Assembly (NCBI GenBank): GCA_028873295.1 | Contig: JAGWKO010000001.1 | Location: 19,409-83,408, forward strand | Direction of reading: 5' to 3' | From: Verrucomicrobiota bacterium | GTDB taxonomy: Bacteria; Chlamydiota; Chlamydiia; Chlamydiales; SM23-39 | Length of the DNA stretch: 64,000 nucleotides | Part shown: in pieces, positions 1-64,000 of the stretch | Position numbering within the stretch: position 1 is the stretch's first letter | How the letters are laid out: each line of letters begins with the position of its first letter | Notes under the pieces: model-generated | Told to the model about the DNA's origin: nothing | The model's database searches: none | The model's input: the letters and a program-made list of their open reading frames with translations, nothing else | Translations under genes and position numbers: made by a program

Positions 1-16663: not shown

Positions 16664-17827
16664 ATGCTATTTATGGTAGCATATTACACAGAGCGAGAAA
16701 TAGCGCCTCCGGAAGGGAGTTATTTTCTTTTAGGCCCCAGAGGCACGGGTAAATCGACCTGGCTAAAAGCGCATTATCCTCATGCTGTGCGAATCGATCT
16801 TCTTTTAGGAGAAGAAGAACGGCGTTTTCGGGCTTATCCAGAAAAGATCAGAGACATTGCAAGAGGAATGCAGGTAGGTCAAACACTGATTCTGGATGAG
16901 ATTCAAAGGGCCCCCAATCTACTTCCAGAAATCCATGCGCTTATCGAAGAGAAGGTGGGACTGCAGTTCATTATGACTGGAAGCAGCGCAAGAAAACTGC
17001 GCAATACAGTAAGCGATCTTTTAGGAGGAAGAGCACTCCTCCGTCAAATGGGGCCATTTTTAGCCTCAGAATTAAAAGAGAAATTTTCCCTTGAAAAGGC
17101 TTTAAAAACAGGGTTAATTCCTCTTGTTTGGGAAGCAAACAATCCAATACAGCGATTAAATGACTACATCTCACTCTATTTAAGAGAAGAGGTTCAGACA
17201 GAGGGATTGGTGCGTCAAATAGGTGATTTTGCCCGGTTTTTGGAAATTGCCAGCTTTTCCTATGCATCGATTTGGACAACCGTCGATATTGCCCGAGAAT
17301 CCGCGGTCAAACGAGCTACTGTGGATAATTACCACCATATTTTGGAAGATTTGCTCCTCTCTTTTTCCCTTCCTGTTTTCACGCGAAGAGCAAAGAGGCG
17401 TTTGATCGCTCATTCCAAATTTTATTTTTTTGACGTAGGAGTCTTCAGAGCGCTTCGCCCGCGAGGGATCCTCGACATTGAGAGTGAAATTGAGGGAAGC
17501 GCTTTGGAGGGACTTGTTGCCCAGCATTTAAGAACCTGGGTTCAATTACAAAACGAAAAACACTCCCTCTCTTTTTGGCATACTGCGACAAGACTTGAGG
17601 TAGATTTTGTTATCTATGGTCCTCGCGGATTTTGGGCTATTGAAGTCAAAAGATCGGATAATCTGTCTCCTGATGACATCAGAGGACTTGCTGCGTTCCA
17701 GGAGGAATACCCGGAAGCCAAGTGCCTGATCGTAAACTTGGGGAAAAGAAGGGAAAATTATCGCGGATTTTCCGTTATTCCTGTGGAAGAGTTCCTTCTT
17801 GGCATTTCTCCAGGGAATCTTCTTTAG
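16664..17827 (+). CDS. AAA-type ATPase with DUF4143-like C-terminal domain
   Basis: Walker A GPRGTGKST and Walker B LILDEIQ. The start could be ATG 16673. Confidence 0.7.
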   Translation: MLFMVAYYTEREIAPPEGSYFLLGPRGTGKSTWLKAHYPHAVRIDLLLGEEERRFRAYPEKIRDIARGMQVGQTLILDEIQRAPNLLPEIHALIEEKVGLQFIMTGSSARKLRNTVSDLLGGRALLRQMGPFLASELKEKFSLEKALKTGLIPLVWEANNPIQRLNDYISLYLREEVQTEGLVRQIGDFARFLEIASFSYASIWTTVDIARESAVKRATVDNYHHILEDLLLSFSLPVFTRRAKRRLIAHSKFYFFDVGVFRALRPRGILDIESEIEGSALEGLVAQHLRTWVQLQNEKHSLSFWHTATRLEVDFVIYGPRGFWAIEVKRSDNLSPDDIRGLAAFQEEYPEAKCLIVNLGKRRENYRGFSVIPVEEFLLGISPGNLL

Positions 17828-17852
17828 ACCTCTTGCATAATTGAGGTCTTTT

Positions 17853-19640
17853 TTAAGAAACATCTGCAGCGCAGCGAAACCCATAGGTGCCATTAACGGC
17901 TCCGGGGTTGTTGCGATGGCGATGGGAACAGCGCATATCTTCTTTAAGGCTCTTCCAGCATCCCCCCCGCAGGATGCGATAAACCCCCTGATTTGGACCC
18001 TTGGGAGCTTGCGGCTCGATTAGCGAATGCTCATAGGCGTTGTAGGCATACCAGTCAGAACACCACTCATACACATTGCCCGCCATATCGTAGAGGCCGA
18101 AGCCATTGGGAGGATAACTCTGCACAGCTGTCGTATCAGAGCTGAAGAAATTGGCATGGGTGCGCTCTATATTCTCCCCTGTCGGATAAAGAATACCGCT
18201 CTGTCCCCCCATCGCAGCGGCTTCCCACTCCGCCTCGGTAGGCAGTCTCTTCCCAACCCACTTTGCATAAGCGATGGCCCCATACCAGGTTACGCCCACT
18301 ACGGGATGCCTTGCATACCCTGACTCAATCGTTACCTTACCTCCGCTGCGCTTGATTCGCGCATCGCGCAAACGAATCATATCACAGTTGTTGTGGTCCT
18401 TCTCGCCTCCCATTGCCTGTAGAAAACGCAGGAACTGCTCATTTGTAATAGGGTGAATATCAATAGCAAAACTGGGAAGATGCACCTGATGGCGCGGCAT
18501 CTCATCGCGCGCACCTCCAGAACTTCCCCGCCACCAGGTTCCCCCAGGAATGACAACCATCTCTGTAAGGAGTGGCTCTACTTCGAGATAGGTAGACTGC
18601 TTTGGCGTATAGTGCGACACCCCAGAGTCGCGGTGAAATATAGCTCCTGGATCGGGTTCAAATTCAGGCCGTTCGATTTTTGACTCTTGCAAGAGAGGTT
18701 TTTGAGAAGCTGATTGCTCCTCTGCCACAGGAAAAGAAAAAGCCATTTGCTGCGCATGATCAATAATTGGCCCCAGTTCCGAAGAAGGAACCAGCTCCGG
18801 AGAAAGAGAGCGCGGCGCATGAAGGTACTCTTCAAGCGCTTGTTGCAGCTTTTGAGGGCGAAGCAGTGGATTGCTCTGCAGGCAGCGCGAGATAAGAAGA
18901 TCCCAGTGATAGGAGAGGCCAGGCAAAAGCTTGGAAGGAAGATCAAAGTGTCCCTCAGGCCATTTGGATGTTAGAAAATAGTAGGCCAGTATGCCAAAAG
19001 CATAGCTATCTGCCCGTGCATCAATCAGCTGGAAATCAAGAGCCTTTTGCTCCGGAGCAAGACAGGAAAAGCCCTGGAGAAAATGGCGATGCGACTCAAG
19101 AGCTGTCTGCCCCACAGACTCCGCTGCTTTGCGGCAAAGCGAAAGAAGATAGTGTTTCTCCCCTACCATGCGCACAAGACCAAAATCGGAAAGAAGAACT
19201 CTCTGTTCTTGCGGAAGGATAAAAAGGTTGGTGGGCTTAAGCGCTCCGTGAAAAATCCCCTGCTCGTGTGCATAGTCAAGAACTGAGGCAAGCTGTCCAA
19301 GAAGAAAGAAAATCTCCTCTTCTGAAAGCTTTCTTTTTCCTTTCTGCAAAAAGTGGTCCAAATGAAACGCCTCTTTCTCTTCAAGAAGAGGATCGGCAAC
19401 AAGGAAATAGAAGCCCTCATGGAAAGAGGCGCTGTAAATAGGCAAAAGATTGGGATGATTCAGGTTGGCAATAGCCGCGATCTCTGCTTCAAAACGACGC
19501 CCAAAAGAGGGATCACTGCAGAATTCATCAGAGAGTTTTTTAAGAACAAATGGACGCTTGAGGAAACGATGCTCCGCAAGATAGCAGGGACCGAAAACCC
19601 CAGAGCCAAGCTCTCTTTGAAGAATGTAATCACCCCACAC
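17853..19640 (-). CDS. pkn1: Ser/Thr kinase-like domain fused to FGE/SUMF1 (formylglycine-generating enzyme) domain, Pkn1-type
   Basis: LGSGVFG, VLKK, DFG and APE motifs. The catalytic loop reads HGALKPTN instead of HRDLKxxN. The C-terminal part is an FGE-sulfatase-like domain (GVTWYGAIAYAKWVGKRLPTEAEWE..RGGCW). Confidence 0.75.
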   Translation of the reverse strand: MWGDYILQRELGSGVFGPCYLAEHRFLKRPFVLKKLSDEFCSDPSFGRRFEAEIAAIANLNHPNLLPIYSASFHEGFYFLVADPLLEEKEAFHLDHFLQKGKRKLSEEEIFFLLGQLASVLDYAHEQGIFHGALKPTNLFILPQEQRVLLSDFGLVRMVGEKHYLLSLCRKAAESVGQTALESHRHFLQGFSCLAPEQKALDFQLIDARADSYAFGILAYYFLTSKWPEGHFDLPSKLLPGLSYHWDLLISRCLQSNPLLRPQKLQQALEEYLHAPRSLSPELVPSSELGPIIDHAQQMAFSFPVAEEQSASQKPLLQESKIERPEFEPDPGAIFHRDSGVSHYTPKQSTYLEVEPLLTEMVVIPGGTWWRGSSGGARDEMPRHQVHLPSFAIDIHPITNEQFLRFLQAMGGEKDHNNCDMIRLRDARIKRSGGKVTIESGYARHPVVGVTWYGAIAYAKWVGKRLPTEAEWEAAAMGGQSGILYPTGENIERTHANFFSSDTTAVQSYPPNGFGLYDMAGNVYEWCSDWYAYNAYEHSLIEPQAPKGPNQGVYRILRGGCWKSLKEDMRCSHRHRNNPGAVNGTYGFRCAADVS

Positions 19641-19645
19641 TTCTA

Positions 19646-20044
19646 TCAGAAAGCCCCCACCATTTTACCAAAATACCAAGCTGCTACAAGGAGAAGAAAG
19701 CAGAGAGCTCCCCACCCCACATTGGGCATCCAACGTCCTCTCCCCTGCGGATTTGCTCGCATTTCAAGAGTGCCGATGCCATAGGCAAAATCCTGTTTTT
19801 CCTGAGGCAGGCGAAAAGCTTCCGGGAATTCTCTTGAAAGCCTCTCTGTTTCCAATCCGAGAAATTGCGCATACTGCCGAATAAATCCGAGCACGTAAAC
19901 AGGAGAGAGAAGTTCTGCCGCTTTCCCCTCTTCAATTGCCTGAAGATAAACCATGCGAATCGAAGTCGCATTCTCTACCTCTTTCAGTGAGAGATTCATC
20001 TCTTCTCGTTTTCCACGAAACAGGCCACCCATCTTTGCACTCAT
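19646..20044 (-). CDS. rodZ: RodZ-like HTH membrane protein
   Basis: N-terminal XRE-type HTH (LSLKEVENATSIRMVYLQAIEEG) plus a single C-terminal TM segment. Confidence 0.6.
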   Translation of the reverse strand: MSAKMGGLFRGKREEMNLSLKEVENATSIRMVYLQAIEEGKAAELLSPVYVLGFIRQYAQFLGLETERLSREFPEAFRLPQEKQDFAYGIGTLEMRANPQGRGRWMPNVGWGALCFLLLVAAWYFGKMVGAF

Positions 20045-20108
20045 ATCGCTCTCCGGTCGATCGCGAGCGTATCATTTTTTTCTATTTCTATGCTACTTTT
20101 GATAGACA

Positions 20109-21011
20109 ATGAAAAAGAAGACCCTTTTCACAACAGAGATCCCTCTTGAAATTGCAGAAAAACTGGAAAAGAATCTCGTAGATCAGGGCTTTCTCCTCTC
20201 TCGTCCTCCCTACACTCTCTTCTCTGCGCAGAAAACAGGGATTTCCTGCACTCTCTATCAATCAGGCAAGCTGGTTGTACAGGGCAAAGAGATCGCCCAT
20301 TTCATCGAGTTCTACCTGGAACCTGAAATCCTTGGTCACTTCGCCTTTTCCCATCCAGAAGCAACCCTCGACTTTACAGCGCGCATCGGCATGGATGAGG
20401 CTGGTAAGGGCGATTTTTTTGGTCCCCTCTCTGTTGCGGCTCTTCATGCAGATGAACAGGGAATTCACCTTCTTCAAAAACTGGGCGTTAAAGACAGCAA
20501 GCAGATGCGCGATACCGAAATCCAGAAGATCGCAGCAGAGATCCGTTCCAAGTTTCTCTTCTCTATTGTGAGGCTTTTTCCTCAGACTTACAACAATCTC
20601 TATCCGAAGTTTCACAATCTCAATCGCCTTTTGGGGTGGGCTCACACGACAGCTCTTGCAGAGGTAGCGCACAAATCGGGCTGCCATAGAGCAATTCTCG
20701 ACCAATTTGCCTTTCCTGAATTAATGGAGAAGATGCTTCAGGGAAAGAAGCTGGAGGTTAAGCTGGAGCAGAGAACGAAGGGAGAGGAGGATCTGGTCGT
20801 TGCTGGGGCATCAATTCTTGCAAGAGCCTCTTTTGTCGAGGGGATAGAGATGCTTGAAAAAGAGTGGAAATGCCGCCTGCCAAAAGGCGCAGGCGCTCCT
20901 GTTCTCCAGGCAGGGCGAGAGCTGTTTCGGCAATTTGGCAAAGAGATCTTTACCAATATTGCAAAATGTCACTTCAAGACGATGGAAGAGATCGCACAGA
21001 AAGGATCTTAG
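20109..21011 (+). CDS. rnhC: Ribonuclease HIII
   Basis: 300 aa. N-terminal TBP-like domain followed by GMDEAGKGDFFGPL. Confidence 0.8.
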   Translation: MKKKTLFTTEIPLEIAEKLEKNLVDQGFLLSRPPYTLFSAQKTGISCTLYQSGKLVVQGKEIAHFIEFYLEPEILGHFAFSHPEATLDFTARIGMDEAGKGDFFGPLSVAALHADEQGIHLLQKLGVKDSKQMRDTEIQKIAAEIRSKFLFSIVRLFPQTYNNLYPKFHNLNRLLGWAHTTALAEVAHKSGCHRAILDQFAFPELMEKMLQGKKLEVKLEQRTKGEEDLVVAGASILARASFVEGIEMLEKEWKCRLPKGAGAPVLQAGRELFRQFGKEIFTNIAKCHFKTMEEIAQKGS

Positions 21012-22176
21012 CCCCTCGAAGAGAAGGCTCAAGGACTGTAAAAAGATAAGAGCCGAGCTGCACTGTTTCCCCTTTAATTGGCACATGTTCCAGAGAGCGC
21101 AGGATAAGATCGCTAAGCGTCTCTTCGGAAAAATAGGAGAGATCCCCTTGGAACTGTCTATTAAAAGCAGCGGCTTCCATATCACCGGAAAGGGTGCGCT
21201 CAATATGAAGAGGCGGCAATACCTGGGAGGGAACAAAACTCTCCTCCCCAAACAGCCAGGAGACAATATCTTCAAGACGCAAAAGCCCCACAGCCTCTCC
21301 GGAGGCACCTAAAACGACTGCGGCGCTCTGGTTATTTCTGCGAAACTGCTCTAAAAGCGCAAGAAGCGAGGTTGTTTGTGGGACAAACCAGGGCGATTTA
21401 ACAAGATCGAGTACCTTTTTATCATCGGAAGCGCGCAGCAGATCGCGCGCAAAGACCACCCCAACCACATTGTGCTGATATCGATGGTAAACAAGCAGAA
21501 AAGGGACATAGTGCACGCTGAGCAGATGGCGCACCTGTAGCACTGTAGAGGTAGCGGCGATCATTTCGATTTTTCCAAGAGGTGTCATCAGCTCAAGCGC
21601 CTCTTTCCCCTTGCATTGAAAAATTTGCGCTGTGAGAAGCTCCTCCTCATCTTCCACTTGAAAAGCCATCTTCACCTCTTCGCGCGACAAAAAGAGCGGT
21701 GTTTCTCTAGGAACTCCCATTAGGCGATGTAGACCATGTGACAAGGTATCAAAGGCCCAAATGAGCGGAGTTAAAAGGCGCGCAAAGAGAATCATCAGGG
21801 GCGCCAAAAGAAAGGCAATCTGGCGGGGATGGCGCCTTGCTGTAAAGAGTGGTATGAGCTCTGCAAAAATAACGACGAGAACCACCTGCGAAATGGGCGC
21901 CCAATCGGGATTGCAATGGAGTGCCTGATAAAATTGCCGTGCGCACTCGGATCCTGTTAAAAGGGCTGTATTGATCCCAATCAAGGTGGTTCCAAAGAGA
22001 CGGGAGGGGCGCTGCAAAAGAAAATCGATAAAAAGGGCGCGCTTTTCCTTGCGGCTCACAGCATATTGCAACCGAATGCGGGGCAAAGAGATACAGGACA
22101 TCTCGAAGAGAATAAAGAGCCCCTGAAGCACAATGGCTACAAAAGTCCAGAGAAGAAAAAAAAGAGCGTTTGTCAT
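20974..22176 (-). CDS. CNNM/CorC-type hemolysin-like protein (DUF21-CBS-CorC_HlyC)
   Basis: TM-rich N-terminus, a CBS pair and a CorC C-terminus. The start is trimmed to ATG 22176 (MTNALFF), because the longer TTG-started ORF runs into a palindromic repeat. Confidence 0.75.
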   Translation of the reverse strand: MTNALFFLLWTFVAIVLQGLFILFEMSCISLPRIRLQYAVSRKEKRALFIDFLLQRPSRLFGTTLIGINTALLTGSECARQFYQALHCNPDWAPISQVVLVVIFAELIPLFTARRHPRQIAFLLAPLMILFARLLTPLIWAFDTLSHGLHRLMGVPRETPLFLSREEVKMAFQVEDEEELLTAQIFQCKGKEALELMTPLGKIEMIAATSTVLQVRHLLSVHYVPFLLVYHRYQHNVVGVVFARDLLRASDDKKVLDLVKSPWFVPQTTSLLALLEQFRRNNQSAAVVLGASGEAVGLLRLEDIVSWLFGEESFVPSQVLPPLHIERTLSGDMEAAAFNRQFQGDLSYFSEETLSDLILRSLEHVPIKGETVQLGSYLFTVLEPSLRGAKILSVRSLPSS

Positions 22177-22229
22177 ATAGACCCAAAATAGCTGAAGAAA
22201 TGCCAATTCTTCGGCTATTTTGGGTATAA
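22176..22229. repeat. Short palindromic element, mini copy of the 8196..8364 termini
   Basis: TATAGACCCAAAATAGCTGAAGAA-ATGCCAA-TTCTTCGGCTATTTTGGGTATA. Positions 22200..22228 match 8334..8362 with 3 mismatches. The element supplies the last codons (LYPK) and the stop of the upstream gene. Confidence 0.6.
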
Positions 22230-23456
22230 TTTTCTTACATAGATGCGGCGGATGCGGTTAGGCTCTGCCTCAAGAACATAGAACAGAAACTGATCTGTTG
22301 CATATTTTGTTCCGACAGAAGGAATATCCCCCAATTGCTCGACAAGCCACCCTCCCAGCGTCACAATATTTCCTTTAGAGGTAATGGGGATATCAAAGAT
22401 CTCTCGAAATTCAGAGAGCTCCATCTGTCCGCTCGCGATAATCACATCTTCCCCGGAGCGCGTATAATCCTTTTCCACATCGCGAATATCGGAAATTTCC
22501 CCTACCACCGTCTCTACAAGGTCTTCTCTTGTGATAAGACCGGCAATAGAGCCATACTCATCGATAACCATCGCCAGGCTTTCTCCGCTTTTCCAGAGCT
22601 GCTGAAGAAGTTTCCAGGAACGGGAGGACTCTGGCACGTAGAATGGTTTGTGCAAAAAGGGAAGAAGATCCTTCCCCTCACCGATTTTCTCTCTGTGTAG
22701 AAGAAAATCGCGGATATGGCAAATCCCCAAAAGATGATCCAGATCGCCATCACAAACAGGAACTCTTGTAATCGCAAGGTCGCTCATCAGATGGATCAGA
22801 TTTTCCAAGGGATCGCTGTAATCAAAAAAGAGAATCTCTCCGCGAGGGCGCATCTTTTCTTTGACAAGACAGGACTGCAAATAGAGTGAGCCCTCAATCA
22901 AATCACACTCCTCTGAAAGAAGGACCCCTCTTTTCTCTGAAGACTGAAGTAGGTGATGCAGCTCTTCTGCCGAAAGAGCCTTCTCCTTGGGTAAAAAAGA
23001 AAAAAGAACGCGAGAGAGCCACTCAGTCATTTTAATCAGAGGGCGGCGCAGAGGCGCTCCCCATCTTGTCACGCGACTCCAAAAGGGAACAATCCATAGA
23101 GAAATTTTCTCATTACTCGACATCGCAAATGATTTAGGAATAATATCGCCAATGATAAGAACTACAGCCAAAGGAACTGCTACCCTAACAATCCAGTGCG
23201 AAAATGAACCAAAGAGAGAGGAGATCGTGTTCTGGATGAGGAGATTTGCCAGGCTATTGCCAATCAATAGCATCACTAAAAGATCGCGCGGCTTTTCCAA
23301 GAGAGAAACAAGAAGACGCTTCCTGGAAGAGGTCGGTTGCTGCCTGTAGGATTTTAGAGTTAAATGCGAGAGAGAAAAGAGCGCCGTCTCTGATGCAGAA
23401 GCGAGGGCAGAACAAGTGAGAAAGAGAAGCAAAAGGAGAAGAAGAATAAGAATCAT
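22215..23456 (-). CDS. CNNM/CorC-type hemolysin-like protein (DUF21-CBS-CorC_HlyC)
   Basis: 413 aa with the same architecture as 20974..22176, in tandem with it. Confidence 0.75.
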   Translation of the reverse strand: MILILLLLLLLFLTCSALASASETALFSLSHLTLKSYRQQPTSSRKRLLVSLLEKPRDLLVMLLIGNSLANLLIQNTISSLFGSFSHWIVRVAVPLAVVLIIGDIIPKSFAMSSNEKISLWIVPFWSRVTRWGAPLRRPLIKMTEWLSRVLFSFLPKEKALSAEELHHLLQSSEKRGVLLSEECDLIEGSLYLQSCLVKEKMRPRGEILFFDYSDPLENLIHLMSDLAITRVPVCDGDLDHLLGICHIRDFLLHREKIGEGKDLLPFLHKPFYVPESSRSWKLLQQLWKSGESLAMVIDEYGSIAGLITREDLVETVVGEISDIRDVEKDYTRSGEDVIIASGQMELSEFREIFDIPITSKGNIVTLGGWLVEQLGDIPSVGTKYATDQFLFYVLEAEPNRIRRIYVRKLYPK

Positions 23457-23743
23457 TACTGGGATAGGTTCTTTGGTATGAAATGAATCTTAAGCCACCC
23501 CTCGGGAACCACGCCAAGTTCCCTAATAAGAAGCATTTCTATCCAACTTGGGTCGTTTTTTGAGGCAATCTGCAGTTGAAGATCTTCCCTCTTTTGCAGG
23601 GCAAGATCCCTTTCCCTCTCTTTTTCCTGGATTTGAAGAACAAGGCGTTGCACTTGCGACTTTTTGGTACGCATTGCGCAGGCATAAGTAAAAAAAAGCG
23701 GGATGAGAAGAAAAAAAAGCCAGCCCCAATGCTTCCACTTCAT
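23456..23743 (-). CDS. Septum formation initiator (FtsB/DivIC-like) protein
   Basis: Single N-terminal TM segment, then a coiled coil (QRLVLQIQEKERERDLALQKREDLQLQI) and a conserved tail (IEMLLIRELG). The start is trimmed to ATG 23743, downstream of the dcd stop. Confidence 0.55.
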   Translation of the reverse strand: MKWKHWGWLFFLLIPLFFTYACAMRTKKSQVQRLVLQIQEKERERDLALQKREDLQLQIASKNDPSWIEMLLIRELGVVPEGWLKIHFIPKNLSQ

Positions 23744-23768
23744 ATTTTCCCTATAGAGAATCCTTCCT

Positions 23769-24335
23769 TTAGATGGAAGGATAGGTAATTGCCATTTGCC
23801 GCATATACTTCCCTCCGCGATCCGCATAAGAGATCTCACAGACCTCATCTCCAGTCAAAAAGAGCACCTGCGCGAGCCCTTCCCCAGCATAAATTTTTGC
23901 AGGCAAGGGGGTTGTATTTGAAATCTCAAGAGTGACGTAGCCTTCCCATTCAGGCTCAAAAGGAGTCACATTGACAATGATGCCGCATCTTGCGTAGGTC
24001 GATTTGCCAATGCAGAGGGTAAGGACATTGCGAGGGATACGGAAATACTCAACGCTTCGCGCGAGGGCGAAAGAATTGGGAGGGATAATACAGGTGTCCC
24101 CTTCAATATCGACAAAGGCATCAGGTTGAAACTGTTTCGGGTCGACGATGGAGTTATAGACGTTTGTAAACACCTTAAACTCACTGGACACGCGAAGATC
24201 GTACCCATAACTTGAAAGGCCATAACTGACCATTTTTTTTCCATTAGACTCTCGCACCTGACCTTCTACAAAGGGTTCGATCATCCCATGTTCGAGGGCC
24301 ATCTTGCGAATCCAGCGATCCGAACGCAAACTCAT
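23769..24335 (-). CDS. dcd: dCTP deaminase
   Basis: Typical Dcd sequence ([39 protein letters not shown]). Confidence 0.85.
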
Positions 24336-24403
24336 ACTTGAGTAGTTATAGCTGCAAAATTCTTTTCCTGCTAGTTTTTTTCTATCCAAATTTTGGGTAT
24401 ATC

Positions 24404-25402
24404 ATGGAATCAACGCCCTACATGGAATCCTCTTGGGCCAAGCCCGACACTCCCTTTGAGATGCCGCTTCGCCCTCAAACGCTCTCTGATTTTTCCGGAC
24501 AGGAGGCGGTGAGGCAGAAGTTGGAAGTTCTGATCGGCGCAGCAAAAAGCCGCGGAGAAGCCTTAGGACACTCTCTTTTTTGTGGGCCTCCCGGGCTTGG
24601 CAAAACGACCCTTGCGCATATCATTGCCAAAGCGATGGGGACGCAACTTACGGTCACTTCGGGGCCCGCCCTGGAGAAACCTGGGGATTTGGCGGGGCTG
24701 CTGACAAACCTCAAAAAGGGGGATCTTCTCTTCATTGATGAGATTCATCGCCTTTCCAAAACGGCAGAGGAGTACCTTTATCCCGCGATGGAGGATTTCA
24801 GTCTTGATCTCATGATCGACAGTGGTGCAAATGCACGGAGTATCCGCGTTGAGTTGCAGCCCTTTACTCTCATCGGCGCAACGACGCGCTCCGGACTGCT
24901 GAGCGCCCCTCTGCGCTCGCGTTTCCTTATTTCCCTACGCCTTGATTATTACGATACAGAGACTCTTGCCCGTATTTTGAAGCGCACTGCCACACTTTTA
25001 CAGGTAGAGCTGGATCAGGAGGCGGCAGAAGAGATCGGCAAGCGCGCGCGAGGAACTCCGCGCGTTGCGAACAATTTGCTTCGTTGGGTGCGCGATGTGT
25101 GTCAAATTCAGAAAAAAAAGAAAATTGACCTGTCTCTTGCACAAAAAGCGCTAGCTATGCTGGAAATTGACGAGCGCGGATTGGATGAGATGGACAAAAA
25201 AATTCTCTCCGTTATGATTGATCACCATAAGGGTGGCCCTTTGGGGCTTGCCAATTTGGCAGCGGCCGTTGGAGAGGAACCGCATACTATTGAGGAAGTG
25301 TACGAACCCTTTCTTATTTTGCAAGGGTTTATCCGGCGCACCCCAAGAGGAAGAGAAGCGACCTCCCTCGCTTATGAACATATGGGAAGGACTAGTGTCT
25401 AA
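24404..25402 (+). CDS. ruvB: Holliday junction helicase RuvB
   Basis: LRPQTLSDFSGQ, GPPGLGKTT and LFIDEIHRL motifs. The start is trimmed to ATG 24404. Confidence 0.9.
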   Translation: MESTPYMESSWAKPDTPFEMPLRPQTLSDFSGQEAVRQKLEVLIGAAKSRGEALGHSLFCGPPGLGKTTLAHIIAKAMGTQLTVTSGPALEKPGDLAGLLTNLKKGDLLFIDEIHRLSKTAEEYLYPAMEDFSLDLMIDSGANARSIRVELQPFTLIGATTRSGLLSAPLRSRFLISLRLDYYDTETLARILKRTATLLQVELDQEAAEEIGKRARGTPRVANNLLRWVRDVCQIQKKKKIDLSLAQKALAMLEIDERGLDEMDKKILSVMIDHHKGGPLGLANLAAAVGEEPHTIEEVYEPFLILQGFIRRTPRGREATSLAYEHMGRTSV

Positions 25403-25448
25403 TTGCATAAATAGGAACGCTTAAGAACGCTAATTTATGCAATTAGAC
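25397..25448. terminator. Perfect 16-bp inverted repeat (GTCTAATTGCATAAAT / ATTTATGCAATTAGAC), 20-nt loop, spanning the ruvB stop
   Basis: Read directly from the sequence. There is no T-tract, so it could be a terminator-like hairpin or a protein-binding site. Confidence 0.4.
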
Positions 25449-25462
25449 ACCAGGAGTTAGTT

Positions 25463-26644
25463 ATGAAATTCGTCTCGTGGATCTGCACTTTTTTTTCCGC
25501 ACTTCTGCTCTTTGCAGATCAGCCTTCCAGTTTTGAGCGAACAGCCAAAGAGACTGTTTTACCACAAACGATCCATGTTCTTCTTGAAAAAGAGGTTGAC
25601 GAAGCCCTTCTCGAGGTAAGAGGGCCCTATTACCTCTTCGATCCGCAGAATGGTTCGCGAATCACCGCTGGCCTTCTTGACAAGCGCTTTATGATTCGCG
25701 AGCTCGCCTCTGGGCTCAAGTGGGGAGAAAAATTTTCCGGCATCCATCAATTCTACGTAAAGCCGAGATCCCCCGACACCTCCATTTTCATCAATGGGAT
25801 TCAGTACTCTGGCTCTGTCTATTTTTATGGAGTTGGTGGAAAACTGCATATTGTCAATGAGATCGATATTGAGTCCTATGTGAAAGCAGTTTTGACAACG
25901 CAATTTCCCACTCCGATGGAACCGGAAGTGATGGCAGCGGTTGCCATTGCTGCTCGTACCTCTGCTTACTACAAAGCGTTAAAAGGGCGAGGCAGCTTTT
26001 GGCATGTCGATGCAAAAGAAGAAGGGTATATGGGAAGCGCTCTGATTGTCGCCCGTTCTCCGATTGAAAGAGCTGTTGACTCCACAAAGCAGCTTATCCT
26101 TCTCTACTCTCACGAAGAGAGAAACAGTCCTTTCCTTGCCTCCTGGACAGAACATAGCGCCGGGAAAACGGCCGCTTACGAAGCGATCTTTCGCAGATCG
26201 GAAGATGGACCTCAAGGCGTGGAAGCGCCACATGCCAAACTTGCGCGGCAAGAATCGAAGTGGAGCTATCAAATTTCCAAAAAAGCATTCTGCTCCCTCT
26301 TTCATCTCTCCTCTTTAAACGCTCTGGAACTGTTCTGCGACGCTTCTTCCGGCAAGGTTTATGCTCTACGCTGCAACAAGGGAGGGAATGAAAGCTCTGA
26401 TATCGAATTTGTCTCTCTACAGCGCATTCTTGGGAAAGAACATCTTCTCAGCTCAGACTTCACGGTAACACTTAAAGACGATCAACTCCTTTTTGCCGGT
26501 TATGGCAAGGGACATGGAGTGGGGCTCTGCCTCTATTCAGCCTCTGCTCTTGTGCAAAACGGAGAGAACGCGGTTAAAATCCTCAACAAGTTTTTCCCGG
26601 AGACATATCTGTGCAATGTCGGTACATTGCCGAGCGTACGGTAG
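25463..26644 (+). CDS. spoIID: SpoIID/LytB-domain protein
   Basis: Signal peptide. The central region (YVKAVLTTQFPTPMEPEVMAAVAIAARTSAYY) and GHGVGLC near the C-terminus are typical of SpoIID. Confidence 0.75.
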   Translation: MKFVSWICTFFSALLLFADQPSSFERTAKETVLPQTIHVLLEKEVDEALLEVRGPYYLFDPQNGSRITAGLLDKRFMIRELASGLKWGEKFSGIHQFYVKPRSPDTSIFINGIQYSGSVYFYGVGGKLHIVNEIDIESYVKAVLTTQFPTPMEPEVMAAVAIAARTSAYYKALKGRGSFWHVDAKEEGYMGSALIVARSPIERAVDSTKQLILLYSHEERNSPFLASWTEHSAGKTAAYEAIFRRSEDGPQGVEAPHAKLARQESKWSYQISKKAFCSLFHLSSLNALELFCDASSGKVYALRCNKGGNESSDIEFVSLQRILGKEHLLSSDFTVTLKDDQLLFAGYGKGHGVGLCLYSASALVQNGENAVKILNKFFPETYLCNVGTLPSVR

Positions 26645-27942
26645 GATTTTTTTTTCTCCTCCCTCTCCTCTGCTCATCTCTTTCTCTATTTGGGGAAGAT
26701 CCCTTGTCTCTAATAATCATGGGTTATGGGGGTAGGGCCCAATGGTTGCTTTTGGAATGTTTAAAGCAGAAAGGAGAAATTTCAGTCATCGCAATCTGTG
26801 ACGATCGAGCAGAAGAATGTCTCGATTACATGCAGAATGAATCGCATCTTCTTAATCCTGAATTAAAATCAAAGTATGACGCAGCTGTGCAGCAGGTTGC
26901 TCTTTATTCGGATTCTCCAGAAGACATTCGCAAAATGTTGCAAAACCATCAAGAAACAGATCTGATTTGGATTACCTCAAGAAATGACCGTCATTTCTTG
27001 CATCTCACTGAAGTTTTACAGTACTCTTCCTGTCAAAGGATTTTCATGGAAAAACCCCTCTTTCGAACACTCGATGAATTCGAGCGTTTTGATTGGGGAC
27101 TTGTTAAAGAGAGAGAGGTGGTCATTGGACTGACCCTTCGCTACTCGACAATGGCAACAATCGTAGCAGAATGGCTACAAGAACATTCTCATCTACTTGG
27201 GAAACTACAGAATGTGCAAGCTTGGGAGCATCTTGCCTTCTCACACGCACTTCATTCTTTTGTCTTGGGAACTCGTTGCCATCGTAGTATGTGGGGGGGG
27301 CTTTTGCTTGAAAAATCAATCCACGATCTTGATTTAGCGCTTTTGTGTGTTTCTAAATGTGGGTTCTCCCCATCAAAAATCGATATTGAAACAACCGCTG
27401 CGAATCGTTTTTTCACCAACTCAAATCGAGAGGAAATTCTCCAGTATTGCGACGATTCATTAAGTATTATTGTAGATCAACATCTAGCAAACTATCCATT
27501 GGATGACAACTTTTTTATGAGCGATTTCATTCCTGATTATCATCGCTGTTCCGCGCGCCTTTTTTCTGAAGAGAGTGATCCTATCGATGTAGAAGTAGAA
27601 ACTGATATGAGCTCCTACCGCGAACAAATGGAACGTGCAGTTCTTCTTTCTTTTGAAAAAGGTCAACTTTTAGTCGATATCATGGCAAGCTGCATGACTG
27701 TTACTTATGAAGATGGCACATGCTCAAACATCGATCTTCACACCAATTATGGGGGACATGCGGACGGAGATCGTTACGTGATCAAGACGATTTTAAAAGA
27801 AAAAATGTCGAGCGATCATTTTTATGTCACAATTACGGACAAAATTGTGAAACTTGCTAATTTCATCGCTCTAGTTTCAGAAAAGCAAGCGGTTGAAAAT
27901 ACACCAAAAAAACATGAAAAGTTTGACTTTAGAGGTAATTAG
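26611..27942 (+). CDS. Gfo/Idh/MocA-like oxidoreductase (3' end replaced by MITE insertion)
   Basis: Rossmann N-terminus (IIMGYGGRAQ..AICDD..DLIWITSRNDRHF..MEKPL). The present stop codon TAG 27940..27942 lies inside the element TIR. Confidence 0.6.
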   Translation: MQCRYIAERTVGFFFLLPLLCSSLSLFGEDPLSLIIMGYGGRAQWLLLECLKQKGEISVIAICDDRAEECLDYMQNESHLLNPELKSKYDAAVQQVALYSDSPEDIRKMLQNHQETDLIWITSRNDRHFLHLTEVLQYSSCQRIFMEKPLFRTLDEFERFDWGLVKEREVVIGLTLRYSTMATIVAEWLQEHSHLLGKLQNVQAWEHLAFSHALHSFVLGTRCHRSMWGGLLLEKSIHDLDLALLCVSKCGFSPSKIDIETTAANRFFTNSNREEILQYCDDSLSIIVDQHLANYPLDDNFFMSDFIPDYHRCSARLFSEESDPIDVEVETDMSSYREQMERAVLLSFEKGQLLVDIMASCMTVTYEDGTCSNIDLHTNYGGHADGDRYVIKTILKEKMSSDHFYVTITDKIVKLANFIALVSEKQAVENTPKKHEKFDFRGN

Positions 27943-28301
27943 TCACGGGGTGCGGGAAGAGGGCAACCACTAAGTTGCTTTTACTCACTGCCGCCCTCGG
28001 TCTTGGTCGCTGCGCTCCCGCGCCTCGGTTGCCACCCTCCATTTGGAGCTACCGCTCCAAATGTAGGGCTATGTAGTCAACGATTCCTGTAGAGACAAAG
28101 CATCTTTATGTTGGAGTTATACAAAAGATTTTGCTACCATTCCTACTACTATGAAGCCGACCTACGAGCAACTTGAACAGATTGTCCTCAATCAACAAAA
28201 GACGATCCTCGACCAGCAAAAAATGATCGTTGAGCTGAGGAAAACCATTCAGACACTGCAAGAAAAGGTGGCGACTCTCGAAGCACCCCGTGACTAATTA
28301 C
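27935..28301 (+). mobile_element. 367-bp MITE / internally deleted IS (IS66-family-like) with 19-bp perfect TIRs and 8-bp TSD
   Basis: TIR GTAATTAGTCACGGGGTGC at 27935..27953, with its reverse complement at 28283..28301. Direct repeat CTTTAGAG at 27927..27934 and 28302..28309. A residual 48-codon coiled-coil ORF lies at 28151..28297. Confidence 0.8.
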
Positions 28302-28343
28302 CTTTAGAGCGTATGAAAGCGCCGAAATTTGCAGGTTGGGCTC

Positions 28344-29135
28344 ATGAAAATATTCAATATCTCCCCTTTTTGGGGGACAAGCATATTTTGTTCCTTTGGA
28401 TATCTATTTGGCGAAATGCTACCTCCAGCCTCGATACCAGAGACATTGTTCGATGCCTATACTCTGCACGAGCAAATACCTGTGGAGCAACACTACTTAA
28501 ATGACACATGTATCAGTCCCATTAAGTATACAAAAAATGAAGTTGATTTTTTTTTGGGAAAAGCTGCGCGTAGAGAGGCCAATTATTACGGGATCACTGA
28601 TCTTTGGTTCTACGACGCTCTCGAAGATTTCTCCGAACATTTCCTAAATCAAGAAGTTGCAATTATTGGTTCTACTGTTCCATGGTATGAGAGTATTGTT
28701 TTACATTTTGGAGGAAAACCATTTACAATAGACTACAATCCGATTACCGTAGAAGACTCCAGACTTTCTGCAATAACTGTAGCAGAATATCAGCGGAATC
28801 CAAGGCAATTCGATGTTGTAGTCTCGATTTCAAGTTATGAGCATGATGGTCTAGGAAGATATGGAGATCTTCTTGATCCTAACGGAGACCTAAAAGCGAT
28901 GGAAGAATGCAAACGCATGCTTAAACCGAATGGCATTCTCATACTTGCTGTTCCTGTTGGCCCAGACCTTTTGGTCTGGAATGCTCATCGCATTTATGGC
29001 AAATTACGTCTACCGATGCTTCTCAATGGTTGGCGTATAATAAAGAGTTATGGTTTTGACCCTCTGGATTTTTTGGAATACCAAGTCGATCATCACCAGC
29101 CAATCTTCGTCCTGACAAAGAACCTATCCCAGTAA
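28344..29135 (+). CDS. DUF268-like putative SAM-dependent methyltransferase
   Basis: VAIIGSTVPWYE..FDVVVSISSYEHDGLGRYGD..LKPNGILILAVPVG..HRIYG matches my memory of the DUF268 family, which is mostly nematode. ATG 28344 is preferred over TTG 28329. Confidence 0.55.
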   Translation: MKIFNISPFWGTSIFCSFGYLFGEMLPPASIPETLFDAYTLHEQIPVEQHYLNDTCISPIKYTKNEVDFFLGKAARREANYYGITDLWFYDALEDFSEHFLNQEVAIIGSTVPWYESIVLHFGGKPFTIDYNPITVEDSRLSAITVAEYQRNPRQFDVVVSISSYEHDGLGRYGDLLDPNGDLKAMEECKRMLKPNGILILAVPVGPDLLVWNAHRIYGKLRLPMLLNGWRIIKSYGFDPLDFLEYQVDHHQPIFVLTKNLSQ

Positions 29136-29152
29136 TGGGGCAATGACCCGCC

Positions 29153-29854
29153 CTAATAACCTGGTACATCATATCCGTACCGTCGAGCCATTATGCCGAT
29201 CTTGTTGAAAAGATCCAATGGAATATTCTGCTGCAACATTTCCCACGTAATGGTCAAAGCTTTACCAGAACTGCCCAAATGTTTAGGAATGCCACACATA
29301 GAAATACGATCGCAATGAAGATTTAAACGCGCTTCAAATTCATCAATTACATCACTGTCTGTCAAATTTTCTACTTTATATGTCCACTCGGAAAAACTTT
29401 CAATCTTCTTATTCCAGTAATACCAATACTTAGCACTTTTTATTAATGGATCATCGTTTTGGTTTATTTCTGGCACTTGCTGGTAGATAAATGACAATGA
29501 AGGACTAGCCGGAAGCTCATTCATCAGGGCTAAAACAGAGGCTATAACAGAAAGAGGATGTCGCACTTGGTGGAATGTGTGATGAAATTTTGCTCCCTCC
29601 ATTTCCTCTCCTTGTTCATTATAAAAACCAGTTGCAAAAGGCCAACCTACGTAACCATCTGATTCAATGCATCCAAGCCCAACAGAAAGTCCAGCACTTA
29701 GTAAACAGTAATAAGCATATCGAGTGCCACCGTGCACACAGCCAATAACCTGAATATTGTATTCGGGTTGCACATCAAAAGGCTTTGTATTACTACAATA
29801 TGGAGCAACAAAAATTGTAATGAATGTCAATATTCTAAATCTAAAATAGATCAT
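29153..29854 (-). CDS. Hypothetical signal-anchored protein, possibly sulfotransferase-like
   Basis: N-terminal hydrophobic anchor. GCVHGGTRY is a possible 5'-PSB-like loop and VRHPLSVIAS fits the RxPxxxxxS 3'-PB-like motif. The assignment is weak. Confidence 0.35.
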   Translation of the reverse strand: MIYFRFRILTFITIFVAPYCSNTKPFDVQPEYNIQVIGCVHGGTRYAYYCLLSAGLSVGLGCIESDGYVGWPFATGFYNEQGEEMEGAKFHHTFHQVRHPLSVIASVLALMNELPASPSLSFIYQQVPEINQNDDPLIKSAKYWYYWNKKIESFSEWTYKVENLTDSDVIDEFEARLNLHCDRISMCGIPKHLGSSGKALTITWEMLQQNIPLDLFNKIGIMARRYGYDVPGY

Positions 29855-30087
29855 CGATCGGCTAGGCGACAAAAAGTTGCGAATAGTTGCGTTTTATCTT
29901 TTTAAAAGTAGTCTGAGCGACCTCTTCCCCTGTATCTTTAACTGCCGCGCATTTCTTACCATGTTTGACAGGACGAAGAATCACGGACTTTCCTTTTTTC
30001 TTCACAAGAACGGTACCACAAATAGTTATTTTTTGAGTAACCTATATAGATCGGTTAGGCGACGAAAGGGTCGCGAATCCCTACTCT

Positions 30088-31356
30088 CTAGATTTTTAAC
30101 CCGTGTTCTAAATAAGAATTGAGAGTAATAATTTTTCCCTCAATTTTTTGTTCCTTCATTCCTGCATGAAGGGCTCTTTGTTCACGTTCCATCGTGGCAT
30201 GATCATCTGCATTCCAGACAACTTGAAAGAATTTTTTTTGTCCTCGAGTTGACTGCACTATAAAATCGATTTCGTAACGCTCTTCAGTTAAATAATAACT
30301 GACTTTACATTCCAGACGCCTCAACTCTAAATAAACAATGTTTTCGAATAAACGGTCACGATCATTCTCATAATCAAGTGTAACTGCTCTTGCAATTCCA
30401 GAGTCAATCGAATAGTTTTTTTTTGGATTCGTTTGCACTTTTCGAATGGACAAATCGTAAAGAGGAACTAAAAAAGCTAAATAAGCATCTTCAATATGAT
30501 CAGCATAATCATAAAGAACATCCTTAGTAACCGAATAGCCACGACTTTTCAAATCATTATAAAATTTATTAATTGAAAATGGTCTTCCCACATTGTGCAA
30601 CATAGAAAGAATCATCTCTTTGATGATTCCAGTGGTTTTAATTCCATGGCGTTCAATAATATCTCGATAAATAGCTATATCGATATATTCCTGCAAAATC
30701 TTTTGCTTGAAATCAGGATTATCTATTGCAACAATCTCAGGGAAACCGCCGCTTGTTAAATAGTCAAGAAACAAGTGAGTTAGTTTATCCTCTGTTTTTT
30801 TGTCATATAATTCATGATTTAGACAAATCTTTTTGGCTCGAAGATATTCTTGAAAGCTATATGGCCAAATTTCAGTTGCAAGAGCCCTCCCTCGTAAACT
30901 GGTTGCGATTTCTTTGCTCAACAATTTAGCCGATGAACCGGTTAAATAAATTTCGACATCCTTGCTATCCTGTAACCGACGCACAACAAGAGGCCAATGA
31001 TCAACATTTTGTATTTCATCTAAAAACAAGTAACATCTTCTATCATAATTTTCAGGATAAAGAGAAAAGAAGGCATCGATTAATAAAGCCATTTTTTTTT
31101 GATCTGTTGGCAAGAGACGATCGTCTTCAAAATTGATGTATAAAATAGAAGATTTAGGAATGCCCTCTCGTATTAATTTGAAAATGTGTTGATAAACAAA
31201 ATAAGTTTTTCCAGAGCGCCGCATCCCCATAGCCACCTTGATTTTTCCTGAAACATCGGAAAACTCGGCATCTCGAACTGTAAAATCTTTAATTCTGTCT
31301 AACTTGTCCCAGAATTCACCAAGGAGTTTTTTGAGAATAGCGCTCTCTTCCATCAT
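30088..31356 (-). CDS. AAA-type ATPase with DUF4143-like domain (second copy)
   Basis: Walker A GMRRSGKT and Walker B LFLDEIQ. Hand counts of 60-nt lines give about 33-37 percent GC, against 47-57 percent in tmk/gyrA. Confidence 0.7.
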   Translation of the reverse strand: MMEESAILKKLLGEFWDKLDRIKDFTVRDAEFSDVSGKIKVAMGMRRSGKTYFVYQHIFKLIREGIPKSSILYINFEDDRLLPTDQKKMALLIDAFFSLYPENYDRRCYLFLDEIQNVDHWPLVVRRLQDSKDVEIYLTGSSAKLLSKEIATSLRGRALATEIWPYSFQEYLRAKKICLNHELYDKKTEDKLTHLFLDYLTSGGFPEIVAIDNPDFKQKILQEYIDIAIYRDIIERHGIKTTGIIKEMILSMLHNVGRPFSINKFYNDLKSRGYSVTKDVLYDYADHIEDAYLAFLVPLYDLSIRKVQTNPKKNYSIDSGIARAVTLDYENDRDRLFENIVYLELRRLECKVSYYLTEERYEIDFIVQSTRGQKKFFQVVWNADDHATMEREQRALHAGMKEQKIEGKIITLNSYLEHGLKI

Positions 31357-31428
31357 TTCTTTCCTCTCTTTAAGGACAGGATATCATAAATCTATCCTTT
31401 TTTTGAGGAAAGATTTATAAGTCATTAA

Positions 31429-32067
31429 CTACAAGGTCTTTGAGCTGTTGCAAAACTTCCCCCCTATCACCTCCATCGCCCTCTCACAGAGCTCCTCCTC
31501 ACTCACCGAAGCATCAAGAGAATGTATTCTCTCCGGATTCTCGCGGCAAAGAAGCAAGTACCCCTCTCGAATCTTATAGTGAAACGCCATCTCCTCTGCT
31601 TCGATGCGATCGCGCATCTGTCTTCCTGCCATGCGCTTTTTCCCCAGCTCAGGATCAATGTCGAGATAAAGAGTGAGATCGGGCTCTAAAGCCCCTGCGA
31701 AAAAAGTGCAAAGAAAAGCAACTTCCTTTATGCCAAGGCTCCTTGCAAATCCTTGATAGACAATTGTGGAGTCATTGAAGCGATCAGAAAGAACCCATCT
31801 GCCCTCCGCCAAAGCGGGGCGAATACGGCTCTCCACCTGCTGCGCACGGGAAGCAAGAAAGAGAGCGAGTTCTGCCCGGGGCCCAAGAGTTTGCTGGGAG
31901 TGCAAAAGCAGCTTGCGAACCTCCTCGCCAAGAGGAGTCCCCCCAGGCTCTCGTGTTAAAAGGGGGGAGATGCCGCGAGCAGAAAGCGACTCTGTCAACC
32001 GTGCAATGAGAGTGCTCTTTCCTGCCCCCTCCCCGCCTTCGATTGTGATGAAGACTCCACGCTTCAC
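31429..32067 (-). CDS. tmk: Thymidylate kinase
   Basis: FITIEGGEGAGKST and DRF motifs, 212 aa. Overlaps the gyrA stop by 4 nt. Confidence 0.9.
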   Translation of the reverse strand: MKRGVFITIEGGEGAGKSTLIARLTESLSARGISPLLTREPGGTPLGEEVRKLLLHSQQTLGPRAELALFLASRAQQVESRIRPALAEGRWVLSDRFNDSTIVYQGFARSLGIKEVAFLCTFFAGALEPDLTLYLDIDPELGKKRMAGRQMRDRIEAEEMAFHYKIREGYLLLCRENPERIHSLDASVSEEELCERAMEVIGGKFCNSSKTL

Positions 32068-34517
32068 GCAGGCTCTTCTACCTCTGCTTCTACTTTCTGC
32101 GCCGTCACAACGGTGTCTCCCTTTTCCTTCACGTTGACAAGACGCACGCCTTGGGTTGAGCGCCCCATCACTCGCACATCGCTCATTGGGATACGCACAG
32201 TCTGCCCCGTTGCAGAGATGAGAAGAACGCTTTCCGCATCCGCAACGCTCAACGCCTCTACGACCATGCCATTGCGCTCTGATGTAATGATCGAACGAAC
32301 ACCCACGCCTCCGCGATGTGTCTGACGGAAATCAGAGACAAGCGACCGCTTTCCAAACCCTTGCTCGCAAATGAGAAGAATTGTCTGCTCTGGAGTGACT
32401 ACTTCAAGGCTCACAACCCGATCCTCTTTTTCGCGAACGGTAATGCCGCGAACACCTCGGCCCGTACGTCCGATCGCTCTCACTTCAGTCTCGTCAAAGC
32501 GCACAGCCATCCCCTCACGCGTAAAGAGCATGATCTGCTCGCCAGGGCGTACAATACGCGCCGCAATCAGCTCATCGCCCTCATCAATCGTCAGAGCATA
32601 GACCCCCTTCCTTCGCGGAGTGTCAAACTCGGAAAGAAGTGTCTTCTTCACTACGCCCTTCAGGGTCGCAAGAAGAAGAGAGGCCTCCTCAGAAAACTCG
32701 CGCACCTTCAACACGGCAGCTACCCGCTCCCCTTCCCGCAAATCCTCAAGAAGGTTGATGAGAGGCTTGCCCTTTGTACGGCGTCCTCCTTCAGGAATCT
32801 GCCACACCTTCAGCCAGTAACATCTGCCATGATTAGTGAAAAGAAGCAGCGTATCATGCGTCGAGGCGACATAGAGATGCTTTGCTACATCTTCATCGCT
32901 CTTCATCTCAAGGCCAGCCACTCCAGCCCCTCCACGCCTCTGCTCCCGGAAAGTCTGCAACGGCATGCGCTTGATATAATCGTCATTCGAGAGAGTGATC
33001 ACCATCTGCTCGTCTGCAATCAGATCCTCCATCTGGAGCTCCCCTTCCGCAGCGACAATTTGCGTCCGTCTCTCTGACTTGTGCTGCTCTTTAAGGCCTT
33101 CCAGCTCTCCCCGAATCACATCACGTACAAGGGCCTCTGATGCAAGAAGCTCCCTATAGCGCGCAATTTTTTCCAGAAGATCTCGATACTCTGCGTGTAC
33201 CTTGTCTGACTCAAGACCAGTTAGCTGATAAAGGCGTAAATCGAGCACCGCATTTGCCTGCTTCTCCGTCATATCAAAGCGCTGCATCAGATCAATTTTT
33301 GCAGCCTCGCGATTGGCAGCTGCGCGAATGCGCTGTACTACCTCGTCAAGTGCTTGGAGCGCCTTGAGATAGCCCTCCAAAATATGCGCTCGCGCCTCTG
33401 CTTTTGCAAGCTCAAAACGCGTGCGTCTTCGAATCATCTCAATGCGATGGTCAATCCAGGCGCCAATGAACTGCTTAATATTCATTGTTCTTGGAAGACC
33501 GCGATCGAGTGCGAGCATGTTGCAGCCAAAGCTCACCTGGAGAGCGCTATGCTTCCAGAGCTGATTGATCGATACATCAGGGACCTCTCCGCGCTTGAGC
33601 TCAAAGACGACTCGAAGACCATCCTTATCCGATTCATCGCGCACATCGGAAATGCCGGGAATCACCTTCTGCTGGACAAGTTCTGCCACCTCTTCGATCA
33701 TACGCGACTTCATCACGTTGTAAGGAATCTCGTCGACGACGATCTGTTGACGTCCATTCTCAAGATCCTCCACTCGCACTTTGGCGCGAAGAACCAGCTT
33801 TCCCCGTCCTGTGTGGTAGGCTTCCTTGATGCCGCGATAGCCACAAATAATCCCCCCTGTTGGGAAATCAGGACCCGGCATCAACTTCATAAGCTCTTCT
33901 ATTGTCGCCTGGCGATTCTCCAAAAGAAAAAGCGTTGCAGAGATGAGCTCGGATAAATTGTGAGGCGGAATATTGGTCGCCATCCCCACCGCAATACCCG
34001 TCGAGCCGTTACAGAGAAGGTTCGGAAATTTTGCCGGAAAGACAGTAGGCTCCAGCTTGGTCTCATCGTAGTTGGAGACCATCTCCACAGTCTCCTTCTC
34101 CAAATCCTCCATTAAAGCAGTCGCAGCCGCGGTAAGCCTTGCTTCCGTATAACGCATCGCAGCTGGGGGATCGCCGTCGATCGATCCAAAGTTACCCTGC
34201 CCATTGATCAGCGTATAGCGCATCGCCCAGTCTTGTGCCATGCGCACAAGCGTTGGGTAGATCACCGTCTCACCGTGAGGGTGAAAATCACCAGAGGTGT
34301 CTCCGGAAATTTTCGCGCATTTACGGTGCTTGGCGTTGGGGCCAAGATTAAGCTGCCGCATCGCATAGAGGATTCTTCTCTGCGAGGGTTTCAATCCATC
34401 GCGCACATCAGGGAGAGCACGAGAGATGATCACCGACATCGAATAGCGCAAATAACTCTCTTTTACCTCTTCTTCCACAGTGCGCGGAAGAATCACTTCG
34501 TCTTCTGTATAGGACAT
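32064..34517 (-). CDS. gyrA: DNA gyrase subunit A
   Basis: [19 protein letters not shown] and C-terminal beta-pinwheel repeats, 817 aa. Confidence 0.95.
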
Positions 34518-34530
34518 CGTTTTTTCTCTC

Positions 34531-37050
<2,520 letters not shown>

Positions 37051-37389
37051 TTAGCCTATGCGGAAGAGAAGATCTTTGATAGAAAATTTGTCCTGCAACT
37101 GGCGCAAAAGAGTTCCCTTCTCCTGTTGAGAGAGGAGACTGTAGAGCACAGAGCTCTTAACGCGTACTGTGAGCACACCCTCTTCAAAAGAAAGAGGCTC
37201 CGTAAAGGGCGCCATTTTTGGACCGATCAAAAGGAACCATTCAGAAAAAATCGCTTCCCTCGGATCCTGAACGCGCTTGTTCAGATGCTGCATCCATTCA
37301 GGAAGCAGTTGATCGATCCGTTTTGCAGGATTCTCTATGCCATCAAAATATTTCGGGGTGCGGCGCATACGTATACCTTTCGTGATCAA
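37051..37389 (-). CDS. DUF721 / DciA-like protein
   Basis: 112 aa, W..IGPKMA..T.P..FEEGVLTVRV.SSV pattern. Conserved position upstream of gyrB. Confidence 0.6.
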   Translation of the reverse strand: MITKGIRMRRTPKYFDGIENPAKRIDQLLPEWMQHLNKRVQDPREAIFSEWFLLIGPKMAPFTEPLSFEEGVLTVRVKSSVLYSLLSQQEKGTLLRQLQDKFSIKDLLFRIG

Positions 37390-37417
37390 CGAACCCTTAG
37401 TTATGCAAAAGGTCTAT

Positions 37418-38851
37418 TTAAAAAAACAAGGTGCTCGCGGCTTGCGCAATCAAAAAGTAGATTGTCATGGAAAGAAAATCATTGCAAGCAGTAACAACAG
37501 GCCCTGCAGCGATCGCAGGATCGACGCCGATGCGAGCAAAGAGAAGAGGAGAAAAAACGCCGAGAAGGGTGCCAGCTACGCAGCCGCCAATGAGTCCAAG
37601 ACCGAGAATGGCAACAGAGGCAAAGGAGAGACCGCCGAAGAAATGAAAGAGCCAGACAAGAAATACGCATCCGATGCTAAAAAATCCGCCGATGAGAAGG
37701 CCGCTGAGAAGTTCTTTAAGAATCGTGCTGCGCCTGCGACTCGAAGAAAATCCTCCCATCGCCATCATGCGAACAAGCACCGTACTGCACTGCAGACCAA
37801 TATTTCCGGAAAGGCCGTTGATCAGCGGAACAAAAAACATCGCAAAGGTGAGCAGCGCCTCTGTCTTTTGCTGAAAAGAGGCCATCACTCCGACATTGAT
37901 AAGACCTGCACAGAGAGTGACAAGAAGCCAGGGGGCTCGCGTCAGAAATCTGCGAAAAATCGATTCGTGAACACTGCACTTCTCATCAGTTCCCCCGATG
38001 CGCGCTATCGTTTCATCGGCAAGATCCTCCATCGCCTCTACGATATCTTCATAGGCAATCACGCCAACAAGAGAATCTTTTTCATCCACCACAGGTAAAG
38101 AGGAAATTTTGTAGCGCTCCACAAGATCGATCACCTCTTCCCGAGTCGCATCTGGTGTTACCTTGTGCAAAACAGGACGCATCACCTGGCGAAGTGGTGT
38201 ATTCGGAGCGGTAATCATCATATTGCGCGTCGGAATAAAGCCCTGAAGCTCTCCTGAAGAGGTGCAAATAAAAATCCCCTTAGCGCAATCGATGCGAGGG
38301 TTGTCGCGCACATGAACTAGAGCCCCTGCAACCGTCATCTCCATCGGAAAGGCAAAAAATTCCGAGCTCATCAATCGCCCGGCGCTTTTGCGACCATGTT
38401 TTTTCAGCTCGCGGATGCGGGTTGCCTTTTTTATATCGATCAGCTCCATGAGACGGCGAAACTTGCGCTCAGGCATGTCCTCTACGACCCAGACCGCTTC
38501 ATCAGTTGGCATGCGCTCAAAAATCTTTTGTAGCTTCGACTCACTGAACTGGCGAAAAAGGATAAGACGCGTTTCGCTATCCGTGTTCACAAGGAACTTC
38601 ACCTTCGCGTCACAGTCCGGCAAATGCTCAAAAAGAAGAGGTCGTACAGTGGGCGGCAAATGGTAGGCAGCAATGGCAAGGTCTATCGAGGAGTGCTCAC
38701 AGGCCACCTTGATCAGGTCGTGGAGGTGCACTTTAGAGGTGCTTTCGTGAAAGCAGCTTTCCAATTTCTGCTTTAACAGCTCGTCAATTTGACCCGTAGA
38801 CGATTCTCTTTGAAGATCTTGAGTATTTTCCCAATCTTGCAGCTTCTCCAT
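37418..38851 (-). CDS. mgtE: Magnesium transporter MgtE
   Basis: N-domain, CBS pair and a C-terminal 5-TM domain with the GNIGLQ motif. Confidence 0.85.
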   Translation of the reverse strand: MEKLQDWENTQDLQRESSTGQIDELLKQKLESCFHESTSKVHLHDLIKVACEHSSIDLAIAAYHLPPTVRPLLFEHLPDCDAKVKFLVNTDSETRLILFRQFSESKLQKIFERMPTDEAVWVVEDMPERKFRRLMELIDIKKATRIRELKKHGRKSAGRLMSSEFFAFPMEMTVAGALVHVRDNPRIDCAKGIFICTSSGELQGFIPTRNMMITAPNTPLRQVMRPVLHKVTPDATREEVIDLVERYKISSLPVVDEKDSLVGVIAYEDIVEAMEDLADETIARIGGTDEKCSVHESIFRRFLTRAPWLLVTLCAGLINVGVMASFQQKTEALLTFAMFFVPLINGLSGNIGLQCSTVLVRMMAMGGFSSSRRRSTILKELLSGLLIGGFFSIGCVFLVWLFHFFGGLSFASVAILGLGLIGGCVAGTLLGVFSPLLFARIGVDPAIAAGPVVTACNDFLSMTIYFLIAQAASTLFF

Positions 38852-38948
38852 ATCTGCCTCCCCTCTCCTGGATCTAAGAGAAGGGTACTCTTCTGGAGAA
38901 AGAAATGCGAGTCAAAAAAAATCGTTGACACACGAAAAGAGATCAATG

Positions 38949-38978
38949 TTGACAATTAAATTGAATGGATGCTATAAT
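38949..38978 (+). promoter_or_regulatory. Putative promoter TTGACA-18 nt-TATAAT for second F-box gene
   Basis: Perfect hexamers. The spacer shares ATTAAATTG with the 11091..11119 promoter. The -10 element lies inside the longest ORF, which favours ATG 38992 as the start. Confidence 0.5.
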
Positions 38979-48239: not shown

Positions 48240-49699
48240 TGTTTCTTGAACTGCAGATTGCCCTGCGCTATCTTGTTCCGCGCAGGCGTTCTCTCTCAAC
48301 TGCTCTAATCACACTTGTTTCCCTTTTTGTCATTTCCCTTGTTGTTTGGCTCACTTTAGTCTTTCTCTCTGTCACTCAGGGCATGGAAAAAAACTGGGTG
48401 CAAAAGCTGACTGCGCTGCATGCCCCCATTCGCATTTCCCCTACAGAGGCCTATTACACTTCCTATTTCTATCGCATTGACAGCATCGCTTCTGCTTCCG
48501 GATGCGCTCTAAAAACTATCGGTGAAAAGAGAGAGGCGCTGGAGTCTGACGCCTATTTGGAAGAGTGGGACTGGGAAATCCCGACGCATTGGCCTGCAAA
48601 AAATGTCGATGCGAAGGGGAGCCTCATCGACCCAGTGAAACGCATTTTTCAGGAACTGACGGCGCTCCAGGAGGAATTTCCTGGCATCGCCTTTCAAGAC
48701 TATGAGATCAGCGGCGCCCTCCTCCGTTTAACGATTCAGAGACCAAAAGAGGGCCCCTCCTACGTCTCGCAAATGACCTATCTCCTCTCATGGATGGATC
48801 AAAACCCTCATCTCTCTGACCTCTTGGAAGAGAGCAAAGGGCCAAAAGGAGAGGGGTTTCCGATTTTTCTCCCCAAAAGCTATAAAGAACAGGGAGTGAT
48901 CCCAGGCGCCAAAGGCTCCCTTCATTTTTCGGCACCGACACTGGGCGCCTCGGAAGAGCAAAAAATAGGCGTGCATGTCGCTGGCTTCTACGACCCTGGA
49001 ATTATCGCAACAGGACATCGCTCCGCCCTTGTACCCAAAGAGGTAACGCAGGCAATTGCCCTCAATCATCAAACCTTCTCTCCCGATGGAACGCCAACAA
49101 ACGGGATCTTCGTTTGGATTCCAAACCTCCAAAAAAGCAAAGAGATGAGAGAAAAAATCGAAGCACGTCTGGAGCAGGCGGGAATCTCCGATTACTGGAA
49201 AGTAGAAACTTATGAGGACTTTTCGTTTGCAAGAGAACTGTTGCACCAGTTTCAGAGCGATCGCGGACTCCTTCTGCTCATCGCCTCGATCATTCTGATC
49301 GTAGCCTGCTGCAATATCATCTCCCTTCTTGTTCTTCTCGTAAATGACCGCAAAAAGGAGATCGCCATTCTACAGGCAATGGGCGCCTCTTTCACTGCTG
49401 TCTCTTCCATCTTCGCGCTATCCGGCCTTGTTTTGGGAATGATCGGATCTCTCATCGGCACAGGAGCTGCGCTTCTCACTCTGCACTATCTCGAACCTCT
49501 TGTCGCCTTTTTGAGCAAGGTTCAGGGAAAACCCCTTCTTAACCCTGCCCTTTTTGGAGGGTCCCTCCCAAAAGAGCTTAGTGGCGAGGCTCTCTTTTTT
49601 ATTCTCCTCATCACTCCCCTGCTCTCTTTGGCAGCGGGCCTCATCCCAGCGCTCAAAGCAGGCAGAGTCCACCCCTCCCATGTATTGAGGACAGAATGA
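48239..49699 (+). CDS. lolC: LolC/E-family lipoprotein-release permease (MacB-like periplasmic domain + FtsX)
   Basis: N-terminal LELQIALRYL..RR, a large periplasmic loop and a C-terminal FtsX-like 3-TM block. Confidence 0.75.
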   Translation: MFLELQIALRYLVPRRRSLSTALITLVSLFVISLVVWLTLVFLSVTQGMEKNWVQKLTALHAPIRISPTEAYYTSYFYRIDSIASASGCALKTIGEKREALESDAYLEEWDWEIPTHWPAKNVDAKGSLIDPVKRIFQELTALQEEFPGIAFQDYEISGALLRLTIQRPKEGPSYVSQMTYLLSWMDQNPHLSDLLEESKGPKGEGFPIFLPKSYKEQGVIPGAKGSLHFSAPTLGASEEQKIGVHVAGFYDPGIIATGHRSALVPKEVTQAIALNHQTFSPDGTPTNGIFVWIPNLQKSKEMREKIEARLEQAGISDYWKVETYEDFSFARELLHQFQSDRGLLLLIASIILIVACCNIISLLVLLVNDRKKEIAILQAMGASFTAVSSIFALSGLVLGMIGSLIGTGAALLTLHYLEPLVAFLSKVQGKPLLNPALFGGSLPKELSGEALFFILLITPLLSLAAGLIPALKAGRVHPSHVLRTE

Positions 49700-50352
49700 A
49701 CCTCCAACTCAAAGCAGAAAAGATCACCAAAACATTTTCTGGAGCCTCCTGTCCCATTCTCAAGGGCATCTCGCTGGAACTGAAGTCTGGAGAGGCAGTT
49801 GCGATCAAGGGGAGGTCGGGCGAGGGCAAGAGCACGCTTTTGCATATCCTGGGAACACTTGAGGAGTGCGACAGCGGTAGCATCGAAATTGCAGGTGTAA
49901 CTGTTACAAAAAAAAACGCCCTCTCTTTAAGAAAAAGGTCTATCGGATTCATCTTTCAGGCCTTCTATCTTCTCGAAGAGTTCACTGCTTTGGAAAACGT
50001 TCTTGTACCAGCAGCGATCGATCGCAGAAAAAGCGACCGAAACTGGGGCCTTTTCCTTTTGGATCAGGTAGGACTTTTGGAACGCGCGCACTTTCCCGTC
50101 AAACTCCTTTCAGGAGGAGAGAGACAGCGCGTTGCCATTGCACGTGCTCTTTGCAATCGCCCCTCGCTCCTTCTTGCCGACGAGCCCTCCGGCAACCTCG
50201 ATGCAGAAAATAGCGCTGCTATAGGAAAGCTTCTTCTTTCTACGGCAAAAAGAGAAAACTGCAGTCTTCTCCTTGTCACTCACGACGCACATCTTGCCTC
50301 TCTTTGCTCGCGCACCTACGCCCTGCAAAACGGCCTATTGCAATCTGAATAA
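49696..50352 (+). CDS. lolD: ABC transporter ATP-binding protein LolD-like
   Basis: [17 protein letters not shown] and LLLADEP motifs. ATGA overlap with the permease gene. Confidence 0.85.
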
Positions 50353-50376
50353 TCTTCTTCTACGATTATAGCCAGA

Positions 50377-50979
50377 ATGAAGCGTCTTTTTGATCTCTTC
50401 TTTGCCCTCTTTCTTCTGATGCTCTTCTCTCCCCTCTTCATTCTCGCGCCGCTGCTCATCAAACTCTCCTCCAGGGGCCCCATCTTTTACTCGCATCCAC
50501 GCGTCGGAATTCATGGCAAACCTTTTGGCTGTCTCAAATTTCGCACAATGTATCCGGATGCTGAGAAGATGTTGCACAAGCTATTGCAAAACGATCCTGT
50601 GCTGAAAAAAGAGTGGGAAACTTACTATAAACTCAAAAAAGATCCGAGGATTACACCGGTCGGAAGATGGCTTCGCAAAACCTCTCTTGATGAAGTGCCG
50701 CAGATTCTCAATGTCCTCTTTGGAGAGATGAGCATCGTGGGCCCGCGTCCCTTGACGCAGGAAGAAGTGGTTCATTATCTCAAAGAGAAAGCAAAAAAAA
50801 TTCTCTCTGTCCGCCCAGGACTTACAACACTTTGGATCGTTAAAGGAAGAAATCAGTTCACTCTGGAAGAGCGCATCTCTTTAGAAGAGCTCTATGTGGA
50901 GCGACAATCTTTCTGGCTCGATCTCTCTTTAATTGCAAAAACAGCACTACGGGTTGTCTTTCCCAAAGGAGCGTACTAA
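50377..50979 (+). CDS. Polyprenyl-phosphate sugar phosphotransferase (Bac_transf family)
   Basis: KRLFDLFFALFLL..PLF, KFRTM, DE.PQ..NVL.GEMS.VGPRP. Confidence 0.8.
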   Translation: MKRLFDLFFALFLLMLFSPLFILAPLLIKLSSRGPIFYSHPRVGIHGKPFGCLKFRTMYPDAEKMLHKLLQNDPVLKKEWETYYKLKKDPRITPVGRWLRKTSLDEVPQILNVLFGEMSIVGPRPLTQEEVVHYLKEKAKKILSVRPGLTTLWIVKGRNQFTLEERISLEELYVERQSFWLDLSLIAKTALRVVFPKGAY

Positions 50980-52326
50980 TTGAAAATAGTGATTATTGGA
51001 ACTGGATATGTAGGACTTGTCACAGGAAGCTGCTTTGCAGAAATGGGACATCAGGTCTTTTGCCTCGACATCGATCAGGAAAAAATCGCCTCTTTGGAGC
51101 GCGGGATTCTTCCCATCTATGAGCCCGGATTGCAAGAGCTCGTGGATCGCAATAAAAAGCAGAAGAGGCTGCACTTTACAACAGACTATGCCATTGTACA
51201 GCAAGCGCCGATTGCCTTTATCGCTGTTCCAACACCCGCTTCTTCGACTGGCCGCTGCAATCTCTCTTATGTAGAGAGCGTTGCAAGAAAAATCGGCAAA
51301 GAGATCCTTGCACCGATTACTCTTGTTAACAAGTCGACTGTTCCTGTTGGCACAGCGGACTCTGTTTCAAAGTGGGTTCACGAGGAGATTGCAAAAAGAG
51401 GGCTCTCTTTTCGCTGCGATGTGGTCTCCAACCCGGAATTTTTAAAAGAGGGAGCAGCGGTGCAGGATTGCTTGAAGCCCGATCGCATCGTGATCGGCTC
51501 CAATGCAGCGCAAGCGACAGCTCTTCTTCGCGAGATTTACGCTCCATTTCAGATCAACAGCCAGCGCATGCTCGTGATGGATGTGCGCTCTGCAGAAATG
51601 ACGAAGTATGCAGCCAATGCGATGCTTGCAACGCGTATCTCTTTTATGAATGAGGTGGCGCGGGTTTGCGAAGAAGTAGGCGCCAATGTGAATGATGTCC
51701 GCCGAGGGATCGGTTCCGACGCGCGCATCGGCCCGAGCTTTCTCTACCCTGGCGTTGGCTTTGGCGGCTCCTGCTTTCCCAAGGATCTGCAGGCGCTGAT
51801 CGCTACTGCAGAAGAAGCGGGCGTTGATCCCCTTCTTCTTAAGGCAACCTCCCAGGTTAACTGCCTGCAAAAGGAGCGGCTTGGAGAAAAGATCCTTCGC
51901 TACTTTGCCATGAAGGGAGGCCTTGCAGGCAAAAAGATCGCCATTTGGGGACTCTCTTTCAAACCAGATACCGATGACATGCGCGATGCCCCCTCGCTTC
52001 ATCTGATCCAAACCCTTCTTGCAGAAGGGGCGTCTCTTCGCCTCTTCGATCCTGTTGCGATCCCCAATGCACAAAAGATGCTCGCACACTCCCCTTCCAT
52101 CGAATGGTGTCAAGGAGCTCAAGAAGCGGCAAAAGGAGTTGATGCTATCGCTCTTATCACTGAATGGAAAGAGTTTAGAAGTGTCGACTTCAATTCCATC
52201 TCAGCTGAGATGCGAGGGAAGGTGCTCTTTGACGGGCGCAATCAATACTCTGCAGAAGAGATGCAAAAAAGAGGTTTTGACTATATCTCTATTGGGCAAC
52301 AGGACTTTGTTTCACGAACCTCTTGA
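50980..52326 (+). CDS. ugd: UDP-glucose 6-dehydrogenase
   Basis: MKIVIIGTGYVGLV and GFGGSCFPKD motifs. TTG start immediately after the preceding stop. Confidence 0.9.
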   Translation: MKIVIIGTGYVGLVTGSCFAEMGHQVFCLDIDQEKIASLERGILPIYEPGLQELVDRNKKQKRLHFTTDYAIVQQAPIAFIAVPTPASSTGRCNLSYVESVARKIGKEILAPITLVNKSTVPVGTADSVSKWVHEEIAKRGLSFRCDVVSNPEFLKEGAAVQDCLKPDRIVIGSNAAQATALLREIYAPFQINSQRMLVMDVRSAEMTKYAANAMLATRISFMNEVARVCEEVGANVNDVRRGIGSDARIGPSFLYPGVGFGGSCFPKDLQALIATAEEAGVDPLLLKATSQVNCLQKERLGEKILRYFAMKGGLAGKKIAIWGLSFKPDTDDMRDAPSLHLIQTLLAEGASLRLFDPVAIPNAQKMLAHSPSIEWCQGAQEAAKGVDAIALITEWKEFRSVDFNSISAEMRGKVLFDGRNQYSAEEMQKRGFDYISIGQQDFVSRTS

Positions 52327-53143
52327 AACAGGGCTGCAAGCCCTTCTTCCTGCAGATGGGATATTAAGAGAGGCAAGCCACTATGCGCTCTTCCCTGGAG
52401 GCAAGCGACTGCGGCCCAAGCTGCTTCTTGCCTCCGCCCTTTCTTGTGGCGCTGAAATAGCGCAAGCGATCGATCCTGCCTGTGCGCTTGAACTCGTTCA
52501 CACCTACTCGCTCATTCACGACGATCTTCCCTGTATGGATGATGATGCAATGCGCAGAGGGAAGCCATCGCTCCACAAGGCTTTCCCGGAAGGGATTGCG
52601 CTTTTAACCGGGGATCTTCTTCTCACCCTTGCTTTTGAAACGCTCGCAAACGCCCCCCTTCTTGGTGAAAAGACAAAAATCGATCTCATCTCTTTAGTTG
52701 CGAAAGCTGCGGGAAGCTGTGGAATGGTAGGGGGGCAAGCGATCGATCTTCTCGGCGCCAGCGATGAAAAGGGGGTGATCGCCATGCACCGCGGTAAAAC
52801 GGCAGCGCTCTTTGCCGCCGCTCTTCAGTGTGGTGCAAGGATCGCCGAGTGCGACAAAGAGATTGTAGCTCTTTTTGGAGAGATCGGGGAAAAAATCGGT
52901 CTTGCCTTTCAAATGGAAGATGATCTGGCAGATGGGGAAGGAGCCCTCTTGATTCTTGGAAGAGAAGAAGTTGAAGCAAAAAAGGTCGGTTGGCAGCAGG
53001 ATGGGTTCAAACTGCTTTCTCAAGTTCCCTTCGATACAACTCTTGTAAAAAACTTACTCCAGGGACTTTTTGTAACCAGGAAGAAGAATCCGGCAAAGAG
53101 CGCATCAAGAACCCAGCGAAGTGGCCAATCCGCAGAAAACTGA
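52307..53143 (+). CDS. ispA: Polyprenyl diphosphate synthase (IspA/GGPPS-like), start uncertain
   Basis: LIHDDLPCMDDDAMRRG (FARM) and FQMEDDLAD (SARM). There is no ATG after the ugd stop, so TTG 52307 or 52292 is proposed. Confidence 0.7.
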   Translation: MFHEPLETGLQALLPADGILREASHYALFPGGKRLRPKLLLASALSCGAEIAQAIDPACALELVHTYSLIHDDLPCMDDDAMRRGKPSLHKAFPEGIALLTGDLLLTLAFETLANAPLLGEKTKIDLISLVAKAAGSCGMVGGQAIDLLGASDEKGVIAMHRGKTAALFAAALQCGARIAECDKEIVALFGEIGEKIGLAFQMEDDLADGEGALLILGREEVEAKKVGWQQDGFKLLSQVPFDTTLVKNLLQGLFVTRKKNPAKSASRTQRSGQSAEN

Positions 53144-53493
53144 GCTCCTTCACTTAAGAGAAAAAGAACAACAAACTGGCAAAAAGAAGAAAAGAGAGAA
53201 GCAAAAAGGGCATAGAGGGCAAAAGAGAGAGGACGGGAGAGGGAAAAAAGTTTTTGCATGCGCGAAAAGAGCGCAAGCGTTGCGACATAGGAGATCGCGT
53301 AGGTTCCCAGAGGATCATTCAAGAAGAGATCGAGAGTACATCCCAAGAGAGCTGCTATCCAAAGAGCGTGCTTCTTCTTTTCCTGAAAAATGAGAAGAAA
53401 GGGAAGATAGGGTTGAATCGGGACAGGAAAAAAGAGGATGAGCTGAAGGAAGAAGAAAAGAGTCGCAAAAAGAAAGGAAAAGAGGGTTGTCAT
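53020..53493 (-). CDS. Hypothetical multi-pass membrane protein (MreD-like size and topology)
   Basis: 157 aa with about 5 hydrophobic spans. ATGA-coupled to the galE stop. The family was not recognised. Confidence 0.4.
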   Translation of the reverse strand: MTTLFSFLFATLFFFLQLILFFPVPIQPYLPFLLIFQEKKKHALWIAALLGCTLDLFLNDPLGTYAISYVATLALFSRMQKLFSLSRPLSFALYALFASLFSSFCQFVVLFLLSEGAQFSADWPLRWVLDALFAGFFFLVTKSPWSKFFTRVVSKGT

Positions 53494-54461
53494 CGCGAAT
53501 GCCACTTCCAGGCAGAAGCGATCATATCGTGCAAACTCCTCTGGGGCTGCCACTGCAGCAACTCTTGCGCCAGGCGATGATCTGCGACAAGGCAAGAAGG
53601 CTCTCCTTCCCGTCGCTTCTCATAACGCAGGGGAACTTTTTTCCCACCCATCTCTTCCACAGCTCTGATCACGTCAAGAACGGAGTACCCTTGACAGGAG
53701 CCCAGATTGCAACAAAAACTCTCATTTTTTCTGCAAAGGCGCTGCAGAGCCGCAATGTGCACCTGCACGAGCTCCTCCACATGAATATAGTCGCGAAGGG
53801 CGCTTCCATCAGGAGTAGGAAAATCTGTGCCATAGACAACAAGTTCTTCGCGCTGCCCCAGAGCTGCCTGGATCGCGATGGGAACAAGATGTGTTTCCGG
53901 CGTATGATCCTCTCCAATTTCTGCCTCAAGATCTGCGCCGGCAACATTGAAATAGCGCAAAATCGCAGAGCGTATCCCATGCGCAAAGCCAAAATCGAAC
54001 AGGATCTCCTCCACCATCCTCTTCGACCTTCCATAAGGGTTAATCGGACGCTGCGGATGTGATTCATTGATGGGAACCTCTCCTGGTTGTCCATATGTCG
54101 CACAACTGCTGGAAAACACAATATGGGGAACCCCAAATTCGCGCATCACCTCAAGAAGAGAAAGAGAGGCAATCACATTATTGCTATAATATTTTCCCGG
54201 ATCACTGACAGACTCAACCACAAGAGCAGAAGCTGCAAAATGCAGCACAGCCTCTGGTTGATAGCGAAGAAATGCGTCCCGCAGGCTCTTGCGATCGGCA
54301 AGATCTGCCTGCACAAGAGGCCCCCACTTTACAGCAGAGGCGTGTCCCGTAGAAAGGTTGTCATAGGCAATAGGAGAAAATCCCGCTTTTGCAAGCGCTT
54401 TGCAGGCGTGGCTGCCAATATATCCGGCGCCACCAGTAACAAGAATCGATTTTGAGGCCAT
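53490..54461 (-). CDS. galE: UDP-glucose 4-epimerase
   Basis: ILVTGGAGYIGSH, YGRSK and DGSALRDYIHV motifs. The start is trimmed to ATG 54461. Confidence 0.9.
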   Translation of the reverse strand: MASKSILVTGGAGYIGSHACKALAKAGFSPIAYDNLSTGHASAVKWGPLVQADLADRKSLRDAFLRYQPEAVLHFAASALVVESVSDPGKYYSNNVIASLSLLEVMREFGVPHIVFSSSCATYGQPGEVPINESHPQRPINPYGRSKRMVEEILFDFGFAHGIRSAILRYFNVAGADLEAEIGEDHTPETHLVPIAIQAALGQREELVVYGTDFPTPDGSALRDYIHVEELVQVHIAALQRLCRKNESFCCNLGSCQGYSVLDVIRAVEEMGGKKVPLRYEKRREGEPSCLVADHRLAQELLQWQPQRSLHDMIASAWKWHSR

Positions 54462-54480
54462 GTTCCTGATGGCAAGAATA

Positions 54481-54918
54481 CTACGTTTCGTGAATAAGAG
54501 TATACCCTGCCTGTTGGTAGGAGGAAAATCGGAGCGCAGAGAGCGATTCCTTGCTTTGCGTAGAGTGATCTTCAAAATCGTAAATGATGCGAAACCCCGG
54601 GAGGAGAAGTGGAGTAGAGCAGAGATTGAACGCCCATTTCGCACCCGTGAGATTCTTTTTAACCCTCGTGATAGCAATGGGCTCACTCGAAGGCTCAGAC
54701 ACTATTTTGTGAGGAAGAAATCCCTCTGCGGGAAACTTCCAAAGCCACTCATCGATAAAGGCCTCCCCCTTTTCATCCTCGACAAAAATGAGAAATACCT
54801 CCTTTTTTTGAAAATGCAGACGACTCCGCTTTGCAATGTGAACAAGCTTTTCTTGCACGCTGCGTACGGAAAAATAGAGGATACGGCACGTAGACTTTTC
54901 AAAGGGTTTTTCGGACAT
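54481..54918 (-). CDS. holC: DNA polymerase III chi subunit-like protein
   Basis: 145 aa. FIDEWLWKFPAEGFLPH matches the chi LW.F....F.PH motif. Confidence 0.6.
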   Translation of the reverse strand: MSEKPFEKSTCRILYFSVRSVQEKLVHIAKRSRLHFQKKEVFLIFVEDEKGEAFIDEWLWKFPAEGFLPHKIVSEPSSEPIAITRVKKNLTGAKWAFNLCSTPLLLPGFRIIYDFEDHSTQSKESLSALRFSSYQQAGYTLIHET

Positions 54919-55543
54919 ATGTCTCTGGAAGAATCAGCCCACAGGAAATGAGATATTTAAACGCCTCTTCATTGGTCATCGCAACAGACTTCGTATCCTC
55001 TTTGGGAACAAAAAGAAGAAACCCGCTGATGGGATGGGGAACCGTAGGGGCAAAGACCGTCATAAGAGTCGCCTCTGTCTTGCTTTGAATCTCTTCAGTC
55101 ACTTCACCTGCCTCAAATCCAAGCGCATAGGTAGATTTTGATGGAAAAGGAAAAAAGAGCGGGCGTTTAAATGCTTTTTTCCCATCCGTGGAAAAGATGG
55201 CAGAGATGATGTCGCGACTCACCTGATAGATCGTCTTAACAAAGGGAATCCGAGAAATCACCCGTCGCACAAGAGTAAAGAGATTGCGGAAGAAAAACCA
55301 GCGAGCGATGAGGCCGAGCAAAAAGATCGTGATAACAAGAAGGATCAGCGCAAAAATACGAGAGAGAAAGAGATCTGTTCCCGCAGGAGGCTTAAACTGC
55401 AAACGAGTGGCCCCCCAGTGCAAAAGCTCTCTGACAAGAGGAAGTGCAGGCTCCGTGAAGAGATCAAAAAGAAACTGGATCACTACCAGAGTGAGAATGA
55501 CAGGAAGAAGAAGAAGCAGTCCTGTGATGAGGGATTTTTTCAT
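54899..55543 (-). CDS. DUF502 membrane protein
   Basis: MKKSLITGLLLLLPVILTLVV..PF....IY, then a C-terminal PTxPxPxSGF motif. ATGA coupling to the upstream paralog. Confidence 0.7.
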   Translation of the reverse strand: MKKSLITGLLLLLPVILTLVVIQFLFDLFTEPALPLVRELLHWGATRLQFKPPAGTDLFLSRIFALILLVITIFLLGLIARWFFFRNLFTLVRRVISRIPFVKTIYQVSRDIISAIFSTDGKKAFKRPLFFPFPSKSTYALGFEAGEVTEEIQSKTEATLMTVFAPTVPHPISGFLLFVPKEDTKSVAMTNEEAFKYLISCGLILPETYVRKTL

Positions 55544-56175
55544 TTTGGGTGCACCTCTCCTGGTTGAATGAGAGCGCAAGAGACAACATACTTGAATGCC
55601 GCCTCGCTCTCCATGCTCAAGGGAATCAAATCGCCCGTTTTACACATGACAAGAAAACCGCTTGTCGGATTGGGAGCTGTGGGAACAAAGACAGGAACAA
55701 GGTCTGCCGCCCCTCCTTCCGAAGAACCTGTTACCGCAGTGTCACTTGCAACAAGCCCCACCGCAAAACTGCCCGGATAAGGGAAGGGAAGTAAGACAAC
55801 CTGCTGAAATGTCTTTTTCTCTTCTGCAAAAAGAGAGTGAACGATCTCTTTTGCCGTTTTATAGATCTTGTTAATCAATGGGATGCGATGCAAAATTCGG
55901 TCGCCGAGGCGCAAAAGCGCCTGCAAAAAGAAAAAACGCGCTGTAAGACCCAAAAGAATAATAGCGAAGAAAAAAGCGATCAGGATCGCGATCTGACTGA
56001 TCCAATGCAGAGTCTCCGCCGAGACGTGCGCCGCAATGGTAGGCGACGATGCAAAAAGAGAAGTGACGATACCGAGAAAAGGCCTTGTCAAAAGATTCAT
56101 GAGGATAGAGAGAATCCAAAGAGTGATTGTCAGAGGAAGCAGCGTGACGAGGCCGGCAAAAAAGATTTTCTTCAT
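55540..56175 (-). CDS. DUF502 membrane protein (tandem paralog)
   Basis: MKKIFFAGLVTLLPLTITLWI..IPLINKIY..PTAPNPTSGF. Confidence 0.7.
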   Translation of the reverse strand: MKKIFFAGLVTLLPLTITLWILSILMNLLTRPFLGIVTSLFASSPTIAAHVSAETLHWISQIAILIAFFFAIILLGLTARFFFLQALLRLGDRILHRIPLINKIYKTAKEIVHSLFAEEKKTFQQVVLLPFPYPGSFAVGLVASDTAVTGSSEGGAADLVPVFVPTAPNPTSGFLVMCKTGDLIPLSMESEAAFKYVVSCALIQPGEVHPK

Positions 56176-58127
56176 TTCGATGCCCGTTTTATTCGCGGAG
56201 GATGCGTCACAGTCCAGTGCGCCTCCTGGAGAAGATAGTCGATTTGGGTAAGTCGGACGTAGAGCCCACTTCCTGCCTGAAAAATCTTTCCCGTATGCTC
56301 ACCGCAAAACCGCATCTTCTCCGCATCAAACTCATAGTAATCGTTTCCAATTTCTGAAACATGAAGAGACCCCTCAAGATCAAAAAGGGGAACCTCGAAA
56401 AAGAGAAAGTAGGGCTTGACGCGGCTGACTACTGCAGGATAAACCCGTTCCGGCTCACTTGTAAAATAGGTCTCTGCAAGGCGCAACTTCTTAAGGCGCA
56501 CCACGGAACTCTCCGCACGGAAAGAAAGGCGCTCCTTCTCTGAACAGCGCTCGGCAACCTCATCAAGAGAAAGAGAAGCAGGCTCCTCTTCAAAAAGAAG
56601 TCTTTGAATCACAAGATCGCTATATCTGCGAATAGGGCTTGTAAAATGACAGTAATGCTCCAGAGCCAGCCCATAATGCCCGATATTATCAGGCGAGTAG
56701 GCTGCAAGGCGCATGCTTCTGATAAAACTTACAGAAAGCTGAGACAACAGAGGCGAATCCTTTGCTTCCTTGAAGAGATGCTGGACATCCAGATGCGTTG
56801 GCTTCGGAGGCAAAGAGAACCCGAGACTGCGCGCAAAGCCAAAAAAATCGCTAAACGCTTCATCGCGAGGCTCGTCATGGATGCGATAGATCAGACGTTT
56901 ACCGCGCTCGTTCAAATGAATTGCCACAAGCTCATTTGCCTTAAGCATGAACTCCTCGATCATCTGATGCGTGATATCATACTCGATCTCTTCAATGCAA
57001 AGAGGAGCCCCCTTCTTGTCCACTGCGATACGGCGCTCTGTCATCGAAAAGTCGATGCTTCCTCTCTCGAATCTCTTTTTTTTCAACAAACCGCAGAGAT
57101 GAACCATCCTTTGCAACAGTGGCGCATGGGAAGAGCGTTTTTTCTTTTCCAAAACAGCAAGCGCTTCCTTGTAGGTAAATCGCTTGGCGCTGCAAATACA
57201 GGTTCTTGCAATGCGATAGGAAATAAGATTTCCCTCTCCATCAAATTCTGCAAGAAGAGACTCCGCTAACCTCTCTACCTTCGGCTTGAGACTGCAAAGC
57301 TCGTTGGAGAGCGCCTCCGGCAGCATAGGAACGCACTCTCCAGGAAAATAGGTCGAATTGCAGCGAGAAAGGGCTTCTTTGTCGAGATGAGATCCCACTT
57401 TTACATAATGTGCGACATCGGCAATATGCACGCCGAGGTGAAAATGCCCCTGTTCATCCTGTGTTAGAGAGATGGCATCGTCAAAGTCTCTTGCCGTGTC
57501 AGGATCGATCGTGACGCACTCCTCTTTGGAGAGATCGAGTCTTTCCCTCTTTTCTGCCGCGGAGACTTTCCCTCCATAGCTCTTGGCTTCCTGGACAGCT
57601 TCTTCTGAAAAGGAGGAGAAAAGCTCAAATTCCGCAACGGCTGCCTTCACATCAATCGAAGGATCGGAGATATGCCCTATCCGCTCTAAAAGTGTGCCAA
57701 GGGCGCCTCCCTTGCCATCATCCCATGAGGAGATGTGACAAAGAATACGGTCTCCCTCAGAGATAGGCTCTTTTGTTTCAATCCAGAGGGGCTTCTCTTT
57801 GCCAAGAAGAGGCGCATAGATCTGATGGCGTCCATTCACTACGCGTTTTAGCACAATGCCCGCAAGCGAGCTGCGATTTCGCGCAATGATAGCGACAACG
57901 CTGCCTTCCGGGCCTTTAGGCGACACCTCTGCCGCAATGGAAACTTCCACCTCATCGCCATCCACTGCATGGAGCAGGCGCTGTTTTGGAATAAAGATAT
58001 CGGGCCCCTCTTCTCTTGACACAAAGCCAAACCCCTTAGGGTGAACAGAGAGTCTTCCGATTGCAAGGAGATTTTTGTTGTTTTTCTTATTTTGTCTTCG
58101 GGTGATCTTTTTTTTAGGTCTTTTCAT
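56172..58127 (-). CDS. rnr: Ribonuclease R
   Basis: Basic N-terminus, cold-shock-like HPKGFGFV, an RNB domain (DPDTARDFDDA) and a C-terminal S1 domain. Confidence 0.9.
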   Translation of the reverse strand: MKRPKKKITRRQNKKNNKNLLAIGRLSVHPKGFGFVSREEGPDIFIPKQRLLHAVDGDEVEVSIAAEVSPKGPEGSVVAIIARNRSSLAGIVLKRVVNGRHQIYAPLLGKEKPLWIETKEPISEGDRILCHISSWDDGKGGALGTLLERIGHISDPSIDVKAAVAEFELFSSFSEEAVQEAKSYGGKVSAAEKRERLDLSKEECVTIDPDTARDFDDAISLTQDEQGHFHLGVHIADVAHYVKVGSHLDKEALSRCNSTYFPGECVPMLPEALSNELCSLKPKVERLAESLLAEFDGEGNLISYRIARTCICSAKRFTYKEALAVLEKKKRSSHAPLLQRMVHLCGLLKKKRFERGSIDFSMTERRIAVDKKGAPLCIEEIEYDITHQMIEEFMLKANELVAIHLNERGKRLIYRIHDEPRDEAFSDFFGFARSLGFSLPPKPTHLDVQHLFKEAKDSPLLSQLSVSFIRSMRLAAYSPDNIGHYGLALEHYCHFTSPIRRYSDLVIQRLLFEEEPASLSLDEVAERCSEKERLSFRAESSVVRLKKLRLAETYFTSEPERVYPAVVSRVKPYFLFFEVPLFDLEGSLHVSEIGNDYYEFDAEKMRFCGEHTGKIFQAGSGLYVRLTQIDYLLQEAHWTVTHPPRIKRASK

Positions 58128-64000: not shown

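Follow-up and report, generated by a model that had tools for sequence, protein, structure and literature searches.

The window analyzed here is a 64,000-nucleotide stretch of a metagenome-assembled genome from an environmental chlamydia. Within it, an AT-rich islet separates two conserved gene blocks (Table 1). The islet carries four genes, which encode an oxidoreductase, a DUF268 protein, a protein with sulfotransferase-like motifs (hereafter, the third protein) and an ATPase. All four open reading frames (ORFs) were found where the first-pass annotation had placed them. A miniature inverted-repeat element (MITE) lies between the first two.

Table 1. Features of the islet and its flanks (window coordinates)
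Feature	Coordinates	Strand	Description
spoIID	25463..26644	+	Left flank; closes the conserved dcd-ruvB-spoIID block
Islet segment	26645-31428		4.8 kb, AT-rich; spoIID on the left, tmk-gyrA-gyrB on the right; four genes
Gfo/Idh/MocA-family oxidoreductase	26611..27942	+	443 aa at present; N-terminal signal-like segment; Pfam PF01408
Target-site duplication, left copy	27927..27934	.	8 bp, CTTTAGAG; identical to 28302-28309
MITE-like element	27935..28301	.	367 bp; perfect 19-nt terminal inverted repeats (GTAATTAGTCACGGGGTGC); without transposase
Target-site duplication, right copy	28302..28309	.	8 bp, CTTTAGAG
DUF268 protein	28344..29135	+	263 aa; class I SAM-methyltransferase-like fold; weak N-terminal signal-like segment
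Signal-bearing protein, unnamed sulfotransferase-fold family (third protein)	29153..29872	-	239 aa from TTG; 233 aa from ATG at 29854
AAA_14 + DUF4143 ATPase, PDC-S01	30088..31356	-	422 aa; Pfam and PADLOC
tmk	31429..32067	-	Right flank; end of the conserved gyrB-gyrA-tmk block

The GC content of the islet was 39.4%, as opposed to 47.9% in the rest of the window. Among 4,784-bp stretches of the 64 kb, the GC minimum was found at a start position of 26651. Stretches of this length outside the islet averaged 47.6%, with a standard deviation of 1.8% and a minimum of 43.4%, which places the islet about 4.5 standard deviations below them. Its four genes had the lowest GC and GC3 among the 45 genes of the window encoding at least 150 aa, with GC3 values 2.5 to 4 standard deviations under those of the remaining genes; the four lowest-GC genes would be adjacent by chance with a probability of about 3e-4. 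The GC trough, previously sketched from hand counts, is therefore real. The counts within the islet were exact on recounting (28.3% at 29401, 36.7% at 30121 and 33.3% at 30601), whereas the 47% quoted for tmk becomes 53.7% over the whole gene. The oxidoreductase and DUF268 genes were identical in composition (GC/GC3 of 0.409/0.365 and 0.409/0.364, respectively), while the third gene (GC of 0.386) and the ATPase gene (0.348, the lowest in the window, with a GC3 of 0.291) differed, which suggests separate origins.

We examined the flanks of the islet in related chlamydial genomes. For the left flank, 10 kb downstream of spoIID was inspected in 51 loci encoding a SpoIID relative. Upstream of spoIID, ruvB and mostly dcd too were present wherever the contig reached. 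Downstream, islet genes, tmk or gyrA were found within 10 kb in none of the 51 loci, and 10 relatives have in common another conserved gene pair. For the right flank, gyrA-tmk was found in seven chlamydial metagenome loci, five of which also contained gyrB. None of these seven carried an islet gene, and the five tmk loci with a downstream flank had none there; three of the seven had a conserved same-strand gene after tmk that is missing from the window. Relatives therefore have other conserved neighbors at both flanks. Composition and absence from relatives support the horizontal acquisition proposed in the first-pass annotation, although the nearest relative is distant (SpoIID 68% identical) and gain is therefore not fully separable from loss in relatives or local rearrangement.

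In its atypical composition, absence from relatives and variable site, the segment resembles classical genomic islands. It differs from them in lacking an integrase, a tRNA and flanking direct repeats, and neither att-like sites nor other mobility genes mark an insertion there. A pair of ~30-bp direct repeats reported earlier was not found in the islet; the sole good 30-nt pair of the window lies at 8334 and 22199. The segment is a fairly ordinary accessory islet with some puzzling details.

The oxidoreductase was correctly assigned to the Gfo/Idh/MocA family (GFO_IDH_MocA, 29.2 bits in Pfam against a cutoff of 24). Its subfamily is small and divergent, with 44 homologs in a word-indexed search; the members are long (440-475 aa), and few match the C-terminal Pfam domain. 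Across 13 homologs, two motifs were invariant: GxGG, of the Rossmann fold, and EKP. The latter, a catalytic-type motif, is intact in the window protein. The ORF is full length relative to homologs, with a C-terminal tail that varies across the family. Gfo/Idh/MocA enzymes include sugar-nucleotide 3-dehydrogenases (WbpB/WlbA-type) and the exported glucose-fructose oxidoreductase (GFOR) of Zymomonas. The window protein resembles the former in its N-terminal Rossmann domain, in both motifs and through a homolog encoded beside DegT aminotransferase and acetyltransferase genes, and the latter in its predicted N-terminal export signal, but it differs from both in its length and its small, divergent subfamily.

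The last codons and the stop of the oxidoreductase gene fall within the MITE. This element, already recognized in the first-pass annotation, proved genuine: it is like known MITEs in its terminal inverted repeats, target-site duplication and absence of a transposase. It differs from them in its copy number, which is one in the sequences available: it occurs once in the window and is absent from 95 related loci. Its GC content was host-like (0.488 versus 0.386 for the remainder of the islet), and on folding it formed a long hairpin (z = -6.1). Without the MITE and one copy of the duplication, the oxidoreductase ORF is 453 aa long, and its TGA overlaps the ATG of the DUF268 gene (ATGA). The MITE split this formerly overlapping gene pair and left the oxidoreductase with 2 codons in place of its final 16.

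The DUF268 protein matched PF03269 with an E-value of 1.6e-33 (116 bits against a cutoff of 25) and, marginally, Methyltransf_11/12. The Pfam profile upholds the methyltransferase-fold assignment, with a class I methyltransferase-like core. The protein is full length relative to homologs, retains the invariant catalytic-type motif HDGLGRYGD and has a match of 100% identity at NCBI, named "DUF268 domain-containing protein." PF03269 was first defined on Caenorhabditis proteins, and the domain had been associated mainly with nematodes; a eukaryote-associated source had been raised as a possibility. However, the family is abundant in bacteria. We found 1,526 homologs, the best 120 of which were 46-60% identical to the window protein; source names among these 120 were Chlamydiia, Chlamydiae, Gammaproteobacteria, Thermodesulfobacteriota and Verrucomicrobiota, and the homolog contigs inspected had bacterial gene contexts. 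Since the nearest homologs examined or named are bacterial, a eukaryotic donor appears unsupported by sequence comparison, and the islet most likely came from other bacteria. The nematode proteins, 9 of 11 of which have a signal peptide, belong to the secretory pathway (PMC3534327), and the function of DUF268 is still listed as unknown (PMC7614267). Like the window protein, they combine an N-terminal secretory signal with the company of glycosylation genes (PMC3534327; PMC7614267); Caenorhabditis elegans members are 310-380 aa long, as opposed to ~250-265 aa in bacteria.

The third protein contains the motifs GCVHGGT and RHPLSVIAS, but its assignment as a sulfotransferase failed every sequence-profile search: there was no match in Pfam or NCBIfam and no profile match to any sulfotransferase model or structure. 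What the assignment draws on is fold and motif resemblance. AlphaFold2 models had pLDDT values of 83.7 and 90.6, and sulfotransferases were the top fold matches in both PDB and BFVD. The similarity was weak, with TM values of 0.31-0.47 in PDB and best E-values of 2.8e-4 and 3.5e-3. The third protein thus appears to resemble sulfotransferases weakly, in predicted fold and in a 3'-phosphate-binding-type motif. We compared its family with PAPS-dependent sulfotransferases (the bacterial RSGTT / RDPxD-type families, CurM ST, StaL and SULTs). A strand-loop-helix with GC(G/A)RSGT resembles their 5'-phosphosulfate-binding loop, and a strand followed by R-x-P-x5-S resembles their 3'-phosphate-binding motif. 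The family, which consists of 4,375 representative clusters, differs from them in the low TM values and in a His-Glu dyad and a WYYWN motif of its own. The window ORF is full length. Residues R47, S48, H66 and E67, each shared by 49-61 of 64 members of the family, are H, G, L and G in the window copy, which leaves it without the loop Arg/Ser and without the dyad. Part of the module may therefore be decaying or re-purposed.

The AAA/DUF4143 assignment of the ATPase was borne out by Pfam (AAA_14, E of 2.7e-35; DUF4143, E of 2.3e-16). Residues 36-415 also matched the PADLOC model PDLC04787 (PDC-S01) with an E-value of 3.4e-103. PDC-S01, a candidate single-gene anti-phage system, is described as joining an ATPase to a PD-(D/E)xK-superfamily domain and as very common in prokaryotes; its defense activity itself is without experimental validation (PMC12988326). 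The window ATPase, full length relative to homologs, resembles PDC-S01 in its full-length match and in its architecture, AAA_14 + DUF4143, and both Walker motifs are intact (GMRRSGKT for A, LFLDE for B). It differs in its host, an obligate intracellular-type lineage. As a candidate defense gene, it falls outside any tailoring module and outside the gene set in which it had been placed; its GC content, the lowest of the four genes, and a second, diverged copy at 16664-17827 also argue against membership. We regard it as an independent candidate defense gene of the ATPase-nuclease type, unrelated to the enzymes.

The three enzymes share a link to bacterial glycan synthesis. Oxidoreductase homologs were found among GT11, GT6, GT2, NodZ, GT92, DegT, acetyltransferase and ABC-2 transporter genes, and the closest DUF268 homologs among GT10, GT11, GT2, GT47 and Methyltransf_21 genes. 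In other family members, the third-protein domain forms fusions with GT2, GT92 and WbsX/GT4 proteins, and a "capsular polysaccharide synthesis protein" of Megaviridae contains it as well (E of 6.2e-10, TM of 0.67). Two third-protein paralogs lie ~4 kb or less from a DUF268 gene in one locus (L007), and the closest named-context homolog abuts a TylF O-methyltransferase fragment in another (L092). The exact set of three was seen nowhere else, and the two oxidoreductase contexts inspected (L062 and L063) were without DUF268 and the third protein. The contigs bearing homologs had a GC content of 35-42%, which fits a lower-GC donor. Of the glycan or small-molecule tailoring module proposed earlier, the link to glycan tailoring is supported for the three enzymes; it does not extend to the ATPase.

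We consider it probable that the islet is a composite, acquired horizontally from lower-GC bacteria, of three enzymes of glycan-tailoring type and an independent defense candidate. It lies at a synteny breakpoint, where it would have arrived, probably by two or more separate steps. The genes for the oxidoreductase and DUF268 would be a pair once translationally coupled, followed by the convergent gene for the sulfotransferase-fold protein. The three enzymes have putative Sec-type N-terminal signals, and elsewhere their families occur within bacterial glycan-synthesis machinery or as fusions to it. They may tailor a glycan that is secreted or displayed at the surface, through oxidation of sugars, O-methylation and possibly sulfation. 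Once the islet was in place, a resident MITE inserted near the end of the oxidoreductase gene (3' side), which uncoupled the pair, and the sulfotransferase-like copy is now without four residues that rank among the most conserved in its family. A point against this explanation is that the bacterial periplasm is a difficult setting for exported enzymes dependent on SAM, PAPS or NAD(P).

The predicted signals also bear on an alternative that we consider unlikely, namely, that the three enzymes are secreted effectors. They would act where SAM and PAPS exist (host cytosol, secretory pathway or vacuole lumen), on glycans of the host or the interface, instead of making a glycan for the bacterium itself in its cytoplasm. 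All three, not two as thought before, have N-terminal signal-like segments. Such segments are a family trait, present in 98 of 117 DUF268 homologs (ending just ahead of a conserved PPRxIP), 37 of 42 oxidoreductase homologs and 7 of 9 close homologs of the third protein. Most of its more distant relatives are without one (55 of 143 have it), so that export is predicted to be a derived feature of the subfamily. An F-box protein is also encoded by this organism, a chlamydia, and the secretory-pathway location of nematode DUF268 proteins fits this alternative as well. However, the segments were scored by a simple hydrophobicity rule with a threshold of 1.9, which the N terminus of the window's own DUF268 protein, at 1.63, does not reach, and DUF268 homologs occur in Gammaproteobacteria and Thermodesulfobacteriota, which are not necessarily intracellular.

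It is likewise improbable that the islet is a decaying remnant whose ORFs are intact but whose working module is gone. The MITE insertion, which ended the coupling, and the four substitutions in the third protein would fit such decay, but all four ORFs are full length, the EKP and HDGLGRYGD motifs are intact, and the altered oxidoreductase tail is variable in the family regardless. Least credible, and in our view very improbable, is an islet without horizontal transfer, its low-GC genes ancestral to the lineage or its contig misassembled: the absence of mobility genes and att sites and the metagenomic source of the assembly would allow it, but the islet genes are low in GC3 and missing from relatives at both flanks, core chlamydial genes lie on both sides of the islet on one contig, and a MITE of host GC, with its target duplication, sits inside it.

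The gap between spoIID and tmk is filled by four open reading frames (ORFs), which form a low-GC patch referred to here as the islet (26645-31428). The window belongs to a chlamydial genome assembled from a metagenome, and the islet products are 100% identical to NCBI 'Verrucomicrobiota bacterium' entries with KGI80_ locus tags on a contig of 89,309 bp. In both GC and GC3, each of the four genes lies below all 41 other window genes of at least 150 aa, which average 0.484 (SD 0.027) and 0.491 (SD 0.050), respectively. The chance of the four lowest of 45 genes being adjacent is roughly 42/148,995, about 3e-4. Over its whole length, the islet has a GC content of 39.4%, compared with 47.9% for the remaining window and 47.3% for the window overall. 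The GC minimum at this length is the stretch starting at 26651, and stretches of equal length elsewhere never fall below 43.4%. The hand counts from which the first-pass annotation had drawn a GC trough match ours to the digit. Contigs that carry homologues have a GC content of 35-42%.

Features of the islet and its flanking genes, in window coordinates
Feature	Position	Strand	GC	GC3	Remark
spoIID	25463-26644				left flank
Gfo/Idh/MocA oxidoreductase	26611-27942	+	0.409	0.365	
MITE	27935-28301				367 bp; 19/19-nt terminal inverted repeats; 8-bp duplication CTTTAGAG
DUF268 protein	28344-29135	+	0.409	0.364	
Sulfotransferase-fold third protein	29153-29872	-	0.386	0.321	
AAA_14/DUF4143 ATPase	30088-31356	-	0.348	0.291	
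tmk	31429-32067				right flank

A search with SpoIID returned 51 relatives, the named ones nearly all Chlamydiae or Chlamydiales and the closest 68% identical. Wherever the contig reaches that far, spoIID is preceded in them by ruvB and mostly by dcd, and neither tmk, gyrA nor any islet gene occurs within 10 kb downstream of it. Ten of these relatives have in common a conserved downstream pair that is different and that the window does not have; the closest relatives each differ. On the other flank, gyrA-tmk was found in seven chlamydial metagenome loci, five of which also contain gyrB. No islet gene follows tmk in the five gyrA-tmk loci with downstream sequence, and in three loci the gene after tmk is a conserved one on the same strand, with no counterpart in the window. 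Since both flanks differ from those of relatives, the islet sits exactly where both ancestral neighbourhoods break.

With its atypical composition, and with its genes absent from relatives on both flanks, the islet resembles genomic islands, and the proposal of horizontal transfer holds. Hallmarks of an integrative island were not found: there is no tRNA gene in the 64 kb, no recombinase among the ORFs and no flanking repeat better than chance, and the junctions contain no att-like repeat, integrase, tRNA, structured RNA or Rfam element. In scans for promoters and terminators, the number of sites did not exceed that in shuffled sequence. Islets of this kind are already known and routine.

The best-supported reading is that the islet was acquired horizontally and is a composite of two components. 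The first would be a small set of the glycan-tailoring type, bacterial in origin, comprising the oxidoreductase-DUF268 pair and a degenerate-looking sulfotransferase-fold gene; the second would be a PDC-S01 defence candidate unrelated to this set. At a later step, the islet would have been altered by a resident MITE. So read, the islet would show that, at sites prone to rearrangement, environmental chlamydiae exchange small cassettes for glycan tailoring and defence.

The MITE, already noted in the first pass, is real. Its terminal inverted repeats are perfect, and with a target-site duplication, a small size and no transposase it has the marks of its class. Its GC content of 0.488 is host-like, unlike that of the islet, and its only ORF, which matched no family, encodes a coiled-coil-like peptide of 48 aa. 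The element occurs once in the window; no further copy was found in 95 loci or in plasmids, and no parent insertion sequence was found. Without the MITE and one copy of the duplication, the oxidoreductase ORF runs to 453 aa, and its TGA overlaps the ATG with which the DUF268 gene starts (ATGA). Together with the identical composition of the two genes, this restored overlap marks them as a translationally coupled pair that arrived together and was later split by a resident element. The 8-bp duplication, the ends starting with GTAA and the leucine-zipper-like ORF had led us to suspect an IS66-type origin of the MITE, an assumption that was dropped for want of a Pfam, NCBIfam or plasmid DNA match. 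The 27 nt to its left (27908-27934, including CTTTAGAG) are 85% identical to 8568-8594, ending CTTTGGAG; this likeness may reflect a preferred target sequence or chance.

The oxidoreductase matched the N-terminal NAD(P)-binding domain GFO_IDH_MocA (PF01408) with a score of 29.2 bits (cut-off 24). A glycine-rich loop and an EKP motif are the defining marks of this family; in 13 homologues, neither the dinucleotide loop (G38, G40, G41) nor E147-K148-P149 varies. The C-terminal alpha/beta domain (PF02894 or PF22725) gave no match at E <= 1 in the window protein, and a precomputed PF02894 match exists for only 4 of 44 homologues. These 44 matches make up a small subfamily. One homologue lies among GT11, GT6, GT2, epimerase, DegT, acetyltransferase and ABC-2/ABC transporter genes, and another among NodZ, GT11, GT92, dTDP-sugar isomerase and GT2 genes. 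Neither of these two contexts contains a DUF268 or third-protein gene, and so far the exact trio of oxidoreductase, DUF268 protein and third protein has turned up nowhere but in the window. For the enzyme set, the earlier glycan-tailoring idea stands, given the homologues in sugar clusters and the fusion of the third-protein domain to glycosyltransferases.

The DUF268 assignment was borne out by Pfam (PF03269, 116.4 bits against a gathering threshold of 25, E 1.6e-33, profile positions 5-145 of 176), while Methyltransf_11 and Methyltransf_12 matched only marginally (E 0.003-0.04). Its core residues (GS...E, SISS.EHDGLGRYGD and WN..R.YG) are present, and an alignment of 14 sequences including the window protein has 52 invariant columns. 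DUF268 has no characterised member (PMC7614267). The 11 members in C. elegans, of 310-380 aa and with signal peptides in 9, are found in 'glycoclusters' and have no known function (PMC3534327, PMC7614267). A literature search for a characterised DUF268 protein or glycan methyltransferase returned nothing relevant.

The first-pass annotation had linked the DUF268 gene to nematodes and considered a eukaryote-associated source for the islet. We found 1,526 homologues, the best 120 of which share 46-60% identity; those named among the best 120 are from Chlamydiia, Chlamydiae, Gammaproteobacteria, Thermodesulfobacteriota and Verrucomicrobiota. The two closest (60% and 56%) lie beside thrS, among GT10, GT11, GT2, GT47-like and Methyltransf_21 genes, and a Chlamydiia homologue is a singleton with type III secretion genes on one side and ychF on the other. 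Given these bacterial names and plainly bacterial contexts, a eukaryotic donor is not supported and the immediate donor of the gene was most likely bacterial. DUF268 has long been viewed as a nematode family. Its bacterial members are abundant, occur in fucosyltransferase-rich clusters and nearly always bear a signal, which makes them worth following up and offers a tractable route to the function of the family.

Also worth following up is the uncurated sulfotransferase-fold family of the third protein. This protein had no match in Pfam or NCBIfam and only 10 homologues in a word-indexed search. An exhaustive HMMER search with the alignment of these 10 returned 4,375 representative clusters (clustered at 50% identity) at E <= 0.001, and a stricter limit of E <= 1e-10 left 2,349. 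The third protein therefore belongs to a large uncurated family. The domain was unmatched by Pfam in all ten members searched and is fused to glycosyltransferases in four of the ten: twice to GT2, once to GT92 and once in a 1,920-aa protein with GT4/GT1, WbsX and GT2.

AlphaFold2 models of the third protein had a pLDDT of 83.7 when built from 10 sequences and of 90.6 when built from 64. The top PDB fold matches were nearly all sulfotransferases (CurM ST, SULT2A1, SULT4A1, StaL, NDST, TPST), at weak scores (best E-values 2.8e-4 and 3.5e-3, TM 0.31-0.47). Among viral models (BFVD), the top match was a domain of A0A5J6VJR2, a Megaviridae 'capsular polysaccharide synthesis protein' of 1,202 aa (E 6.2e-10, TM 0.67, 22% identity), followed by several 'sulfotransferase family' proteins. 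This match suggests that the unnamed family is common to bacteria and giant viruses. PDB sequence-profile searches with the 10- and 64-sequence alignments returned no sulfotransferase.

The family consensus consists of a first strand, GC(G/A)RSGT and a helix, and of a strand at 95-103, HQVR-x-P-x5-S and a helix (106-119 in the model). The motifs GC(G/A)RSGT and R-x-P-x5-S are similar to those with which PAPS-dependent sulfotransferases bind the 5'-phosphosulfate and the 3'-phosphate, respectively. The window copy has the 3'-phosphate-type Arg...Ser (+8), with R104 shared by 63 of 64 family members and S/T112 by 60, and it retains H101. It lacks a 5'-phosphosulfate-type loop with a basic residue and Ser/Thr, reading GCVHGGT: R47 (R/K in 52 of 64) is replaced by H and S48 (S in 57) by G. 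A His-Glu dyad, a candidate for the catalytic base, is likewise changed, with H66 (60 of 64) replaced by L and E67 (61 of 64) by G. Four of the positions best conserved in the family are altered in the window copy, which may be inactive or changed in function. Of the earlier claim of a sulfotransferase-like protein, a weak fold resemblance and the 3'-phosphate-type motif stand; a sequence-profile match is missing and the loop Arg and Ser are gone. Judged from the model and the motifs, the third protein probably has a sulfotransferase fold that binds a nucleotide-sulfate or related donor, and the odds that the family has genuine sulfotransferase activity are roughly even. Nothing relevant was found in the literature on chlamydial sulfotransferases.

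A partial counterpart of the trio is found on another bacterial contig (L007, 8001-9557 and 12676-13470). It carries two tandem third-protein paralogues that are 43% mutually identical; a DUF268 gene lies about 3 kb beyond the second, near rsmB, and both paralogues are within about 4 kb of it. On two others (L093 and L094), the homologue adjoins rsmB. Among the further contexts of the third protein, one holds a fragment of a TylF O-methyltransferase and another holds deoxysugar genes together with GT2; two have no obvious sugar genes. Annotated as a 'hypothetical protein', the third protein is a testable annotation target, from a family that is unnamed in curated libraries, repeatedly fused to glycosyltransferases and equipped with sulfotransferase-type motifs.

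All three enzyme families have Sec-signal-like N-termini, with basic residues, 12-15 hydrophobic residues and then small residues. By a simple hydrophobicity rule, rather than a dedicated predictor, such a segment occurs in 98 of 117 DUF268 homologues, 37 of 42 oxidoreductase homologues and 7 of 9 close third-protein homologues, but in only 55 of 143 members of the broader family. NCBI gene calls for the three enzymes (412, 239 and 225 aa) are shorter and start downstream of these segments. Because family alignments favour the longer starts and the segments are conserved in homologues, the deposited annotations probably cut off the N-termini.

How exported enzymes of the SAM or PAPS type would be supplied with cofactor is a puzzle, and the expected need of the three for SAM, PAPS or NAD(P) is the ground for a rival, effector-like explanation. 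In a more far-reaching reading, environmental chlamydiae and other bacteria would export a cofactor-dependent glycan-tailoring set that is used outside the cytoplasm on host SAM and PAPS, the unnamed domain would be a glycan sulfotransferase family shared with giant viruses, and nematode DUF268 genes would have a history of inter-domain transfer in common with these bacterial genes. We consider this reading improbable. If it were true, DUF268 methyltransferases and sulfotransferase-fold and Gfo/Idh/MocA enzymes would act in the periplasm, in the lumen of the vacuole or in the secretory pathway of the host, and the unnamed domain of about 200 aa would be a widespread, previously unrecognised family of glycan sulfotransferases.

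Under the preferred reading of a composite islet, the ATPase is separate from the enzymes, and its proposed membership in their module fails. Pfam identified AAA_14 (E 2.7e-35, residues 37-172) and DUF4143 (E 2.3e-16, 231-377), with Walker A and B intact. The PADLOC PDC-S01 model PDLC04787 matched residues 36-415 at E 3.4e-103, covering profile positions 26-389 of 412. PDC-S01, an ATPase fused to a PD-(D/E)xK-superfamily domain, is among the commonest prokaryotic defence candidates, most of which await validation (PMC12988326). This full-length match, with which the distinctly lower GC agrees, points to an independent, often transferred element outside the enzyme module, with a candidate defence role. 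A second AAA_14 and DUF4143 gene (16664-17827, +; Pfam E 2.4e-18 and 3.8e-27) has diverged from its islet counterpart, with which it shares only 24% identity. It lies in another local GC dip (GC 0.445, GC3 0.392), with a 28-nt near-palindrome at 16629-16685. It is probably another PDC-S01-type insertion.

A pair of direct repeats of about 30 bp, reported earlier from the islet, is absent there; just one good pair of 30 nt occurs in the window, at 8334 and 22199. The segments 8196-8364 and 22178-22228 have a common 30-nt sequence, AATGCCAATTCTTGGACTATTTTGGGTATA, 93% identical and within an inverted repeat at both sites. These sites represent a small palindromic repeat element, which was probably the source of the reported pair.

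Elsewhere in the window, an F-box protein is encoded at 38965-40104 (+; Pfam F-box-like, 30.7 bits; low GC, 0.432). The F-box is a eukaryote-like domain typical of amoeba-associated chlamydiae. A single 1,330-aa ORF at 42903-46895 (+) combines starch-synthase GT5/GT1, CBM48 and alpha-amylase (branching-enzyme-like) domains and has the look of a fusion between a glycogen synthase and a branching enzyme. Three tandem paralogous ORFs (14-394, 543-1274 and 1290-1976) have a 229-nt repeat in common (75-96% identical), with an unusually low GC3 (0.37-0.39) and high GC1 and GC2.

Follow-up and report, generated by a model that had tools for sequence, protein, structure and literature searches.

A probable non-autonomous, internally deleted derivative of an ISBst12-group IS66-family insertion sequence at the end of an oxidoreductase gene

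A 367-bp element (positions 27935-28301) interrupts the final codons of an oxidoreductase gene in the window, i.e., the whole 64-kb stretch of DNA analyzed here (Table 1). This element is non-autonomous and very probably arose by internal deletion from a single-ORF insertion sequence of the IS66 family (ISBst12 group). From the parent, it would have retained the left inverted repeat, the leader, codons 1-44 of the transposase and a 19-bp right inverted repeat; the approximately 1.2-1.4 kb that would have been lost encoded, among others, the zinc-finger and DDE catalytic domains. In this model, the element or its full-length parent would have been inserted by an IS66-type DDE transposase. The target, CTTTAGAG, would have been situated 12 codons from the original end of the oxidoreductase gene, and its duplication would have produced the 8-bp repeat typical of the IS66 family.

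The anatomy of the element had been described in an earlier note on this DNA and was reproduced base for base. The 19-bp inverted repeats were found to be complementary at 19 of 19 positions, and both element ends start with GTAATTAGTCAC..., which identifies them as 5'-GTAA-type inverted repeats. The reported 8-bp direct repeat is exact on both sides. Even if up to three mismatches are allowed, GTAATTAGTCACGGGGTGC matches just these two sites in the window, with 0.01 matches expected by chance, so that a chance inverted repeat can be ruled out. By a rough estimate, chance would produce about 1e-9 cases per window of a perfect 19-bp inverted repeat whose arms lie within 400 bp and directly adjoin an 8-bp direct repeat. 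An assembly chimera was likewise ruled out, as the flanks join into one continuous ORF upon excision. The leader contains many hairpins (for example, 28035-28049 pairs with 28054-28068), and neither an Rfam family nor a sigma-70-like promoter nor an intrinsic terminator was found within 27500-28700, a region that includes the element. The internal deletion junction coincides with the inner edge of the right inverted repeat (GAA followed by GCACCCC). The proposal that the insertion is recent was not established, as its basis consists of 27 identical repeat positions that are mostly functionally constrained.

Table 1. Features of the element and its two flanking genes (positions in the window).
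Feature	Position	Strand	Remarks
Oxidoreductase gene, GFO_IDH_MocA family	26611..27942	+	Ends ...KFDFRGN; the depositor's version MDE3055117.1 has 412 aa and a later start
Target-site duplication, left copy (8 bp)	27927..27934	.	CTTTAGAG; within the oxidoreductase coding sequence
Left terminal inverted repeat	27935..27953	+	GTAATTAGTCACGGGGTGC; bases 6-8 are TAG 27940-27942, the present oxidoreductase stop
Leader, left repeat to transposase start codon	27954..28150	+	G+C-rich, many hairpins
Transposase codons 1-44, ISBst12-type IS66 family (probable)	28151..28282	+	N-terminal coiled coil ending ...KVATLE
Right terminal inverted repeat	28283..28301	-	Its + strand reading adds codons 45-48 (APRD) and TAA to the remnant ORF
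Target-site duplication, right copy (8 bp)	28302..28309	.	CTTTAGAG; exact match to the left copy
Former oxidoreductase 3' end (reconstructed)	28310..28347	+	12 codons (AYESAEICRLGS) and TGA 28345-28347; the A codon takes its first base from the duplicated G
DUF268-domain gene	28344..29135	+	Start ATG 28344 (263 aa) or ATG 28416 (239 aa, depositor's MDE3055118.1)

The internal ORF (28151-28297) encodes the 48-residue peptide that was quoted earlier and taken for the N-terminus of a transposase whose body was deleted; codons 1-44 are transposase-derived. This reading was borne out by a profile of 109 N-terminal sequences of ISBst12-like transposases, against which the peptide scored 19.4 bits. 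None of 2000 shuffled sequences reached this score (maximum 15.4), the reversed peptide scored 3.4 bits, and only two of 718 heptad-block permutations attained the value of the peptide. In a six-frame scan of 1208 window ORFs, the remnant ORF ranked first with 20.6 bits (E 2.5e-5), followed by a runner-up with 4.6 bits. A profile of full-length transposases gave 8 bits for the remnant peptide (E 0.066), which is still the first rank in the window. Other searches with the peptide were negative. Alone, it reached no IS66 model of Pfam or NCBIfam (including DUF6444 and LZ_Tnp_IS66), only generic coiled-coil families (SlyX, DivIC). A word-indexed protein search with the 48 residues yielded no candidate, and an exact look-up in the gene-position index retrieved no record. 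When 1.84 billion representative proteins were searched exhaustively with HMMER, P0045 was the sole match and was rejected as spurious and of low complexity; the lack of a significant match in this collection is explained by the fact that 44 residues at approximately 45% identity are too short and too weak a query there. Coding sequence for a DDE domain or a zinc finger was found neither in the element nor elsewhere in the 64-kb window and, consequently, the element is considered a non-autonomous derivative and not an insertion sequence by itself.

A metagenome scan identified two full-length relatives, L011 (Ga0181593_10089536) and L012 (Ga0210096_1007248), whose transposases likewise start with MKPTYEQLE and thereby lend further support to the origin of the remnant ORF. 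L012 is a complete element of 1573 bp with 27-bp perfect inverted repeats starting with GTAA and an 8-bp duplication (CTTTTTTT); its single ORF of 469 aa begins with MKPTYEQLEQ and carries DDE_Tnp_IS66, zf-IS66 and DUF6444. In L011, 16 of 18 positions of the left end (GTAATCGGTCACGGGGGTG) agree with the window repeat if one indel is placed, and the ORF shows 49% identity to peptide residues 1-44. In full-length relatives, the position equivalent to codon 44 falls just ahead of a KNSxNSSKPPSSD motif. Over the 44 codons, the nearest relatives exhibit 44-49% amino-acid and 50-56% nucleotide identity and, at this distance, neither L011 nor L012 is the parent. This distance, together with the departure of the inverted repeat from the canonical GTAAGCG start, was counted against the proposed derivation. 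A third metagenome match, L013, was rejected because it is an unrelated lipoprotein whose Q/K-rich coiled coil resembles the peptide.

Membership in the IS66 family, which had been proposed from general traits, is upheld by the profile match and by the GTAA ends and the 8-bp duplication common to ISBst12-group elements. The form GTAAyTnnTCA is shared by ISGka4 (plasmid pHTA426), ISBst12, a Dethiobacteria copy, L011 and L012. Duplications of 8 bp accompany ISGka4 (AACTCGTC) and the Dethiobacteria copy, and the one seen at L008 reads AAATATAT; beside ISBst12, a clean duplication was not seen. ISDge4 exhibits GTAACTGCTCAGCA, an 8-bp duplication and a single ORF (PMC12898284). The window element thus resembles the ISBst12 group (ISBst12, ISGka4, ISDge4; single ORF, ~1.5-1.7 kb) in its GTAAyTnnTCA-form ends and 8-bp duplication (PMC12898284), in a transposase start situated 65-216 bp in from the left end and in an N-terminal coiled coil that ends with ...R(I/V)xxLE ahead of KNSxNSSKPPSSD. 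It differs from the group in having nothing past codon 44, and hence neither a zinc finger nor a DDE domain, in carrying T instead of C at position 5 of the inverted repeat and in its longer, G+C-rich leader, which exceeds those of L011 (65 bp) and L012 (118 bp) by ~100-150 bp. The 27-bp inverted repeats of L012 differ from those of the window element in their inner sequence. Canonical inverted repeats start with GTAAGCG and are accompanied by 8-bp duplications (PMC11946415). The canonical IS66 group (IS66, IS679: tnpA-tnpB-tnpC) likewise has a GTAA tip and an 8-bp duplication (PMC11946415); however, the inverted repeat of the window element does not begin with GTAAGCG, the accessory genes tnpA and tnpB have left no trace in it, and its relatives are single-ORF elements.

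The earlier note had classified the element as a MITE. Its small size, inverted repeats, target duplication and lack of a transposase beyond the 44-codon remnant agree with this term, but only a single copy was found. Multi-copy status defines a MITE family. Neither the inverted repeat nor the element occurs elsewhere in the 64-kb window. The exact 19-mer repeat had no match in the genome and metagenome contig collections, from both of which the window's own genome is absent. Plasmids yielded nothing, either by blastn with the element or by tblastn with the peptide. The proposed search for further copies and a full-length parent therefore recovered neither, but only the full-length relatives L011 and L012. 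Bacterial MITEs are IS-derived miniature elements such as MITEAba12, and they resemble the window element in small size, terminal inverted repeats, target duplication and absence of a transposase, as well as in gene-end insertions that alter a reading frame (PMC10969869). Unlike these, the window element is known from one copy. It also retains a recognizable piece of transposase coding sequence, which gives it the look of a first-generation deletion derivative.

Accordingly, the deletion might have occurred in place: a full-length ISBst12-type element would have inserted and generated the duplication, its interior would have been lost later, and the 367-bp form would never have transposed and would not represent a MITE family. 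This scenario has slightly less than an even chance of being correct. It agrees with the single copy known from the window and the genome and metagenome collections, although, of this metagenome-assembled genome, the count covers the 64-kb window only. In addition, the complementarity of the inverted repeats ends exactly at the deletion junction and the relative L012 has 27-bp repeats, so that the deletion may have cut the original right repeat and could even disable mobility. Against this, both ends needed by a transposase are intact over 19 bp. With a single known copy, a MITE and a deletion of the full-length element in place are considered equally possible.

The consequence for the oxidoreductase gene can be read from the sequence. 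As had been noted, the element supplies the stop codon: the TAG inside the left repeat terminates the ORF, and 12 C-terminal residues are swapped for two. In silico removal of the element and one repeat copy reproduced the claimed longer frame, which reads ...KFDFRAYESAEICRLGS (tail ...LGS) up to the TGA overlapping ATG 28344. After excision, the restored oxidoreductase ORF has 453 aa and ends in ATGA, and the predicted empty site has ...GACTTTAGAG joined directly to CGTATGAAAG. The C-terminal tails of 11 oxidoreductase homologues were found to be variable, and the lost tail is probably dispensable since orthologues differ there in length and sequence.

In the reconstructed arrangement, the oxidoreductase stop overlaps ATG 28344 of the DUF268 gene as ATGA, and 375 bp now lie between the two genes. 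The seven other junctions cited as parallels all read ATGA or TCAT, as claimed, and under a crude gene model an in-frame ATGA overlap was counted in seven of 35 same-strand neighboring gene pairs of the window (20%). The two genes therefore probably overlapped as ATGA before the insertion and, if so, translational coupling would have been lost through it. The claim of a broken ancestral coupling stands as far as excision places TGA over ATG 28344; it is weakened by the depositor's choice of 28416 as the start of the DUF268 gene. With this start, the same element would have separated ancestral genes that were already 68 nt apart, and coupling would never have existed. This reading is possible but less likely than not. 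It is in line with MDE3055118.1, the 239-aa form (the 263-aa and 268-aa forms are absent from the collection), and with spacers of 78-338 bp between oxidoreductase homologues and same-strand downstream genes. However, the open frame of DUF268 extends back to 28317, and a stop placed exactly on an in-frame ATG would be estimated to arise by chance in a few percent of cases, as compared with 20% ATGA junctions. Moreover, the same annotation trims a hydrophobic leader that is present in all oxidoreductase orthologues, so that its start calls are unreliable here. The long DUF268 form contains MKIFNISPFWGTS... in its N-terminal stretch, and its residues 1-24 are only moderately hydrophobic, which counts against the coupling. 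For a comparison of N-termini, no close relative of the DUF268 protein was present in the genome contig collection, and an exact look-up in the gene-position index gave no record. Public data contain no empty site. At four loci with oxidoreductase homologues (52-62% identity), the predicted ATGA junction was not found; the neighbors encode neither DUF268 nor SpoIID and are separated by the above-mentioned spacers or represented by a converging gene. With at most 62% identity and no conserved synteny, these nearest homologous loci are too distant for use as an empty-site reference.

In other elements, transposition is inhibited by truncated transposases. By analogy, the free coiled-coil peptide might bind the dimerization region of the parental transposase and inhibit transposition, although a function of this kind for the retained ORF is very improbable. 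The ORF is intact, uses the original ATG and spans a coiled coil that aligns with transposase N-termini, but ATG 28151 lacks a Shine-Dalgarno-like sequence in front of it, and the search for promoter-like sites was negative. An open frame of 48 codons would be expected anyway if the deletion was recent, and the single copy leaves no others for a comparison of conservation. Still more speculative is the idea that the miniature was kept because the free peptide poisons multimerization of the cognate IS66-type transposase, which would make it a self-limiting, element-encoded inhibitor. To our knowledge, no such inhibitor has been described for the IS66 family.

For the annotation of this metagenome-assembled genome, which carries the depositor's label Verrucomicrobiota and to which the practical value of the finding is limited, a mobile-element remnant should be annotated over the 367 bp, the C-terminus of the oxidoreductase should be regarded as element-derived, and the starts assigned to the two flanking genes merit review. 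A new biological question would arise only if the remnant peptide were functional. The insertion itself is an ordinary event and provides a clean textbook case of an insertion-sequence remnant rewriting a gene end, and the ISBst12 group of IS66 gains a further lineage with this element.

Direct reading of the region 27927-28347, combined with a repeat finder, a mismatch-tolerant pattern search and a script, reproduced from the sequence the inverted repeats, the direct repeat, the ORF peptide, the supplied stop codon and the excision product claimed in an earlier note. In the pattern search, the terminal repeat matched only these two places in the 64 kb at up to three mismatches (0.01 expected); this repeat structure is not a chance pattern. 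An assembly chimera was ruled out, since without the element both flanks form one continuous reading frame.

Features of the insertion and its surroundings (window coordinates)
Feature	Position	Strand	Remarks
Oxidoreductase ORF	26611-27942		ends ...KFDFRGN; TAG 27940-27942 lies inside the left repeat
Left terminal inverted repeat	27935-27953	+	GTAATTAGTCACGGGGTGC
Right terminal inverted repeat	28283-28301		exact reverse complement of GTAATTAGTCACGGGGTGC
8-bp direct repeat	27927-27934 and 28302-28309		CTTTAGAG; directly adjoins the element on both sides
Internal ORF	28151-28297		48 codons; peptide as quoted in the earlier note
SpoIID-like gene and GFO_IDH_MocA oxidoreductase			upstream (Pfam)
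DUF268-domain gene			downstream (Pfam, E 1.6e-33)
Gene without family		other	downstream (Pfam)
AAA_14/DUF4143 ATPase			downstream (Pfam)
ruvB, gyrA, gyrB, tmk, RNase HII-family gene, CorC-type and MgtE transporters			housekeeping genes farther out

IS66 is described as carrying 20-30-bp inverted repeats beginning GTAAGCG and producing 8-bp duplications (PMC11946415), and the published ISDge4 is a single-ORF element with GTAACTGCTCAGCA ends and a duplication of 8 bp (PMC12898284). For comparison, ISGka4 of plasmid pHTA426, whose transposase contains DDE_Tnp_IS66, zf-IS66 and DUF6444, has the ends GTAACTATTCAGCCCGTAC and GTATCTATTCAGCCCAGTAC and the 8-bp duplication AACTCGTC. In L007, which is ISBst12 itself, and in L008, a copy from Dethiobacteria, the ends are GTAACTATTCA and GTAACTGCTCAGC; L008 has the duplication AAATATAT. 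True relatives came from the metagenome collection, searched with the peptide in back-translated form. One of them, L012, is a complete 1573-bp element with perfect 27-bp inverted repeats (GTAAATGTTCACCTCACCCCCTCCTTC), an 8-bp duplication (CTTTTTTT) and a single ORF of 469 residues, which begins MKPTYEQLEQ and contains DDE_Tnp_IS66 (E 2e-31), zf-IS66 and DUF6444. The other, L011, is truncated where its contig stops. Over 18 positions, its left end GTAATCGGTCACGGGGGTG agrees with the window repeat at 16, with one indel; its ORF opens with MKPTYEQLE and has 49% identity to residues 1-44 of the peptide. In L011, a 412-residue ORF (352-1590) precedes this IS66-type relative (1809-2537) by 220 bp; by eye it resembles a transposase of the IS256/Mutator type, and the locus would then be a nest of insertion sequences. 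The third hit, L013, was rejected as an unrelated lipoprotein without transposase features: its 234-residue putative lipoprotein (2311-3015) contains QQNKTILDQQKTLLDQQQKMIDQELR, close to the peptide's NQQKTILDQQKMIVELR, and the likeness is put down to chance, both being Q/K-rich coiled coils.

Initial searches with the peptide, the repeat or the element came back negative. Only generic coiled-coil families of Pfam and NCBIfam matched it, an exhaustive search of representative proteins returned one spurious low-complexity protein, and neither element nor peptide matched any plasmid. The exact inverted repeat had zero occurrences in the genome or metagenome collections. In a word-indexed protein search, no entry matched the peptide in three 5-residue words. 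The L012 transposase and the peptide have their first ten residues in common, yet this search returned nothing; the L012 ORF is evidently absent from the protein collection, and negatives from that collection are therefore to be read with care.

The N-terminal parts of 109 ISBst12-like transposases, taken as far as the PPSSD motif and drawn from the listed search hits, were made into a profile, which aligned colinearly with the peptide at 19.4 bits. This score was reached by none of 2000 shuffled peptides (maximum 15.4 bits) and by 2 of 718 heptad-block permutations, and the reversed peptide scored 3.4 bits. Among all 1208 window ORFs of at least 30 codons in six frames, the element ORF was the only hit (20.6 bits, E 2.5e-5; runner-up 4.6 bits). 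A profile of full-length proteins was less sensitive and still ranked the element ORF first (8 bits, E 0.066). The earlier note's assignment to the IS66 family is backed by the end sequences, the duplication and the N-terminal profile. The element has the end sequence, 8-bp duplication and N-terminal homology of the ISBst12 group and, by construction, encodes no DDE transposase. It works like this IS66-family group and descends from it; the most fitting name is an internally deleted, MITE-like derivative.

Aligned with the proteins of its relatives, the peptide stops at ...KVATLE, where they continue with (D/T/A)Q(L/I)N(K/R)NSKNSSKPPS(S/T)D; the right inverted repeat supplies APRD (residues 45-48) and, after it, the stop codon. 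The element is therefore a 348-bp left end (inverted repeat, 197-bp leader and 44 codons) fused directly to the 19-bp right repeat. Repeat complementarity breaks off precisely at this fusion, and the repeats of L012 measure 27 bp. Originally, therefore, both repeats may have extended beyond 19 bp, and the right one may have lost its inner part to the deletion. The leader (27954-28100 noted) is about 100-150 bp longer than those of L011 and L012, is G+C-rich at about 50% (flanking sequence: about 40%), contains a 15-bp hairpin (28035-28068) and matched no Rfam family; it could be a nested insertion. Folded as RNA, the whole element gives z = -7.

The miniature form could have transposed as a true MITE, with transposase supplied in trans, or have arisen by deletion in place from a full-length insertion. 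Across the window and, for the exact repeat, the genome and metagenome collections, a single copy is known; the element is MITE-like in form and may or may not be a true MITE. The insertion had also been called recent. An unbroken 48-codon frame and a 12-codon relic that is still open would fit a recent event without proving it. The identical repeats bound divergence only loosely: they give 27 compared positions, 19 of them selected for transposase binding and 8 that take in coding sequence.

The IS66-type insertion and its 8-bp duplication sit in the oxidoreductase gene, 12 codons short of its end; the last 12 residues were replaced by GN, and what is left of the former gene end now lies 375 bp from its earlier position. 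In an alignment with 11 homologues, the tail after ...ALVSE(K/E)Q(A/V) comprises 5 to about 30 residues with little conservation, and since it varies in this way, we infer that the lost tail was probably dispensable.

Provided that the element is a transposon insertion, the sequence before insertion can be read off directly: excision of 27935-28309 yields a 453-residue ORF ending ...KFDFRAYESAEICRLGS, whose stop codon TGA 28345-28347 overlaps ATG 28344. Whether this was a coupled ATGA junction depends on the start of the DUF268 gene. The depositor's protein MDE3055118.1 (239 aa) starts at ATG 28416, 72 nt past the first ATG of the open frame (28344-28415); forms starting at 28344 or 28329 are absent from the record by exact look-up, and the long form shows only moderate hydrophobicity over residues 1-24. 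However, the frame is open from 28317, and the depositor's start calls are doubtful here, because the oxidoreductase MDE3055117.1 (412 aa) also lacks the hydrophobic leader present in all orthologues (26611-26703); both starts look too short. The seven other ATGA junctions listed in the earlier note are present, and a crude gene model shows such an in-frame overlap in 7 of 35 neighboring gene pairs on the same strand. By rough inference, a reconstructed stop would fall exactly on an in-frame ATG as ATGA by chance in only a few percent of cases, as compared with one fifth of the window's same-strand junctions being of this type. The closest oxidoreductase homologues, 52-62% identical and beside different genes, are too distant for a fair empty-site comparison (3' spacers of 78, 218 and 338 bp, and one converging next gene), and the genome collection yielded no close relative of the DUF268 protein. 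On balance, an ancestral ATGA overlap of the two genes appears reasonably probable: the claimed overlap is regained on excision, but not with the annotated start.

The window is chromosomal, since housekeeping genes surround the element; exact look-ups of the region's deposited proteins (MDE3055116-MDE3055120) assign it to an 89-kb contig of a metagenome-assembled genome, labelled Verrucomicrobiota by the depositor. A 379-residue ORF at 38965-40104 (+) contains F-box (E 2.6e-7) and F-box-like (2.8e-6) domains. The F-box is a eukaryote-type domain, in bacteria typical of protist symbionts or pathogens, and the ORF hints at a host-associated lifestyle. The element holds nothing unexpected for a specialist. 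At four loci (L001, L002, L004 and L005), oxidoreductase homologues occur in clusters of variable content, with glycosyltransferase, methyltransferase and sugar aminotransferase genes; this suggests that the window's oxidoreductase and DUF268 genes are part of a fast-changing surface-glycan locus.
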